Source: Candidatus Parvarchaeum sp.
Lineage (GTDB): Archaea > Nanobdellota > Nanobdellia > Parvarchaeales > Parvarchaeaceae
Assembly: GCA_049965555.1 (NCBI GenBank)
Contig: JBMFWF010000001.1
Coordinates: 1 to 64,000 of the forward strand
Length of the DNA stretch: 64,000 bases
Direction of reading: 5' to 3'
The notes under the pieces were generated by a model that was not told the DNA's origin, did not search any database, and saw only the letters and a program-made list of their open reading frames with translations. A program made the translations under genes and the position numbers. This document shows, one piece after another, positions 1 to 64,000 of the stretch; the stretch's first letter is position 1, and each line of letters starts with the position of its first letter.

Positions 1-219
1 GCTTATTATCTTTGCAGTGCCTCTTGTTGTTTCAAGGTTGCTTAAAGTAAGTATTGAATCTGCCTTATACTCCAATATCCTGCTGACAAAATCAAGGGCT
101 GCCTTTTCACCGAATTTATCGTATGTAGCGTAAAGCTCATTCTCAATCTCGGCGGAATAATCCATCACATCCAATGACTTTATTTCGTTTACAATTTTTT
201 CCAAAGAATTCTTTTCCAT
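1..219 (-). CDS. hypothetical protein, runs off window start
   Basis: Manual translation from ATG at 219: MEKNSLEKIVNEIKSLDVMDYSAEIENELYATYDKFGEKAALDFVSRILEY..., open to position 1; AGGAGG SD-like site just upstream. Confidence 0.7.
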   Translation of the reverse strand, partial: MEKNSLEKIVNEIKSLDVMDYSAEIENELYATYDKFGEKAALDFVSRILEYKADSILTLSNLETTRGTAKIIS

Positions 220-287
220 TTTTCCTCCTTTTTATTTAACAGATAAAAAATAGAACAATTATATTATTTAAACTTTATGAAAGATAT

Positions 288-386
288 TGGCCTGGCCGAG
301 ATTTGGACTCGGGACCCCTGCTTTTCCTAAAATGTTGGAGCATACTCATATAAGAGCAGTGCTCTACCGGGCTAAGCTACCAGGCC
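288..386 (-). tRNA. tRNA-Ile(UAU) with 25-nt intron at 37/38 (intron 324..348)
   Basis: Acceptor GGCCTGG/CCAGGCC, D arm GCTT/GAGC, anticodon stem CTGCT/AGCAG, loop CT-TAT-A|intron|A; BHB core CUUA:UAGG with 3-nt bulges; T arm CCGAG-TCCAAAT-CTCGG. Confidence 0.88.
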
Positions 387-435
387 ATAATGATTACTTT
401 AATAGATACTTTTAATATTTATAATTACTTATAAC

Positions 436-924
436 TTAAATGTATTCTTTAAGCTCCTGCAAAGTGATAGCTCTTACCGACAGCTTCTTCACAGAAAATT
501 CAACCGCTTCTCCAAGGACTGGAACCTCATAAAAACCCGAATCAGTGCCCCTGAAACCGTAGCTTTCTTCAAGCTCAGTTTTGATCCTCAATACCTTGTC
601 TGCTTGGTGATTATAGTTCAGCAGTATCTCCGTGTTTTCCTTTTCACTGTATTTCTGTTCCTTAAAAGCGTTTTTTATGATTGAATAGACCAATCTTCTA
701 AGCCTGTTTTCATTTTCAAAGTACTTTGGATTTATACAATATTTGACTGAATCCTCTGTGTAAAGCTTTGCGTATTTTCTATTGACAATCACTGAAGCGT
801 TGCCCTTTCTTTTAGCAGCATCTGCCAGCAGATTATAAAGCGGCGCTTCATCTTTCAGTTTATCCAGCCCTTCAACTGCCTGCTCATTTTTATCCGTCAA
901 AAGATCATTCAATTTCTGTTCCAT
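436..924 (-). CDS. hypothetical protein
   Basis: ORF track 436..939; ATG at 924 (MEQKLND) directly follows the upstream stop at 926; no recognisable motif. Confidence 0.65.
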   Translation of the reverse strand: MEQKLNDLLTDKNEQAVEGLDKLKDEAPLYNLLADAAKRKGNASVIVNRKYAKLYTEDSVKYCINPKYFENENRLRRLVYSIIKNAFKEQKYSEKENTEILLNYNHQADKVLRIKTELEESYGFRGTDSGFYEVPVLGEAVEFSVKKLSVRAITLQELKEYI

Positions 925-925
925 T

Positions 926-1756
926 TTACATATAGCCAAAAAGCCTAAGTTTTTCCATTACTCCCTCTTTATCCTGTGACCTTCCCGCTCTTTCTTTTGT
1001 GTGCTCAAGATCTTGCTCCCAAGCAGGCAAATCGCTTGTTTTCTTTGAATCGAATTTACCATCTATTGACCTGTAGCCCAGCTTATAAAGTGGATGCATT
1101 GGCAGTTTGTACTTGAAGATATACTCCCAAACATTCCTTTCGGTGAAGGGCAGTATTGGCTGCACCCTTACATGATCAGGATGAGTCCTCGGACTTACGA
1201 AAACCTCCATTGCCCTTGCTTCGTTTTCATCCCACCTTACACCTGTAAACAGCGCGTCAAATCTGTATTTTTCTATTGCCATATTCATCGCAACTGTTTT
1301 TAATAAGTGGTTTCCTACCTCTGTTTCCAGGCTATAATCAAACTCTTCTCCACTGAATCCTATTCTTCTAGCTTCGTCCTGGTTAACCTTGTTAAGGCTG
1401 CTTACCTTTATTTTATTGTTCGCTCCTACGTTCTTTATAACATCCTCATTCTTTGCGTATATCATCTTAAAGCCCCATTCCTTGCTTATGTCTTCAAGCA
1501 TTTTCATAGTTTCATCGTAATGCTGTCCATGATCTATGAATAATGCAGGAGGCAACTGCATACCTAAATCCTTGCATGCCCTTCTTACAAGATCTAGAAC
1601 GACAGTGCTATCTTTTCCTGCGCTCCAAACGACCGTTGGCCTGTTATATCTTTTCAGTGCATCCTTTATCACTATAAGGGCGATTTCTTCCTTAGCTTCT
1701 AGACTTAATCCTCCTTCTATCCTCTGCTTTTTTACAGAATACTGTTCATTTTCCAT
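926..1756 (-). CDS. PAPS reductase/CysD-like adenine nucleotide alpha-hydrolase family protein
   Basis: WSAGKDS PP-loop, IDHG, TGVRWDE, RVQPI..W, YRSI, ERAGR..DKE; start MENEQ chosen for AGGAGG SD upstream. Confidence 0.85.
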   Translation of the reverse strand: MENEQYSVKKQRIEGGLSLEAKEEIALIVIKDALKRYNRPTVVWSAGKDSTVVLDLVRRACKDLGMQLPPALFIDHGQHYDETMKMLEDISKEWGFKMIYAKNEDVIKNVGANNKIKVSSLNKVNQDEARRIGFSGEEFDYSLETEVGNHLLKTVAMNMAIEKYRFDALFTGVRWDENEARAMEVFVSPRTHPDHVRVQPILPFTERNVWEYIFKYKLPMHPLYKLGYRSIDGKFDSKKTSDLPAWEQDLEHTKERAGRSQDKEGVMEKLRLFGYM

Positions 1757-1766
1757 ATTTAACCTC

Positions 1767-1988
1767 CTACATGTAACCCAGTTTCCTGAGCTTATCCTCA
1801 AGATCAAGCACCCGCTCGTCTTTTTCTTTTCCTTCTTTTTTGTCTTCGTTGCTTTCAGAGACCAGCTCTCTAAGTAGGTATTCTACAAAGCTTGAAAGCG
1901 ATGTAAAACCTGTCCTCTCTATAAGTTTTTTGGCCTTATCAGCCAAAGGCTTAGGTATTGAAACCGTTGTAAATTTTTGTTCTTCCAT
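1767..1988 (-). CDS. ribbon-helix-helix (CopG-like) regulator
   Basis: TTVSIPKPL beta strand, GFTSLSSFVEYLLRE helix. Confidence 0.85.
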   Translation of the reverse strand: MEEQKFTTVSIPKPLADKAKKLIERTGFTSLSSFVEYLLRELVSESNEDKKEGKEKDERVLDLEDKLRKLGYM

Positions 1989-2059
1989 AATTACTAATAA
2001 TTATATATAATTACTAATATAAATACTTTTCTTTTTTAAAACGGCAAAATAAAAAAGAA

Positions 2060-2389
2060 TTACATTGAAAACAGGATAAAACCTAAAACAATTAATGGCA
2101 ATGCAATTGCATCGCCGTAGAAACCCGAGATATAAGTTCCTTGTATAAAAGAGGATGTAACTAATGCCGGATTTAAAACATACTCAATCAATGTCGCTAT
2201 ATAACTGGCGGAGATAGCAAGCATTCCTGCAAGTATAACAATCAAACCGATTACCTTCTTTTTTGAGTTTGCGAAAAATAGGACTAAAAACCTGTCCATC
2301 TTTCGCATATTAACATAGAACATAAGGAATGCTATGACCCATGCTGCTGCAATCAAAAGCGCTATAGGCAATGGAATACTGAAGCTCAT
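2060..2389 (-). CDS. small integral membrane protein
   Basis: 109 aa, about 3 hydrophobic segments; start overlaps upstream stop. Confidence 0.65.
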   Translation of the reverse strand: MSFSIPLPIALLIAAAWVIAFLMFYVNMRKMDRFLVLFFANSKKKVIGLIVILAGMLAISASYIATLIEYVLNPALVTSSFIQGTYISGFYGDAIALPLIVLGFILFSM

Positions 2390-2874
2390 GAGAACCTCCG
2401 GAAGTAATTAAAGTAAAGATCATACGAAAAGCCGGCTACTAAAATAGATAAAATCGCCAGAAGCCAAAAGGCTGCAATTAAACCATATACTAAGAATACT
2501 TTTGTAACTGCGTTTACTGCAAAAACCATCGTAGCCAAGAAGCCAAATAAAAGAAGGGTCTCTATTCTCTTAATAAAAACCTTTGACCGCTCTTTATTCA
2601 GAAAAAAGCCAGTCCATGGAGCCCTGTCCTTTGCATGCTTGGCATTGACAATTAATATCAGTACTACAAAGACGACTGTTAATAAGGCACCAATTAATGT
2701 TGCTATTCTTGCAGTTATCAATGCGATTTCAGCGAAGTATGTAAAACTTACAATGCTTATAGGTTTGAATACTACCGAAAAAGAAGCGCCTATATCTCCG
2801 CCTATGGCTACAACTGCGATTATGCTTATTGCTATAAGAACAATCAAATTAAGCTTTGTTTGACTAAACTGCAT
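2386..2874 (-). CDS. integral membrane protein
   Basis: 162 aa, about 4 hydrophobic segments. Confidence 0.65.
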   Translation of the reverse strand: MQFSQTKLNLIVLIAISIIAVVAIGGDIGASFSVVFKPISIVSFTYFAEIALITARIATLIGALLTVVFVVLILIVNAKHAKDRAPWTGFFLNKERSKVFIKRIETLLLFGFLATMVFAVNAVTKVFLVYGLIAAFWLLAILSILVAGFSYDLYFNYFRRFS

Positions 2875-2924
2875 ATTATCAATTATTTTTCTAGAAATAT
2901 AAACTTTAAAGGCTCAAATGAAAG

Positions 2925-4073
2925 TCATTTATAATTCTTTATTTTTTCTGGGTCGAACAAGTACTCTTCGACTCTGTCTTTCATTTCCTCTTTTTTAATT
3001 TTCAAGGACTCCAGGAAATTGGATATCGTTTCAGCTGCTATTTCCTTCATCTCTCCGCTTAATATCTTGCCAGATTTATATTCTTGATATACTTTGTCTA
3101 CCTTGCTTTGGTCTTCTTCTAAAAAGCTGTACTCTAGGAATGCAAAGTCTATGTCGGGATTTGCACCGTACTTTCTTTGCTCTTCCAACGTATCTCTGCC
3201 ACCGGAAAATGCATATTTCATCAGCTTCTTTCTAACCTGCTCTCTGCTGTCCTCTAAAAATATTGCACTTTCCTCCTTGGAAGAGGACATCTTTGCGGAA
3301 TTGCCTTGAAGTGCAGGAAGAAACTTTGATATTATTGCAGAAGGCTTGTAATACTTCAACTTAGGAAGCACATCTCTTGCAACCCTGAAATAGGGATCCT
3401 GGTCTATTGCATAAGGTATCAGGCACCTCATTTTCCTGCCGGTTAAAGCTGAAAGAAGGAAGGCAGGAGTTATCTGCATCGAAGGGAAGAAAAGCTTTCC
3501 TATATTATCGCTGTCATTCACTCCAAAAACTGCCTTTATTGTAGATACTGTAATATGCTTTGCAACGTCGGTTGCATAATAATAAAGAGTTTTAGCGCTT
3601 TTGTAATCCGCTATTATATGTGTCTTCTTCGGATCAAAACCCAGGCTTATTATATCTAAGATATTGTCATTTGTAAATTTCTCTATTTCGCTCTTTTCCT
3701 TACCGCCTACAAGAAACTTCTCATCATCAGTTAGCTGTATCAAAAGATCAACATTGAAAGTTTTCTGCAGCCAAAGAGTAAATGTAAACGGCAATAAGTG
3801 GCCGATATGCATTTTTCCGGAAGGACCCCTTCCCGTATAAAGGTAGAAAGGCTTGCCGTTTTCATAGTCATCTAAAACAAGATTAAGCTCCCTATGGGCA
3901 AAGAAAATATTTCTGCTGAGGAGGGGGTGAAGCTTTCCGTTTGCAATCTTTTTTATTCTGTTCAAAAGATTATCGCTTATTAAATCAACGCCGAATCTTT
4001 CAACCAATTTTGAGTAGGCATTGTCGTTTAGCTCTCCGCTTACTTCCCAAGGCGTTACCTTGAGTTTTTCCAT
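2925..4073 (-). CDS. trpS: tryptophanyl-tRNA synthetase (archaeal/eukaryal type)
   Basis: VTPWEV, YTGRGPS, HIGH, AIDQDPYFR, KMSSS. Confidence 0.97.
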   Translation of the reverse strand: MEKLKVTPWEVSGELNDNAYSKLVERFGVDLISDNLLNRIKKIANGKLHPLLSRNIFFAHRELNLVLDDYENGKPFYLYTGRGPSGKMHIGHLLPFTFTLWLQKTFNVDLLIQLTDDEKFLVGGKEKSEIEKFTNDNILDIISLGFDPKKTHIIADYKSAKTLYYYATDVAKHITVSTIKAVFGVNDSDNIGKLFFPSMQITPAFLLSALTGRKMRCLIPYAIDQDPYFRVARDVLPKLKYYKPSAIISKFLPALQGNSAKMSSSKEESAIFLEDSREQVRKKLMKYAFSGGRDTLEEQRKYGANPDIDFAFLEYSFLEEDQSKVDKVYQEYKSGKILSGEMKEIAAETISNFLESLKIKKEEMKDRVEEYLFDPEKIKNYK

Positions 4074-4106
4074 TTGAGTTTAATGCTATCTAAATATTAA
4101 TAGTTA

Positions 4107-4823
4107 TTAATCCAATACATCTAAAAGCTGTTTGAGCTCGTGTATAACTGCATCCGGATCATGTACTCCGGCATTAGGTGGCAGGTATTTGTCTATAAGA
4201 ACTGCTTTCATGCCCGCTTCTTTTGCATTGTCTATATCTGCATCCATCCTATCTCCTATCACTACTGTGTCCCTCGGTTCTGCATTCAAAAGCCTGGCAA
4301 TTTCAATAAAAGGGATGGGGCTGTTTTTTCTCTGCGGTATGTCCTCTCCCGCTATCAAAACCACATCAAAAAGCTTTATAAAATCCAAGCTATTGAGCCT
4401 TCTCCTCTTCAGGCCAGGCCTTACATCTGTGTCTGTCAAAAGCCCTAATTTTTTGCCCCTTGATTTTAAGGCCTTAAGGACCTCTTCAGTATCGCTTGAA
4501 TAGTTTATTTTTTCAAGTATGAAATCATAGAACAACTGGGCCAGCTTTTCCGCCTGTTTTTCATCCAGGTTTAAAGAAAGATTCTCGTTCAATTTCCTTA
4601 TGACCGCCTCTCTGTCATACTGTCTGGAAATCAATGGGACATCGTCAATAACTTCTTTCTGCGCCTTCAAAAGCTCCTGCATTAAATAACTTCTGTCCAG
4701 TCCGGAACTTGAAGAGATCAATTCAACAATCTTTGAATACGCACCGCTTATCGCAGAATGGGTGTCTACCAAAGTATTATCGAAATCAAATATTAATGCC
4801 TTTGCCTTAATTTTCTCTGACAT
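4107..4823 (-). CDS. HAD-family hydrolase
   Basis: FDFDNTL motif I, IGDRMDADI motif IV. Confidence 0.93.
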   Translation of the reverse strand: MSEKIKAKALIFDFDNTLVDTHSAISGAYSKIVELISSSSGLDRSYLMQELLKAQKEVIDDVPLISRQYDREAVIRKLNENLSLNLDEKQAEKLAQLFYDFILEKINYSSDTEEVLKALKSRGKKLGLLTDTDVRPGLKRRRLNSLDFIKLFDVVLIAGEDIPQRKNSPIPFIEIARLLNAEPRDTVVIGDRMDADIDNAKEAGMKAVLIDKYLPPNAGVHDPDAVIHELKQLLDVLD

Positions 4824-4827
4824 TTAA

Positions 4828-5010
4828 TCAGTCTTTTCTTTTACCGTTTACGGTTTTATTGTTCCAGGCATAAGCCTTCAGTTTTGAGCTTCTTCCATAG
4901 CCGCAATGCGAACAGTAATGCTTCCTCTTTAGGTAAGACTCTTTGCCGCACCTTCTGCACGTTACATGCGGCTGTTTTCTATTGTGCAAACCCATTGATG
5001 CTGTGCTCAT
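4828..5010 (-). CDS. rpl37e: 50S ribosomal protein L37e
   Basis: H.TCRRCG..SY...K..CS.CGYG zinc finger, downstream of Lsm. Confidence 0.96.
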   Translation of the reverse strand: MSTASMGLHNRKQPHVTCRRCGKESYLKRKHYCSHCGYGRSSKLKAYAWNNKTVNGKRKD

Positions 5011-5243
5011 ATAGTTGGAGAGATAAGGATTATGGTGTCACCCCTAACAAATACATTCCCTAGCTTTCTAAGTGTGTCTGCTTCCTTCTTTTCTTCTGCA
5101 TTCTCCAAAGTAACGTTTATGTGAACATCAAACGCTACTAATTTACCGGTTATGGCGTGGCCGTTCTTAAGCTCCACCAAAACCATCTTTCCCTTCGCTG
5201 AATTCAATAAATCCAGAGGCCTACTCAAAACATTTTCCGACAT
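5007..5243 (-). CDS. lsm: Sm/Lsm RNA-binding protein
   Basis: RPLDLL, GKLVAFDVHIN, VFVRGD; conserved Lsm-L37e pair. Confidence 0.95.
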   Translation of the reverse strand: MSENVLSRPLDLLNSAKGKMVLVELKNGHAITGKLVAFDVHINVTLENAEEKKEADTLRKLGNVFVRGDTIILISPTI

Positions 5244-5245
5244 AA

Positions 5246-6886
5246 TTAATCTCCATACCCTCCCATTCCACCAGGCGGCATCTGCGGCTGCTGGTTCGCA
5301 GACTTGCCTGCTGCTATAATATCGTCTATCCTAAGGATCATTACAGCGACCTCGCTTGCACTTTTTATCGCTTGTTTCTTAGTCCTTAGAGGCTCGATTA
5401 CTCCCTCTTTATACATATCAGACACCTGCGGCTTATATACATCTAAAAGGTTCACGCCTGCCCACGTTTTACCTTTTTGATGCTCTGCTCTTAATTCAAC
5501 GAGTATATCTATTGGGTCTAAGCCGGCATTTTCTGCAAGTGTTTTCGGAACTACCTCCAATGCATCAGCAAATGCATTTACAGCAAGCTGCTCTCTTCCT
5601 TCTAAACCGGTTGCAAAGTCCCTTAGGTTCTTTGAGACTTCAAGCTCGGCCGCTCCTCCACCGGCTACTATCGAACCTCCGTCTTCTATAACGGATTTAA
5701 GATCGCCCAAGCTGTCATCGATTGCCCTTTGTATCTCATCTACGACGTGCTCTGTTCCGCCCCTTACCAGGATAGTAACTGCCTTGGGGTTCTTGCATTC
5801 CTCTATCAATGCAAGAGTTTCACCTGCAAGTTTTTCAACGTGCACAATGCCTGCTTCTCCAAGGCTTTCCTTGCCTAATTCGTCAAGAGTCGCAACTACT
5901 TTTGCGCCTGTTGCCTTTCCAATCTTCTTCATGTCGCTTTCAGAAACCCTGCGAAATGCAAGTATTCCTGCCTTTGATAGGAAATGCTGCGCTGTATCAT
6001 CTATTCCCTTTTGTACTATCACTACATTTGCTCCTGACGCTTTTATCTTCTCAACCATCTCTCTAAGCATGTTTTCCTCTTCATCAAGGAATGCCTGCAA
6101 TTGCTCTGGTTTTTCTATCCTTATTTGTGCATCTATGTTTGTCTTCTCTATCTCTAGTGCAAGATTCAAAAGCGCTACCTTTGCATTTTTAATCTCATCA
6201 AGCATGTCAGGGTGTACCTTTTCCTTGTCTATTATTACTCCCTTTATCAACCTAGAATCCAACAAGCCGCCGCCGACCTTCTTCTCAACCTTTATGTCGT
6301 CTAAATCCAAAGTATCATTCTTTCCAGACATTGACTTAACGTGCTGAACTGCATCAACTATCAATGAAACTATGTGCGCATCTGCTCCTGTGCTTTTACC
6401 GACTATTGCTGTCTTGACTATCCTGCTTAGATCTTCCTTATTTGCTATATCAAGATGTAATTTTATCTTTTCTAATATTTCTTGCGCCTTGTTTGCTGCG
6501 AGCCTGTAGCCTCTGGCAACCAAAGTGGGGTGTATGCTCTGATCTAAAAGCGTTTCTGCGTTCTTAAGCAGCTCTCCCGCTATTATAACCGCTGTAGTGG
6601 TCCCGTCTCCGACCTCTTCTTCCTGTGTCTTAGCGACTTCTACTATCATCTTCGCCGCTGGATTCTCTATCTCCATGCTCTTTAAAACAGTTACTCCATC
6701 ATTTGTTATGGTTATATCTCCTATGTTATCAACGAGCATCTTGTCCATCCCTCTTGGGCCCAAAGTAGACTTAACTGCGTTTGCTACAGCCTTGGCCGCA
6801 GCTATATTATTCCTCTGTGCATCCTTCCCACTTGTCCTATTGTATCCTTCAGGTAAAATGAAAATCGGTTGTATTCCTTCTGCCAT
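5246..6886 (-). CDS. ths: thermosome (group II chaperonin) subunit
   Basis: [28 protein letters not shown] tail. Confidence 0.98.
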
Positions 6887-6917
6887 ATTGTACCTCCTTC
6901 TAATAACTTATATATAT

Positions 6918-6974
6918 TCAATGCAATGTGCATTGATATCTCTAATAGAGCTTAATGTTATATTTAAAGTTTTC
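6918..6974 (-). promoter_or_regulatory. putative thermosome promoter (BRE/TATA) with downstream palindrome
   Basis: Minus strand GAAAACTTTAAATA at 6961-6974; perfect 8-bp inverted repeat TCAATGCA-N3-TGCATTGA at 6918-6936; GAAGGAGGT SD before the ATG. Confidence 0.5.
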
Positions 6975-7052
6975 TACACTTTTTAAATTCTTATTGAAAA
7001 AATTTAATTTAAACCATTAAAACTTTAAATTGAAAAAAACCATTTAACATAA

Positions 7053-8024
7053 ATGGACAGCCAATATAGCGAGATAAGAAAAGATTACAGAACCGGTTAT
7101 TATGCTGTGATAGTGCCTGGAAGAGAGCACAGGCCAAAAGAATTAGAAATAGAAGATAAGGGAGCAAAGAACCTTAAGGACTGCCCTTTTGAACCGGATA
7201 CTGTAGACAGAATAAACCTTGAGATAATGCATGTGAATGAACCTTGGACAACAATGGTCATAAGGAATAAATTTCCTGAATTAGACGGCCACACGCCGTT
7301 AGAATATGAAAACGGCTTTTTTACCTCTATATCTGGGTACGGATACAATGAAGTTTTGATAGAAAGTCCAAAGCATTTCGATAAATTTGAAAACATGGAC
7401 ATGAAAAAATCGCTTGAATGGCTGAATACGTTGATAGAAAGAGAAGAAGATCTGTATTCAAGGAATTACATAAAGCACGTTATGGTCTTTAAGAATTATG
7501 GAGCATCTGGAGGCGCAAGCATAGGCCATCCACACACGCAGATAATCGCATGGCCGGAGATTCTTGGCACGCCTGCAACAGAGATAGAGATAGCAAAGAC
7601 ATATCTAAAGGAGAACAATTCATGCATTTACGAAGATGCGATTAAAAGAGAGAATGGAAGAGTATTGTTTGAAACGGAACTGGTAGTAGCAATTGCACCT
7701 TATGGATCCAGATTCGCAGGCGAATCGATGATTTTACCAAAAAGACACATAAATTACATAATGGATTTAAGCCAAGGAGAAAAAGAGGAGCTTGTAGAAG
7801 GACTAAAAAAATTGATATTGACGAACAAAAAGCTCTTTGGAGAGCATGCATACAACTTTGTAATACATGAAAACAAGAAAGAGAAGGATTACCACCTGCA
7901 CATAGAAGTTTACCCTAGACTTTCTAACTTGGCAGGAATAGAACTTGGACAGAATGTATTCGTGAATACTATGGTTCCTGAGGATTACGTCAAAAAATTC
8001 AAGAAAGCTAATGAATCAATTTAG
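7053..8024 (+). CDS. galT: galactose-1-phosphate uridylyltransferase family (GalT) paralog 1
   Basis: CPF, NKFP, FKNYG..GGASIGHPHTQ, H.HIEVYPR. Confidence 0.9.
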   Translation: MDSQYSEIRKDYRTGYYAVIVPGREHRPKELEIEDKGAKNLKDCPFEPDTVDRINLEIMHVNEPWTTMVIRNKFPELDGHTPLEYENGFFTSISGYGYNEVLIESPKHFDKFENMDMKKSLEWLNTLIEREEDLYSRNYIKHVMVFKNYGASGGASIGHPHTQIIAWPEILGTPATEIEIAKTYLKENNSCIYEDAIKRENGRVLFETELVVAIAPYGSRFAGESMILPKRHINYIMDLSQGEKEELVEGLKKLILTNKKLFGEHAYNFVIHENKKEKDYHLHIEVYPRLSNLAGIELGQNVFVNTMVPEDYVKKFKKANESI

Positions 8025-8936
8025 GCCCTTTTCCTCAAGGAATTTTCTTGCATCTATCGCACACATGCTTCCCCAGCCCGCTGCTATAACAGCTTGCTTG
8101 TAGCGCCTATCCTGCACGTCTCCTGCTGCGAACACGCCTTCCTTGCTAGTCTTGGTAAAGTCCTTAGTTTTTATGTATCCATTTTCATCTAGATCAATAT
8201 AGTCCTTAAACAACTCCGTATTGGGCGTGTGGCCTATCGCTAGAAAAAGACCATCCGTTTTTATCTCGCTTTCCTCGTTCGTTTTCAGGTTTTTTATCTT
8301 GACGCCTTCTACATGCTCTTTTCCTAAAACATCCACCACTTCACTGTCCCAGATTATTTTTATCTTCTTGTTGGAAAGAACTCTGTCCTGCATTATTTTG
8401 CTTGCTCTGAATTCGTGCCTTCTGTGTATCAAAGTCACTGAATCGGTCAAAGTTGCGAGATAATTTGCATCCTCCATTGCGCTGTCTCCCCCTCCTACAA
8501 CAACGACTTTCTTGTTTTTAAAGAAGGCGCCATCGCAAACAGCACAGCCAGAAACGCCTTTTCCTATCAGCCTTTTTTCGTTCTCCAAACCCAGCCATCT
8601 TGCAGATGCACCCGTAGATATTATTATAGAATATGTTTCGTATTCTTTATCGCCAACGAAAACTTTGTAAGGATAAACATTTAGGTCAACCTTCGAAACA
8701 TTGTCGTCTATAACTTTGCATTTTAATGCCTTTACCTGCTCGGCCATCTTATCCATAAGATCTGGGCCAAGTATAGATTTAAAGCCTGGAAAATTTTCAA
8801 CTTCAGATGTAAGCATAAGCTGGCCTCCAACTTCAAAGCCCCTTATTAGTAAAGGATTCAAATCGTCTCTTGCTGCATATATAGCGGCCGTGTAGCCTGC
8901 CGGCCCAGAACCTATTATTATCAATTTTTCTACCAT
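8016..8936 (-). CDS. trxB: thioredoxin-disulfide reductase
   Basis: GSGPAGYTAA, CAVCDG, GGGDSAME, FAAGDV; ATG at 8951 is an alternative start. Confidence 0.96.
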   Translation of the reverse strand: MVEKLIIIGSGPAGYTAAIYAARDDLNPLLIRGFEVGGQLMLTSEVENFPGFKSILGPDLMDKMAEQVKALKCKVIDDNVSKVDLNVYPYKVFVGDKEYETYSIIISTGASARWLGLENEKRLIGKGVSGCAVCDGAFFKNKKVVVVGGGDSAMEDANYLATLTDSVTLIHRRHEFRASKIMQDRVLSNKKIKIIWDSEVVDVLGKEHVEGVKIKNLKTNEESEIKTDGLFLAIGHTPNTELFKDYIDLDENGYIKTKDFTKTSKEGVFAAGDVQDRRYKQAVIAAGWGSMCAIDARKFLEEKGLN

Positions 8937-9012
8937 TTTTTTATATGTCATACGATATAAATAAAGCTTTCTGTTAAGATAGTTTTTTATTTAAATAGAA
9001 ACTAATAAAGTA

Positions 9013-10782
9013 ATGGATAAGTTTCTCATAGAGGTTTCATTTGAGGCCGGCAATAAGGTCGGAGGCATATGGACGGTTTTAACTTCTAAGTCATCATACA
9101 TAAAAAAACAATTTGGGGACAATTATTTGGCGATCGGTTTTTACAATCCAAATCAAGCGGCTGTTGAATTCATGGAAAGCCAGCCTCCACAATATATAAA
9201 AGATGCAATGGCAGACATAAAGCTTGATGGCGTAAAAGTATACTTTGGAAGATGGTCCTCCGCTAATGATGTAAACCTCATATTAATAGACGCAAAGGAA
9301 TTTGAAAACAAGCACGTTAATGAGATAAAAAAGGATTTCTGGGATAACTTCAAGATAGATTCTTTGAACTCGCCTGAAGATTACAATGAGCCTCTTGCCT
9401 GGTCTTATGCGGCAGGTGCTGTAATAGAAGCACTGAGCAAAACGATCAAACAACAAGCAGTAGTACAAGTACACGAATGGCTTTCTGCTGGAGCAATACT
9501 TTACTTAAAATACAAAAAAGTCAAGATACCTACGGTATTCACAGTACATGCAACTGTACTCGGAAGGGCTATTTCTTATTCTGGAGGGAATACAAACGCA
9601 TATGTGCTTGCAAACACAGGGATAACTCCTGACATGCCTTATAAATACGGGGTAGCAGCAAAGCATTTTACTGAAAAAGCAGGTGCTTTCAATGCAACTA
9701 TATTTACAGCAGTAAGCAGAGTAGTAGCAAAAGAAGCAAACATAATACTTGGAAAGAAACCAGATTTCATAACAATAAACGGGATAGACATCGATAACTT
9801 GCCGCAGGCAGATGAAATTACTGCGATGAGGGTAAACGCAAAGAAGAAGCTTGACAATTTCCTCAATGCATATTTCCTGCCTTATTATGACATTAATCCG
9901 AGTAATATAAGAGTATTCATAACTAGCGGCAGATATGAGTTTTATGACAAAGGCTACGATGTTTTCATAGATGCTCTTGGAAAACTTGATAAGATGCTTA
10001 CAGATGACAGCTATGTTATAGCTCTTATAGCTGTTCCATCAGGTACAATAGGAGTAAGAAACGACGTAGTAGCAAATTACCTTACTTATATGAGCATAAA
10101 ATCCGCTTTGGATGAGGATGTTAAGAACTTTGATTCGGTAATCTCCTCCTCAATAGAAATGGAAGAAAATACTGTTGACAAAGCATACAGCAAGATAATA
10201 AATGACTCAAAAAGGCTGCTCAAGCAGCTTAGGAGGCCAAAGCCTACGAATCCGCCATTAACTCCTTTCATACTTTCATATCCTGAAAACAATGATGCAA
10301 TAATAAACAAACTAAGGGAAAACGGCCTGGAAAATTCTGCTGAGAACCACGTCAAGGTTGTTTTTTATCCCAAATACCTTGCAGTCGGCGATGAGCTTCT
10401 TAATCTTACTTATTATGAGATGCTTGCTCTTTCAACTGCTGGATTCTTCTTATCTAAATATGAACCATTCGGTTACACGCCTTTAGAAGCAGCAGCTTAT
10501 ATGTCAATTTCGTTCACATCTGATTACAGCGGATTCGGTCAATACCTTTTAAATGATTATAAGGAGGGATACAAAGGAGTCTTCGTTGAAAAAATGCTTG
10601 GCAGGAAAAGAGATGAATGCATAACGCAGATAGCCAAGGACATGCTTAAGATAGCGCTGATGGACGATGATGACCTTTTAAAACTGAAGATATCCGCAAA
10701 CGATTTGGCTAATCAATTTGGCTGGGAAAAGTTTCTTCCGGTTTATCTTGAGGCTTATGACGCTGCTTTAAAAAGGCTTTAA
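9013..10782 (+). CDS. glycogen synthase, GT3 family
   Basis: EVSFEAGNKVGGI.TV, HEW, T.HAT.LGR, SGRYEF..KG.D, YEPFGYTP.E. Confidence 0.9.
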   Translation: MDKFLIEVSFEAGNKVGGIWTVLTSKSSYIKKQFGDNYLAIGFYNPNQAAVEFMESQPPQYIKDAMADIKLDGVKVYFGRWSSANDVNLILIDAKEFENKHVNEIKKDFWDNFKIDSLNSPEDYNEPLAWSYAAGAVIEALSKTIKQQAVVQVHEWLSAGAILYLKYKKVKIPTVFTVHATVLGRAISYSGGNTNAYVLANTGITPDMPYKYGVAAKHFTEKAGAFNATIFTAVSRVVAKEANIILGKKPDFITINGIDIDNLPQADEITAMRVNAKKKLDNFLNAYFLPYYDINPSNIRVFITSGRYEFYDKGYDVFIDALGKLDKMLTDDSYVIALIAVPSGTIGVRNDVVANYLTYMSIKSALDEDVKNFDSVISSSIEMEENTVDKAYSKIINDSKRLLKQLRRPKPTNPPLTPFILSYPENNDAIINKLRENGLENSAENHVKVVFYPKYLAVGDELLNLTYYEMLALSTAGFFLSKYEPFGYTPLEAAAYMSISFTSDYSGFGQYLLNDYKEGYKGVFVEKMLGRKRDECITQIAKDMLKIALMDDDDLLKLKISANDLANQFGWEKFLPVYLEAYDAALKRL

Positions 10783-11929
10783 CCATAGAATCTAACTGCG
10801 AAACAATATTCATATAATTCAAATAAGCTACATATGGAGAGGAATAAGCATTGAAGTACTTGTGTATGTCTCCGTCTGAAAACCACTTAGTACACATGTA
10901 ATAAAAGTTGTCGGAAGTCTGCAGTATTCTCCACCTTTTTATAAGCTCGCTATTCTCTGAAAGCAGCACTTCTTTCTGCATAGACTTAAGTTTATTGAAC
11001 GCCGCATCCTGCATTTGGTTGCCAAGCCATGCAGATAAGTCTCTGTCCATGTCTGCCCATGAAAGGTAATAAGGCACATCAACTATGCCAACGGCTTTCT
11101 GCTTAATTGCTTCTGAAACTTTATTAAAGCCCACGCCTTTACTTATAAGCTTGCCAGGTAAATCCCTCATGAAATCAAATATCCCGGTTTCTTTCCATTG
11201 GTGTTCACCAAAAGTTTCATAATCCATAAAAAGGTTCACAGTGCTTCCTTCATTGTTTGCTACCCAATTTGAGTATTTGTCAGCAGTCAATGGAAACTCG
11301 TTCCATGTTGGAGTTGAAAACCTGAAAGCTATGTCATCGCTAAGCTTGTAGTTTCTCAAAAGCACCTTTATCTTTTCACTAGGGTCTGTATAAACATGAT
11401 TTGGTGAGCGCCAACCTAATATTCTATCCCAACCTTCCGCAATTATGCCATTATAACCCATTTTAGCCACGGTCTCTGCTATGTCATTTGAATACAGTGC
11501 CTCTGTGTTCCTGAATATTTTTGGATGGAATTTAAAGTAATGGTACATCAAAGACTTATGCTGCTTTACCTGTTCTATAAACTCTTCTTTATCTATAAGA
11601 TATGAAAGAGAATGATAATATGTTTCATCTAACAGTTCCATATTCCCGGTGTCAAACAGCTCCTGAAAAAGCTGTATTACCTCCGGTCTGAACATCTCGG
11701 CCTGCTCCAGGAACACACCTGTTAAAGAGAAGTTTACCTTGAATTCAGGATACTCATTTACTAAATCTATAAGCAGTTTTGTCATCGGTATGTAACATTT
11801 ATCTGCAACCTTGTTGAATATCTCCCTGTTCTTTTCTACATCTATGAACTCCTTATTTTCTATGAAAGAGTATACTCTCTTTAATCTATAAGGCTGATGC
11901 ACCTCAAAATAAAATGTTACGTTCGGCAT
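10709..11929 (-). CDS. glycoside hydrolase family 57 (alpha-amylase-like)
   Basis: FEVHQP, ETYYHS, RNTE, DYETFGEH, LQTSD; 74-nt convergent overlap with the GT3 gene. Confidence 0.93.
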   Translation of the reverse strand: MPNVTFYFEVHQPYRLKRVYSFIENKEFIDVEKNREIFNKVADKCYIPMTKLLIDLVNEYPEFKVNFSLTGVFLEQAEMFRPEVIQLFQELFDTGNMELLDETYYHSLSYLIDKEEFIEQVKQHKSLMYHYFKFHPKIFRNTEALYSNDIAETVAKMGYNGIIAEGWDRILGWRSPNHVYTDPSEKIKVLLRNYKLSDDIAFRFSTPTWNEFPLTADKYSNWVANNEGSTVNLFMDYETFGEHQWKETGIFDFMRDLPGKLISKGVGFNKVSEAIKQKAVGIVDVPYYLSWADMDRDLSAWLGNQMQDAAFNKLKSMQKEVLLSENSELIKRWRILQTSDNFYYMCTKWFSDGDIHKYFNAYSSPYVAYLNYMNIVSQLDSMVKAFLKQRHKPQDKPEETFPSQID

Positions 11930-11983
11930 ACCTATTTATACGCCCCAATCTTTAAATGTTTAAATGGTTTCTAAATAAAGTAT

Positions 11984-12056
11984 GCCCCGATAGTCTAGAG
12001 GCCAAGGACATCGCCCTTTCGAGGCGGAAACCCGGGTTCAAATCCCGGCCGGGGCA
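11984..12056 (+). tRNA. tRNA-Glu(UUC)
   Basis: GCCCCGA...TCGCC-CT-TTC-GA-GGCGG...CCGGG-TTCAAAT-CCCGG-CCGGGGC-A; A7:C66 mismatch; no encoded CCA. Confidence 0.95.
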
Positions 12057-12079
12057 CGCTTATAAATATTGAGAAATAT

Positions 12080-12817
12080 TTAATTTTTACCTAAGAATTT
12101 TTTAAAATCAGATATATCGCTTATTACCATATCCGGCTTATACCTACTAATCTCCTGCGATTGTATATAACCAGTAAAAAGAACTGCCTTCATTCCGGAT
12201 TCTTTTGCGTTTTGTATGTCTAAATCTAATCTATCGCCTACCATTATTATGTCTTTAGTACTTAATCCCATAAGTTTTGCCGTCTCTATAAAAGGTTTAG
12301 CCCCATCCCTTGCCTTTGAAAAGGGTATTGTTTCTCCAGCTATCACTATTAGATCAAAATAAGTATGGAATGGTGTTCTACTTATCCTTTCAGCCTTTAA
12401 GCCATTTACTGAGTCTCTTTCGCTCAAAAGCGCCAGCTTTTTCCCTTCTTTTTTAAGTTCTTTTAGCAATCCTTCGGTTTTGCTTGAGAATTTCTGGTTG
12501 TTTAGAACGTATGAATAAAACATCTGCTTGTAATGCTCTTTTTCTTCTTCATTTAATTTTATTGATTCCTTCTCTACTATCAAAGGTATCCAGTCTGCGT
12601 GATCATAAGATGCCTTGGATTCAGCCAATTCCTTTATCTTTTCCTTCTGAAAAGAATCAGCATCCGAAATTAATTTATTTTTATCCAAATTGAATTTTTC
12701 AGCGATATCAGAGAAAACCACTTTATATGCATTAGATATGGTTGTTTTTGTATCCACTAAAGTGTTATCAAAATCAAACACTACTCCTTTAAAATCAATT
12801 CTGCTGTTAGTAAGCAT
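12080..12817 (-). CDS. HAD-family hydrolase (paralog of 4107..4823)
   Basis: FDFDNTLVDT, VGDRLDLDI. Confidence 0.92.
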   Translation of the reverse strand: MLTNSRIDFKGVVFDFDNTLVDTKTTISNAYKVVFSDIAEKFNLDKNKLISDADSFQKEKIKELAESKASYDHADWIPLIVEKESIKLNEEEKEHYKQMFYSYVLNNQKFSSKTEGLLKELKKEGKKLALLSERDSVNGLKAERISRTPFHTYFDLIVIAGETIPFSKARDGAKPFIETAKLMGLSTKDIIMVGDRLDLDIQNAKESGMKAVLFTGYIQSQEISRYKPDMVISDISDFKKFLGKN

Positions 12818-12877
12818 TAATTATTTAAGAAAGAACCTCATTATTAAACCTTTCTATTGCAGTGATATAAAATAAGA

Positions 12878-13969
12878 CTACTTATAAAATGGTATTATGA
12901 TAAGGATTATCTCAATTACAAAGAGAAGGATTACTATCCATTCTAAAAAAGAGCTGGTGTCCTCGGATACTTGGCTCTGTATAAAACTCCGTATATTTAC
13001 AAGCATATCGAACGTAGTCTCCAGCCTTTTTGCTAGATCGTTAAGCCGGAAGGCATCTGAAAGGAGTGAATAAAGTCTTGCTAGATACCATTCTCCAAAG
13101 CTCATGATTATTTGATTTATTCCTTCTACAAGATCTTTATACTCCGCATAGAAATCACTTATTTCCTTGCTTAGCTTTATAAGATTCCTCCTTGTGAATA
13201 TTATGTAAAGAGGGTTCCTTTTCATGTTCAGAAAACGGTCATTTACAGTGTCTATCATCTTGTTGACTTCATTTTGGTATACTCTGTACTCCAAAAGCTG
13301 TATGTTTGCGGTATCAGCAACCATTATCTCATTTTCATAGTTGCTTGTATTTGAAACTAAAAACATAGCATCCCAGTCTACTATCACTGAATCACAACCG
13401 TAGTAAGAAAGGCTTCTCTTTATAGTATTTGACACATATTCTTTTGAAAGTTCCTTGTAATTCTGTTCATCCAATAGAATGCCGGCTATAAGCTCTTTGT
13501 TTTTATCCACAAAGCTATCAGCACACTGCTCTAAGAAGTACGACCTATACATTTCAAATATCCTCTTCTCCTTTATTTGCATGCGCTTCGAAAGCGTTTT
13601 TTCAATCTTAAGTTTTGTTTCATCTGCAATTTCCTTAAACCTGTTTTCAAACCTTTTATCAAAGGTTATCTTTTCAAGTAAAGTTGTATTGAAATTTGCA
13701 AAAGAAGAGCGTACTCTGACCGCCATTGCACCCACAGAATAGATTACACATTGGATATTCACTAAAATAGATATGCCGTCAAACTTTACGTCCTTTTTAC
13801 CCGCGTTTACCACTATCGGAAGCTCAAACGGGTTTAGCCCTTCGGGAACGGCTTTTCCGTACTCATAAAACGAAAACTCTTCTGCCCCTTTGAAATAGTT
13901 TTTTACTTCCTTCAGGTCTATTTCATCCGCAAAATCATAAAAATAGCTGTAGATTATCTCGCCTTTCAT
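12878..13969 (-). CDS. RMD1/DUF155-like protein with C-terminal TM helix
   Basis: C-terminal LEWIVILLFVIEII after a helical region (YLARLY) resembles DUF155/RMD1. Confidence 0.55.
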   Translation of the reverse strand: MKGEIIYSYFYDFADEIDLKEVKNYFKGAEEFSFYEYGKAVPEGLNPFELPIVVNAGKKDVKFDGISILVNIQCVIYSVGAMAVRVRSSFANFNTTLLEKITFDKRFENRFKEIADETKLKIEKTLSKRMQIKEKRIFEMYRSYFLEQCADSFVDKNKELIAGILLDEQNYKELSKEYVSNTIKRSLSYYGCDSVIVDWDAMFLVSNTSNYENEIMVADTANIQLLEYRVYQNEVNKMIDTVNDRFLNMKRNPLYIIFTRRNLIKLSKEISDFYAEYKDLVEGINQIIMSFGEWYLARLYSLLSDAFRLNDLAKRLETTFDMLVNIRSFIQSQVSEDTSSFLEWIVILLFVIEIILIIIPFYK

Positions 13970-14068
13970 AAAGGATGACTTAGTAAGCCATTAATTATAT
14001 ACTTGTGTTATGTCTTATTAATCACTTGCAGATAAAGATTTTTATATTATTTAAAATCTAAAAAACAG

Positions 14069-14743
14069 ATGAGAAATAGCAGACTTAACAAATTACTGAA
14101 AGACAACACGGAGTACAAGGGTTTTTTGTCCGAACAGCTTAATATAACAGAAGATTTCGAGATCGTAAAAAATGGTCTTCCTTATTATATTAGCAGTATG
14201 GCTTATTCTATAGGATACAAAAAGATATGGTTATCAAATGAGATTAAGAGGATCATTTACTTTATAGCAGAGAAAGATGAACTGGAAGAATTGAAAGAGG
14301 GGTGCAGGTTCATAATACAGCATGAATTAGGGCATTCCCATAGAGTGGAAGAAAAGAATAAAAATGTTACTGGCTATTTTAACAGATTACTGTACATAAA
14401 CAGCGGAAATTACATCATGGAATGCTTCCCGGAATCAGAAGCTACCAGATATGCAATCTCAAGGTCAAAAGATTATGTAGAGGCGCTTGCAGGGCTATCA
14501 GCAATTTCTAGCTTTTTATACAAAAGTGGCACAGAAAACAGCATAAATTCCTTTTCAGAGCATTTTTCGAACTCAAACGTAGAAGAAGGAAAAAGGGAGA
14601 TTTTAAATGCTATCAGCAGTTTCAGGCTTTCGAATGAAAACTACGCAAAAATACTAAAGAAAGCGGAGACATACTTAAAAAAATTAAATGAAAACCTGGA
14701 AAACAGCTTCCTGTACAAAGTAAAAGAAAAAACTAAATCTTAG
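14069..14743 (+). CDS. hypothetical protein with HExxH (zincin-like) motif
   Basis: IIQHELGH followed by ESEA. Confidence 0.55.
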   Translation: MRNSRLNKLLKDNTEYKGFLSEQLNITEDFEIVKNGLPYYISSMAYSIGYKKIWLSNEIKRIIYFIAEKDELEELKEGCRFIIQHELGHSHRVEEKNKNVTGYFNRLLYINSGNYIMECFPESEATRYAISRSKDYVEALAGLSAISSFLYKSGTENSINSFSEHFSNSNVEEGKREILNAISSFRLSNENYAKILKKAETYLKKLNENLENSFLYKVKEKTKS

Positions 14744-15236
14744 CGTGTGAATAATGATCTATGAACACTTTGTAGCATTCATCGTTCGGGAGGAATCTTC
14801 TTACTGCTTTTTCCCAGCCTTTGCTTCCTACCAAGCTCCTTACTAGACTGGAGCTTACTACTGATAGATCCTCCGGAGGTATCAAAAAAATTGTAGTTAT
14901 GTCTTGATTCAATTTGCTGTTTATATACTGTATGCCTTTTTCATACTCTAAGTCTGTCTCTGTCCTTATGCCCCTTATTATGTGAGAGGCTTTTATTCTC
15001 ATTGCATAGTCAACCAGAAACTCTCCTTTGAACGAGTCTATTTTCACATTTTTATATTCTTTTATTACGGATGCAAGCATCCTTTCTTTTTCATCCAATG
15101 AAAAATCCTCTTTTTTCTGCTGGTTTTCACCCACTGCAACTACTAATTCATCGAACAAAGACGCGGCTTTTTTAATTACCCATTCATGCCCTATCGTTAT
15201 AGGATCGAAACTGCCTGCATATACCGCTCTTTTCAT
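14733..15236 (-). CDS. coaD: pantetheine-phosphate adenylyltransferase (bacterial type)
   Basis: AVYAGSFDPIT.GH, IIRGIR..D..YE, VSSSLVR; start moved to MKRAVY. Confidence 0.92.
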   Translation of the reverse strand: MKRAVYAGSFDPITIGHEWVIKKAASLFDELVVAVGENQQKKEDFSLDEKERMLASVIKEYKNVKIDSFKGEFLVDYAMRIKASHIIRGIRTETDLEYEKGIQYINSKLNQDITTIFLIPPEDLSVVSSSLVRSLVGSKGWEKAVRRFLPNDECYKVFIDHYSHAKI

Positions 15237-15397
15237 ATGATAGTTAATACTAGTTATAATTAAAAACGTTAATCCCTTGCCACTTATTATTAAAGTTATC
15301 AGCAACTTTTCTTTAAACATTAAAAATACAAGAATACTATAAACTATAACCTTTTAAAAACAAAAAAAAAGAAAAAATAAAAAATTCAAATCATTTT

Positions 15398-15874
15398 TTA
15401 GCTGCCTGTTCCTGCTATTGCACCCGTTGCAGAATATGTTGCAGTGCCTGCTGCAGTTGTAACCTGGTAAGTTAAGTTACCGCTCGCAGAGAAACCTACT
15501 CCTGAGTTACATGTATCCTTGCTAAATGTAACAGTAAATGAGCTACCAGATGTTACCGTCGACGACGAAAAATCTGTTGAAGAGGTATTACTGTCTGCAG
15601 TAAAGCCAGAAAACGAACTCAAGGTCATTCCCGTTAACTTCGCTGAAGTCGCTCCGTTTGGTAAGCCTCCTGTTGTGAAGGCCACTGTTAAATTACTGCT
15701 ACCACATACTGCTGCACTTGCTGCAAATGGGCTGAACCCACTGCTACTTGCGGTTACGCTTGCTCTAGGGTTAAAAATACCCATAGAGTACAGGATTACA
15801 GCTACGATGACTATGATTAAGATTGCCCAACCATAGGTCATCATGTACTCTAATGCTGACTGTCCTTTTGCCAT
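15398..15874 (-). CDS. type IV pilin-like protein (class III signal peptide), candidate major pilin
   Basis: KG|QSALEY plus hydrophobic helix; Ser/Thr-rich head with two Cys. Confidence 0.85.
   Translation of the reverse strand: MAKGQSALEYMMTYGWAILIIVIVAVILYSMGIFNPRASVTASSSGFSPFAASAAVCGSSNLTVAFTTGGLPNGATSAKLTGMTLSSFSGFTADSNTSSTDFSSSTVTSGSSFTVTFSKDTCNSGVGFSASGNLTYQVTTAAGTATYSATGAIAGTGS
15774..15869. repeat. 96-bp direct repeat copy 1 (pilin N-terminus)
   Basis: 95/96 identical to 16301..16396 by manual comparison. Confidence 0.9.
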
Positions 15875-15927
15875 ACAGATATAAAATTTTTAACCTATTT
15901 AAATCTTTATTTTTTATCAAATTTTTA

Positions 15928-16410
15928 TCAAGAAGCTATACCCGATATCGTCCCGGTAGTATTATATGTTTGATTTCCTATAGAAGGAACATTTTCTGTG
16001 TAAGTTAAAATTGAAGTTAAAGAAAACGTTACTCCATTAAGTTTGCAAATTACTTCTGGTAAATCTATAAGTTTGCTTGAACCCCTTATAATAATTATTT
16101 TATTTAAAGAGTAACTTCCGGAAGTTATATTAGTACTAACTGCTGAGGTAAAATAAATTTTATCAACAAAACCATATCCAACAGATCCTGGAAAAGATGC
16201 ATGCAGCATAAAATAAAGACCAGTTGAGTTACATATTGCGGCAGAAACCGAGAAAGGAGCAAAGCCTGTTGATGTCGGAGTTATAGCTCCTCTTGGATTG
16301 AAAATACCCATAGAGTACAGGATTACAGCTACGATGACTATGATTAAGATTGCCCAACCATAGGTCATCATGTATTCTAATGCTGACTGTCCTTTTTTGC
16401 TTGATGCCAT
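15928..16410 (-). CDS. type IV pilin-like protein
   Basis: KKG|QSALEYMMTYGWAILIIVIVAVILYSMGIFNP, identical N-terminus to neighbour. Confidence 0.85.
   Translation of the reverse strand: MASSKKGQSALEYMMTYGWAILIIVIVAVILYSMGIFNPRGAITPTSTGFAPFSVSAAICNSTGLYFMLHASFPGSVGYGFVDKIYFTSAVSTNITSGSYSLNKIIIIRGSSKLIDLPEVICKLNGVTFSLTSILTYTENVPSIGNQTYNTTGTISGIAS
16301..16396. repeat. 96-bp direct repeat copy 2 (pilin N-terminus)
   Basis: One synonymous difference (GAA/GAG) versus 15774..15869. Confidence 0.9.
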
Positions 16411-16501
16411 CGTTTATACACAAATAATTTCAATTTTATATTATTTATATTTACTTATAATGAAACTTTATAAAGAAAGTCTTTAATTTTGGAGATAAAT
16501 C

Positions 16502-17155
16502 TTACCCGATTGAGAAAGGCAAGTCAACGTAGATTTTTGGATTGCTAACGCTTGTTGCCACATAATTGTAAATGCCTGCTGGCAAAGCAATTGATTTTGT
16601 ATTGGCAAAGTAAGTAAACGGTGAATTCTGCTGTGTTAAAGTAACTGTAGTTCCATTTGCATAATATAATGATAAATTGACTTTTCCTGTAAATCCCCCT
16701 ACAAATATATAATTCGGAAGATTGTCAGAATAATTGGCATACTCGTATGCAAGTGCTATATTAGTAGAATTTGTGTACAAAGCAAGGTTTGACAGGCCAA
16801 AAGACTCGTTTTCAGTCAGCATTGTATTTGCACCGCATGACGTCAAATCCTGCCCAGCCAACAGCTTCCCGCCGTCTAAAGAACTCTCATATATTATTAT
16901 GACCCCATTAGAAACGTTTATCGTATAATTCTGAAAGGCTGTGAATTGAAGCAACGGAAGATACTGGATGGTTTGCATGCCATTGGAAGTGGCAATTGAG
17001 TTTATTGAATCCGCTATTTCATAACATATTCCGTTCATTTTGGAAACTGTCGGATTGCCAGCGGAGATGTGTGTAAAGAAGACTGCTATAAATGCTATTA
17101 AGATCAAAACAAACGCAACATCGACTACAAATTCGAAGGAGAATTGTCCTTTCAT
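16502..17155 (-). CDS. pilin-like protein (class III signal peptide)
   Basis: MKG|QFSFEF plus hydrophobic helix. Confidence 0.75.
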   Translation of the reverse strand: MKGQFSFEFVVDVAFVLILIAFIAVFFTHISAGNPTVSKMNGICYEIADSINSIATSNGMQTIQYLPLLQFTAFQNYTINVSNGVIIIYESSLDGGKLLAGQDLTSCGANTMLTENESFGLSNLALYTNSTNIALAYEYANYSDNLPNYIFVGGFTGKVNLSLYYANGTTVTLTQQNSPFTYFANTKSIALPAGIYNYVATSVSNPKIYVDLPFSIG

Positions 17156-17206
17156 ATTTAGATTAAAAGCAGAGGATATTTATACTATTTCCTGTCTAAT
17201 TAAAGC

Positions 17207-17944
17207 GTGGTGGACAGAAAACTTGAAGAACTGCTTATAGAAAATACCATAGATAACAACCCATCGATTTTTCATAAATTGATGCAGGTTTCCACGTTCT
17301 CTTACATAGAAAAAAGGAGGGAGATAGATTATTCTGACGCTGAGTTCCCTTTGTATATTTACAGGAAAAGGATGAATTACTCTGTAAATGAAAATGAAAA
17401 GAAAAAGCTAAAGACGGAGAAATGGAATGCCGATCTTATTTTACTTTACAATGACAATGGCAAAAGGATATGCGAGATAGTAGAAGTAGAGACAATAAAA
17501 GCCGATGAACTGCTTCATCATAGAAAGAAGAACATCTTGAAGAAGATAAGAACCATTGAGAGGGCATACAATGCAATCGAATTAAACGACATATTAAAGG
17601 ATGCTGATGAGATAAGATTTTCTCTTTCATTGAACGCCGCGCATTTAACTGAGAATGAAAGGTACAGGGTGGCAAAAAGAATAGGCAGCAAGATAGCAGA
17701 GGAAAGAAATGCTGATTATAAGGATGAGAAGGTTAGCTTATACAAGATTTACATGCTGAAAGATAATATATGGGACTACTGCCCTGAAAGTCAGGAGAAG
17801 GAATTTTTGATTAACTACAACCTGGCAATGCGGAAGAATTCCTGGAAAAACCCCCTTAAAAAGGTCATGACACAGCTTTACTACAATCTAAAGGACGACA
17901 GCAAAGTAAGGGCATTGTACGAAAGGCATTACTTTAAAAAATAG
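17207..17944 (+). CDS. hypothetical protein, possible PD-(D/E)xK-like fold
   Basis: GTG start; WNADLILL...IVEVET resembles D...ExE variant. Confidence 0.5.
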   Translation: MVDRKLEELLIENTIDNNPSIFHKLMQVSTFSYIEKRREIDYSDAEFPLYIYRKRMNYSVNENEKKKLKTEKWNADLILLYNDNGKRICEIVEVETIKADELLHHRKKNILKKIRTIERAYNAIELNDILKDADEIRFSLSLNAAHLTENERYRVAKRIGSKIAEERNADYKDEKVSLYKIYMLKDNIWDYCPESQEKEFLINYNLAMRKNSWKNPLKKVMTQLYYNLKDDSKVRALYERHYFKK

Positions 17945-18010
17945 TAACAAAAAGCCTTTAAAAGCCAAAATACGTTAAGAATTAATAAAATCAAAGGCTA
18001 TGGATTCTTT

Positions 18011-18946
18011 ATGGGCATAAGAAACAAGGTAAGCAAAACTATAGACAATGTGGTTGAGTATTACCTAAAAAACTACAGGAAGATGGTGTTCATACCCATA
18101 ATATTCGTCATATTCTTCGCTTCTTTCATAGGTTACTACTACCATGTGCATGGTATGCCGGTTAACGAAGGAATATCGCTTGCAGGAGGGACAAATATAG
18201 TTGTAAACACTAACCAGAGCATTTCACCTACATTGATAGCAAGTTCATTAGGAACTGACTTGAAGCAACCGGTAACGGTAAGCGTTGTAAAAGCGCCCTT
18301 CACAAACACCATAACAGGGTATTCGATAACTGTTGGGAAAAATGTGAACACTACTCTATTGGAAAGCAGCCTTTCAAGCATACTTAAAATGCCTATAAAC
18401 GGCAAGGACTCGAGCATCGATTTTGTAAGCGCGACTCTTGCACAGAGCTCGCTTTACAGCTCTTTCATCCTTCTCGGGATAGCTTTTGTACTTGTGGCTG
18501 CAGTTTCTTTATTTTATTTCAGAAGTATATGGCAGGCCTTTTCAAACGTAATAAGCATAATAAGCGACATAATAAACATAGTAGGGGTGCTTGATATAAT
18601 AGGCTTCAGTTTTTCGACGGCTTCAATAGCAGGCATACTTATGATAATGGGTTATTCAGCTGACAGGAACATAATACTGGCTACAAACATACTGAAAAGG
18701 GAGGAGGCCAGCATGCGCTACCGTCTTGTCAAGACAATAAAAACATCGCTTACAATGGATGCTGCTGCTTTAGTAACTTTCCTCATACTTTTCCTGGGAA
18801 CAACGAACTCAACGCTGCATGAGATAGCGATAATCCTTATTATAGGAGTAATATTCGATGATTTCACTGTTTGGATATTGAACGGCTCAACACAGCTGTA
18901 TGGCTTAAAATACAAAGAAGTAGAAAAGCAGACGGTAAAGGCGTAA
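18011..18946 (+). CDS. secF: protein translocase subunit SecF
   Basis: GISLAGGT, SIAGILMIMGYSAD, TM pattern; precedes secD. Confidence 0.9.
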   Translation: MGIRNKVSKTIDNVVEYYLKNYRKMVFIPIIFVIFFASFIGYYYHVHGMPVNEGISLAGGTNIVVNTNQSISPTLIASSLGTDLKQPVTVSVVKAPFTNTITGYSITVGKNVNTTLLESSLSSILKMPINGKDSSIDFVSATLAQSSLYSSFILLGIAFVLVAAVSLFYFRSIWQAFSNVISIISDIINIVGVLDIIGFSFSTASIAGILMIMGYSADRNIILATNILKREEASMRYRLVKTIKTSLTMDAAALVTFLILFLGTTNSTLHEIAIILIIGVIFDDFTVWILNGSTQLYGLKYKEVEKQTVKA

Positions 18947-18947
18947 T

Positions 18948-20525
18948 ATGGCAAAATCAATATTTTATGACTGGAGGATAATACTGATGATTCTTTTAGT
19001 AGTTGTATCTTTCTTGGCGATACAGCCCAACATCACAAACGTTAATGGAGCGCAGGTAGTTTACATCCCTGTCAATTCTTATATTGGAAACCTAAGCTCA
19101 AGAGGGATCATTGGGCTGCAGGCCGGTTCCATAATAACTGCAGTAGACGGCGTACCAGTACATAACATACAGCAGTTTTATAGCCAATTAAACAAAAGTG
19201 CAATAGTTAACACCTCTCTAAGCTTGACGTATGAAAATGAGTTATTTCCATACATATACAAAAGCAATACAACAAAGATATTTGTTGAGCCTGGAGCTGT
19301 CTTTAATTCTTCAACCATACAGACACAAAACGTTCCTTACACGCACTTAAACTACGGTTTGGATATAATTGGAGGTACACAGATAGAGGTCGTTCCAAAT
19401 TCTACAAACTATAACGCTTCTGTGCTTTCTGATTTAGAGACGACGCTTTCAAAAAGGCTTGATGTTTACGGCATAAGCGGCACTACAGTCAGCACCGTCC
19501 AAGCCCTTTCAGGCAAGGCATTCATAATGGTCAGCATGCCTAACGTAGGAGAAAGCCAGGCCCTTTCATTGATCCAAAACCAAGGCAAGTTCTATGCCAC
19601 AATAGGCAACATAACTGTCTTCAACAGCAGCAATGCAAGCGAAAGCATACTCGATGTGTGTCTGTCTTCAGGCTGTCCTTTTGGGGTTTACCAAACGCCA
19701 AGTGCGTCAAACGGCTATCAATTCCAGTTTGGGATACAGCTTGCTTCAGGAGCTGCAAAGAACTTTGAGAATGCTGTAAAAACGCTCAAGCCTTCCACAA
19801 CAAATCCGGGGTATTTCAACAAGAGAATACATCTTTACTTAAACGGCGTGCAGCAAGGGCAGCCTCTTTTAATTTCGGAGAACATACTTACAAACTTCAA
19901 CGGTGCTATAACAATAGAAGGGGGAGGGGCAGACTTGCAGCAGTCAATGGCAGACATGAAAACCCTTCAGGCAGTGATGCAGTCTGGAAGTTTGCCGGTG
20001 CCATTGAAGATAATATCGATAAGCTCCATTTCTCCGACCGCAGGCAGCCAGTTCATAAGCCAGATATACATTTTACTGCTGCTAGCATTCGTACTTGTAA
20101 GTATAGTTATATTCTTGAGATACAAAGATTACAAGATTTCTTCATTGATACTGCTTACAAGCATTACTGAGATATTCATAGTAATAGGGGTCGCGGCCGC
20201 AATACATTGGACATTAGATATACCAAGCATGGCTGGTATAATCGCAAGCATAGGTATATCGGTTGACGACCAGATAATAATAACGGATGAGATGAGAAGA
20301 GGGTCGTCACAGATGGAATATGCCGTTACAAAGAAAAGGATAAGCAGGGCATTCTTCATAATATTCGTTTCATTCTTTTCATTTGCAGCTATAATGTTTC
20401 CTTTGTTGTTCTCTACCGCAAGCCTGTTTGCAGGGTTTGCACTTACAACAATACTGGCTTCTTTGATAGGTTTATTGGTCACAAGGCCTGCATACGCCAG
20501 AATAATAGGAAAGCTTGAAGGATAA
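18948..20525 (+). CDS. secD: protein translocase subunit SecD
   Basis: GLDIIGGT, SGSLPV, AGIIASIGISVDDQIII.DE, TRPAY. Confidence 0.93.
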   Translation: MAKSIFYDWRIILMILLVVVSFLAIQPNITNVNGAQVVYIPVNSYIGNLSSRGIIGLQAGSIITAVDGVPVHNIQQFYSQLNKSAIVNTSLSLTYENELFPYIYKSNTTKIFVEPGAVFNSSTIQTQNVPYTHLNYGLDIIGGTQIEVVPNSTNYNASVLSDLETTLSKRLDVYGISGTTVSTVQALSGKAFIMVSMPNVGESQALSLIQNQGKFYATIGNITVFNSSNASESILDVCLSSGCPFGVYQTPSASNGYQFQFGIQLASGAAKNFENAVKTLKPSTTNPGYFNKRIHLYLNGVQQGQPLLISENILTNFNGAITIEGGGADLQQSMADMKTLQAVMQSGSLPVPLKIISISSISPTAGSQFISQIYILLLLAFVLVSIVIFLRYKDYKISSLILLTSITEIFIVIGVAAAIHWTLDIPSMAGIIASIGISVDDQIIITDEMRRGSSQMEYAVTKKRISRAFFIIFVSFFSFAAIMFPLLFSTASLFAGFALTTILASLIGLLVTRPAYARIIGKLEG

Positions 20526-21324
20526 AATGGAAGAATTTAGATTGGATCCGATAGACCTAACCTTTGACTTGATAAGCAATGAGAAAACGGGCTGTAGAGA
20601 ATGCTTGCCTGTGGAAAACGCAGTAAAATCAATAGAATTTAGGGGGAGTTACTTAAGAGTATACGAGATAAAGGACAGAGTACAGCCTTCAAGATACCAG
20701 CTTGATGGAAAGTTTTTCAAGCGTTCAAATGCACACGGGTATGAGGAATTGATCGTGGAAAACGAAAAACACTCCGCCAACTTTGCAAATTATTCTGCGG
20801 ATGACATTGAAAAGCTACTCCTGGTTATAAGCGATAGACTTAATGAACTTAAATCCTATGACATAGGAAAGAACATATCAGTAAGCAGATATGTCAACGG
20901 ACACGATTATTGGGATCTTGTTATTCTGCCGATACCAATGCACAGCACGCAAAAATGCCATGTATGCGAAAGCCTGAATTACACTGGCAATAGAGAAGTA
21001 TACAAGACAGAGAACATAATTGCATATGTGCCTTTTTCGCCAAAAAAGAATGAAATTATGAGGATAACGACGCTTAAGCACACTACCATAGAGGGATTGG
21101 ACAGCGTTATTGCATTTGACTTGGCAAATCTTATCATAAAGATAATAAACAAATTTACAAAGGAAATAACCTTCAACATTAAGCAGTCTGGAGCGGAACA
21201 TTTTGAGATAGTAGTGCTTGCAGGAGAGAATGACCCTATAGATGCACTGGGAATAAACAGAATAAATTACTTTCCAGAGGAGACTGCAAAAAAAATCAGC
21301 GAAAAGTTAAATGATGGAAAATAA
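20515..21324 (+). CDS. degenerate GalT/HIT-like protein
   Basis: R.DP, AHGYEELIVE..KH, CHVC, IAYVPF.P follow GalT layout; HxH nucleophile motif absent. Confidence 0.6.
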   Translation: MKDKMEEFRLDPIDLTFDLISNEKTGCRECLPVENAVKSIEFRGSYLRVYEIKDRVQPSRYQLDGKFFKRSNAHGYEELIVENEKHSANFANYSADDIEKLLLVISDRLNELKSYDIGKNISVSRYVNGHDYWDLVILPIPMHSTQKCHVCESLNYTGNREVYKTENIIAYVPFSPKKNEIMRITTLKHTTIEGLDSVIAFDLANLIIKIINKFTKEITFNIKQSGAEHFEIVVLAGENDPIDALGINRINYFPEETAKKISEKLNDGK

Positions 21325-22207
21325 TGCAACAATGAAGGCGTTGCTTGTGACTGTGATTTTACTTGCGGCATTTACCGCGATACTCTACGTTTATCCCCTT
21401 AAACCAATAGCAGTAAATAACCAACAGAATGTCACAAACAGCATAAAACTGGAAGATTTCCTTTCTAGTTACAAAATAAATTTGAGCAGGCTGTATGACA
21501 AAGACCTATATTATTTTTACGGCGGCTTGTCAAACAATTCTGTAATATTCGGCTGCAATTATGAGATGGAGCCTGCCTTTCCTTCCGTACCGTTAAACTC
21601 TACTGTCCTTCAGAATGAATACAATAATGTTATAAAGAACATGGCTCTTATTTCAATGTGCAGCGTGGAGAACATAACAAACTGCAGCAATGCAGAAGAA
21701 CAGCTTTACAATTTCATAAATGAAAGCATGACAAAAACACAGATAAAACAGATGTTTAACCTATCTCGTTCAGAAGTTGAAAGCTATTACGCGGAGATTG
21801 TTGATTCTGGATTCCAGAACTATTCTATTGTTGATCCTTTAAAATATGACTTAAAACTCTTCAATGAAAGCACAAATATAAGCAGCATGATAAAAACAGT
21901 ATTAATGATGAAGCAGATGCCAGTAAATATAGTATTCAATGGAAATGGAAAGATATTGGACTATGAAAACGAAACGGCGGTATACAGCCCATTCCAGTTC
22001 CAAGTTTACAGGCTTATAAATGCAACCAAATGCAGTTACTCAAAGATATTCAATGTAGTTGTAGATCCTGGTTACTTTTCATCCCCAAGCTACGCTTACA
22101 TGTACAAAAGTCTTGGGAACTACACAAACATATGCATAATCAACAGCAAGAACAGCTGCAATGCCAGCGAGATGAAAAATTTAAACATGTCGTTCTATGC
22201 TAACTAA
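21311..22207 (+). CDS. exported/membrane-anchored hypothetical protein
   Basis: N-terminal TM segment, many NxS/T sequons, 6 Cys. Confidence 0.7.
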   Translation: MMENNATMKALLVTVILLAAFTAILYVYPLKPIAVNNQQNVTNSIKLEDFLSSYKINLSRLYDKDLYYFYGGLSNNSVIFGCNYEMEPAFPSVPLNSTVLQNEYNNVIKNMALISMCSVENITNCSNAEEQLYNFINESMTKTQIKQMFNLSRSEVESYYAEIVDSGFQNYSIVDPLKYDLKLFNESTNISSMIKTVLMMKQMPVNIVFNGNGKILDYENETAVYSPFQFQVYRLINATKCSYSKIFNVVVDPGYFSSPSYAYMYKSLGNYTNICIINSKNSCNASEMKNLNMSFYAN

Positions 22208-22703
22208 GTCAAGATATTATATTTATTCTGCCATAATATTCGTCCTTGTAATGCTTGCAGTTTTCTTCTATTATCAGACTTACTCCTTAAACAACCTTTA
22301 TGCCTTCCACAAAACGGATTTGAACATGTCTGGATTATGTTCTCCAAACCTGCCATCATTTGTTATTTATTATGCAGATAATTGCAGGACATGCGATTCC
22401 ACTCTTAATTCTTTCCAGAATGTAACCTCTCTTTTTGGGTTATGGGGCAATAAAACATTCTACAGCGGGTATTTCTGCGCGTGGGAATTCAACATATCCG
22501 CATACAACAACAATATAACAAGCGACATGCCCGATTCTGCTGTTTCAGTTTTCAACCAGATAGGCGTTAACAGGGTTCCTCTTATAGTCTTCAATGGGAA
22601 GTATTATAAAGTTGGAGGGTTTGCAAATAACCAGACTGCATACAATGAAATATTGAAGTACATCTGCCTTTCAGTCAACGAATCTCTTCCGCAGTGTAGC
22701 TGA
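22197..22703 (+). CDS. membrane-anchored thioredoxin-fold protein
   Basis: N-terminal TM, YYADNCRTC (CxxC), VPLIVFNGKY cis-Pro loop. Confidence 0.65.
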   Translation: MLTKSRYYIYSAIIFVLVMLAVFFYYQTYSLNNLYAFHKTDLNMSGLCSPNLPSFVIYYADNCRTCDSTLNSFQNVTSLFGLWGNKTFYSGYFCAWEFNISAYNNNITSDMPDSAVSVFNQIGVNRVPLIVFNGKYYKVGGFANNQTAYNEILKYICLSVNESLPQCS

Positions 22704-22705
22704 AA

Positions 22706-22951
22706 ATGGTAAAAAAAATAGACAAGGAACTAATGGAATCGGTGCTTTCCTCTCTATCAAATGGAGAAAAGACAGGCTATGAAATATACAAAGAAATAAA
22801 AAAAGAAGGCAGGAAAGTATCAAGCAGGATAGTTTATCATTATCTTTACCTTGCATTGAAAGAAGGAAAAGTGACTGTGGAGAACAAAAATGAACTTGGG
22901 AACTTCAGCTGGGGAAATACTGTAAGAAAGAGGTATTACAGGCTTAGATGA
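22706..22951 (+). CDS. PadR-like winged-helix regulator
   Basis: TGYEIYKEI, VYHYL..., RKRYYRL. Confidence 0.75.
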   Translation: MVKKIDKELMESVLSSLSNGEKTGYEIYKEIKKEGRKVSSRIVYHYLYLALKEGKVTVENKNELGNFSWGNTVRKRYYRLR

Positions 22952-23468
22952 TTCCCAATTCAATGCCTGCCTTAACAAGAGATATCATTCCGCCGGGCCT
23001 CCGCTCCTCTATTTCTGTCAAAAACTTCAGTACTTTTTCATCTTTCTCATTTCTTTTTACACCTGCCAGTATTTTCTTCTTCAGTCTAAAAAAGCTGATT
23101 ATCTCATTCTCTGATACGTTAAAAAGCGGGCTGAAGCCATCCTTTTCCTTTATCTTCTTGTCAGTTGGCTCATGGAAAAGAAAGAACTTCATCACAGAGA
23201 TGGCAAAGTCCTCCAACGTGTAGGAATAAAGCTTATCTCCTCCTTTTCCTTGCATATCTTTAAACATAAATTCAAGGAAGGACCTGCCGCAATAATTATT
23301 ATTTCCCAAAACGAAAAGTCGGCTTCTTGATTTATTTGCATTGATGTTTGACTTGACTCTTTTCAACAGCATTCTCTCGAAGTGTTTTTTGCAAAGCTCC
23401 TGCTTTAAGTAGGGAGAATAAAAAACAGCCTTCCTGCCGCATATGGCGCAGTTTTTGTTGGTATCCAT
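22944..23468 (-). CDS. degenerate TtuA/Ncs6-like protein
   Basis: N-terminal CxxC..LCxxHF zinc finger and C-terminal PL..VSE.EI / EIEERRPG; no SGGxDS PP-loop. Confidence 0.6.
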   Translation of the reverse strand: MDTNKNCAICGRKAVFYSPYLKQELCKKHFERMLLKRVKSNINANKSRSRLFVLGNNNYCGRSFLEFMFKDMQGKGGDKLYSYTLEDFAISVMKFFLFHEPTDKKIKEKDGFSPLFNVSENEIISFFRLKKKILAGVKRNEKDEKVLKFLTEIEERRPGGMISLVKAGIELGII

Positions 23469-23500
23469 AAATATTAATTAGTCTATCTTTTATTATTTAT

Positions 23501-24220
23501 ATGCCAGCTAGCATTATTGTGGTGATGAGTCCAAAAGGAGGTGTAGGAAAAACAACTACTGCCGTAAATATTGCCACTGCAATTTCTAATCTGGGCAAAA
23601 AAACGCTTTTAATAGATGCAAATCTTGAAACGCCGCATGTTGCGGTTTACTACGGCTTTGTGGGGTTCAAATATTCCTTAGAGGATGTATTGAATGAAAG
23701 AACAAGGATAGAAGAAGCAATATACACGGGAGATAATCCAAACTTCCACCTTTTGCCATCAAGAGTCGCAAAGAACGGAGGAGATAAATCTGCGCACAAA
23801 CTAATAAACATCAATCTTTATTTAAACAAACTAAGGGATAAATATGATTTTATAGTGATAGACTCTAAGCCTTCCTATGATATCGAATTCATAAAACTCA
23901 TAAAAGAAGCAAAAAGCCTTATCATATCAAACCCTGATATAACCTCAATAATCGAGGCTAAAAAACTTAAGCAGGAGTTAGAAGACGCGGGAATAAAGAT
24001 ACTGGGCTTAATCGTGAACAAAGTAAACACGAGAATAAAAGAGCAGATGACAAAGAAAGAAATAGGAGAGTTAACAAAGATAAACAACATCTGGGAAATA
24101 AGAGAGGACAACAAGGTTTACAATGCCCTTAAAGTCGGCATCCCTCTAGTAATATCATCGCCTAAAAGCTTTGCGGCAAGGGACATAAATAACATAGCGA
24201 AGCAGATAATTAAGATATGA
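23501..24220 (+). CDS. MinD/ParA family ATPase
   Basis: Deviant Walker A KGGVGKTT, LIDANL, IVIDS. Confidence 0.9.
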   Translation: MPASIIVVMSPKGGVGKTTTAVNIATAISNLGKKTLLIDANLETPHVAVYYGFVGFKYSLEDVLNERTRIEEAIYTGDNPNFHLLPSRVAKNGGDKSAHKLININLYLNKLRDKYDFIVIDSKPSYDIEFIKLIKEAKSLIISNPDITSIIEAKKLKQELEDAGIKILGLIVNKVNTRIKEQMTKKEIGELTKINNIWEIREDNKVYNALKVGIPLVISSPKSFAARDINNIAKQIIKI

Positions 24221-24402
24221 CGGTTTACAGAATTGTTAAATGCCCAAACTGCGGCAAGTACAGGAAAACATCATCTGTTAAAACCGTAAAGTGTTTTTAT
24301 TGCGGTAAGGCTTTCACGGTAATGAACCATATTGTAAGCGAAGAAAATTACAAAAAAGATATGGGCAAGAAAAAGGTTGGATTCGAAATATTTAAGGCTT
24401 AG
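24217..24402 (+). CDS. small zinc-ribbon protein (DUF1922-like)
   Basis: CPNCG...KCFYCG; ATGA coupling to the MinD/ParA gene. Confidence 0.7.
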   Translation: MTVYRIVKCPNCGKYRKTSSVKTVKCFYCGKAFTVMNHIVSEENYKKDMGKKKVGFEIFKA

Positions 24403-24904
24403 ATTTGTATATCCTTGAAACTCTGTCCCCCAAATGGTATACATAAGTATCCTTCTTGGTGTTGTTTTCCTGATATGGGGAATATCCTTCTTTTGGTGAT
24501 TTTTCTGCCTTAACTAAAAAGGCTATTTTTGACTTTGGCTCTGTTTCATTTCTGTATATAGACACAAAGTATACTTCCTTTCCTTCTGCTTCCTTATCAC
24601 TGTCTATTTTTTTAAACTTTCCATCCTCAAACGAAAAAACATGCGATCTGTAGATTGAACGATCATATGCTGCCTCTTCGATAAAGTGTGCGTATGCCCA
24701 TTCGCTTTTAATATCATATAGTTTTTCAAGCTTCGACTTCGTTTTTGAATCCAATTCGCTGTAAGGCGGTATGAAAACATTCAAATTGAATTCGTCTTCT
24801 TTTCCGGTGTATTTAGTTCTTATTACCTTGTTATCCTGATATCTATATTTAGACCCTCTCTCTGTTTCAAATCCAATTATTCTTTCTAATCCGTTATTTT
24901 CCAC
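24392..24904 (-). CDS. hypothetical protein
   Basis: 170-aa ORF with GTG start; no motif recognised. Confidence 0.6.
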   Translation of the reverse strand: MENNGLERIIGFETERGSKYRYQDNKVIRTKYTGKEDEFNLNVFIPPYSELDSKTKSKLEKLYDIKSEWAYAHFIEEAAYDRSIYRSHVFSFEDGKFKKIDSDKEAEGKEVYFVSIYRNETEPKSKIAFLVKAEKSPKEGYSPYQENNTKKDTYVYHLGDRVSRIYKSKP

Positions 24905-25021
24905 TCTTTTATATGAATAAAAATAGTATTTATAATTTACTATTCTATAGTGAATATATAATATAACAAATTTATAATGTAATAAATACTTTTATTATAG
25001 AAGTTAAATTCTTAGTATTAT

Positions 25022-25093
25022 GCCTTGGTAGCTCAACGGCAGAGCATCTGCTTCGTAAGCAGGAGGTTGTGGGTTCGAAACCCACCCAAGGCT
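25022..25093 (+). tRNA. tRNA-Thr(CGU)
   Basis: GCCTTGG...TCTGC-TT-CGT-AA-GCAGG...GTGGG-TTCGAAA-CCCAC-CCAAGGC-T. Confidence 0.95.
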
Positions 25094-25213
25094 TAGTTTA
25101 TAATTAAAATAAGCTTGTAAGAATTTTTTCATTATAGATTATACTCTATCTGCTATTGCATCGGCATTACTTTACAAAATCATACTTATATTTTAAAAAT
25201 TCATAAAAAAGAT

Positions 25214-25651
25214 ATGAAAGGACAGGAATCCTTGGAGATGATAATAATATACAGTTTGGCTATAGCAGTAATAGGATCAATATTTTATATAATATTCACG
25301 TTTTTCCCGAGTTTAACAGGCGCGACAACTCAACCCAGCTACTCTGGGTTTCCAGGATTCAGAATAATACAGCAGGGTTACATCTCATCAAAATCCCTTT
25401 TCTACATAAAATTCCAGAACCTGCTGAATGAAAACGTTAAAATAGACGGTTTATCCATCTTAATTTCAGGTGTAAACTATACCAACTTTGTTTGCTCAAA
25501 AACTTATCTCCCCGCTTTGGAATACAGCGAATGCAATTTAACGTCTGTATCACTTGGCAGTTCATTCAGCGGAAACGGTTATATATATTATACTCCTACA
25601 AACATATCTTCCTCCCCGATCATAGTATCTATGGGGAACATAATCAATTAA
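25214..25651 (+). CDS. pilin-like protein (class III signal peptide)
   Basis: MKG|QESLEM plus hydrophobic helix; SGF.GF motif as in other pilins here. Confidence 0.75.
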   Translation: MKGQESLEMIIIYSLAIAVIGSIFYIIFTFFPSLTGATTQPSYSGFPGFRIIQQGYISSKSLFYIKFQNLLNENVKIDGLSILISGVNYTNFVCSKTYLPALEYSECNLTSVSLGSSFSGNGYIYYTPTNISSSPIIVSMGNIIN

Positions 25652-25697
25652 GGGTTAGAGTTAGATATTTATACTTACAGATTTTAATTTATCCCTT

Positions 25698-26105
25698 ATG
25701 GGATCATATAAATACATACATGCGAATGAAATGGCTTTGTATAAGAATGAAAATAGGAAAAAAGAGATCTTGCAGGAAGTAAGAAACCAGCCAATAATAC
25801 AAAGAATAGAGAAACCTACAAAACCTGCAAAGGCTAAAACAATAGGGTACAAAGCTAAACAAGGATACATAGTGGTAAGGGTGAGAGTGAGCAAGGGAGA
25901 TTTCAGAAGGCCGAGACCAAACCACGCAAGAAGGCCGAGTAAAAGCGGATTATACTACAAACTAGAGGTCAGCAAAGAAGACATAGCAAGAAACAGGGCC
26001 TTAAGAGTATACAAGAACATGAAAGTCATAGGCTCGTATTTTCTGATAGAAGACGGAAAGAACAAATGGTTTGAGATAGTAATGGCAGACAGAGGAAAAC
26101 TGTAA
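25698..26105 (+). CDS. rpl15e: 50S ribosomal protein L15e (short form)
   Basis: RIEKPT.P.KA..IGYKAKQG.IVVRVRV, EDG..KWFEIV. Confidence 0.93.
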   Translation: MGSYKYIHANEMALYKNENRKKEILQEVRNQPIIQRIEKPTKPAKAKTIGYKAKQGYIVVRVRVSKGDFRRPRPNHARRPSKSGLYYKLEVSKEDIARNRALRVYKNMKVIGSYFLIEDGKNKWFEIVMADRGKL

Positions 26106-26220
26106 ATTAACGCTATTCGATTAATTTTATGCTGCTTTGATTTGAATGCAATAAGTTTTAATTTATTGTACTTATAGGCATTCATAAAAACAATTTAAAT
26201 TAACAAAGGCTAAAAATCTA

Positions 26221-26730
26221 ATGGATGTTGAACAGTTTCTTTTCTTTGAAGTACTCATTGGCATAGTAATAGCGCTTACGATGTTTTTCCTTTTCTACAA
26301 TAATTATTCATCTATTTTTCCAGTAGGTTGCGATTCAGCGACAGCTCTCCTGCAGAACCAATTTACAAGCGCAGAATACGGCTATGCTAACAGGATGGAA
26401 GGCACCCCTTTGTTTAGATGCTATGATGAAAATGCTTGTTACAATGCAGCAACGGCTCAGCAAACGTGCATAAGGCATTGGTGTTACTATGATCTTTGGA
26501 AAAACGGGCAGGGGAGCGATTCTGCTGTACAAGCATGCATTGATAGCCCTCCTGCAAGTATAAACAAGTCATGCAGCGTTGTATCTCCTACAAATACTGC
26601 AGATTTATTCAGCTGTTCAGAGAGCACTATAGTTGCTAATAACGCCACTGACATACAGAACTGCGCAATAAATGTCACAGCATGCATATCGGGGGACGGG
26701 CCTTACTGCCCTGCATGTGTAGCTCAATGA
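26221..26730 (+). CDS. Cys-rich membrane-anchored exported protein
   Basis: N-terminal TM, 12 Cys in 169 aa. Confidence 0.75.
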   Translation: MDVEQFLFFEVLIGIVIALTMFFLFYNNYSSIFPVGCDSATALLQNQFTSAEYGYANRMEGTPLFRCYDENACYNAATAQQTCIRHWCYYDLWKNGQGSDSAVQACIDSPPASINKSCSVVSPTNTADLFSCSESTIVANNATDIQNCAINVTACISGDGPYCPACVAQ

Positions 26731-26731
26731 T

Positions 26732-26893
26732 ATGGATAAAAAAGGAAGCGTAGAATGGCGTCTTATATGGATAATGCTGGTAATAATAACCGCTATCGCG
26801 ATTATAGGGCTTATTGTAATACTTTTTTACGCAGGATCGCACAGTAGCTCTCCCTTCTCATATTTCGGAAATCTCCTGGGAGGGGGGTCATAA
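26732..26893 (+). CDS. 53-aa mini-pilin-like protein (not in ORF track)
   Basis: MDKKG|SVEWRLIWIMLVIITAIAIIGLIVILFYAGSHSSSPFSYFGNLLGGGS*; fills the gap, its TAA abuts the next ATG. Confidence 0.75.
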   Translation: MDKKGSVEWRLIWIMLVIITAIAIIGLIVILFYAGSHSSSPFSYFGNLLGGGS

Positions 26894-27784
26894 ATGGAAG
26901 AGGGCATTCTATTGACGATAGTTTTTGTTATATTTGTCATAATAGCAGGAATAATTCTTTCAGTCGTTTCCTTTTCTATAATAACCTCATTTGGCACACT
27001 AAACTTCGGATTAAGCTGCTTTACCGCATTTACCCAGTATAAGATAGTGAACAGCTTTTTAGCTCCATTTACAGGCATAACATCTTTCTTCGGCTTTTCA
27101 AATATAGTTATAAGCCCAACGCAATCTGCACAGGTGCAAAGAGACTGCTTGCAGACTGCGAATGTAAATGAAAAGAGCACTGCAAGTTTTGCATCCTCGT
27201 TTTATACAGAAGCGTCGTCATGCTTTAGTTTATTTTCCGGAGGAAATGCAGTAATAGGTTCGCAGATTCTTTCTGCTAAAAACATAAACCAGATATTCAA
27301 CTGTTACAAAGGATCATTGATTAGTCAAAGCAATGACGTAAATTATTCAGCAATAATAAGTTATATTGACAGCAATTATAACGGGAGCTATCCACTGCAG
27401 ATAGTTTTCATAACGAATGGAAGCAATGGCAATGCAACATACATAACTCCATCTGACAAGCTTTCAAATTCAAGCTATACAGTAACTTACTTTGGCTATC
27501 CTTCTGGAGGGATCAAAAACTGCCAGGTGAGCTTCAAAGACCAGTGTGAGTACACAGCCAGATTCCAGCAGCCAATAATAAACGACCTATCGGTATGCGC
27601 TTATTCGAATGAGACTACGAATCAAAGCAGGGAGACAGTAAGCTCTCTTAGCGACGGCAACCCCTCTCTAAATATAATAAATGAGAATAGTGGCTGTGAT
27701 TACTATGTGCCTTTATGTGGAAAGCTCAGCAACTATATGGTGTATAGTCAAAGCAGGGTATTTGTATGCATACCCGGCCAATGA
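26894..27784 (+). CDS. Cys-rich membrane-anchored exported protein
   Basis: N-terminal hydrophobic helix, 10 Cys, NxS/T sequons. Confidence 0.75.
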   Translation: MEEGILLTIVFVIFVIIAGIILSVVSFSIITSFGTLNFGLSCFTAFTQYKIVNSFLAPFTGITSFFGFSNIVISPTQSAQVQRDCLQTANVNEKSTASFASSFYTEASSCFSLFSGGNAVIGSQILSAKNINQIFNCYKGSLISQSNDVNYSAIISYIDSNYNGSYPLQIVFITNGSNGNATYITPSDKLSNSSYTVTYFGYPSGGIKNCQVSFKDQCEYTARFQQPIINDLSVCAYSNETTNQSRETVSSLSDGNPSLNIINENSGCDYYVPLCGKLSNYMVYSQSRVFVCIPGQ

Positions 27785-27843
27785 TATTTTGCCTCAAATA
27801 TGAATTGGATATTAATTTATTGCATAAAAACACTACTTAATTA

Positions 27844-29319
27844 ATGGCAGAGACACCGGGAGAGAGCTTCATATTCATAGTTTTGGCGGTGATATTTATA
27901 ATAGTTATAGTAGCGATTGCCGGCTATCTTTTATTGGTTGGAGTAAACTTATCAAACAGCAGCATCTGCTACGTAAGCTCTGAATTCACCAACTTTTACT
28001 ATAATGGTCTGTGTGTATCGAATTTCTTTTGCCTTAGCAGCACTCTTAAAGCCATAGGGATAGGGCCACCACTTTTCGGCTGCACGACATCAACAGCGGG
28101 ATACGGCCCGGGCTCGAAACCATCTCAGGTATTTTCAACAGTAGCAACTGACCTGACAAGCTGCTGGAACCAATATGGTGCAAACCAAGGACTTACGGTT
28201 TTAACTAATTCGCCAGCAATCTGCTCCGTAGTAGATGTAAATATAAACCAGAACATAACGATAAATAACCTTACCAATTACCTTGGAAAAAACGCGTATA
28301 CGACGGAGGTTAGCTGTCTTAACCACACGCCTGTTCAATCCTGCTCTGATCCCTTGACAAGCTCTAATCCTAATGGATACTCATGTGATTTAAATGATCC
28401 TAGTTTGTGTGTTTCCCAATCATCTAATTATTTCAATTGCAAAAGTCAATCCGGTTACAACCCCTTTACACAAGGTTACACAACAAAATACATACCTTTA
28501 AATGGATCAAAACCGCCAACTGCTGCGATGAACCTTTCAGGTTATCTCTGCGAAGAATCCCAGGGCTGTTCTTTTAACACGACACTAGGAACTTGTTCGA
28601 CTCCGAATGGAACTACTTCTTCATGCACAGATTTGTACACTAACTTCTGCAATGGCAATAACTGCACTGTTGGCTATGATTCTATAACAGATTCTTATGA
28701 AGCTCCTTCTTCCTGTGTATTGACAGAACCAGTGAAAAGCACTTCAATAATAAATGAATCATATGCAGATTACTTAAAACCAGGAGATAATTTAATATTC
28801 AGCTATAAAAATGTTAGTAACCCGAGCCAAAGCGGGTTTGTGCCTCCAAACAGCAGCAGATCAATAAACAAAGCGCAGATATATATAGTTTACCTAAATT
28901 CTTTGGTAGGGACAAGGTTTCCCCCAAGCTCAATAAGCTTGCCGAGCGAATGCGAGCCGGCAACATTCCTTAACAATTATCCAACAGCTGGAATAGAATA
29001 TGAATGCTCAAGAGCAATTGCATCAGGAGTAGGTGCAAAGGTTCTTTCGCCTTCAAACCCTGGACTAATAGCTGGAGCTGCACTTGCGGGATTTGGAGCT
29101 TCGGAATGTTTTAATAACACAATATGCAAAGATGACATCGCACCGAATGTGCTTACTTACACAGGAAAACTTGCTTATTCGGCCTTGTATGCTACTGGAT
29201 TGGAGCAATGTGCACAGTCTTTGTTCTACTTCTTTGCTTCCTTGCCGCAAGAAATAGGCATATCAAAGCCAAACTTTTTAGGGAGGAATTTAATTTACAT
29301 ATGCGCAGTAACGAAGTAA
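27844..29319 (+). CDS. Cys-rich membrane-anchored exported protein
   Basis: N-terminal hydrophobic helix, 24 Cys in 491 aa. Confidence 0.78.
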   Translation: MAETPGESFIFIVLAVIFIIVIVAIAGYLLLVGVNLSNSSICYVSSEFTNFYYNGLCVSNFFCLSSTLKAIGIGPPLFGCTTSTAGYGPGSKPSQVFSTVATDLTSCWNQYGANQGLTVLTNSPAICSVVDVNINQNITINNLTNYLGKNAYTTEVSCLNHTPVQSCSDPLTSSNPNGYSCDLNDPSLCVSQSSNYFNCKSQSGYNPFTQGYTTKYIPLNGSKPPTAAMNLSGYLCEESQGCSFNTTLGTCSTPNGTTSSCTDLYTNFCNGNNCTVGYDSITDSYEAPSSCVLTEPVKSTSIINESYADYLKPGDNLIFSYKNVSNPSQSGFVPPNSSRSINKAQIYIVYLNSLVGTRFPPSSISLPSECEPATFLNNYPTAGIEYECSRAIASGVGAKVLSPSNPGLIAGAALAGFGASECFNNTICKDDIAPNVLTYTGKLAYSALYATGLEQCAQSLFYFFASLPQEIGISKPNFLGRNLIYICAVTK

Positions 29320-29768
29320 AGGGCGCAAGTGCAGTGGAGTATTTCATAGTTGTTATACTTCTTATTGCATTTTTAGTCATAGGGGTTGTGATAGCCAGTT
29401 CAGTCTTCCATTTTGCTATATTCCCATCAGGTGTAATAACAAGCGGAAGCGGCTCTCCTGTAGCATGCTCCGTAAATGTTACTAACATAAGCACTCCGTC
29501 AAAACAGAACACATTCAAGATAACAGTATCGGAAGGCAGCCCTGGATTAATTTACAAAGTTTTCGCAAGCAATACTGCTAAAAGTGCATCCCTTTCAATA
29601 ATAGGAAATTACACTGCGGGGATAAGCTCCTTTTCGACAGATTTAACCATTGCAAACCCTAGCATAAACACAGTTATCATAGGTAACACATCAGGCAGCA
29701 ATGTTTCAATAGATGGTATCAAGTACTCTCCGGGCGGAACGTGTGAAACTGAGATATTCGGCAGTTAG
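29301..29768 (+). CDS. pilin-like protein (class III signal peptide)
   Basis: MRSNEVKG|ASAVEY plus hydrophobic helix; start moved from 29208. Confidence 0.75.
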   Translation: MRSNEVKGASAVEYFIVVILLIAFLVIGVVIASSVFHFAIFPSGVITSGSGSPVACSVNVTNISTPSKQNTFKITVSEGSPGLIYKVFASNTAKSASLSIIGNYTAGISSFSTDLTIANPSINTVIIGNTSGSNVSIDGIKYSPGGTCETEIFGS

Positions 29769-31291
29769 ATGAAAGGATGGAGTGTGCCATCCTGCTTTAT
29801 TGTATCCGGGTTATCTTTTATGTTTTTTATTATCTTCTTCATGCTCTTCTCCCTTCTTTTTGAAAGCCAATAGTAGCCCTCGTCATTTGTCCCTCTTGTA
29901 ATAAGTATGAATATCCTGCCTGCAGAGAACCTGCCGACTCTGCCTCTGCGCTGTATGTTTCTTATTGCACTAGGTATGGTCTCATAAAATACCGCAAGAT
30001 CAACCCCTTTTATGGACATTCCCTCTTCGCTGACACTTGTTGAAACAAGCACATTGTACATGCCTGATTCAAAATCTCGTATTATGTTCACTTGCTCCTT
30101 CTGTGATAAACCTCCCTTTCCCTGGCCGATGAACCTTATAGGCCTTACCCCCGGTATCTTTGATATGCTGTTGTATATGACATCTACAGTGTCCCTGTAT
30201 TGTGCAAACACTATCGCCTTTTTTGACTCATTAAAGTTGTTTGTAAATATAATTTGAAGCTGCTTGAGCTTTGGATGCTCAATCCCTTTCTCCAATAATT
30301 CTACAGTTCTTTCCTTTATTTCAATGAACTTCTTGTTTGAAGAAAGGTCCTTATCTGTCTTTGCTTTCCCATTTTTTATTTTCTCCAAAAAATTTGAAAA
30401 CGCTAAAAGGCTCTGTGTCGACAAAAGATTGTAAGCGTGATATAGCTTCAAAATCTTTGAAGTCAGGATTATCCCTCTGATAAGATAATACGTCCTTTTT
30501 CCGCTGAACATCTGCTTTTGAAGGCTCTTCTGAAGCATAAGGATGGTTACTTTGTTTATCCTTGCTTTCTGGACGTTTTTAAGAAGGCCGATTTCCTGCA
30601 GCTCATTTATTGATTCGCTTATGAGCAGCTTTAGGCTGTTGGCAAGTTCAAGCATCTCCTGTGGAAGATCAACCTTTATCTCTTCTATGTATTTTTTCTG
30701 TATGTACGGTACGACGTCAGGATCGTCCTCTGATCTTATTTCAACATTGCTTATCTGCAGATTGCTGCATATTGTCTTTATCTTTTCCCTTTCGGACGCA
30801 GGAGAAGCTGTAAGCCCAAGGATTAGAGGATGAAAAGACTGCTCTGAGTATGTTTTTGCTATCTTGACATATGAGTAATTACCGATTGTATGATGCGCCT
30901 CATCTACTATAAGCAGGCTAAAATTCGAGAAGTCTATGATATTTTTGGACATGTCATTCTCTATTGTCTGAGGGGTAGCAAATATGAGCTGGGATTCCTC
31001 ATAGATTTTGCTCCTTTTGCTGCTTGATATGGAGCCGCTGGCTATGCCTTGACTTACTGCAAGCAATGAAGAAAATGTCTTATAATGCTGGTTTGCAAGA
31101 GGCTTTGTGGGCGCCAGGAAAAGAACCTTTGAAGAAGGATATTTCTCCAGCCTATAATCAACAAGCATCGCACTTATTATAGTTTTTCCAAGGCCTGTTG
31201 GCAGTACTACAAGGGTGTTGCCCGTTTTTGCAGTCTCAAATATCCTGTTCTGGTATTCTCTGTTTTCTATTTTTTCCTTAAAAAGTGTCAT
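29765..31291 (-). CDS. hef: Hef/FANCM-like SF2 helicase without nuclease domain
   Basis: REYQ, LPTGLGKT, DEAH, TASP, HPKL, QRRGRVGR; ends at 508 aa. Confidence 0.9.
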   Translation of the reverse strand: MTLFKEKIENREYQNRIFETAKTGNTLVVLPTGLGKTIISAMLVDYRLEKYPSSKVLFLAPTKPLANQHYKTFSSLLAVSQGIASGSISSSKRSKIYEESQLIFATPQTIENDMSKNIIDFSNFSLLIVDEAHHTIGNYSYVKIAKTYSEQSFHPLILGLTASPASEREKIKTICSNLQISNVEIRSEDDPDVVPYIQKKYIEEIKVDLPQEMLELANSLKLLISESINELQEIGLLKNVQKARINKVTILMLQKSLQKQMFSGKRTYYLIRGIILTSKILKLYHAYNLLSTQSLLAFSNFLEKIKNGKAKTDKDLSSNKKFIEIKERTVELLEKGIEHPKLKQLQIIFTNNFNESKKAIVFAQYRDTVDVIYNSISKIPGVRPIRFIGQGKGGLSQKEQVNIIRDFESGMYNVLVSTSVSEEGMSIKGVDLAVFYETIPSAIRNIQRRGRVGRFSAGRIFILITRGTNDEGYYWLSKRREKSMKKIIKNIKDNPDTIKQDGTLHPFI

Positions 31292-31867
31292 TTACACACT
31301 CTCAGCTTTTCCGCTCTTTATAAGTATCTGCGCTACATCTTTGTCTATTTCAATTACATTTGGAAAACTGAAAGGCCCGTAAGATTTGTCGTTTCTCCAA
31401 ACGAATTTTGGTATGTCTGACAATATCTTTATGACTACCTTCTCGCTTTCGCTATCGTTGCTCTCCACTTTCTGCAGCTTCTTTGGCTCTATTGACTTTA
31501 CTTCAGTTATTACTCCTGATTTATACTGCTTGGAGAGATTAAGAAGGTTGTCAAAAAATATTATCTCCTTGGAAAGCATGTTCGCCTTTGCCTGCTCGCT
31601 GTCGGCATCAAGTATGGCCATTGATGCGATTTTAAGCATCCTCAGGTTTATTATCTGCTCCAGCGTTGAGATTGCGTTCTTTATCTGTGTTGATATCTCC
31701 TCCAACTTCTTTTCATCATTCATTTTCTTTGCCTCTTCTAATGAGTTTTTGTTTATGGCTATGTATTCCTTCATCTCTTCAAGGAGCTCATCATTGAACT
31801 TTGTCAGAGTCCGATTATCTTCCTGCTCCTGCCTCCTTATTCTTAAAAATTCACTGTAAGTAATCAT
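31292..31867 (-). CDS. gins: DNA replication GINS subunit (Gins15-type)
   Basis: Helical A domain (R..KI), C-terminal B domain IPKFV...YGPF...A.ILI..G.AE. Confidence 0.8.
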   Translation of the reverse strand: MITYSEFLRIRRQEQEDNRTLTKFNDELLEEMKEYIAINKNSLEEAKKMNDEKKLEEISTQIKNAISTLEQIINLRMLKIASMAILDADSEQAKANMLSKEIIFFDNLLNLSKQYKSGVITEVKSIEPKKLQKVESNDSESEKVVIKILSDIPKFVWRNDKSYGPFSFPNVIEIDKDVAQILIKSGKAESV

Positions 31868-31899
31868 AATCCCTAATAGCTTCCGAAAGTATAAAAATG

Positions 31900-32061
31900 T
31901 TAATATGCATTCTTAAAGCCTGCCATTATTGAAGAGCTTATTCCAGAAAAAAACCCGGAAATATCTTTAGACAGCGCAGACGGGCCTACTAAAAACAAAT
32001 AGACTAAAAGGAGCGTTATTCCCAAGATGACGGCTATGACATAAAACCAGACGGATTCCAT
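31900..32061 (-). CDS. 53-aa single-TM mini-pilin-like protein (array gene 4)
   Basis: MESVWFYVIAVILGITLLLVYLFLVGPSALSKDISGFFSGISSSIMAGFKNAY*; starts 1 nt after upstream stop; no KG leader. Confidence 0.65.
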   Translation of the reverse strand: MESVWFYVIAVILGITLLLVYLFLVGPSALSKDISGFFSGISSSIMAGFKNAY

Positions 32062-32062
32062 G

Positions 32063-32203
32063 CTATATGTTTGGAACTGTCGGTATGAGTTTATGTATTG
32101 TGGCTGGCGAGAACAAGAAGAGGTAGAACACTATCAATAGTATGAGAACTATCAGCGTTATTATTATAAGCAGTATATAGCTTTCTACCCCTTTATTATT
32201 CAT
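32063..32203 (-). CDS. 46-aa mini-pilin-like protein (array gene 3)
   Basis: MNNKG|VESYILLIIITLIVLILLIVFYLFLFSPATIHKLIPTVPNI*. Confidence 0.75.
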   Translation of the reverse strand: MNNKGVESYILLIIITLIVLILLIVFYLFLFSPATIHKLIPTVPNI

Positions 32204-32366
32204 AACCGCTCACATTTAGACTATTTGACTTCGATATAAATACTTTAAAGAGATTCGTAAATTTGTACGGCGTAAAAAGCTCTAAAAATATAACTATAAG
32301 CAGTATCCCGATTATTATCAAAATTATGTACAGAAAAACCCCGCTTACAACACCTTTGTCATTCAT
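32196..32366 (-). CDS. 56-aa mini-pilin-like protein (array gene 2)
   Basis: MNDKG|VVSGVFLYIILIIIGILLIVIFLELFTPYKFTNLFKVFISKSNSLNVSGYE*; ATGA overlap. Confidence 0.75.
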   Translation of the reverse strand: MNDKGVVSGVFLYIILIIIGILLIVIFLELFTPYKFTNLFKVFISKSNSLNVSGYE

Positions 32367-32536
32367 ATGCCCTTGCCGTAAAGCCAGCTAAATGAGAAAA
32401 CGCTCGTCATATCCTTTGCGATCGTTGAACCGGCTCCTGTAAATATTAAACCTATTATTATACCTGCAAACAAAACTATAATTGCCAGTATTATAGCAAT
32501 TATCTCGGTTATAGGCATCTGTCCTTTGTTGTTCAT
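32363..32536 (-). CDS. 57-aa mini-pilin-like protein (array gene 1)
   Basis: MNNKG|QMPITEIIAIILAIIVLFAGIIIGLIFTGAGSTIAKDMTSVFSFSWLYGKGI*; 2 nt after stop of the 575-aa gene. Confidence 0.78.
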   Translation of the reverse strand: MNNKGQMPITEIIAIILAIIVLFAGIIIGLIFTGAGSTIAKDMTSVFSFSWLYGKGI

Positions 32537-32538
32537 AA

Positions 32539-34266
32539 TCAATTCACCGAAAAAGGAGGCTTCCAGTTCAAAAGGCCAACTCTCTTCTTTAACTCATCAT
32601 ATATATATGCGGCATCTTTATCGGCAATAAACAAACCAAGCTCAAGTGCTCTTTTAATATCGGATTGTGTAAAACGCTTTGAATTGACAAGCATTTCATA
32701 TATCTCTGCCTGCTCTGCAGAAAAACTTGCCTTGTGTTTTTCGGCAGAGGATATTGTAGAAAATGACTTTGAAATGCCTGAAAAGTCGTCCTTAAATGCC
32801 CTATAAATGTCCATAAAAGCGTATTCCTTCTGAGGCTTCTTCTCTTTTTTCTTCTTTTCTTCTTCATCAGCTTCCTTAACGTATTTGTCAATATCGGCCT
32901 GTATAACGCTGAGAGAACGAAAAATTGCCTGATCGACGGCCGCAAACACAGTTTTCTGTATATTTGCGATGTGCGCCTTCTTATAAAGGTAGTACTCTTC
33001 TGGTGTAAAGCAGTATGGAAACATGTTGAAGTATATCGTTCCTTCATAAGGAGGCTGAAGAGCTTCCTTGCTTGGCTTTTCCTTAAAGTCCATCTTCAAT
33101 TTTATTGCCATTATTACAAGCGGCCCGTATTTTTTTATCCTGTCATAAATGAATGATCTTTTATTCTCTTCATATCCTCTTGAAATTAGGTTGCTGGCTA
33201 TGCTTTTAGGCTCTGCCTTTATTGGTATTTCTGGGCCCTTGTTTTTAAACAGCCTAACGTACTCTGCATCGTACTCTTTTGCATATATCGGCTTGCTTCC
33301 GACAGCAGTTACAGAAAAACTTTCATTCTCGAATATATCTGGCTTGCTTGCGCCCTCTACGTATCTTTCTGCATTTTTAGATGTTTTAAAGCCCATCTTC
33401 GCAAGGAGCGAAAGATAAGTTGAGCACCAATCGACATATAAGTTGAATGAGCCCATCTGGCTCTTAAGATATTGCAGAAGCATGCTTTTCCTGTTTCTAA
33501 GGTCATTACCATTTATTTCTTTCCATTTTTCATACTCAATGTACCTATTTTTCAGTATATTTTTATACTGCTCATTTCTATCGATATTCTGCACATCTTT
33601 CAAACTTTTAACCTGGTAAAAAACCGACATTATATCTATAAATCCTGGCCCCCCCTGACTTTGAGTTGGAGACCTGGAAAGCGCAGAAAGACTTGCTCCG
33701 CCCTTTCTTGAATCAACATTGTCCAAAAACACCCTTTTTAATGCGAGTTCCGCTGCCTCTGCTTTTTCTTTGTCCGTATCCTTTAATTCATCATATAAGT
33801 ATAGGTTCCTTTCAAGCTCCTTAAGTTCGTAGATTATAGCTATAATAGATTTAAGAACAGTGTTTATATTCCCAAGAAGCTGCATTACTCTGTCTTCCAA
33901 GTTCTTCCTTTTCTCAAAAACCATGTTCATTAAACTAGACAAGGAAGAAGGATCAACCGATTCTGCAGTTCTTATGGATCTATAACCCAATGCTCCAAAC
34001 ATCTGCATAACAGAGTAGTACTCAGGCTGAAAATGGTATCTTTTGTATATATCCTTTGTGAACTTATAGCCTTCCGGGTTGCCAACAAACCCTGGGTTTG
34101 GTATTTCTTCCCCGGAGGCGTACCTGAAATCAATCTCGCCCCTGTAGTGAGAATCGCTGCTGGAAGCCCTTGCTTCTAATTCGCTTATCCATTTTTGTAT
34201 GTAGTTAACATCTGTTTTTGGGTCATTGAACTTCTTTGCTATCTCGCTTATCTCCCGTATGTTCAT
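32539..34266 (-). CDS. large uncharacterised soluble protein (575 aa)
   Basis: Long ORF, helical/coiled-coil character, no signal peptide or Walker A seen. Confidence 0.8.
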   Translation of the reverse strand: MNIREISEIAKKFNDPKTDVNYIQKWISELEARASSSDSHYRGEIDFRYASGEEIPNPGFVGNPEGYKFTKDIYKRYHFQPEYYSVMQMFGALGYRSIRTAESVDPSSLSSLMNMVFEKRKNLEDRVMQLLGNINTVLKSIIAIIYELKELERNLYLYDELKDTDKEKAEAAELALKRVFLDNVDSRKGGASLSALSRSPTQSQGGPGFIDIMSVFYQVKSLKDVQNIDRNEQYKNILKNRYIEYEKWKEINGNDLRNRKSMLLQYLKSQMGSFNLYVDWCSTYLSLLAKMGFKTSKNAERYVEGASKPDIFENESFSVTAVGSKPIYAKEYDAEYVRLFKNKGPEIPIKAEPKSIASNLISRGYEENKRSFIYDRIKKYGPLVIMAIKLKMDFKEKPSKEALQPPYEGTIYFNMFPYCFTPEEYYLYKKAHIANIQKTVFAAVDQAIFRSLSVIQADIDKYVKEADEEEKKKKEKKPQKEYAFMDIYRAFKDDFSGISKSFSTISSAEKHKASFSAEQAEIYEMLVNSKRFTQSDIKRALELGLFIADKDAAYIYDELKKRVGLLNWKPPFSVN

Positions 34267-34416
34267 AAATCTTATTAGATACTCTTAATTTAAATAATGT
34301 TATATACAAATGCGCATATTAGAGGGCTTATCATTTTATACAAAAAACTAGCAAAATGAAAAAATTAGCAAAGACTTATAAATAATCAGAGTCATAATCA
34401 CATAAATGGAGGTATT

Positions 34417-35502
34417 ATGCATCAAACAGAGAACATAAATCCGATAGAAGCGACTTTAAACAAGCTTTTTTCGACAATAGACGCACTGTCGTCAAAAATA
34501 GATGAACTTAATGAAAGAGTAGATTATATGGGCTCGTTTATAGGTCTAGAAATTGGGGAAGGTGAAAACGCTGAATCAGTTGAACCGCCAGGACAGCTTG
34601 CGGGCTTATCATTTGACATATTAAATAAGGTTCTCCCATCTAAGGATGCAAACTCAATAAGAGCGTATTTCCTAAGGGTTTTAAGCCTTTTCAGAAGATA
34701 TATAAAATCGATAGTTATATTCGGCAGCTCGAAGACAAAGACTGGCATGACAAGCACTTCTGATATAGACGTCGCATTCATAGTTGATGATACAGACATA
34801 CAAAAATTCACTCTTGAACAACTTAGGGATAGGTTGTTCGCGAAAATGGCCGAGATAGCAAGGGATTTCTCTGACAAAATACATGCACAGGCATACCCTC
34901 TTTCTGAATTCTGGGGTTCAATAATAAAGCCTAATCCTGTCATACTTACTTTGTTAAGAGACGGTGTAGCAGTCTACGATACCGGTTTCTTTGTCCCTAT
35001 ACAGATGCTTTACAAAACTGGAAATATAATACCGACAGTAGAGTCTATAAACGCAAATGTGGAAAATGCAGAGGGCCTTATAATGCTTGCTGAAAATGTA
35101 TTGACTACGAAACTGAGTTTGGACCTATACAATTCAGTGGTTGCAGCTGGCCAGGCCCTATTGATGGAATATGGATATCTGCCGCCAGTACCAAAACAGG
35201 TTGCTAAAGAATTAGAGGACATAGCTGTAGCAAAGGAAAAAGTGCTTACACATGAGGATGTAGAAAAGGTGGATGAGATAGTGAAATGGTTTAAGAGGAT
35301 AGATCATGGGGAAGTCAAAGAAATAACTGGTGAGGAGTTCGACAAAAAGCTAAAAGACAGCAAGTACATTGTAGAAAAGATAACTTCTATAATAGAAAAA
35401 CTAAGGGAGAAGAAAGGAGAAGCGAAACCTATAATAGACAAAGATTTATTAAAGCAAACTGACAAAGAAATAAAGGATAAATACCTGCAAAAGGAGGAAT
35501 GA
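34417..35502 (+). CDS. nucleotidyltransferase (MNT) + HEPN-like fusion protein
   Basis: IVIFGS...SDIDV motif followed by helical region LYNSVVAAGQALL. Confidence 0.75.
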   Translation: MHQTENINPIEATLNKLFSTIDALSSKIDELNERVDYMGSFIGLEIGEGENAESVEPPGQLAGLSFDILNKVLPSKDANSIRAYFLRVLSLFRRYIKSIVIFGSSKTKTGMTSTSDIDVAFIVDDTDIQKFTLEQLRDRLFAKMAEIARDFSDKIHAQAYPLSEFWGSIIKPNPVILTLLRDGVAVYDTGFFVPIQMLYKTGNIIPTVESINANVENAEGLIMLAENVLTTKLSLDLYNSVVAAGQALLMEYGYLPPVPKQVAKELEDIAVAKEKVLTHEDVEKVDEIVKWFKRIDHGEVKEITGEEFDKKLKDSKYIVEKITSIIEKLREKKGEAKPIIDKDLLKQTDKEIKDKYLQKEE

Positions 35503-35503
35503 T

Positions 35504-35755
35504 ATGGCAAAACTTTTATCGTATAGAAGGGGAAGGAAAACTCAAAAAGTCAATCAAGCAATAGCAAAAATAGACAAGGTCGACAGCAGAGAAGAGGCAA
35601 AAAAATTTATAGGGAAAAAGGTTGAGATCGCATTCTCCAAGTCATCAATAAAAGGCGTTATAGTTAAAGCCCATGGCGGAAAGGGCAGGGTAGTAATAAG
35701 GTTCAGAAGAGGCCTTCCAGGCCAGGCGATGAACCAAGAGATAAAGCTTTCTTAG
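35504..35755 (+). CDS. rpl35ae: 50S ribosomal protein L35Ae
   Basis: SYRRGRKTQ..NQ, HG..G.V..RFRRGLPGQA. Confidence 0.95.
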   Translation: MAKLLSYRRGRKTQKVNQAIAKIDKVDSREEAKKFIGKKVEIAFSKSSIKGVIVKAHGGKGRVVIRFRRGLPGQAMNQEIKLS

Positions 35756-35757
35756 TT

Positions 35758-36828
35758 TTATTTCAAACGCACCGTATTTAAAAGATCTTGGAAACTACCG
35801 GCTGTTCTAAAGCCCTTTGGAGATAAGACCGTTCTGTCTTTGAAGCTTGACATAGGCAGTTCTGGCTGTTTCAGAAATGAAGAAATCTCGCTTGTAGTGT
35901 AGTACGAGAAAACATCCAATTCCTTTAAAACGGCTGTAAGATACTTTGACAATTTTGCAATTGAATCTTTAGAAAGGTTTGCTTTGTTTTCCTTTATACT
36001 AGAAAGCATAATGTTTACATCTTTTCTGCTGTATAAAGGCCCAAGCCATAACTTTCCAATCTTATGCATTTTAGAGCCGCAATAACTGCATTTGATTGCA
36101 GCGGCAGTCTGCCTTGACGGGCACTTGCTGCATTGATACGCATATCCAATGCTTCCTTTCAATTTAGAATTAGTCGACTTGAAATATACTCTTATAAAAT
36201 TGCCTTCAAAATTGAAAATGATGGGCAGAAGAGTGATAGAGTGCATCTTAGCGGCTTCTAATACCTTTTTTATAAGTATTCTTATCGCAAGCTCGTTGCT
36301 GTATGAAGTTTTAAGTGAAACTGAGTTGTACTTCCGCAAGCATGCTTTCTTTGCACTGCCCATTAAAGCGGCCGTATCAGTTGCACTTACGGCGAGAATT
36401 CCTCCCTTTCTAAGAAATTCAAGCGAAGAATCGAGATAAAAAACAGGTGAGCCGAAAGGATCAATGTCTATGTAATCGTATTTTTTACTTGATTTAAAGG
36501 AAGCTGCATCCATGCTTGTTACAATTTTATCTGTTTTTAAAAGCTTCCTCTTGTTTATTTCTATATTGCGTTCTATTATTTCCCTTGATTTTATGTCATT
36601 GAAATCAAAAGCAGAAAACTTTCCTGTTTCAATGCACAGCCTCAAAGCCCTAATGCCACTGCCGGAAAAAAGCTCCAAACCCGTAGAATTTTCGCGCATT
36701 AAAGAAGAAACTAGGAGTACATTGAGGTCTCTGTCAAATTTTCTTTTTGGATTGAAGAATACTTCCGCCTTTTTAAGCTGTTTGTCTTCTGCAAAAAACC
36801 TGACTTTGCCTTCACTAAAAAAATCCAT
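35758..36828 (-). CDS. trm1: tRNA (guanine26-N2)-dimethyltransferase
   Basis: VFFNP....RD, SGSGIRALR, DIDPFGSP, ATD.A.L.G, GKLW.GPL. Confidence 0.92.
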   Translation of the reverse strand: MDFFSEGKVRFFAEDKQLKKAEVFFNPKRKFDRDLNVLLVSSLMRENSTGLELFSGSGIRALRLCIETGKFSAFDFNDIKSREIIERNIEINKRKLLKTDKIVTSMDAASFKSSKKYDYIDIDPFGSPVFYLDSSLEFLRKGGILAVSATDTAALMGSAKKACLRKYNSVSLKTSYSNELAIRILIKKVLEAAKMHSITLLPIIFNFEGNFIRVYFKSTNSKLKGSIGYAYQCSKCPSRQTAAAIKCSYCGSKMHKIGKLWLGPLYSRKDVNIMLSSIKENKANLSKDSIAKLSKYLTAVLKELDVFSYYTTSEISSFLKQPELPMSSFKDRTVLSPKGFRTAGSFQDLLNTVRLK

Positions 36829-36879
36829 AATAATAAAAAGGCATGTAGGTCTTTAATAAGATTTTTTTGACACTGCAGT

Positions 36880-37803
36880 TTAATCGTCTATCTTAAACCT
36901 TTCCTTAAGGTTTAAGACCCTGTAAAGCTCTTTGTACCTGTTTCTTATCGTGACTTCAGTTATTCCTGCAGCTTTTGCAGCATCTCTTTGTGTCTTCTTC
37001 TCTTTGTTTATCAAAGTTGCAACATAAAGCACTGCCGCTGCTATGCCCATCGGGCCCTTTCCACTGGTAAGTCCTTTTTCCTCTGCCTCTTTAAGCAGTT
37101 TCACTGCATCTGAAACAGTCTTATTCGAAACTCCTAATTCAGAAGCGAATTTATAGATGTAATCACTTGGCGATGTTGGAAGTATTTTTATACCAAGCTC
37201 CCTGCAAAGCAGCCTGTAGGCCTTTCCGACTTCTTTTCTTTCAACTTCAAACGTATCTGAAATCTCATCCAATGTAATAGGCCTGTTGTGTTTCCTTGCA
37301 GCAGCGTAAAGAGCACCCGCAATGACGCTTTCCATTGACCTGCCCCTTACTAATCTCCTTGTTATAGCCTCTCTGTACATTTTAGCCGCTTCTTCTTGTA
37401 TTATATTTGAAACATGTAAACGATTACTTGCATGCCTTAACTCCGTAAGTGCAAACTTTAAATTCCTTTCATAAGCAGTGGATATCCTTGGCTGCCATTT
37501 TCTTAATTTATAGAATGTTCTTCTGTTAGCATTTGAAAGCTTTATAGATTCGCTTGCCTTTCCTATAACAGTGCTTGTGCCCTTGTCATATTTTGCATAG
37601 CTTAATGGAGAACCCATTCTTCCTTTTCCTTCATCTCTCTCGTCTTCGAAAGAACGCCATTCTCTGCCATAGTCTATGGTATCGCTCTCTATTACATATC
37701 CACAGTTCTGGCAGACTAACTCTCCAGTTGTTTTATCGTAGATAACTTCATCACTTCCACAGGAAGGACATTTAACATTGTATTTGCTTGTAACGACTTT
37801 CAT
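36880..37803 (-). CDS. tfb: transcription initiation factor B
   Basis: CPSCG..CQNCG zinc ribbon, EWRSF, RGRS.E, VTIRNRYKEL. Confidence 0.97.
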   Translation of the reverse strand: MKVVTSKYNVKCPSCGSDEVIYDKTTGELVCQNCGYVIESDTIDYGREWRSFEDERDEGKGRMGSPLSYAKYDKGTSTVIGKASESIKLSNANRRTFYKLRKWQPRISTAYERNLKFALTELRHASNRLHVSNIIQEEAAKMYREAITRRLVRGRSMESVIAGALYAAARKHNRPITLDEISDTFEVERKEVGKAYRLLCRELGIKILPTSPSDYIYKFASELGVSNKTVSDAVKLLKEAEEKGLTSGKGPMGIAAAVLYVATLINKEKKTQRDAAKAAGITEVTIRNRYKELYRVLNLKERFKIDD

Positions 37804-37918
37804 AAGATTTATATAGTATGATACTAGCTAGTATTTAAAGCTTTCGTTTTATGCTATTTTATCAGCTTATTGTTCAAATCTTTTATTTTTAAATACCTTA
37901 AACGGAGCATTTATATTA

Positions 37919-39625
37919 TTAAGAAACACTGCCAAAAGAAACCGATGGCATAACTCCGTTTGGAGGAGCTGATGGTGAGTAATACGTAACAGGATTATTG
38001 CTCCACAAAGCTGTATAAGCGCCCCCTCCATCTTCATAGTAATCTAGCTCTAGTCTTACTGAGCCAACAGTAGAGATAGTTCCTGAGTAAGTAGTGAAAC
38101 CTTGAGTATGCCAAGCAGAAATTACATTATCTGGAACTGTCGTGCCACCTAGCCAATAAGCACCATTAGAGCTAGAAGCGGAAGTAGAATAACTTAGAGC
38201 AATACCATCGTCAGTTCCTTCGTAGAAGGTTGTAGAGGAATTAATTATTGCCCAGCCTATTGCTTTTATAATCCAGCTATAGTCATTTTCACTTACTCCT
38301 GCAGAATCTGGATTAGAAATAGGAGGATTTGGATATGGAGCTCCACCTGAATAACCATATTGATAGTTCATAACTACATAATTCTCTGTAGTGCCATCAA
38401 CGTTTTGAGAAGTTCCTTCTGCTGGAGTGTAGAAGGGATTTGTTGAAGAAGTAAAGGTTGCACAAGATTGAATGCTTACACCATTATTCAAAGTAGCAGC
38501 GTATACATTGTTTTGGTACCCATTAGAATCGCAAGTTGAGGTTGGATAAACGTAAATTTGGTATTCTAATCCTGGATTCATTACACTAGCTATATCATTA
38601 TATTCATAATAAGTAGGACTTAGCTGAGGCGCCTCCCCTGTGTTTACTGTGTTTAAAACATTACTGCTTTCTGGGAAAAAATCCATATAAACAGTTGTGG
38701 ATGTAAAACTGCCTAATTTAAGCCAATATGCAACTATCTGTGTGCTTGATGTGCCATTTTCCCTCCAACTTGGGATTACTGTCCCATTAGGGTATAAAAA
38801 TTCTATATTTTGGAGATTCGAAGCCGCATAAGAGCTGTAATCATTCATGTTTACTGTAACTTCTTGTTGAAATGGATTTGAAGTAGCAGAAGAAGATGTT
38901 ATAGTTAGTGGGACATAAGCTACTGGTTGCTGAGAAGAAACGCATTGAGATGCATAATCCCCTGAGTTTGAGGGAGTAACCTCGATAACGTACTCTGAAT
39001 GGTAAGCAGAAGCTACAACGCTTCCAGAAGCCGTACTTGGTGATGACGAAGAAGTTGAGCTAATTGAACTTCCAAGGTAAACTCCATTCGTTGAAAAAAC
39101 GCTGATATTAAATGTAACTGGAGAATTCGTAGGCAGAAATGAAGAATTATAAAATTCTAAATTGTATGATATTGTGGTACCCGAAGCTGTATATGATTGA
39201 GAAATATAAGAAATAGCGAATCTCAAACCTAAAATAGCACTGCCGTTAACTGTCTTTACAAATGCATCAAAAGTTCCTCCCGACAAAGGCAGCATTCCTG
39301 ATACATTTTCTGCTGGTTTTGACACGCCCAGTTCAGTAGTAGTTTGTAACTTTATTATATTTCCACAAAAGAAAGAGTATTGTGGTTCAAGCAAAGGCAC
39401 AGTAATCGGAAAAGTCTGCATTGATCCTGGGCCCTGGGAAGCCACATAATTAACTTCATTTGCAAGGTTGTTTGCAGCGGTGGTTATCTGGCTGGCGGAA
39501 GAGCTTAAAGCAAATGAACCGTAAAAAAGCATTACATATACTACAAATGCAGCAATAATGCTTATGCCAATACCTATTACTATTACATATTCTGCTGAGT
39601 ACTGGCCTTTTTTAAGATACGACAT
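37919..39625 (-). CDS. pilin-like surface protein with DUF2341-like domain
   Basis: KKG|QYSAEY leader; PFQQ.V, NIEF...NG..IPSW.E, YWLKL, GEAPQLS..Y.EYND. Confidence 0.72.
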   Translation of the reverse strand: MSYLKKGQYSAEYVIVIGIGISIIAAFVVYVMLFYGSFALSSSASQITTAANNLANEVNYVASQGPGSMQTFPITVPLLEPQYSFFCGNIIKLQTTTELGVSKPAENVSGMLPLSGGTFDAFVKTVNGSAILGLRFAISYISQSYTASGTTISYNLEFYNSSFLPTNSPVTFNISVFSTNGVYLGSSISSTSSSSPSTASGSVVASAYHSEYVIEVTPSNSGDYASQCVSSQQPVAYVPLTITSSSATSNPFQQEVTVNMNDYSSYAASNLQNIEFLYPNGTVIPSWRENGTSSTQIVAYWLKLGSFTSTTVYMDFFPESSNVLNTVNTGEAPQLSPTYYEYNDIASVMNPGLEYQIYVYPTSTCDSNGYQNNVYAATLNNGVSIQSCATFTSSTNPFYTPAEGTSQNVDGTTENYVVMNYQYGYSGGAPYPNPPISNPDSAGVSENDYSWIIKAIGWAIINSSTTFYEGTDDGIALSYSTSASSSNGAYWLGGTTVPDNVISAWHTQGFTTYSGTISTVGSVRLELDYYEDGGGAYTALWSNNPVTYYSPSAPPNGVMPSVSFGSVS

Positions 39626-39662
39626 AAATATTAATATTTGTCATTTAAGTATTAAATATTGA

Positions 39663-40811
39663 ATGGTATCTGACAATAAAATAAAAATAGCAATATTTGT
39701 CCCTTGGATAAAAAGCAAGGGAGGGGTTGAAAGGGCGATTCTAAAAGTTTTGGAGGACAAAAAATACGAAAGTGATGTTTTTACTTTTTTTTATGACAAA
39801 GAAAATACATTCGATGACTTCAAAAAATACAATGTTAAGGTACTTGGAAATGCGGATCCAGAAGGCTTCCTAAAAAGGGGATTTAACCTTTTCAAAGCGC
39901 TAATACTTACAAAGATACCTAACTTAGAAGATTATGACATCTTCATGATTTCAACTGCGGGGATAGCTGAATTCATAACATTTAGAAATAGGCATAATAA
40001 AACGGTTGCAATGTGCCATACCCCTTTAAGGGTTGCACACACGATGTATAGTTATTACAGAATGCAAAACTTGAAAAATAAGATCTCTTTACCGATTATA
40101 GTTTCATTCTATAAGCTCTTAGAAAAGGCTGCATGGAGAAGGATAGATTATGCGCTTGTTTTCAGCAATGAAGTTAAGGAAAGACTAGTCAACTATAAAC
40201 TGATGAACAAAGAAAGAATATTCAACCTTGGCCCGCATGTAAATTATTCCAAGATAAAAAAAGGAGGTAAAACTGAGAAAATAATCTTTTATCCTAGCAG
40301 GTTCATAAGATACAAAAGACAAGAACTTGCAATAAAAGCGTTCAATCTTTCTAATATGCCTAAAAAGGGCTTTAAATTGGTTTTAGGCGGCTTCGTAGAG
40401 GACAGGGAATACTTTGAAAGCTTGAAAAGACTTGAAAGCAAACATATAATAGTAAAGGAGAACCTGTCAGAAAAAGAACTTACAGACCTTTACAGGAAAT
40501 GTTATATAACATTATTCTTAGCAATAAACGAGGATACGGGACTTACTCCACTAGAATCACTTGCGTATGGAAAGCCAGTTATTTCAGTAAATGAAGGGGG
40601 CCCTAAAGAATTTATAAAAAATGAAGTGAATGGCCTGCTTGTAAATGCGGATGAAAGAAGCGTAGCTGATGCCCTTGACAAGGTACTTGATAAAAAGCTA
40701 TATGCAAAATTGGTAGATGGTGCAAAGAAATCAATAAGATACGATGAAAAAAGGTTTATGAAAAATCTGGAAAGCGCAATATCTTCAATCCTAGAAAAAG
40801 CTTATAAATAA
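39663..40811 (+). CDS. glycosyltransferase family 4
   Basis: GGVER, R...KRQ, EDTGLTPLES.A.GKPVI...GG..E. Confidence 0.9.
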   Translation: MVSDNKIKIAIFVPWIKSKGGVERAILKVLEDKKYESDVFTFFYDKENTFDDFKKYNVKVLGNADPEGFLKRGFNLFKALILTKIPNLEDYDIFMISTAGIAEFITFRNRHNKTVAMCHTPLRVAHTMYSYYRMQNLKNKISLPIIVSFYKLLEKAAWRRIDYALVFSNEVKERLVNYKLMNKERIFNLGPHVNYSKIKKGGKTEKIIFYPSRFIRYKRQELAIKAFNLSNMPKKGFKLVLGGFVEDREYFESLKRLESKHIIVKENLSEKELTDLYRKCYITLFLAINEDTGLTPLESLAYGKPVISVNEGGPKEFIKNEVNGLLVNADERSVADALDKVLDKKLYAKLVDGAKKSIRYDEKRFMKNLESAISSILEKAYK

Positions 40812-40829
40812 TACAAAGTAATACTTTGT

Positions 40830-41651
40830 ATGAAGAAAAGAATAACTATAACTATAAATGAAAAGACACTTGAAAAAATAGACAAAACAATTGACGGAAT
40901 AAATATACCAAACAGATCGATAGCAATAGAACGCTTAATAAAAGAGCATTTTGAACCAAATAAAAACAAAATGGCCCTTATATTGGCAGGTGGTTCAGGC
41001 ACTAGGCTAAGGCCACTTACATATGAAATACCCAAGCCAATGATGCCTGTCAATGGCAGGCCCATACTGGAACACATAATAGAGCAGCTTAAAAAAGCTG
41101 AGTTTATAGATATAATAATTTCAATAGGATACCTTGGCAGCAAGATCAAAGAATACTTTGGAGACGGCAGCAAATTCGGTGTGAGGATAAGGTATTCAGA
41201 GGAGACTACCCCGATGGGCACAGGGGGTGCAATAAAAAAGAACCAAAATATCTTTCATGATGATTTCATTGTTCTTAATGGAGATAACCTTTTTGATTTT
41301 GATCTAAACAAGATGTATGATTTCCACAAGAAAGACAAGGCTATGGCAACCATCGCATTGGTCTCGCAGGATGACGTTTCTCAATTTGGTGTGGTTGAAA
41401 TGGAAGGAAACAAAATAGTAAAATTTATAGAAAAGCCGAAAACAGAACAGGTGTCTCACCTAGTAAATGCAGGAATATATGTCATCAATCCAGCGTTTCT
41501 AAATTTCATACCGCAGGGAGAATCAAATATATCAAAAATATTTGAACAAGTGGCTGAAAAAAGGATAATCGATGGGTTTATTTATGCTGGTAAATGGTTG
41601 CCCTGTGATAGCATGGATCTGTATGAGAAAGCAATTAAGAACTGGCCTTAA
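40830..41651 (+). CDS. RHH domain fused to NDP-sugar pyrophosphorylase
   Basis: KKRITITI...NRS.AIE.LI then LAGG.GTRLRPLT..PKP, GTGG, NGD, EKP. Confidence 0.88.
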   Translation: MKKRITITINEKTLEKIDKTIDGINIPNRSIAIERLIKEHFEPNKNKMALILAGGSGTRLRPLTYEIPKPMMPVNGRPILEHIIEQLKKAEFIDIIISIGYLGSKIKEYFGDGSKFGVRIRYSEETTPMGTGGAIKKNQNIFHDDFIVLNGDNLFDFDLNKMYDFHKKDKAMATIALVSQDDVSQFGVVEMEGNKIVKFIEKPKTEQVSHLVNAGIYVINPAFLNFIPQGESNISKIFEQVAEKRIIDGFIYAGKWLPCDSMDLYEKAIKNWP

Positions 41652-43363
41652 ATCCCTTTTATTTTCCTAATCTCGGATAGTGCTTCCTTATAGTCATCTG
41701 TAAGTTCTGCAGATATGTCATCAAACTTCATTACGTCTGGCATGCTTATGTCAGTATAGAGGATATCACCGTCTATTATGCTCCTACCGTAAACAGCATC
41801 ATCTATGCTTATTGCAACCTTGTCTCCCTTTACTGCTTTGCTAAGCTTCATTTTATCAGATTCTATCTCCAAGATCTTGCCTATTCGTTCACCTTTTGAA
41901 TTTATAACCGGGTAATTAGGCCGTATCTCGCCTGCCAGCACTTCTACCCCAAAAACGCAGGGATTGGAACGGCGGAATATGTTCCCCTTTATAAAAACAA
42001 ATTTAGAAGGAAGTTTTAGTCTTTCCAGCTTTTTCTCAAGGTTCATGTTGTTTAGCTCCTTCTTAAACTCATTGTAGCTATCAAATAGGGTGTAGATAGA
42101 ATTCGCGCTTATGATCTTTACACTGTATTCTTCTGCTATGCTTTCTGTCTGCCTTGAGATGGGAACATTAAAGCACATCACTGCGCCGCCGTTTATACTT
42201 GCAGTCATTATGTCGGTCTTTGATGGTTCCCCTATCTTTGTTTTTCCTACTTCTATTCCAAATGAGTTTGCTATATTTTTAATCGCATCTATGCTTCCAA
42301 GAGAATCTGCACATACTACCAAGCCCTTTGTTTCATCGTTGTTTTGTCCAAAGTTTTCTGCATTTATATCCTCTATTATTTTCTTCTTCTCTTCTTCTGA
42401 TGAAAAGACTATTATCGATGTGCCGATCATTGCATTTGGCTCACGCAGAATAAGCCTTATTGGGGCAGTTGCCTCAATTGAAGAAAGGCTTTCGTACTTG
42501 CCAAAGTTCTCGCGGCTTTCTTCCAAGGGGATAAGACGCATAATACCCTTTATCTTGTTTTCAGCAGGCCCATCCATAGTTTGCACTATTACCGAATCCC
42601 CTACAGATATCTTTCCAGAATAGACAATTGCGTCGTATACCTTCCCTAATCCCTTTATGTTCTTTTCCTCCAGTATTGCTGCACTGTTAGATTCCTGCTT
42701 TTCAAGTTCCAAGTACCTTTGACTTAGACCTATTATCATTACTATGAGATCTTTTATCCCTATTCCATTGACAGATGACAAAGGGATAACTGCCACTTCT
42801 TTTGTAAAATCTTTAACTCTGTCATACCTCTCCGCCTGAAAACCGTAATTTGAAAAGTCAGATACAATGCCGTACACTTTCTCGTCAAGTTTCTGTGCAT
42901 AATCCTGATTCTGTTTTGATATGAAATCAAGGAAGGAGCTGTTCTCCATCTTGTAGAACCCTCTTATCGTATCTATCTTAGTAAGGGCTATCAAAAAAGG
43001 CGTCTTGTATGACTTCAGTATCTCAATTGATTCTATTGTCTGATTTTGTATGCCTTCTGTTATGTCTACTGTCAATATTGCTATATCCGCGATAGATGCT
43101 CCTCTTCTTCTTAATGTGACAAAGGCTTCGTGGCCTGGAGAGTCTATGAATATTATGCTTGGAACCTTTATGCTTATATTGAACTTAGAAAGAAGATCGC
43201 TTGCTATTTCTTTTATCCTATCAGTAGGTACTTCAGTTGAACCTATATTTTGAGTTAGACCGCCGCTTTCTTTATATGCGTTCATTGTATCCCTTATAGC
43301 ATCCATTATACTGGTTTTGCCTGCATCTACATGTCCTAAAAAAGCGCATATTGGTGATCTCAT
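41648..43363 (-). CDS. infB: translation initiation factor aIF5B/IF-2
   Basis: RSPIC..LGHVD.GKT, TQ.IG, D.PGHEAF..LR.RG, TKID. Confidence 0.96.
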   Translation of the reverse strand: MRSPICAFLGHVDAGKTSIMDAIRDTMNAYKESGGLTQNIGSTEVPTDRIKEIASDLLSKFNISIKVPSIIFIDSPGHEAFVTLRRRGASIADIAILTVDITEGIQNQTIESIEILKSYKTPFLIALTKIDTIRGFYKMENSSFLDFISKQNQDYAQKLDEKVYGIVSDFSNYGFQAERYDRVKDFTKEVAVIPLSSVNGIGIKDLIVMIIGLSQRYLELEKQESNSAAILEEKNIKGLGKVYDAIVYSGKISVGDSVIVQTMDGPAENKIKGIMRLIPLEESRENFGKYESLSSIEATAPIRLILREPNAMIGTSIIVFSSEEEKKKIIEDINAENFGQNNDETKGLVVCADSLGSIDAIKNIANSFGIEVGKTKIGEPSKTDIMTASINGGAVMCFNVPISRQTESIAEEYSVKIISANSIYTLFDSYNEFKKELNNMNLEKKLERLKLPSKFVFIKGNIFRRSNPCVFGVEVLAGEIRPNYPVINSKGERIGKILEIESDKMKLSKAVKGDKVAISIDDAVYGRSIIDGDILYTDISMPDVMKFDDISAELTDDYKEALSEIRKIKGI

Positions 43364-43493
43364 AGCTCAAACCTCTAGATAATGGTATTAAATATGTTGT
43401 TATCACTAATAAAGTTAACTAATTTTATGCTTTCTGTCACTAAACTCAGAAGTGTAATATAAGATATTTATATTATAACCGGTTAATAAAAAA

Positions 43494-44141
43494 ATGGAAG
43501 AGATGCTTATACTGCTTAAACCAGATGGAATGGTAAGAAGATATGCTGGTGCAAGGGCATTGAAAAATATATTAGATCTCGGAGTTGGTATAAAATTTTT
43601 CCAAGTATTAAAACCTAAGAAAGAATTCCTTGCAGACAGACATTATGGTGAACACAAAGGAAAATTCTTCTATAACAATTTGGTAAATTTCATGTCAGCG
43701 ACCGAACTAGCTGTGATAATAGCTAGCGGTGAGAATGTAGTCGATAATGTAAGAAATTTATTGGGAAAAACGATGTGCGAGAAAGCAGATCCATTATCAA
43801 TAAGGGGTAGATACGGAACAACGAAGGGGATTAACTTAGTTCATGCATCTGATAGCAAGGAGAGCGCTGAAAAAGAAGTCAAGCTCTGGAAAGAAATTAT
43901 AAACATTGAAGAGAAGGACTACAAAAAAGAGATGGAGGCCTATATAAAGGCGTATGAAAACTTCCCAATGATAGACTCAGTAAGATACAGAGAGATAAGT
44001 AAGGACTTAAGCGATGGGAAAATTTCAAAAGAAGAGGCTGAAAAAATAATAAACGAACTCTTAACTAAGGAAACTGATTTTGAGCAGGAAACAGTAAACA
44101 AACTTCCCGCTTTGATAACAGAGAACATTCTATTAGGTTGA
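43494..44141 (+). CDS. ndk: nucleoside diphosphate kinase with C-terminal extension
   Basis: LKPDG, HY..H.GK.F, SIRG.YG, NLVHASDS..SA..E. Confidence 0.92.
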   Translation: MEEMLILLKPDGMVRRYAGARALKNILDLGVGIKFFQVLKPKKEFLADRHYGEHKGKFFYNNLVNFMSATELAVIIASGENVVDNVRNLLGKTMCEKADPLSIRGRYGTTKGINLVHASDSKESAEKEVKLWKEIINIEEKDYKKEMEAYIKAYENFPMIDSVRYREISKDLSDGKISKEEAEKIINELLTKETDFEQETVNKLPALITENILLG

Positions 44142-44194
44142 TGAATTAAAATTTAAAGTATTAATATAAGTTTATTTCATCTAGCTTTTATATT

Positions 44195-45133
44195 ATGGCG
44201 GATGAAAAAATAGGCAAAGCCGTAATTCTAGCTGCCGGAAATGGCAGTCATCTTCGCCCATTTAGCAACTACATACCAAAGCCTTTTCTTCCTTATGCAG
44301 ACAAACCAATAATATATCACCATATTAAAAATCTGGCAGAAGCAGGCATAAAGGAAATTGTTATAGTAACTAGGAGAGATGAGGATAATAACGGATCCTT
44401 TAAGCTTCAAAATCAATACTTGAAAGACTTGAAAAAAGACCCTGAATTGAAGGGAATAAACTTAGAGATTGTGTATCAAGCAGAGGACCCTGTAACAAAA
44501 AAACCAAGAGGCACCGCTGACGCAATACTGGCTGCAGAAGAACAACTGAAAGGTCAGAACTACATAGTTCTATTAGGCGATTTAATAATAGAAAGCAACA
44601 ACGGAAATAATTACATAAAGGACATAATAAATCATTTCAATGGCAGACCAATGTTTTCTGCTGATAAAGTTAAGAGAGAAGATGCGAAGAAAGGAGGATT
44701 TGTAAGAGGCAAGAAACTTGATAATATACTTCTCGAGATGGATGAAGCAGTAGAAAAGCCAGATGATTACATTTTGGACACGGCAATAAACAATGATGGT
44801 AATTATAATGTAATGTGGGGAGGGACGTATATTTTAAATAAGGACAGCATTAAATACCTAAAAGAAGTTGAGAAAGGAAAAGACAATGAACTGAATATAA
44901 CGGATGCTATATCCCTTCAATGCAAAAAAGAAAATAAGAAAGCATACGGTTTCTTTATAGACGCAAAAACTTACAAATGTAGAGATTTTGGCAGAATAGA
45001 GCACTGGATAGAGAATAACCTTGAAGATAAAAACATAGAAAAATTCAAGGATTCGCTTAAATTTTACACAAAAGAATTCACAGATCTTGTATATAAATAT
45101 GTAAAAGAAAATTACAACTTGGACCTACTTTAA
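44195..45133 (+). CDS. sugar-1-phosphate nucleotidyltransferase (GalU/RmlA-like)
   Basis: AVILAAG.G..LRP....PKP, GTADA, LGD, VEKP, ELNITDAI. Confidence 0.85.
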   Translation: MADEKIGKAVILAAGNGSHLRPFSNYIPKPFLPYADKPIIYHHIKNLAEAGIKEIVIVTRRDEDNNGSFKLQNQYLKDLKKDPELKGINLEIVYQAEDPVTKKPRGTADAILAAEEQLKGQNYIVLLGDLIIESNNGNNYIKDIINHFNGRPMFSADKVKREDAKKGGFVRGKKLDNILLEMDEAVEKPDDYILDTAINNDGNYNVMWGGTYILNKDSIKYLKEVEKGKDNELNITDAISLQCKKENKKAYGFFIDAKTYKCRDFGRIEHWIENNLEDKNIEKFKDSLKFYTKEFTDLVYKYVKENYNLDLL

Positions 45134-46105
45134 AGCCCCTCTAAACATCTCGGCGTATTTCTCAGGGAACAATTGATTCGTATTAAAGCCTGCAAATTCT
45201 ACTGCCGCAAATGTGATGACTCTTGGGTATATCTCAACATGAAAATGAAAGTTGCTGTCTGACTTTAGTTCATGGAACAACAAATTGTATGAAAGCTTGC
45301 CAAAAAGAACTTCGTTTGTCTTTACAACCTTTGAAATAAGGTCTACAAAATCAGATTTTTCCTGATCTGATAGAAGACCAACATAGTTTACGTGTCTTTT
45401 CGGCATTATGACTGATTCGGAGCTCATCTTTGATCCAAATGGGGCAAAAGCTATAAAACTTTCATTTTCGGCTAGCAGCCTTTCTTTTTCATATTTAATA
45501 GCATGCTCATATAAGCACTCTTTATTTTTATCGTAAAATTCTCTTATCTTCTCTTGTTCTTCTTTAATTGTTTTTGGGATTTCCTCAAAGGCCATTATCT
45601 GGCTGTGGGCATGGGACAGACTTGCGCCGCTTCTTGGGCCTTCATTTTTGAATGTATACACGTATTTTATCCTATCTCTGGAGTATAATGCCTTTTCCCT
45701 CTCTATTACCGCATCTATCCAACGCAGATAATCCTCTTTCTGTAATTGCGAAAACCTTACATTATGAGTAGGTGTTTCAAATATGACCTCACAGTAGCCA
45801 AAAGCAGGTTCCTCTCTAAGAAAGCCATCCTCTGGAGTAAAATCAAATTTCGGAGAAAGCATTGGAAATTTGTTCTCGATTATCTTCAATTTCCAGGAAT
45901 GTTCATCTCCTCCTACAAGTTCTATCGTCTTGTTAAGACTTTCTTTTCCGTATTCAAAAGGACACCTGGAAACATCTGATTCCCACTTATCTTCCGAGAG
46001 ATTATAAAAATCAGCAGGCTTGTTGTTTCTTACACTGGAGAAAAGGATTTTTGTTCCTGTCCTATAATCAACTCTTATTTCATCTTCTCTAACTGTATTT
46101 TGCAT
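45125..46105 (-). CDS. galT: GalT family paralog 2
   Basis: CPFE.G.E, NKFP, FKNEG..SGASLSHAHSQ, FHFHVEIYPR. Confidence 0.88.
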   Translation of the reverse strand: MQNTVREDEIRVDYRTGTKILFSSVRNNKPADFYNLSEDKWESDVSRCPFEYGKESLNKTIELVGGDEHSWKLKIIENKFPMLSPKFDFTPEDGFLREEPAFGYCEVIFETPTHNVRFSQLQKEDYLRWIDAVIEREKALYSRDRIKYVYTFKNEGPRSGASLSHAHSQIMAFEEIPKTIKEEQEKIREFYDKNKECLYEHAIKYEKERLLAENESFIAFAPFGSKMSSESVIMPKRHVNYVGLLSDQEKSDFVDLISKVVKTNEVLFGKLSYNLLFHELKSDSNFHFHVEIYPRVITFAAVEFAGFNTNQLFPEKYAEMFRGALK

Positions 46106-46136
46106 AAAATAAGTAGTTGCTAAGAGATTATAAAAT

Positions 46137-47165
46137 TTACATTACTTTAGTCTTACCAACAACCCTCAGAAATCTTATAGGAAGATCCTTGTTTATAAGT
46201 ATCATTTTGTCGTTTTCATCAAAGCAAAAATTCTTATCTGCAATGAAATGAGCATTTAACTTGTTGTTTTCGCGCTTCACGCTGCTTAAGGTCACAACAA
46301 TGTTCTGCCAGTTCAATATTAGATTAAGCTTTACATCGTCTTTTATTTCCTGCTTGTATAATGGGCTTACATCGACAGTTAGCTCCCCTTCCTTGATATC
46401 CTTAAAGCTACCTTTCTTTCTTATTTCAACTCCCCTTGGCAGGTCCCAGGGCCACACTCCTTTTATCGCAACCCCTACTCTATCACCTGCTTCTGCTGAC
46501 TGCACATCTTCTTGGTTTATTTGAATGGAATTTATAGAGATCTCTTTTGTAAAAGGTGTTGGTGCAATAACTCCTTCTGAGTGTATGCCGATCTTTCCAG
46601 TTGGCATAGTCCCGACTGCAATCGACATGCCCTTTGACTCGAAGGCATGGTCTATCAATATTTTAAAAGGCTTCTGGATATTTTCTGGATCATAGGAAAA
46701 ACTTGAGACCTTTGCCCGTATATCAGCCATGCTTTGATCATTATTTATGTCCACTACCATTATCTCAAAGTTTTCCATCGAAGTTCCTTTTATTATGGCT
46801 GACAGCTGCTTCTCTAGCTTTTCTATGTCTGCGGCAGTAGAGATATCTGCCTTTGTTATGCATATTAAGCCTTGTTTTATGCCTATTGAACTTGCCATTA
46901 TTATCTGTTCTCCGACTTGAAGATTCACTCCGTTTTCAGGAGAAACACAGAATATTATCGCATCCGAGAGAGTTAGAACTGAAGCTAATGTAGTAGGGTT
47001 GTCCATGTCTCCAGGGGTATCTATTAAAGTAACATTCTTTCCACCATATTTGAAGAAAAAGAAAGAAACATCTTCCTCTGCGCCTTTCCTTTGCTGCAGC
47101 TTGTTTACAAGAGTTGACTTTCCGGACCTGTACGGACCTATAACACTTACTGTTAACGAATTCAT
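46137..47165 (-). CDS. SelB-like (SelBL) translational GTPase
   Basis: GPYRSGKST, DTPG, TKAD, IDHAF..KG, SIQ...D...A.AGDRVG.A; only 342 aa. Confidence 0.75.
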   Translation of the reverse strand: MNSLTVSVIGPYRSGKSTLVNKLQQRKGAEEDVSFFFFKYGGKNVTLIDTPGDMDNPTTLASVLTLSDAIIFCVSPENGVNLQVGEQIIMASSIGIKQGLICITKADISTAADIEKLEKQLSAIIKGTSMENFEIMVVDINNDQSMADIRAKVSSFSYDPENIQKPFKILIDHAFESKGMSIAVGTMPTGKIGIHSEGVIAPTPFTKEISINSIQINQEDVQSAEAGDRVGVAIKGVWPWDLPRGVEIRKKGSFKDIKEGELTVDVSPLYKQEIKDDVKLNLILNWQNIVVTLSSVKRENNKLNAHFIADKNFCFDENDKMILINKDLPIRFLRVVGKTKVM

Positions 47166-47394
47166 ATCTTTTGTATAAAGAATGGTAAATTTAAATAAGT
47201 TTCTATTATTATTGGATTATGCGATACAAAGTAGGTTATAAATCTGTATTGAGATGAATTCTTATTTTTATAGACATAACTAATTGGAGAGATGTTCTTT
47301 CGCCTCTTTAGTAGAAACGAAGCCAAAATAATTGATATGTCTCAACTCGTACTTATATATAAATTTTTGAGGACCGATAATTAATTTAATTAAA

Positions 47395-49110
47395 TCAACA
47401 AGAGCTTCCTATTGGGCCGTAGCTTATACCACAAGGAGAAACGGGATTAGTGATTATATCTGAAACAACTTGGTTTGTAGCTGTAGATACAACTATAACA
47501 GATCCAGAAGGCTGAGATGTAGAAAGATTATCAATGTAAGCATAATTACCATTTGGAGTTATAGCAATTCCTTCAGAAGTAACAACAGAACCAAGTTTTA
47601 TATTTGCAACTACAGTGTTAGTTGCAGTCGAGATTACTGAAACGTTATAACCTTGACCTGTAACATAAACATATTTGCCATTAGGAGTAATTGCAAGATT
47701 TTTAGAGTTTCCTATTAAGGTAGGGATTCTTGCAACTACAGTGTTAGTTGCAGTCGAGATTACTGAAACATTGTCATTAAGGGATCCTCCTGCATCTGCT
47801 GCATAAACAAACTGCCCATTAGGCGAAACCGCGACACCCCAAGGATCTGATTCAGAAGGAGGTATAATATCAATTACGCTGTTAGTAGCAGTTGAAATTA
47901 CTATTAATCCTCCACCATTATCGCCAATGTAAACATATTTACCATTAGGAGTAATTGCAACTCCTGCCACATATCCATCAGTAGGAAGAGGTATTGTTGC
48001 AACTACAGTGTTAGTTGCAGTCGAGATTACTGAAACATAAGGAGAGCCTGCATCGGCGATGTAAATAAATTTGCCATCGGGAGTAATTGCAAGTCCTAAA
48101 GAAGGGTTATTCAAGTCTATATTATTAAGAACATTATAATTTGAAACAGATACTTCGGTAACATTATTACTAAGCCAGTTAGTAAAATAAGTATCCTGCC
48201 CATTTAAAGTTTCAATTATGCTTCTAGCATATGGGCCAGTATCTAAAAGAACTCCGCCTGTTGAATTTTTAGCAAGAGTATTATTATTGTAATATATCAT
48301 AGATATACCCTTATTAAAATCAGAAACCCAAAGATTCCTGAGAGGGATGAAATCTACTTCTAGATTGTATGATGTTGATATGTTTATTCCTCCTGCATAT
48401 ATTGGGTAATATGTCACTCCGTTGACTGTGACTGGGTAAATCTTCCAGGTGCTGTTGTACTTTGAATTTATGATCATAGAAGCAGAGGTAGATGTGTAGT
48501 TAACCCCACTGTATTGAACTGTCCATTGTGCATTTGCCGGAAGATTATACTCCGTAAAGCTGTTTACTGACGCAGAGGCTGTTCCCGCAACTGTACCGCT
48601 AGTATTTATAACAACCTTGCCTGCTGTTGTTGAATAGCCATACTGGATATTGCCAGAAAAAGAGTACTTTACTCCGCCTGAATTACATGCTACATTGGGT
48701 ATGACTAAAACTGCTGTCTGCCCTGGTGTCAATGTTAATGGATTTGTTAACGTGTAACTTGCTGCTGTTGTGTTTGCCCCTGTCGCTGATGAAAGGAATA
48801 CTTTGGTCAATGTTATCGAATTTGCACCCGAAGGCATCGGACCTGCTATTACTCCCAACTTAAGACCTATTGAATTGCATATCGTTGAAGATATTGTAAA
48901 TGGACTGAAACCGCTGCTTGTGAAAGTTACACTGGAACTTGGGTTGAAGATTCCCATGCTGTATAATATTACGGCTACAATGACTATTATCAGAATTGCC
49001 CAGCCGTAGGTCATCATGTATTCTAGAGCTGACTGAGAACGCCTGCTTTTGCTTAAAAAAGATAATTTAGAGTTATACTCTGGAGATTTGAGAAATATTT
49101 TATAAGACAT
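47395..49110 (-). CDS. pilin-like N-terminus fused to YVTN-type beta-propeller
   Basis: RRS|QSALEYMMTYGW leader; repeated AITPNGKYVY / VSVISTATNTVVA blades. Confidence 0.85.
   Translation of the reverse strand: MSYKIFLKSPEYNSKLSFLSKSRRSQSALEYMMTYGWAILIIVIVAVILYSMGIFNPSSSVTFTSSGFSPFTISSTICNSIGLKLGVIAGPMPSGANSITLTKVFLSSATGANTTAASYTLTNPLTLTPGQTAVLVIPNVACNSGGVKYSFSGNIQYGYSTTAGKVVINTSGTVAGTASASVNSFTEYNLPANAQWTVQYSGVNYTSTSASMIINSKYNSTWKIYPVTVNGVTYYPIYAGGINISTSYNLEVDFIPLRNLWVSDFNKGISMIYYNNNTLAKNSTGGVLLDTGPYARSIIETLNGQDTYFTNWLSNNVTEVSVSNYNVLNNIDLNNPSLGLAITPDGKFIYIADAGSPYVSVISTATNTVVATIPLPTDGYVAGVAITPNGKYVYIGDNGGGLIVISTATNSVIDIIPPSESDPWGVAVSPNGQFVYAADAGGSLNDNVSVISTATNTVVARIPTLIGNSKNLAITPNGKYVYVTGQGYNVSVISTATNTVVANIKLGSVVTSEGIAITPNGNYAYIDNLSTSQPSGSVIVVSTATNQVVSDIITNPVSPCGISYGPIGSSC
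47604..48036. repeat. three identical 40-bp intragenic repeats (47604, 47730, 47997)
   Basis: TTGCAACTACAGTGTTAGTTGCAGTCGAGATTACTGAAAC x3, in frame, encoding VSVISTATNTVVA. Confidence 0.9.
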
Positions 49111-49172
49111 ATAATTTATTAAAAGATAATGGCATATAAATATTTGTTAATTTTTAATTATTACCCAATTTT

Positions 49173-50087
49173 TCATAGTACGAACCTATCAAAATCATCT
49201 GGAAAAGAATATTTAAAACTGCATTTCATTTTTGAGTAGAGGGATGCGGCGCTTTTAGCCATTGAATCATCGTTTTCGTATCGTTGACTCGTATGCACAA
49301 AATAGACTTCCTTGGCGCCAGAACTCTTCGCAAGAAACATTGCCTCTTTTATGTTTAAGTGGAAGAAATCGTATGATTTCTGGAATTCTTCTCCAAAAGT
49401 GCTTTCTATTATCAACGTATCAACTCCTTTTATAAAGGGGATTACTCTGCGGTTATATCTTAAATCAGTAACATATGCTAAGGATTTTCCTTTCTTTAGG
49501 TAAGTAAGCTCCTTGTATTTTAGTTTAATTCCGTTATAAACAATATCCTTTCCTTCCTTAAGCTTGCTTAAAAATTTGCCTGGTTTTATCCCCTTCTCAG
49601 CAAGTTTTTCAACTGAGATATTGCGCACATCCTTTTCCTTTATCTTATAGGCAAGGCATTTAACGGAATGCTCTACATTTATAGCCGAAATAATGTAATT
49701 ATCTCTTTCAATTATTGTCTTTTCATTCGGTGCATTCACTGACTTTGCTTTTATGTCTAACTGATTATAGAATTTATATGTCATTAATATGTTTTTTATG
49801 CCCTTCTCAGTACCACTAGGACCGAATATTTGCAGCTTCTTATCGCTTTTCATCATGTTAAGGCTTTGTATTATGCCGCCTAATCCGAGAGAATGATCTC
49901 CATGCCAATGTGTTATAAAAATATAATCTATAGAGGGGCTTAAACCGGCTTTTCGAATCTGTCTTTGGGTTCCTTCCCCGCAGTCAAATAGCATTCTTTC
50001 TCCGTTAATCATAAGATAAACTGATGGATGGTTTCTCTTTGCTGTAGGGAATGCCGAACTTGTTCCGAGAAATGCGCCTTCAATCAT
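49173..50087 (-). CDS. rnz: ribonuclease Z
   Basis: FLGTS...PT..RN, FDCGEGTQ, THWHGDH, H.SQRY; start MIEGAF. Confidence 0.92.
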   Translation of the reverse strand: MIEGAFLGTSSAFPTAKRNHPSVYLMINGERMLFDCGEGTQRQIRKAGLSPSIDYIFITHWHGDHSLGLGGIIQSLNMMKSDKKLQIFGPSGTEKGIKNILMTYKFYNQLDIKAKSVNAPNEKTIIERDNYIISAINVEHSVKCLAYKIKEKDVRNISVEKLAEKGIKPGKFLSKLKEGKDIVYNGIKLKYKELTYLKKGKSLAYVTDLRYNRRVIPFIKGVDTLIIESTFGEEFQKSYDFFHLNIKEAMFLAKSSGAKEVYFVHTSQRYENDDSMAKSAASLYSKMKCSFKYSFPDDFDRFVL

Positions 50088-50829
50088 AAAACACCCTGAC
50101 AAAATTTTTATAAACAATTTCCTTTATGTTATCTGCTTCCATCTTTTTTATACTAGATATGTAATTTAATAGTTTAGGTATATTCAAAGGAGTATTTATT
50201 TTCTCATCTGGGCTTAATGCTGGGGAATCAGTCTCTGTAAACATCTTATTGATATCCACATTCTTTATTATATTTTCCTTTTTGAATTTCATAAACCCAG
50301 TTGAGATGCTTATGTTGATTCCCAGATCCTGTGCTCTATCAAGGTTCCTTAGGTTGCCTTCAAAATTATGTATTACTGCCTTTACATTGAAACTTGAAAC
50401 TGCATCAAAAATATCTTCTATCGCTTTTCTACTGTGGATTATGCAGACTTTTTTGTTTTTTTCTGCCAGTTCCAATATCCTGTAAAAGAATTCTTTCTCC
50501 TGCTCCATCTGATAAATATCCTTGCTTTTATAATCTAATCCAACTTCTGAAACGGCGAAAAAACTGCTTATATTGCTTGAAAAAAATTCGAACTCAGTTT
50601 CTGCATTTTGATATGAATTGCGAGCTATTTCATTGGGATGCAGGCCTATACAAGGAAGCAGAAACGAGTATTTCTTGCTGTCCTTAAGTATTCTTTCGCT
50701 GTCGTCTTTGTTCTCTCCCGCATTTAATATTAAATAAGAATCAGAGATTTCTCCAAGAAAATTATCTCTCACTTTCTCCAACGACTTGTCAGATATATGT
50801 GCGTGAACATCTATGAATTTAGCTTCCAT
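50080..50829 (-). CDS. tatD: TatD-family DNase
   Basis: DVHAH, GLHP, EVGLD, HSR, ETDSP; start MEAKF. Confidence 0.92.
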   Translation of the reverse strand: MEAKFIDVHAHISDKSLEKVRDNFLGEISDSYLILNAGENKDDSERILKDSKKYSFLLPCIGLHPNEIARNSYQNAETEFEFFSSNISSFFAVSEVGLDYKSKDIYQMEQEKEFFYRILELAEKNKKVCIIHSRKAIEDIFDAVSSFNVKAVIHNFEGNLRNLDRAQDLGINISISTGFMKFKKENIIKNVDINKMFTETDSPALSPDEKINTPLNIPKLLNYISSIKKMEADNIKEIVYKNFVRVFYD

Positions 50830-50885
50830 ATAAAGATTACAAGGCAGCAGGATTAATTCTTTAGCAAGCTGCGATAAAATGACAT

Positions 50886-51506
50886 TCACTGCTTAGTTTC
50901 CCTTATCTCCTTCAGTGCTTTCTCGTCCTTTGAATAAAAATAAGGAGCGAGGTCCAAATCTGAGGGTGTCTTCTCGGCTTTGGACATGTAAACCTCATGT
51001 AAATTCTTATTGACTTCTTTACAGTAATCATCCCAATTTATGCCTAAAGATTCGACATACTCTCTCTCGATTTTAGTTGCGATCTCATGTGCATACGCAT
51101 ATTCATATGCATCATCTATTAGCCATTTCTCCGTAACTTCATGATGCCTGTCAATGCTTTCAACAGTATCAACTGTCTTCCCATCAACAACAATATTCTT
51201 TGGAAAATGCTCATCCAAGTATACCTTTTTTCCGTCGACAGAATATCCGCCAGTGTACTTTATGTCATACCTTGTGTCTATCTTTATATCGCTTGCCTTC
51301 TTTATTTCCTTTATCTGACCTATCTTTTTTTGGCTAAAAAAGACATCATTATTTTCTACTTCGATCTTATCTCCAACTTTAAAATCCATGGCGCTTTCAA
51401 ACTTTATATAAGTAGGCTCTTTGTAATTTATTGCGACTATGATAAAATTGTTGTCTGCAGCCTTTGGCCCAGACTTAAGATGCTCTATTACCTCATATTC
51501 TTCCAT
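50886..51506 (-). CDS. hypothetical protein with HExxE...H motif
   Basis: GGYS.DGK.VY.D, HHEVTEK, YAHEIA; start MEEYE. Confidence 0.6.
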   Translation of the reverse strand: MEEYEVIEHLKSGPKAADNNFIIVAINYKEPTYIKFESAMDFKVGDKIEVENNDVFFSQKKIGQIKEIKKASDIKIDTRYDIKYTGGYSVDGKKVYLDEHFPKNIVVDGKTVDTVESIDRHHEVTEKWLIDDAYEYAYAHEIATKIEREYVESLGINWDDYCKEVNKNLHEVYMSKAEKTPSDLDLAPYFYSKDEKALKEIRETKQ

Positions 51507-51584
51507 ACTCAACAATAGATTAAACGCTAAACATAAAATATATAAGTTTACTTTAATGTAATAGACTATCGGCACCTACATTGA

Positions 51585-51656
51585 GCCTCCGTAGCTCAGC
51601 GGTAGAGCGTCTGCCTTGTAAGCAGAAGGTCGCGGGGCCAGCACCCGTCGGAGGCT
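51585..51656 (+). tRNA. tRNA-Thr(UGU) with non-canonical T-loop
   Basis: GCCTCCG/CGGAGGC, GCTC/GAGC, TCTGC-CT-TGT-AA-GCAGA, GCGGG-GCCAGCA-CCCGT, discriminator T. Confidence 0.85.
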
Positions 51657-51667
51657 TATCCTATAAT

Positions 51668-51944
51668 ATGAAAATAAAGGGAATAATATTCGATTGATAA
51701 TACTTTAATAAACTCTTCAAAAACAATAGGCGATGCTAATAAATCGGTTTTAAGAAAGATGCAAGAAGACTTTGAAGCAATGGATTTGAAAACATTTGAA
51801 ACTATAATTAAAAAAGTGCAAAAAAAGTTTGATAGCTTGGATTATACGAAAAGATACAAAAGGCTTTTCTATGAACTTTTCGCTGAAGAAAGCGGCCTAA
51901 ACATTGACTCTGAAAAAATAGATGTTTACTCGGAGATAATTTGA
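51668..51944 (+). pseudogene. frameshifted, truncated HAD hydrolase paralog
   Basis: MKIKGIIFD* then shifted frame DNTLINSSKTIGDA...; restoring 2 nt gives FDFDNTL; C-terminal motifs missing. Confidence 0.75.
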
Positions 51945-51956
51945 GAGCCATCTAGA

Positions 51957-52889
51957 TCAAGAATTAGCCTGAGATATCTTCTCCTTTATCTTGTCTATAA
52001 CATTCTGCACGTTTTCCTGGCCCCCGAGAGAAGCAAGTGCAGTCGTTGAAAGGCCAGCCATGCCCCCAAGCATGCTTCCTGCGTTTTGCATGAACTGCAT
52101 AGGAAGAACTATCTTGGAAGAGCTTGATTCCCCTATCTGTTTAAGTGCCTGAAGATAAAGATACATAATTGAGCGGTCATCAAGAGATTTGCTGCCTTCC
52201 CCTATTGCTTCCATGACTATTTTCTGTGCCTCTGCTTTAAACCTCTGTGCCTGCAACAAATTGGCAGCAATCTCTGGCTGCTGCATAGCCTGTATAACTT
52301 CATTGGACGGCGAAACAGACCTTAATTGCACAGAGGGGACGTCTATCCCCCATTTCCAAGTCATGTGCCTTATTGCGTCTGCAAGTATATCATTTAATCT
52401 GTCAAGGCTTCCAAAAACCTGCCTCATTGTTAATGACGCTATTGCATTCCTAACCGCGGACTGAACTAAATTGGATAGTCCTTGCCCGTAATTATCTATC
52501 TGCAAAGTTGCTTTCTCGGGATCTACAATCTGATAATATATTGTACCATCAAGCGAGATCTTTAGGTCATCGGCTGTAAATATGTCAGAAGAAGTTATAT
52601 CCATCATTTTTACCCTTACATCTACCTTCTTGTATTCCTCTTCAAAAAATGGCACAACAATAGCCCACCCGGGACCCGCTATGCGATTAAACTTGCCAAG
52701 TCTGAATATTATCCCTCTTTCAAACTGGCTGTATTTCTTTACAAAAGTTATAAAGAAGATAACAATAAGCAATGCAATGAAGATTATTAGGAATGCATAA
52801 AACAAACTGGGCACAAAGATACTTAAGAGAAAAAGAGCAACCAAAGCTATTATCCCTATAACGAAAACCCAAAATTCCCCTGGACTCAT
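51957..52889 (-). CDS. SPFH/stomatin-domain protein
   Basis: ERGIIFRLGKF...GPG, VDVR, WGIDV..V.L. Confidence 0.92.
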   Translation of the reverse strand: MSPGEFWVFVIGIIALVALFLLSIFVPSLFYAFLIIFIALLIVIFFITFVKKYSQFERGIIFRLGKFNRIAGPGWAIVVPFFEEEYKKVDVRVKMMDITSSDIFTADDLKISLDGTIYYQIVDPEKATLQIDNYGQGLSNLVQSAVRNAIASLTMRQVFGSLDRLNDILADAIRHMTWKWGIDVPSVQLRSVSPSNEVIQAMQQPEIAANLLQAQRFKAEAQKIVMEAIGEGSKSLDDRSIMYLYLQALKQIGESSSSKIVLPMQFMQNAGSMLGGMAGLSTTALASLGGQENVQNVIDKIKEKISQANS

Positions 52890-52929
52890 ATTATTTATAA
52901 GAAGATTTTTAATTTATAACCATTCCTTT

Positions 52930-53625
52930 TCAGAATACTACGAGATCTAAGGTCATCCTGCTGTCTATTTCAGCGTATCTCATTATCCCTTTATTACTTA
53001 TTTCAGTAGAACTTCCTATGTAGGGATTGAATTTTGGCACGATTATTCCCTTCTTCAATTTAGAATCCGGATACCTGTCCTTTGGAAGTTTTATCTTAAG
53101 CATGAAAAAACAGTCCTCTTTATATGAAACGCCGTTCGAATCCTTGAAGTTAAAGGAAGGATGAACATGACTAATGCACAATGTTTCCGCTTCTCTTGAC
53201 ATCTGAACAGAGGGAAGAGAATGCCCGTGCATAAATCCTATTTTATCGTATACAAATTCATTTTTAACAGATACATTGCTGAATCTGCCTGTTATCTTCT
53301 CTATACCTCCATCATGATTTCCCTTCGTCAGTATTATTTCATCAAAATTATCAGACAGCCTTGAAAAAAACTTTACCAGCACGCCGCCTTCCTTTGGCTT
53401 TATCTCCGTGTATTCCTTCCTTATGTCACCAAGCAAAATAAGCTTTCTAGAACCCAAGTTGATTATCTTTTCTGTTAATTCATCGGTTTTTTCCCAGATA
53501 TTGTATCCATTGCTGTTTATGTCCTCTTCAAAGCCAAGATGAACATCGCCAACAACAGCGTACTCACCTACAAAAATCGCCCTTGAGCCCTTTTTAAACC
53601 TTATATTAAAGTCTTCTATACCCAT
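52930..53625 (-). CDS. calcineurin-like metallophosphoesterase
   Basis: DVHLG, LGD, GNHD, HGH, HVHP. Confidence 0.88.
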   Translation of the reverse strand: MGIEDFNIRFKKGSRAIFVGEYAVVGDVHLGFEEDINSNGYNIWEKTDELTEKIINLGSRKLILLGDIRKEYTEIKPKEGGVLVKFFSRLSDNFDEIILTKGNHDGGIEKITGRFSNVSVKNEFVYDKIGFMHGHSLPSVQMSREAETLCISHVHPSFNFKDSNGVSYKEDCFFMLKIKLPKDRYPDSKLKKGIIVPKFNPYIGSSTEISNKGIMRYAEIDSRMTLDLVVF

Positions 53626-53745
53626 TGCAACCTTAAAAACTACTAATCAATTTTTACCCCGACATTTTAATTATGTAAAAACAAGCTTTTAAGCATATTC
53701 AATCTAACCTGCAGCCACATGTAATTTTAGGTGTAAATAAGAAAA

Positions 53746-55098
53746 TCATGCAAATATTATGCCGATGAACAAAGCCAAGGTAAGTATTATTAGTATGGAT
53801 TCCTTTATCCTCTGCTCTTTTTTGATAGGCATTTGTTTTTTATTGCTTATTATCCTGTCAACAACATGCATTTCTGACAGTATGCTGAAGTAATAAAAAG
53901 TAGAAACCAAAAGCGCGAAAAATGCAAGTATGACAAGCGCGAAGTATCCGCTGCTGAATAAAGCATAGAATATTAGAAGCTTTCCAAAGAACCCTATAGT
54001 AGGAGGGAAACCTGCAAGAGATAGTATACCTATGAAGAAAGCTACTGCCCCTACTCTTGAGACCTGTGTCATCGAACTGACTTCCTTCTTGTAAATGACT
54101 TTTCTGTTCTCAAACATATCATATGCTAGAAACACTATTGCATCTGCGACAGCGAATGCAAAAATGTAGAAAATTGCTGCGTTTATCCCTTTTGTAGTAA
54201 GAACTGCTATGCTTATGAATGCAAACCCTGCCTGTGAAATACTTGAATAAGCAAGTATCCTCTTTATTCTATCCTGAACGGATGCAAGGAATGAGCTCAG
54301 AAATATAGTTATAATGGCTATCGAAAGGAAAAGCGCAGTAACAAACAATGATGAAACTGGAAGAGCGAAAAAGAAAATCCTTATCATTGCAATTAGTCCT
54401 GCGGCCTTGGATACGGATGAGATAAAGGCAGTTACAGAGCTTTTTGAAGCTTCATACGTGTCAGGCGCCCACATATGAAATGGAACAAGGGTTGACTTGA
54501 AGCCCAGCCCAGCTATTACTACAGCGACGCCCGCAATGAAAGGAAGGTATGAAATCATATGCAAAGAAGAAAATGAGAGTGTGCCTGCACCTGCATATAT
54601 AAGGGAAATACCGAATATCAAGATTACCATAGAGATTATGCCGGTTGAAAGATATTTTAACGCGCCTTCGAGTGCATTTCCCGATTTATACATGTAAACT
54701 AGAGCATAAGTAGATATGGAAAGCATTTCTATAGAGATAAACAACGAGATAAGATTGCTTGATAAAACAACAAGGGTTGAACCAAGAACTGCAGAAAGGT
54801 ATGATATATCGATTGCAACGCTGTGTTCATTTTTATCTGCTATTATGAAAAGGTATATGAAAAATGAGAGAAACAGCATGAACCCCGTCACAAACTGGGA
54901 ATACTGCACTTCAGAGAACAAATTTATGTTCATGTTTCCATATATGACATCAAAAATGAGCGCTAGGCCCAGGAAAGCGGCTGTTATGTAGTGCAAAAAG
55001 GCCTTTTTGCTGCTATTTAAACTATGCCTTAGAAAATCTAATAAGATAATAAGCAATATGCCGGAAAACAAGATGTATTGTGAATTTAGGTATTCCAT
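53746..55098 (-). CDS. nuoN: complex I antiporter-like subunit N
   Basis: SIEMLS, EGALKY, GFK...VPFHMW.PD.Y, S.SK.AG, LAYSSI, GFFGK. Confidence 0.88.
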   Translation of the reverse strand: MEYLNSQYILFSGILLIILLDFLRHSLNSSKKAFLHYITAAFLGLALIFDVIYGNMNINLFSEVQYSQFVTGFMLFLSFFIYLFIIADKNEHSVAIDISYLSAVLGSTLVVLSSNLISLFISIEMLSISTYALVYMYKSGNALEGALKYLSTGIISMVILIFGISLIYAGAGTLSFSSLHMISYLPFIAGVAVVIAGLGFKSTLVPFHMWAPDTYEASKSSVTAFISSVSKAAGLIAMIRIFFFALPVSSLFVTALFLSIAIITIFLSSFLASVQDRIKRILAYSSISQAGFAFISIAVLTTKGINAAIFYIFAFAVADAIVFLAYDMFENRKVIYKKEVSSMTQVSRVGAVAFFIGILSLAGFPPTIGFFGKLLIFYALFSSGYFALVILAFFALLVSTFYYFSILSEMHVVDRIISNKKQMPIKKEQRIKESILIILTLALFIGIIFA

Positions 55099-55099
55099 T

Positions 55100-56512
55100 T
55101 TATAGCCCTCCAAGTGTACTTAAAAGCAATGAAGGGAATAGCCCTATCAAAAGAATGAAAAAAGAAAGGAAGAGCATGAAAAACAGCTCGTTTCTTGAAA
55201 GGTCTGTCAAGCCTGCAAAGGTCTTCTTCAACTGTCCAAATAAAGACTGCTTTATTACCCTCAGATAATAATTCGTAGACAGCATTATTCCGAATATTGC
55301 TAAAAGCGATATACCGACAACCCCATAAGACCCTAAGAAAATGAGAAATTCTCCGGGAAAATTAGATAAACCCGGTACACCAAGACTTGCAAATATGCCA
55401 AAAACAAGAAAGAAGGAAAGCAGGGGCATCTTTGACATTAACCCCCCCATTCTTTCTGTCTCATTAGTGCCTGTCTTTTGCATAAGTATGTAAGAGATTC
55501 CAAACAGCATAGTTATTATGAATCCATGGCTTACCATTAAAAGAACCGATCCTGCGACTGCTAAATTTATGCCCGATGAAACACCAATAAAGACCAAAGA
55601 CATATAGAACATGCTCGAATACGAGAGAAGCTTTTTCAGATCTTTCTGGCCTGAAGCAGTAAATGCAATATAGATTGCAGTGAAAACGCCCAAACCTATC
55701 AAAGGCAGCCTAAAGTCAAAAATCAAATTCCTGAAAAGTCCAAAGCCAAACAAAATAAACGCAAAACCTCCGAGTTTGGAAAGCATGCTAGACAAAAGCA
55801 TTGTTCCTGAAGAAGGAGAATAATAATAAGAATCAAGAAGCCAGCCGTGAAGTGGGAAGATAGGCATCTTTATCATTACTGTTATTAATAAAAGGAAAAA
55901 GGACAGGTATTCTATGTAAGATGGCAAAAATGACATCCGGGATGCAATAACAAAAAAGTTGAAACTACCAGTGTAAAGGAAAAGAAGTATGAAGACGGCT
56001 AATAATGTAAGGCTCCCAAATTGTGTGAACACCAGGAATTTCATCGCCGCTTTTCTGCCATTCTCACCGTTGCCCCATAGCCCGGTAATGAAGAAAAGTG
56101 AAAGAACTGCTGCTTCCCAGAAGATGAAGAACACTATCAAATTGGAAGAAACAAAAACAGATATAACAGAGATATACACTAGAAGATAAAAGAGATAAAA
56201 GATGCTTTTGCTCTGCTTTATTTCCTTTGATGAAAAAAGAAGTATTGCGATAGGGATTGTTACTGCTATTAGAAGAAACGGTATGGTTATGAAATTTTCC
56301 TGCAGTGAAAATGAAAAACTTATGCTGGGATTTATGTTTACATTGAAACTTGAAAAGCCAAAGATAAGGCCAACGACAAATACTACAGCATTAACTAACA
56401 TTGTCGAAAGAACTATTGTCTCGGATGAAGGCAGATTCCGGTAGAATCTTTTTAGTATGAGAAGCAATATACCTATTGCCGGCACCAAAAGAAGAAAAAT
56501 TAAGTTTATCAT
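55100..56512 (-). CDS. nuoM: complex I antiporter-like subunit M
   Basis: FWE, AAMKF..FT, KMP.FPLH.WL, SKLG, SHG, PG.SNF.GE. Confidence 0.88.
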   Translation of the reverse strand: MINLIFLLLVPAIGILLLILKRFYRNLPSSETIVLSTMLVNAVVFVVGLIFGFSSFNVNINPSISFSFSLQENFITIPFLLIAVTIPIAILLFSSKEIKQSKSIFYLFYLLVYISVISVFVSSNLIVFFIFWEAAVLSLFFITGLWGNGENGRKAAMKFLVFTQFGSLTLLAVFILLFLYTGSFNFFVIASRMSFLPSYIEYLSFFLLLITVMIKMPIFPLHGWLLDSYYYSPSSGTMLLSSMLSKLGGFAFILFGFGLFRNLIFDFRLPLIGLGVFTAIYIAFTASGQKDLKKLLSYSSMFYMSLVFIGVSSGINLAVAGSVLLMVSHGFIITMLFGISYILMQKTGTNETERMGGLMSKMPLLSFFLVFGIFASLGVPGLSNFPGEFLIFLGSYGVVGISLLAIFGIMLSTNYYLRVIKQSLFGQLKKTFAGLTDLSRNELFFMLFLSFFILLIGLFPSLLLSTLGGL

Positions 56513-58257
56513 ACGAAAATCACCGCTAAAAGGATAACCGCAGTAAGCCCTATTATTACTGCTGTTAAGTACCTAAATGCATCTCCATTTTGTATCTCCC
56601 TTGTTTTTGAGGATAAAATAAAAGTTGATTCGGCAATTCTAGACATTGCATTTGAAAACATGAAATCAAACTTACCGACATAGAAACCAAAGGCAGAAAT
56701 TGCATTACCTAATGCAATTATGAATTTCTCGTACCCATAATTTGCAACCCCTTCAGATATAGCTTTCATCATTTCCTTGAATTTTCTTGTTTTTCCTACA
56801 TAAAAAATTTCATATGAGAAGAAGATACCTAGCAAAGAAGCTGCGAGAGCTATAAATGAAAACGCATCAAAAGAATATGCTATTTGTATTATGTTTTTGA
56901 AAAAGTAGAGGAAAACTCCGCCAACTGTGGATATTATTGAAAGCAGGATTATAGGCAAGAAAAGATTGAATTCCTTCTTAAGAGGTTTTCTTGTCTTGCT
57001 GCCGAATATTACAAAAAAGGCCCTAAAAGAAAAAAGAGCTGTTAAAAAGGCAACAAAAACAAATGCTATGTTTTCTAATAAATTAAAATTGTGGGTAAGT
57101 GCTGAATGCGCAAAAAAGCTCATAAAGGGAGGTATGGCAGAGATTGAGGCAAAGCCTATTAATGCAGGCACAGTAAACCAAGTGCCCCTTAATTTCTTTT
57201 TATTTAGCTGGTATATATCATAGGTACCAAAAACAATTGCAAGCCCTCCGCTTATGAAGAAAAGCATGGATTTGAAAACTGCATGCGTAAACAGGTAAAA
57301 AATAGCACCGCCGGCATTTAAAGTTCCTATCGCAAGGAACATGAAGGCAAGGCTTTCTATAGTTGAATATGCAAGTATCTTCTTGAAATGCCTTTCCTTT
57401 AAACCAAGCAGGGCGCTTGTAAAAGCAGTAATGAATCCTAAAATAACTATCAAGTTAAGAAGCCCTGCCGTGGATACCAATGGAAGAAGCCTTACAAGAA
57501 GGTACGCTCCTGCTGCAACCATTGTTGCAGAATGAAGAAGGGAACTTACAGGGGTAGGGCCCTCCATTGCATCTATAAGCCAAGTATAGAATGGGAACTG
57601 CGCTGCCTTTGAAAGCCCTGCAATCGTAAAAAGGGAACCTGCAATTACTAATGCTGTTAAGGGAATGGAATGAATGGAATTCAAAATAGAAGATATTGAA
57701 AATGTCTTAAGCGCTGAAAAAATTACAATCAAACCTGCGAGGAAGGCAAGATCCCCTACCCTTGTTATTATAAGAGCCTTCTTGCTTGAAACGGCGGGGC
57801 CGTCTCTATCATACCAAAAGCCTATCAGAAGGTAGGAAGTTATGCCAACAAATTCCCAGAATATGAAGAATAGAAGCAGACTGTTCGACATAACCAAACC
57901 TAGCATGGAGAATATGAAAAATGACATCTCTGCATAAAACCTTGCATGTCTCTCTTCTTTCATGTAAACTCCTGCAAACATCAAAACCATGATTGATATG
58001 AACGAAACAAGCAATGCCATAAAAAGGGTCAGGTTGTTTCCTATGAATGAAAGAGAGAAGGAGAAACTACTGAAAGAAAACCAAGTATAACTTTCTATTG
58101 TATTCTTATTGAAATATATAATAAAGAAGAAAATTGAAAGAACAAAAGAGATTACAGCGGCTGACAAAGAAATCAGCCAGCTTAAGTTCTTTCTTTCTCC
58201 CAATAATGGGATTAAAATTGCAGAGATTAAAAGCGGCAGGAGAATTAGATACAGCAT
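56509..58257 (-). CDS. nuoL: complex I antiporter-like subunit L
   Basis: FWE.VG..SYLLIGFW, K.AQFP..WL.DAMEGPTPVS.LLH, HA.FK; C-terminal lateral helix and Q.G...Y TM. Confidence 0.9.
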   Translation of the reverse strand: MLYLILLPLLISAILIPLLGERKNLSWLISLSAAVISFVLSIFFFIIYFNKNTIESYTWFSFSSFSFSLSFIGNNLTLFMALLVSFISIMVLMFAGVYMKEERHARFYAEMSFFIFSMLGLVMSNSLLLFFIFWEFVGITSYLLIGFWYDRDGPAVSSKKALIITRVGDLAFLAGLIVIFSALKTFSISSILNSIHSIPLTALVIAGSLFTIAGLSKAAQFPFYTWLIDAMEGPTPVSSLLHSATMVAAGAYLLVRLLPLVSTAGLLNLIVILGFITAFTSALLGLKERHFKKILAYSTIESLAFMFLAIGTLNAGGAIFYLFTHAVFKSMLFFISGGLAIVFGTYDIYQLNKKKLRGTWFTVPALIGFASISAIPPFMSFFAHSALTHNFNLLENIAFVFVAFLTALFSFRAFFVIFGSKTRKPLKKEFNLFLPIILLSIISTVGGVFLYFFKNIIQIAYSFDAFSFIALAASLLGIFFSYEIFYVGKTRKFKEMMKAISEGVANYGYEKFIIALGNAISAFGFYVGKFDFMFSNAMSRIAESTFILSSKTREIQNGDAFRYLTAVIIGLTAVILLAVIFV

Positions 58258-58258
58258 A

Positions 58259-58561
58259 TCAACCTCTGTACCTCCCTAACTTTGATATAGAAAGCGAGCC
58301 CGTCCTTCTTGAAAAGACTACCATCAATGCTATGAAAACCACTGTTTCAAATACTATCATTATCAGAGTTATTAAGGCATAGCTTACTCCATTTAGGGCC
58401 GAATAAAAATTGGCAGCTGATATGAAATTTATTATGGCCGCATTGACTATTATCTCTGAGGATATGATTATGGAGATTCCCTCTCTCCTTGAAAGTATTC
58501 CATATATCCCTATAACGAAAAGTATGCTAGTAAGCAGCAGGAAATAATTCTCAGGTATCAT
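58259..58561 (-). CDS. nuoK: complex I subunit K
   Basis: 100 aa, LF.IG.YG.L.R, S.EI..NAA, second Glu in TM3. Confidence 0.85.
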   Translation of the reverse strand: MIPENYFLLLTSILFVIGIYGILSRREGISIIISSEIIVNAAIINFISAANFYSALNGVSYALITLIMIVFETVVFIALMVVFSRRTGSLSISKLGRYRG

Positions 58562-59034
58562 ATCTTCTCACCTCTACTTATTATGTATATTGTCGAAAAT
58601 ATGCTGGCGATTGCAGTGAATGCCAGTACGAATAGGAGGCCGGAATAATTTTGGAAGAAATAAGCTCCAAAATTAGCATAGTTTAAGGCATTGGGATATT
58701 GTGAAGACGGCATTTTAAGCAACAGAAATGAGGTTACTGCCAGTATTATTATTGGAAGAGAGAATGCGAGCTTTGAGTTTATCTTTTTAACTGCCCCCTC
58801 CGGCATTGAGCTTATCCCTATTGCAAGCAAAAGCACTATACCTCCGTTGTATATTATAAGCTCTGCTATTCCAAGAAATACTGCATTTAAGTAAAGTATC
58901 ATTGCAGTTACAGATATAACAAACATGAACATGTAGAGAAGAGAATGTATTAGATTCTTTGTAGAAACCATAAGGATTGCAGTAACTATAAGCAATCCAG
59001 AGATTATCAAAAATCCAATGCTTCCCAAATCCAT
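58558..59034 (-). CDS. nuoJ: complex I subunit J
   Basis: KNLIHS.L, L.A.FL...E..IY.GGI.LL; start MDLGS. Confidence 0.82.
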   Translation of the reverse strand: MDLGSIGFLIISGLLIVTAILMVSTKNLIHSLLYMFMFVISVTAMILYLNAVFLGIAELIIYNGGIVLLLAIGISSMPEGAVKKINSKLAFSLPIIILAVTSFLLLKMPSSQYPNALNYANFGAYFFQNYSGLLFVLAFTAIASIFSTIYIISRGEKI

Positions 59035-59126
59035 TAAAGTAGATAAGAGTTTTATAAATAAATAAGTGGTTTTTGGGTGTAAACAAAAAAACACTCAAAA
59101 ACTGCAAATAATACTTATTTATTTAA

Positions 59127-60011
59127 ATGAAATCATATATTTTTATGATTGGATTCAGCATAAAGAACTACGAGAAAGAGTTCGATACTCAGGAATTGGA
59201 AAAAAAGCATGTGTTCTATGACCTTTATATAAAAAGCGATGATCCACAGGTACTTAGGAACCAAGTATCAGAGTACATGACTGACATGGACTATAAGATA
59301 CTGCTCAATGAACTTGCGAAATTCGATGATAATGAACTTGAAGAGACCTTTAGAGGAGGAAATGTCAAACCCATAAGGGCGCTTATTAAAAGCGCAAAGG
59401 ACAATAAGAAAGGCTCGAAATACCCGATAGCATGGAAGACCTGCCTTATACTTGGAATAATCTTACTGGTAGTTCTCCTTGTTTCTTATAGGTCAAATAT
59501 ATACACAAATATAACTCATTTCAGTTATTCTGCTTCTGCACTTGTCCTTTATGGGATGATAGCATTTTTTGTATTATCACTTATGTTCTTTGAAATAAAG
59601 AAGATAGTGCCGATATTTCTTTGGGCAAAGATAATAGGAGTCTATGATCCAACTGAGGAATCGGCCAATGTAAGAGTAGTTTTAGCAGGAGACTGCAAAT
59701 TCAAGGATAAAGATTCATATTCTAAACTTGAAGGAGATATGACAGAGATGTATAGCGAACTTTCTAGAAAATACGGCAATAAATTGGACAAAAGACAGCT
59801 TGCAAACAGCGTTTCAAGCAGCCTTTCTATGGGTCCGCAGGGTTCCACAAAACTAAACAATAAATTAAGGGATATAGAAAAGGAATCGGCAGACTTGGAG
59901 AGAAATTTCGTTGCAGGCAAGATAAGTGAGGATGAATACAAGAAAATGAAAGCCCAAATAGAGGCTAAAAGACAACAGCTTGATACACTATTTGACTTAA
60001 TAAACGGTTGA
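59127..60011 (+). CDS. membrane protein with C-terminal SHOCT-like domain
   Basis: Two central TM segments; GKISEDEYKKMK. Confidence 0.6.
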   Translation: MKSYIFMIGFSIKNYEKEFDTQELEKKHVFYDLYIKSDDPQVLRNQVSEYMTDMDYKILLNELAKFDDNELEETFRGGNVKPIRALIKSAKDNKKGSKYPIAWKTCLILGIILLVVLLVSYRSNIYTNITHFSYSASALVLYGMIAFFVLSLMFFEIKKIVPIFLWAKIIGVYDPTEESANVRVVLAGDCKFKDKDSYSKLEGDMTEMYSELSRKYGNKLDKRQLANSVSSSLSMGPQGSTKLNNKLRDIEKESADLERNFVAGKISEDEYKKMKAQIEAKRQQLDTLFDLING

Positions 60012-60082
60012 AGGCATTCCCTTTAAAACGGTTTTTGACAGCGGCTTATTTTTTAGATAATTAATGATTAATATCTAGATTT

Positions 60083-60253
60083 TCACTTCTTAGAGGATGA
60101 TAACTCTTTCTTCCTAAGCTCATTCTTCAGCTGAGCGACTTTCTTCTTCAAATGCCTGTACTTACCAGCATCAGCTGGCTGGAGCCCCTGCGTCTTCTTT
60201 ATGTTCATTTTCAGAAGTTCCATTTCCAAGTCCTTCAGATTCTCTTCCATCAT
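60083..60253 (-). CDS. rpl29: 50S ribosomal protein L29, short (not in ORF track)
   Basis: MMEENLKDLEMELLKM...GKYRHLKKKVAQLKNEL; canonical position after S3; GGAGG upstream. Confidence 0.75.
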   Translation of the reverse strand: MMEENLKDLEMELLKMNIKKTQGLQPADAGKYRHLKKKVAQLKNELRKKELSSSKK

Positions 60254-60842
60254 TTATTTTCACTCCTCCTATGTTTTCAGTAGGCACGACAATTGTAACT
60301 TTTATACCTATCGAGCCCCTTTTTAGCACTAACTGTTTTTTTGCGCTTCTAACCCCGAAAAACTCGACCTGTCCGGTCTTTGGCATGACGCTACCTGTAG
60401 GCCTAAACTTAAAATGCGCTGCCCTCTCCTTTATAACCCCTCCTATCTCTATTTCTACTCCTTTCGCACCTGCAGCCATTATGCTATCCATCGCCTTGTG
60501 AGCAACTACTTTGTATTTCATTGGACCGTACTTGGCTATCTTAAAAGCTATTGAATCAGCGACTATTGCAGGGTCCAGATTCGGATTCTGTGAACCTTCA
60601 ACCTCTATTCTAGGGGATTCCTGATTGAAATATTCTCCAAGCTCCTTCGAGCTTTCCCTCAGTATCTGATTAGCTCTTGTTATTATTGCGCCTGGCTTTG
60701 GCGTTTTTATAACTATTTTCATGCCCAGAGGCGTTTTTTCTATCCTTATATCACTTATTCCAAATCTATTGAATTTCTTGAACAGGTATTCCCTAGCAGT
60801 CTCATCATTCACTTTGTTTGCGATTATCTTTTTTGGTAACAT
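60171..60842 (-). CDS. rps3: 30S ribosomal protein S3
   Basis: KTPLG..I......PG.II, P.LD, IM.AGA.GVEI.I.G, GIKV.I. Confidence 0.93.
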   Translation of the reverse strand: MLPKKIIANKVNDETAREYLFKKFNRFGISDIRIEKTPLGMKIVIKTPKPGAIITRANQILRESSKELGEYFNQESPRIEVEGSQNPNLDPAIVADSIAFKIAKYGPMKYKVVAHKAMDSIMAAGAKGVEIEIGGVIKERAAHFKFRPTGSVMPKTGQVEFFGVRSAKKQLVLKRGSIGIKVTIVVPTENIGGVKINDGRESEGLGNGTSENEHKEDAGAPAS

Positions 60843-60843
60843 A

Positions 60844-61428
60844 TCATTGCTCCGCCTTTAAATCATTGCTTTCTGTGCTTTTATTACTTTCTTGCTTTGA
60901 TTCTTCTTCTTTTTTCTCTTCTGCAGGCTTTTGCGCCTTTTTGTCTACAGCATCTTTTACAGATTCTTCGGCAGCAGAGCTCTCGACTTTGTTGTCTGTA
61001 CTGGCCTGCTTCTTCTCTGGTGCCTTCCTTTCCTGATCGACTAAGGAATAAATAGTTAGATTTGTGCGTTTCCCGTGTCTATAAACGGTTCCGCTTGAAA
61101 ACCTTGGATATCCTCCCCTTCCAAGAGAGTAACTACTTATCACTATCTTTGATTCATCTAACCCCATATTCTTTGCATTCGCTTTTAATTCTTCAAGCAT
61201 TGAAATAACCTGCTTAGTTGCTTTCTGAGGGTAACCGGCTGGCACACCATGTTTGTGCCCTTTGCTTGGATATTTTCTGAATGGTATATAAGCCTCCTTT
61301 GCCAATACTTTTTTAAGTAGAGAGTTTGCCTTTGAAATCTGTTTGCCCTTAACTGCCTCCATTATCTCATGTGTATGCTTCAATGAGATAGGCATTCCTT
61401 CCCTTTTGACCTGTACTTTAGTTACCAT
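60844..61428 (-). CDS. rpl22: 50S ribosomal protein L22 with charged C-terminal tail
   Basis: IS.KH..EI...VKG, IPF.KY, YP.KA, NA; order S19-L22-S3. Confidence 0.9.
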   Translation of the reverse strand: MVTKVQVKREGMPISLKHTHEIMEAVKGKQISKANSLLKKVLAKEAYIPFRKYPSKGHKHGVPAGYPQKATKQVISMLEELKANAKNMGLDESKIVISSYSLGRGGYPRFSSGTVYRHGKRTNLTIYSLVDQERKAPEKKQASTDNKVESSAAEESVKDAVDKKAQKPAEEKKEEESKQESNKSTESNDLKAEQ

Positions 61429-61430
61429 AT

Positions 61431-61817
61431 TTACTTAATAGGAACAAATCCGCTTGAACGTGTAGCTTTCATACCTGGCGAACCGTGCTTCACTTGTTTT
61501 GTTGTGAGAGCGAACTCTCCCAAACGATGAAAAACCATCGATGGTTTTATTTCCACCGGCACAAACTCCTTACCGTTGTGCACATGTATTGTAAGTCCGA
61601 CAAAGTCCGGAAGTATGAACATCTCTCTCATGTGTGTCTTAATCGCTTTTGACTTTGCTGCCTTCTTTTTCATGTTAGCTAGAAATGCCTTCTCTTCAGG
61701 CGAGAAACCCCTTTTCATTGCCCTTCTAAAATCGGCATTTGCTATTTTTACAAGGTCTTCGCTTGACATCTTTTTAAGCTCTTCTATGCTTTTTCCTCTA
61801 AATTTATACTCTTCCAT
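61431..61817 (-). CDS. rps19: 30S ribosomal protein S19
   Basis: IKTH.R.M.ILP..VG, HNGKEF, LGEF, ATRSS.FVP.K. Confidence 0.95.
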
Positions 61818-62518
61818 TATCTTACACCTGTCCTCTTAGGGGCAATCGCTCCCACTTTTGCTCCTGGAGGAGAATTCCTAGCGGAGCTTTTAGACTTATG
61901 CTGTGTACTCCTTCTCTTTCCTCCGAATTTATGCTCATAAGCATTCATTGCAACAGCAGCATTCATAGGCCAGTATCTGCTTCTGGCTTTTATAAGATGA
62001 TACTTATTTCCTGCCTTATAAAACGGCTTTTCTTTTCTCCCGGCATTAGCTATCTTGCCTACAATTGCTCGGCAGTCCTGCTTTAATCGAAGAATCTTTC
62101 CGCTTGAAAGCGAAATAGCAACTTCCTCTCCAGTGTTTTCCATTATCCTTGCACTGTTTCCGCCCGCTCTTATAAGTTTTCCCCCATCTCCTGCCTTCAA
62201 TTCAATGTTGTAAACATTTGTTCCCGTTGGGATGTCGCCAAGCCTCAAAACTGAACCGTCTTTTATGCTATCTGTTTTCATGTAAGGGATTATAAGGCCT
62301 TCGTATGCACCAACAAAAGCAGGCAAAAAAGATTTTGAGCCATTCTCAAATTTTATTTCCATTAAAGGTGCAGTCCTGTATGGATCATGGATAAGCTTTG
62401 TTACCCTCGCATTCATTGGCTCAAGCGAGTTAGGAAGCTTTACCTTTCCTATAGCCTTGAAATCGTTGACTCTGAAAACTCTGCTCTTTCCCCTTCTTCT
62501 CGACCTTGGTACTTTCAT
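61817..62518 (-). CDS. rpl2: 50S ribosomal protein L2
   Basis: HDP.RTAP, NIE...GDGGKL.R, AMN..EH.FGG, PPG.KVG.IA..RTG. Confidence 0.95.
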
Positions 62519-62623
62519 AATTTCGAAATTATACTCTTTACTTATGTTTTTTACCTTTATATATATTTTTATGCCGGATAAAAACGAAATATAATAAAAG
62601 GTAAGGTGTTTTATTCTTTAATA

Positions 62624-63277
62624 ATGAAAAATAATGCATTAAAGCTTTTCGGAAGCGAGATAATCCAAGAATCTAAAGGATTTGCAAGCCTTTGCAAAAC
62701 TGGAAGAAGGTGGGAAGGAAAAGCGATTTTAGTAGTTCTCGATGCTTGCCTTGATAGCACGGGTCTAAACTATTTTACAGTAGTTGTGCCAAAAGTAAAT
62801 TATTTTCGGGAAAAGTATGTAAAAACAGGCATCGTATCAAAATGCAGAGATTTTAAAAAGATGGACGAAAAAGAGTTGCTGTCTATCTTTAGGAATAAAA
62901 GAGTATGGGGTGCAATGAAAGCGATATGCGAATTTATAGCGGAAAGAAGCGGATCTGGAAATGAAATGATAACGCTTAAAAAATGGGCTGAGAATGCCGA
63001 TCCTTTTAACTTTAAAAAAGACGAAATAGGCAGTGTAAAAGGCGTTGGCATAAACACGTTCCAATATCTAAGAATTCAGAGCGGGGTAGATGCTATAATG
63101 CCAGATAAGATAATAATGAAATGGATAAGCAGTAACTTTAGAACCGTTAAAACGCCATATGAATGCATATCAGAAGGGGAAAGGATAAGCGAGGCCCTGG
63201 GCATGAGTAGAACGGAGCTATGCTGGGCCATCTGGATAAAGGAAAGCGGCGAATTAAAGCGCATAAAAGTAGAATAA
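62624..63277 (+). CDS. HhH-GPD-like DNA-binding/glycosylase protein
   Basis: VKGVGINTFQYL...G...IMPD helix-hairpin-helix plus Asp; GTG at 62606 is an alternative start. Confidence 0.6.
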   Translation: MKNNALKLFGSEIIQESKGFASLCKTGRRWEGKAILVVLDACLDSTGLNYFTVVVPKVNYFREKYVKTGIVSKCRDFKKMDEKELLSIFRNKRVWGAMKAICEFIAERSGSGNEMITLKKWAENADPFNFKKDEIGSVKGVGINTFQYLRIQSGVDAIMPDKIIMKWISSNFRTVKTPYECISEGERISEALGMSRTELCWAIWIKESGELKRIKVE

Positions 63278-63311
63278 AAACGTATATAAAACAGCAAAAA
63301 CTTTTTCTCTT

Positions 63312-63590
63312 ATGGACATAAATAAGGTGAATTTCATAAAAAAATCGTTTATAAACTTTGAAGGCAAAACCGAGAAACTCCTAATATATAGAGAGAGCGG
63401 TGAAAGCAATTTCCATTTCGTTTTCAAATGTCCAAAATGTGGAAAAGAAAATGATTTTGAATCAGAATTAAAAACAGAGAAAGTAAGAGAAGATGGAAAA
63501 ATGAAAGAGAAATATGTTTTTAATTGCAGCAAATGCGGACAGGCTTATTCTGTAGAAAGGTTGAAGCCTCCACGCGTGCGCTCAAAATAA
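63312..63590 (+). CDS. zinc-ribbon protein
   Basis: CPKCG...CSKCG. Confidence 0.7.
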   Translation: MDINKVNFIKKSFINFEGKTEKLLIYRESGESNFHFVFKCPKCGKENDFESELKTEKVREDGKMKEKYVFNCSKCGQAYSVERLKPPRVRSK

Positions 63591-63591
63591 T

Positions 63592-64000
63592 ATGAGCCAA
63601 CTAAGAGATACAATAATCAAGCTTGTCGATGATTATAAAATAAAAAGCAGCAACGAAAACGGGCAGAATTTTCTTGTAGATGATGAAGTGCTAAATGAGG
63701 AAGTAAAGCAGGGAGAATTAAAGCCTTCTGATGTTGTTTTAGACATAGGTGCTGGTTTCGGAAGCATAGAAACGCTAGTAAGCAAAAAATGCAGAATCAT
63801 AGCAATAGAGAAGGAGATAAAATGCTATTCTTATTTAATTGATAAATATGAGATAGACCCAAATGTGCAGATAATAAATGCAGACGCCTTGGAAATAATA
63901 TACCCTAAGTTCAATAAAGTGATATCAAACCCCCCTTATAATATTTCAGACAGGATTCTTAACAAACTTTCTTTCTACGATTTTGAATTTGGTGTCATGA
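63592..64000 (+). CDS. rsmA: 16S rRNA adenine dimethyltransferase KsgA/Dim1, runs off window end
   Basis: Manual translation: GQNFLVD, VLDIGAGFG, IAIE, NADAL, VISNPPYNIS. Confidence 0.92.
   Translation, partial: MSQLRDTIIKLVDDYKIKSSNENGQNFLVDDEVLNEEVKQGELKPSDVVLDIGAGFGSIETLVSKKCRIIAIEKEIKCYSYLIDKYEIDPNVQIINADALEIIYPKFNKVISNPPYNISDRILNKLSFYDFEFGVM

Follow-up and report, generated by a model that had tools for sequence, protein, structure and literature searches.

An array of four mini pilin-like genes in Parvarchaeum and the 575-residue protein encoded next to it

Introduction

Does the string of very small ORFs that starts directly behind the gene of a large protein in the genome of Candidatus Parvarchaeum, an ultra-small acid-mine archaeon, encode parts of a pilus, and does the large protein belong to the same apparatus? 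The first-pass annotation of the window, i.e. the whole 64,000-nucleotide stretch of DNA analysed here, had described a hidden array of four mini-pilin-like genes coupled to a gene for a 575-aa protein, and had proposed an operon for a minimal pilus in which the large protein acts as scaffold or assembly factor. The question bears on cell contact, on which DPANN archaea depend in their association with hosts. Here, the conservation and leader sequences of the small ORFs (sORF1–4), the gene order in related genomes and the family of the 575-aa protein are brought together; the features are listed in Table 1.

Table 1. Features in the window, and two genes located elsewhere in the same genome (contigs C2 and C8)
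Feature	Position	Strand	Description
Pilin-like, cysteine-rich cassette	26221-29768	+	169 aa, 53-aa mini-ORF, 296 aa, 491 aa, 155 aa
53-aa mini-ORF of the cassette	26732-26893	+	
155-aa pilin-like gene of the cassette	29301-29768	+	KG then [AT]S[AG][VI]E: E at +5, then Y
Hef-like helicase	29765-31291	-	ResIII, DEAD and Helicase_C domains; closes the inverted block
GINS51-like gene	31292-31867	-	Gins51_C, E 4.2e-9
sORF4	31900-32061	-	53 aa; leaderless in the window, ME directly into the helix; putative sORF1 paralogue
sORF3	32063-32203	-	46 aa; leader MNNKG, helix, FSP...LIP..P tail
sORF2	32196-32366	-	56 aa; leader MNDKG, helix, conserved FTPYK motif, tail with N-X-S/T sequon
sORF1	32363-32536	-	57 aa; leader MNNKG, then Q and hydrophobic helix; invariant SF.WL.G tail
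575-aa gene	32539-34266	-	
Nucleotidyltransferase-like gene	34417-35502	+	divergent from the 575-aa gene; Polbeta, E 2.4e-4
AP_endonuc_2-type TIM-barrel gene	C2:53180-54904		apart from the 575-aa gene
Peptidase_A24 (prepilin peptidase)	C8:7177-7518		the genome's single one; position is that of the Peptidase_A24 match (55.1 bits), gene at C8:6715-7548

Results

The four small ORFs are conserved genes

On the minus strand, the 575-aa gene ends with a TGA codon at 32541–32539 and the ATG of sORF1 lies 2 nt further on; an alternative TTG start upstream, at 32542, would give a product of 59 aa. The four packed ORFs are joined by an ATGA overlap between sORF1 and sORF2, an overlap of 8 nt between sORF2 and sORF3, and a gap of 1 nt between sORF3 and sORF4, exactly as the first-pass annotation had described. 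A Shine–Dalgarno-like GGTGA motif was found before sORF1, inside the 3′ end of the 575-aa gene, and a scan for bacterial-type promoters and terminators, which is ill-suited to archaea, returned sites no commoner than in shuffles. A spacing of 32 nt separates sORF4 from the GINS51-like gene, which stands directly downstream of the array in 29 of the 30 untruncated loci of the family; for locus L020 (genome G018), no GINS ORF was listed after sORF4.

Conservation of the small ORFs was assayed in these related genomes, and all four were present, in the same order and frame, in 30/30 untruncated loci, namely in all 24 same-genus loci in identical order and in all six loci of deeper family members (a 25th same-genus locus, L023, ends at a contig edge and was left out of the count). 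The median Nei–Gojobori dN/dS values, calculated on 37, 22, 37 and 27 pairs restricted to a pS of 0.15–0.6, were 0.042, 0.074, 0.099 and 0.113 for sORF1, sORF2, sORF3 and sORF4, respectively, at a dS of about 0.9. The sORF1 profile gave full-length matches in 27/27 family genomes plus genome G000, and 44 clusters of sORF1 relatives were found in the public protein collection. The exact sequences of all four sORFs are already deposited there, so the array cannot be called hidden; the public relatives, one of which is from ARMAN-5, carry the name 'hypothetical protein'. These results demonstrated that sORF1–4 are real genes under strong purifying selection. The idea that the frames in the 670-bp spacer are open merely by chance, for which the small size alone speaks, is refuted by the conserved order and frame, the dN/dS of 0.04–0.11 and the sORF1 clusters, and retains practically no probability. 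A toxin or holin-type peptide, which was also considered, does not fit a fixed set of four paralogues on which purifying selection is so strong, and was rejected on that ground.

Class III-like leaders precede the helices of the small proteins

In agreement with the first description, sORF1–3 of the window begin with MN(N/D)KG followed by a hydrophobic stretch, and all three combine a short [KR]-[GA] leader with ~20 hydrophobic residues, the pattern of a class III signal; sORF4 of the window has the helix without such a leader. Across the 30 loci, [KR][GA] was found just before the helix in 30 (sORF1), 23 (sORF2), 29 (sORF3) and 10 (sORF4). The sORF4 protein is leaderless in 18 loci and has a leader other than [KR][GA] in two more, and the 10 loci in which it carries a [KR][GA] leader, e.g. 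LNKKG(I/V)TE, belong throughout to deeper-branching lineages, where all four sORFs have [KR][GA]. This distribution indicates that the leaderless sORF4 is a derived state; the description of the fourth ORF as a bare helix is thus true of the window and does not extend to the whole family. At position +1, sORF1 has Q in 21/26 loci, and the tail of sORF2 has its sequon in 18/28. The leaders match those of longer pilin-like [KR][GA] ORFs in the same genome, where larger ORFs, including one of 1397 aa next to the peptidase gene, share the K-G-Q leader type.

In profile comparisons by hhalign, sORF4 was aligned with sORF1 at a probability of 95.4% over 43 columns, which points to the two being paralogues, and sORF1 was aligned with the signal and helix at the N-terminus of the 155-aa pilin-like protein at 83.6% over 29 columns, although such scores could reflect hydrophobic composition. 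Matches of the sORF profiles outside the family were weak (best E 1.4e-6), were confined to the N-terminus and could have the same source.

The same termini also admit another reading, in which the [KR][GA] start is only the short polar cap that a membrane helix usually has, and the four peptides are single-pass membrane proteins, neither cleaved nor polymerised, that could anchor the cysteine-rich surface proteins of the cassette or another membrane complex, act as their chaperones or stabilise them as subunits. We regard this reading as possible, though rather unlikely. It is favoured by the searches with Pfam and NCBIfam, in which sORF1–4 matched no pilin model (Pilin_N, Flp1_like, Class_IIIsignal or similar) at E ≤ 1, and by the lack of an acidic residue at +5 in sORF1–4. 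Acidic residues stand instead at +6 in sORF1 (25/26), at +3 in sORF4 and at +2 or +3 in sORF3, with no conserved position in sORF2; to our knowledge, E at +5 is not universal among archaeal pilins. It is also favoured by the dispensable leader of sORF4, by the lack of K/R at −2 in sORF2 in 7/30 loci, and by net charges of −0.3 to +0.7 for the leaders and +0.6 to +1.0 for the tails, a balance by which the topology is not settled. Furthermore, the strongly conserved tail motifs SF.WL.G and FTPYK are more suggestive of specific contacts than of the bare core of a filament. Against it, [KR][GA] is kept in practically every copy of sORF1 and sORF3 although the proteins are just 43–57% identical, and the deeper lineages keep it in all four.

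The array lies next to pilin-like genes in relatives

The gene neighbourhood also argues against simple membrane peptides. In five deeper-branching relatives (G123, G104, G189, G089 and G208), the array follows directly after the pilin-like cassette instead of the 575-aa gene, and cassette, sORF1–4 and GINS lie in this order on one strand. The small ORFs thereby share a gene string with proteins of canonical signal, as the 155-aa protein has an acidic residue at +5 in 18/18 rows (E; D in two). In G104, two further pilin-like genes come after this string and a prepilin peptidase gene lies ~2.8 kb beyond GINS, and no ATPase or platform gene was found in the 21.5 kb of the contig that were covered. 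Other families pair similar mini-ORFs with pilin-like genes and ATPases: ORFs of 49–71 aa with similar leaders adjoin pilin-like genes of 120–250 aa, and in four of five such genomes a T2SSE ATPase of 769–814 aa is encoded 5.5–11 kb from the mini-ORFs. For 12 pilin-like ORFs from the window genome and other DPANN, Pfam gave sub-threshold matches only (Pilin_N, 17.3 bits; Flp1_like, 19.6 bits).

As first reported, the window itself holds no ATPase, platform or peptidase gene, since none of its 69 scanned ORFs matched such a Pfam family. Elsewhere in the genome, a single prepilin peptidase and two T2SSE ATPases, on contigs C3 and C6, were identified, and a T2SSF platform gene lies beside each ATPase.

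One inversion explains the junction with the 575-aa gene

The junction of the 575-aa gene with sORF1 was found in one clade only (26 genomes), where it is tight (2 nt or overlapping) in 26/26; co-expression of the 575-aa gene and the array is therefore likely in that clade. The gene orders of G104, G208 and G123 differ from that of the window by one inversion, of the block [sORF1–4, GINS, Hef]. In G208 and G123, Hef separates the 575-aa gene from GINS and is on the strand opposite to the 575-aa gene, which lies no more than about 2 kb from the array on the other strand; in G104, the distance is ~10 kb. The polarity of the inversion was taken from a quick tree of a single gene, that of the 575-aa protein, with three long branches as its root. 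In this tree, the 24 rows that share the gene order of the window formed one clade (SH-aLRT 95) and the alternative order was confined to two outer lineages. The same tree puts G208 outside g18, against its same-genus label. A search for inverted repeats at the inversion end points, 29765 and 32540, found no repeats. These comparisons indicate that the array originally stood directly behind the cassette, and that the 575-aa gene became its neighbour only through an inversion in the ancestor of one Parvarchaeum clade.

Whether the cytoplasmic 575-aa protein could still be the scaffold or assembly factor of a four-peptide minimal pilus, with all five genes as one functional operon, was weighed on the same loci. 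The tight junction with its Shine–Dalgarno-like motif, its retention throughout the clade and, even with opposite strands, the short distance between array and 575-aa gene in G208 and G123 speak for it. It is contradicted by the position of the array behind pilin-like genes in five family genomes and by the distance in G104, and a leader on the cytoplasmic side would expose only about five residues of each peptide to such a protein. The association is also absent outside the family, where a homologue of the 575-aa protein occurs in 14 of the 16 families sampled, such small ORFs follow it in 0/7 loci, and it belongs to a different conserved operon. With a junction seen in a single clade and explained by one inversion, the scaffold proposal is not supported, and we consider it very improbable.

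The 575-aa protein belongs to a class-wide family with its own operon

By sequence, the 575-aa protein is a soluble member of an unnamed, Nanoarchaeia-wide family. Homologues were found in 39/41 related genomes (86 proteins at E ≤ 0.001) and in 853 clusters at E ≤ 0.001, 319 of them at E ≤ 1e-30, and the homology to proteins of 450–590 aa across the class is full-length. The profile search and structure prediction that had been suggested for this protein gave neither a family nor a convincing fold match. It matched no Pfam or NCBIfam family, Pfam on 10 distant family members gave one sub-threshold match to DUF7487, a sequence profile search of the PDB gave no match at E ≤ 10, and the ESM Atlas gave no usable match. 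The AF2 model (pLDDT 75.9) consists of a long helical hairpin plus beta sheets. Foldseek with the full model and with its C-terminal half found nothing at E ≤ 0.001, and in wide VIA-align searches all rows for the full model were coiled coils (best Z 9.9), while the beta-rich C-terminal half reached a Z of 5.8 at best. The hairpin (residues 111–161 and 232–291) resembles antiparallel coiled coils such as the plectin plakin fragment 2odv and SMC, at Z 9.4–9.9 and an rmsd of 2.0–2.4 over 82–103 residues, a Z that is common for long helices; unlike SMC, the protein has no visible ATPase head or other catalytic motif. PADLOC assigned the protein to no family. A defence role was considered as well and was dropped, since the family occurs as a single copy almost throughout the class. 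A complex prediction of the 575-aa protein with sORF1, run without controls, scored 0.00 (mark 0.32), which speaks neither for nor against binding.

The synteny comparison placed the 575-aa homologues outside the family in a different conserved operon, without small ORFs, that encodes an AP_endonuc_2-type TIM-barrel protein and an NTP_transf_2 nucleotidyltransferase. The TIM-barrel gene lies downstream of the homologue in five of seven out-of-family loci, and the window's nucleotidyltransferase-like protein is 35% identical (E 4e-33) to the one that closes the 575-like operon in G033. Gene neighbourhood thus suggests three class-wide partners for the 575-aa protein: the nucleotidyltransferase, the TIM-barrel protein of AP_endonuc_2 type and a protein of ~200 aa.

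Discussion

Taken together, the results favour, at a probability that we put roughly at 0.55, a reading in which sORF1–4 encode mini type IV pilin-like proteins and the 575-aa protein stands outside their system. Its pilin part is plausible, if unproven. The four paralogous genes would encode proteins that consist of a short leader of class III type with [KR][GA] at its end, a single hydrophobic helix and a tail of 15–28 residues. The peptides would insert in the membrane with the leader on the cytoplasmic side and, with the exception of the leaderless sORF4 of this clade, be trimmed by the genome's single prepilin peptidase. The peptides would then become part of a type IV filament, in its helical core or at its base, alongside the cassette's larger cysteine-rich, pilin-like proteins, and assembly would draw its power from one of the genome's two ATPase/platform pairs, whose genes lie outside the window. 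The array would have come to lie behind the 575-aa gene by the inversion. From the minimal-pilus operon proposed at first, the pilus part gains from the class III-like leaders, the peptidase and motor in the genome and the pilin-like neighbours in relatives, whereas a part of the 575-aa protein in the operon's function is not supported.

Small filament subunits of several kinds offer themselves for comparison. The bacterial Flp/Tad pilin is tiny, with little beyond a signal and one hydrophobic helix, and its processing motif is G-x4-EY. Unlike it, sORF1–4 lack G-x4-EY and gave no Flp1_like match at E ≤ 1, and no Tad-type assembly genes were found in the window; the motif is present, as KG-ASAVEY, in the 155-aa neighbour. 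A 60-aa mini-ORF of another DPANN genome reached 19.6 bits against Flp1_like, below the 33.5-bit cut-off. In Methanococcus maripaludis, the short Epd pilins described in PMC3875500 comprise MMP1685/EpdE (the major one), MMP0528, MMP0903 and MMP1283, which have 67–76 aa, or 54–63 aa after signal removal (74 and 62 aa, respectively, for MMP1685). By the same description, their leaders have 5–13 residues with a final glycine and Q at +1, E at +5 is conserved, and their genes are dispersed and not linked to those of the ATPase and platform protein (PMC3875500). Likened by this description, the sORF peptides are of the same very small class III-signal type, and sORF1 also has Q at +1; they differ in being shorter (46–57 aa, or 41–52 aa if cleaved), in lacking E at +5, and in their fixed arrangement as four paralogues, of which one has lost its leader. 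Minor pilins and tip complexes are described as diversifying filament function (PMC13705601). Like the minor-pilin sets of type IV filaments and type II secretion pseudopili, sORF1–4 are small paralogues side by side in a fixed order with larger subunits adjacent, but unlike known minor pilins, which have globular domains, the peptides have none; a priming role for them is an inference only.

Pili-like links between ARMAN and Thermoplasmatales cells are on record (PMC5864196), and the helix-only pilin-like peptides are concrete candidates for the subunits of these links. A bolder version, which we hold to be speculative and rather improbable, is that the sORF peptides, helix only and 41–52 residues when cleaved, are smaller than any type IV pilin seen so far, that they form the core or priming complex of the ARMAN contacts with their hosts, with the cysteine-rich cassette proteins as adhesive tips, and that such arrays are general in DPANN filament loci. 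Apart from the filament question, the locus illustrates that a tight, seemingly translationally coupled junction can arise as a by-product of an inversion, and operon adjacency in such compact genomes is therefore weak evidence of shared function. The 575-aa protein, for its part, represents a family that is near-universal in its class and has its own conserved operon and no named fold. If the bolder version were true, mini-pilin arrays would be a general and overlooked component of DPANN filament loci.

The four small ORFs behind the 575-aa gene are genes

Re-reading of the window exactly reproduced the layout and junctions that the first-pass annotation gave for the 575-aa gene and the four small ORFs behind it (sORF1–4, together the array), and so confirmed the observation of this array. 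A 2-nt gap separates the 575-aa gene from sORF1, sORF1 and sORF2 share an ATGA overlap, sORF2 and sORF3 overlap by 8 nt, and 1 nt lies between sORF3 and sORF4. All 24 untruncated same-genus loci carry sORF1–4 in the same order behind the homologue of the 575-aa gene (a 25th, L023, ends at a contig end and was excluded; in L020 and L024, direct translation revealed sORF1, which overlaps the large gene's stop). The four ORFs also occur in six deeper loci of Parvarchaeum's family. Median Nei–Gojobori dN/dS values, calculated for pairs restricted to pS 0.15–0.6 and with dS about 0.9, were 0.042 for sORF1 (37 pairs), 0.074 for sORF2 (22 pairs), 0.099 for sORF3 (37 pairs) and 0.113 for sORF4 (27 pairs). 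The sORF1 profile gave full-length matches (E ≤ 3.5e-17) in all 27 sampled family genomes and in the window's own genome (783,591 bases in 28 contigs). These results demonstrated that sORF1–4 are genes. The array had been called hidden, but the exact sequences of all four are already in a public protein collection, where relatives, one of them from ARMAN-5, are named "hypothetical protein". A GINS51-like gene comes next after the array in 29 of 30 untruncated family loci irrespective of the upstream gene, the exception being L020 with a different 91-aa ORF; this is a replication gene, yet it is linked to the putatively pilin-like array.

Features of the array region and related loci (C2 and C8, other contigs of the same genome; remaining coordinates, window)
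Feature	Coordinates	Strand	Remarks
575-aa ORF	32539–34266	minus
sORF1, 57 aa	32363–32536	minus
sORF2, 56 aa	32196–32366	minus
sORF3, 46 aa	32063–32203	minus
sORF4, 53 aa	31900–32061	minus
GINS51-like gene	31292–31867	minus	downstream of sORF4
Hef-like helicase	29765–31291	minus	downstream of GINS51-like gene
Pilin-like, cysteine-rich cassette	26221–29768	plus
155-aa pilin-like gene	29301–29768	plus	in cassette
Mini-ORF of the same kind, 53 aa	26732–26893	plus	start MDKKG; tail resembles that of sORF1
145-aa ORF	25214–25651	plus	start MKGQESLEM (Q at +1, E at +5); adjoins L15e gene, a pair also at the cassette's far end in G208
Nucleotidyltransferase homologue	34417–35502		divergent from 575-aa gene
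Mini-ORF of the same kind, 63 aa	C2:42965–43156	minus	internal NNKG; about 900 nt from a 147-aa pilin-like gene
TIM-barrel homologue, 574 aa	C2:53180–54904		followed by a second nucleotidyltransferase-like gene, 261 aa (stretch C2:52398–54904)
Prepilin peptidase surroundings	C8:2318–11133		1397-aa ORF with KKGQ leader; three 295–330-aa ORFs with N(K)KG leaders

The peptides have pilin-like features

Each peptide opens with a short polar segment, continues as one hydrophobic helix and ends in a tail of 15–28 residues with conserved motifs (SF.WL.G in sORF1, FTPYK in sORF2 and FSP...P..P in sORF3). The pair [KR][GA] stands immediately before the helix in 30, 23, 29 and 10 of 30 loci for sORF1, sORF2, sORF3 and sORF4, respectively. 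Because nearly all peptides of the deeper lineages carry it (21 of 24, the exceptions being sORF4 of L052, L054 and L056), the window's leaderless sORF4 is a derived state. sORF4 is a paralogue of sORF1 (hhalign 95.4%, 43 columns), and the sORF1 profile can be aligned with the 155-aa pilin-like protein over its signal and helix (83.6%, 29 columns), such alignments spanning hydrophobic segments by which scores can be inflated. In the latter protein, KG is followed by [AT]S[AG][VI]E(+5)Y, a pattern that 18 aligned relatives preserve, position +5 being E or D; the window's version, KG-ASAVEY, fits G-x4-EY, the motif of bacterial Flp pilins. A K-G-Q type start also occurs on larger ORFs of the genome, including the 1397-aa ORF next to the gene for the prepilin peptidase.

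Among the encoded proteins of the genome are one Peptidase_A24, two T2SSE ATPases and, beside each ATPase, T2SSF platform proteins; all lie outside the window, in line with the earlier remark that it holds no ATPase, platform or peptidase gene. The proposed pilin-like reading is favored by class III-like leaders, a peptidase and motor in the genome and a pilin-gene context, whereas sORF1–4 match none of the pilin models of Pfam or NCBIfam at E ≤ 1 and none of the four has its acidic residue at +5; the charges of leader and tail do not decide the topology. A pilin-like identity of sORF1–4 is plausible but unproven. Titles and abstract openings returned by full-text literature searches contained no description of these peptides. 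Sizes and signal features of short Epd pilins are documented (PMC3875500), type 4 filament systems are described as rarer in DPANN (PMC13705601), and pili-like contacts of ARMAN cells are mentioned (PMC5864196).

Outside the family, the sORF1 profile gave only weak, N-terminal matches (best E 1.4e-6), behind which lie 49–71-aa ORFs with similar leaders beside 120–250-aa pilin-like genes; the terminal motif of a 51-aa ORF in G036 resembles the sORF1 tail, and a 769–814-aa T2SSE ATPase lies 5.5–11 kb from the mini-ORF cluster in four of five such genomes. These mini-ORFs of other DPANN families (L058–L065, in G122, G112, G204, G039, G036, G074 and G148) have MNKK(A/G)-type leaders, with up to three consecutively, and the neighboring pilin-like genes contain cysteine.

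The array follows pilin-like genes in deeper relatives

Whether the array is coupled to the 575-aa protein was decided by gene context across relatives. The array is not behind the 575-aa gene in the sister-genus genomes G123, G104, G189 and G089, nor in G208. In G104, G189 and G089, a 52-aa mini-ORF, ~302-aa and ~494-aa genes, a 147-aa pilin-like gene, sORF1–4 and GINS follow one another on one strand; G208 has the same set upstream of the array, also on one strand (53, 328, 518 and 143 aa), and G123, again on one strand, has only a 502-aa gene and a 145-aa pilin-like gene before sORF1, with a nucleotidyltransferase gene next upstream. The upstream genes in all five are homologues of the window's plus-strand cassette. 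In G104, two further pilin-like genes follow GINS, and about 2.8 kb past GINS comes the prepilin peptidase gene; homologues of the three N(K)KG ORFs on C8 sit after GINS there.

From the L35Ae side, G208 reads 575 (+), Hef (−), GINS (−), sORF4 to sORF1 (−), pilin-like 143 (−), then 518, 328, 53, 166, L15e and 145 (all −), and the reverse complement of the window reads 575 (+), sORF1–4 (+), GINS (+), Hef (+), 155 (−), then 491, 296, 53, 169, L15e and 145 (all −); a single inversion of the block sORF1–4, GINS and Hef accounts for the difference. The window's order occurs in 26 genomes (24 same-genus loci, G080 and G199). In a quick maximum-likelihood tree built from 32 rows of the 575-aa protein, with L023 and four out-of-family loci omitted, the 24 window-order rows group as a single clade (SH-aLRT 95), followed by the sister genus (SH-aLRT 90), and G208 falls outside. 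Because of this branching, the pilin-linked order is most simply ancestral, with uncertainty in the root, which is set by three long out-of-family branches, and in the position of G208, a genome labelled as same-genus though outside on the tree.

The 575-aa protein has its own conserved partners

The 575-aa protein matches no Pfam or NCBIfam family, and sequence and structure searches with it gave no meaningful relative. In its AF2 model (pLDDT 75.9), a long helical hairpin is accompanied by beta sheets. Homologues are present in 39 of 41 related genomes (24/24 in the genus, 14/16 other families), and the protein family comprises 853 clusters at E ≤ 0.001. The first-pass annotation had proposed it as scaffold or assembly factor in an operon for a minimal pilus, pseudopilus or host-contact apparatus; this role is not supported, since the array follows pilin-like genes in the five deeper genomes and small helix ORFs were found downstream of the homologue in 0/7 out-of-family loci. 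Instead, in five of these seven (L026, L027, L029, L031 and L032, from other Nanoarchaeia), genes for an AP_endonuc_2-type TIM-barrel protein (517–584 aa) and an NTP_transf_2 nucleotidyltransferase come after the homologue, with a ~200-aa protein before the TIM-barrel gene in three (L026, L031 and L032); in 4/7, the upstream neighbor is a divergent DUF63 membrane protein. The window gene divergent from the 575-aa gene is homologous to the operon nucleotidyltransferase (35% identity, E 4e-33). As the TIM-barrel homologue sits on another contig of the window's genome, this operon is split in Parvarchaeum's family. Since the TIM-barrel and nucleotidyltransferase neighbors recur and a homologue of the latter is also in the window, the conserved partners of the 575-aa protein are this gene set, distinct from the array.
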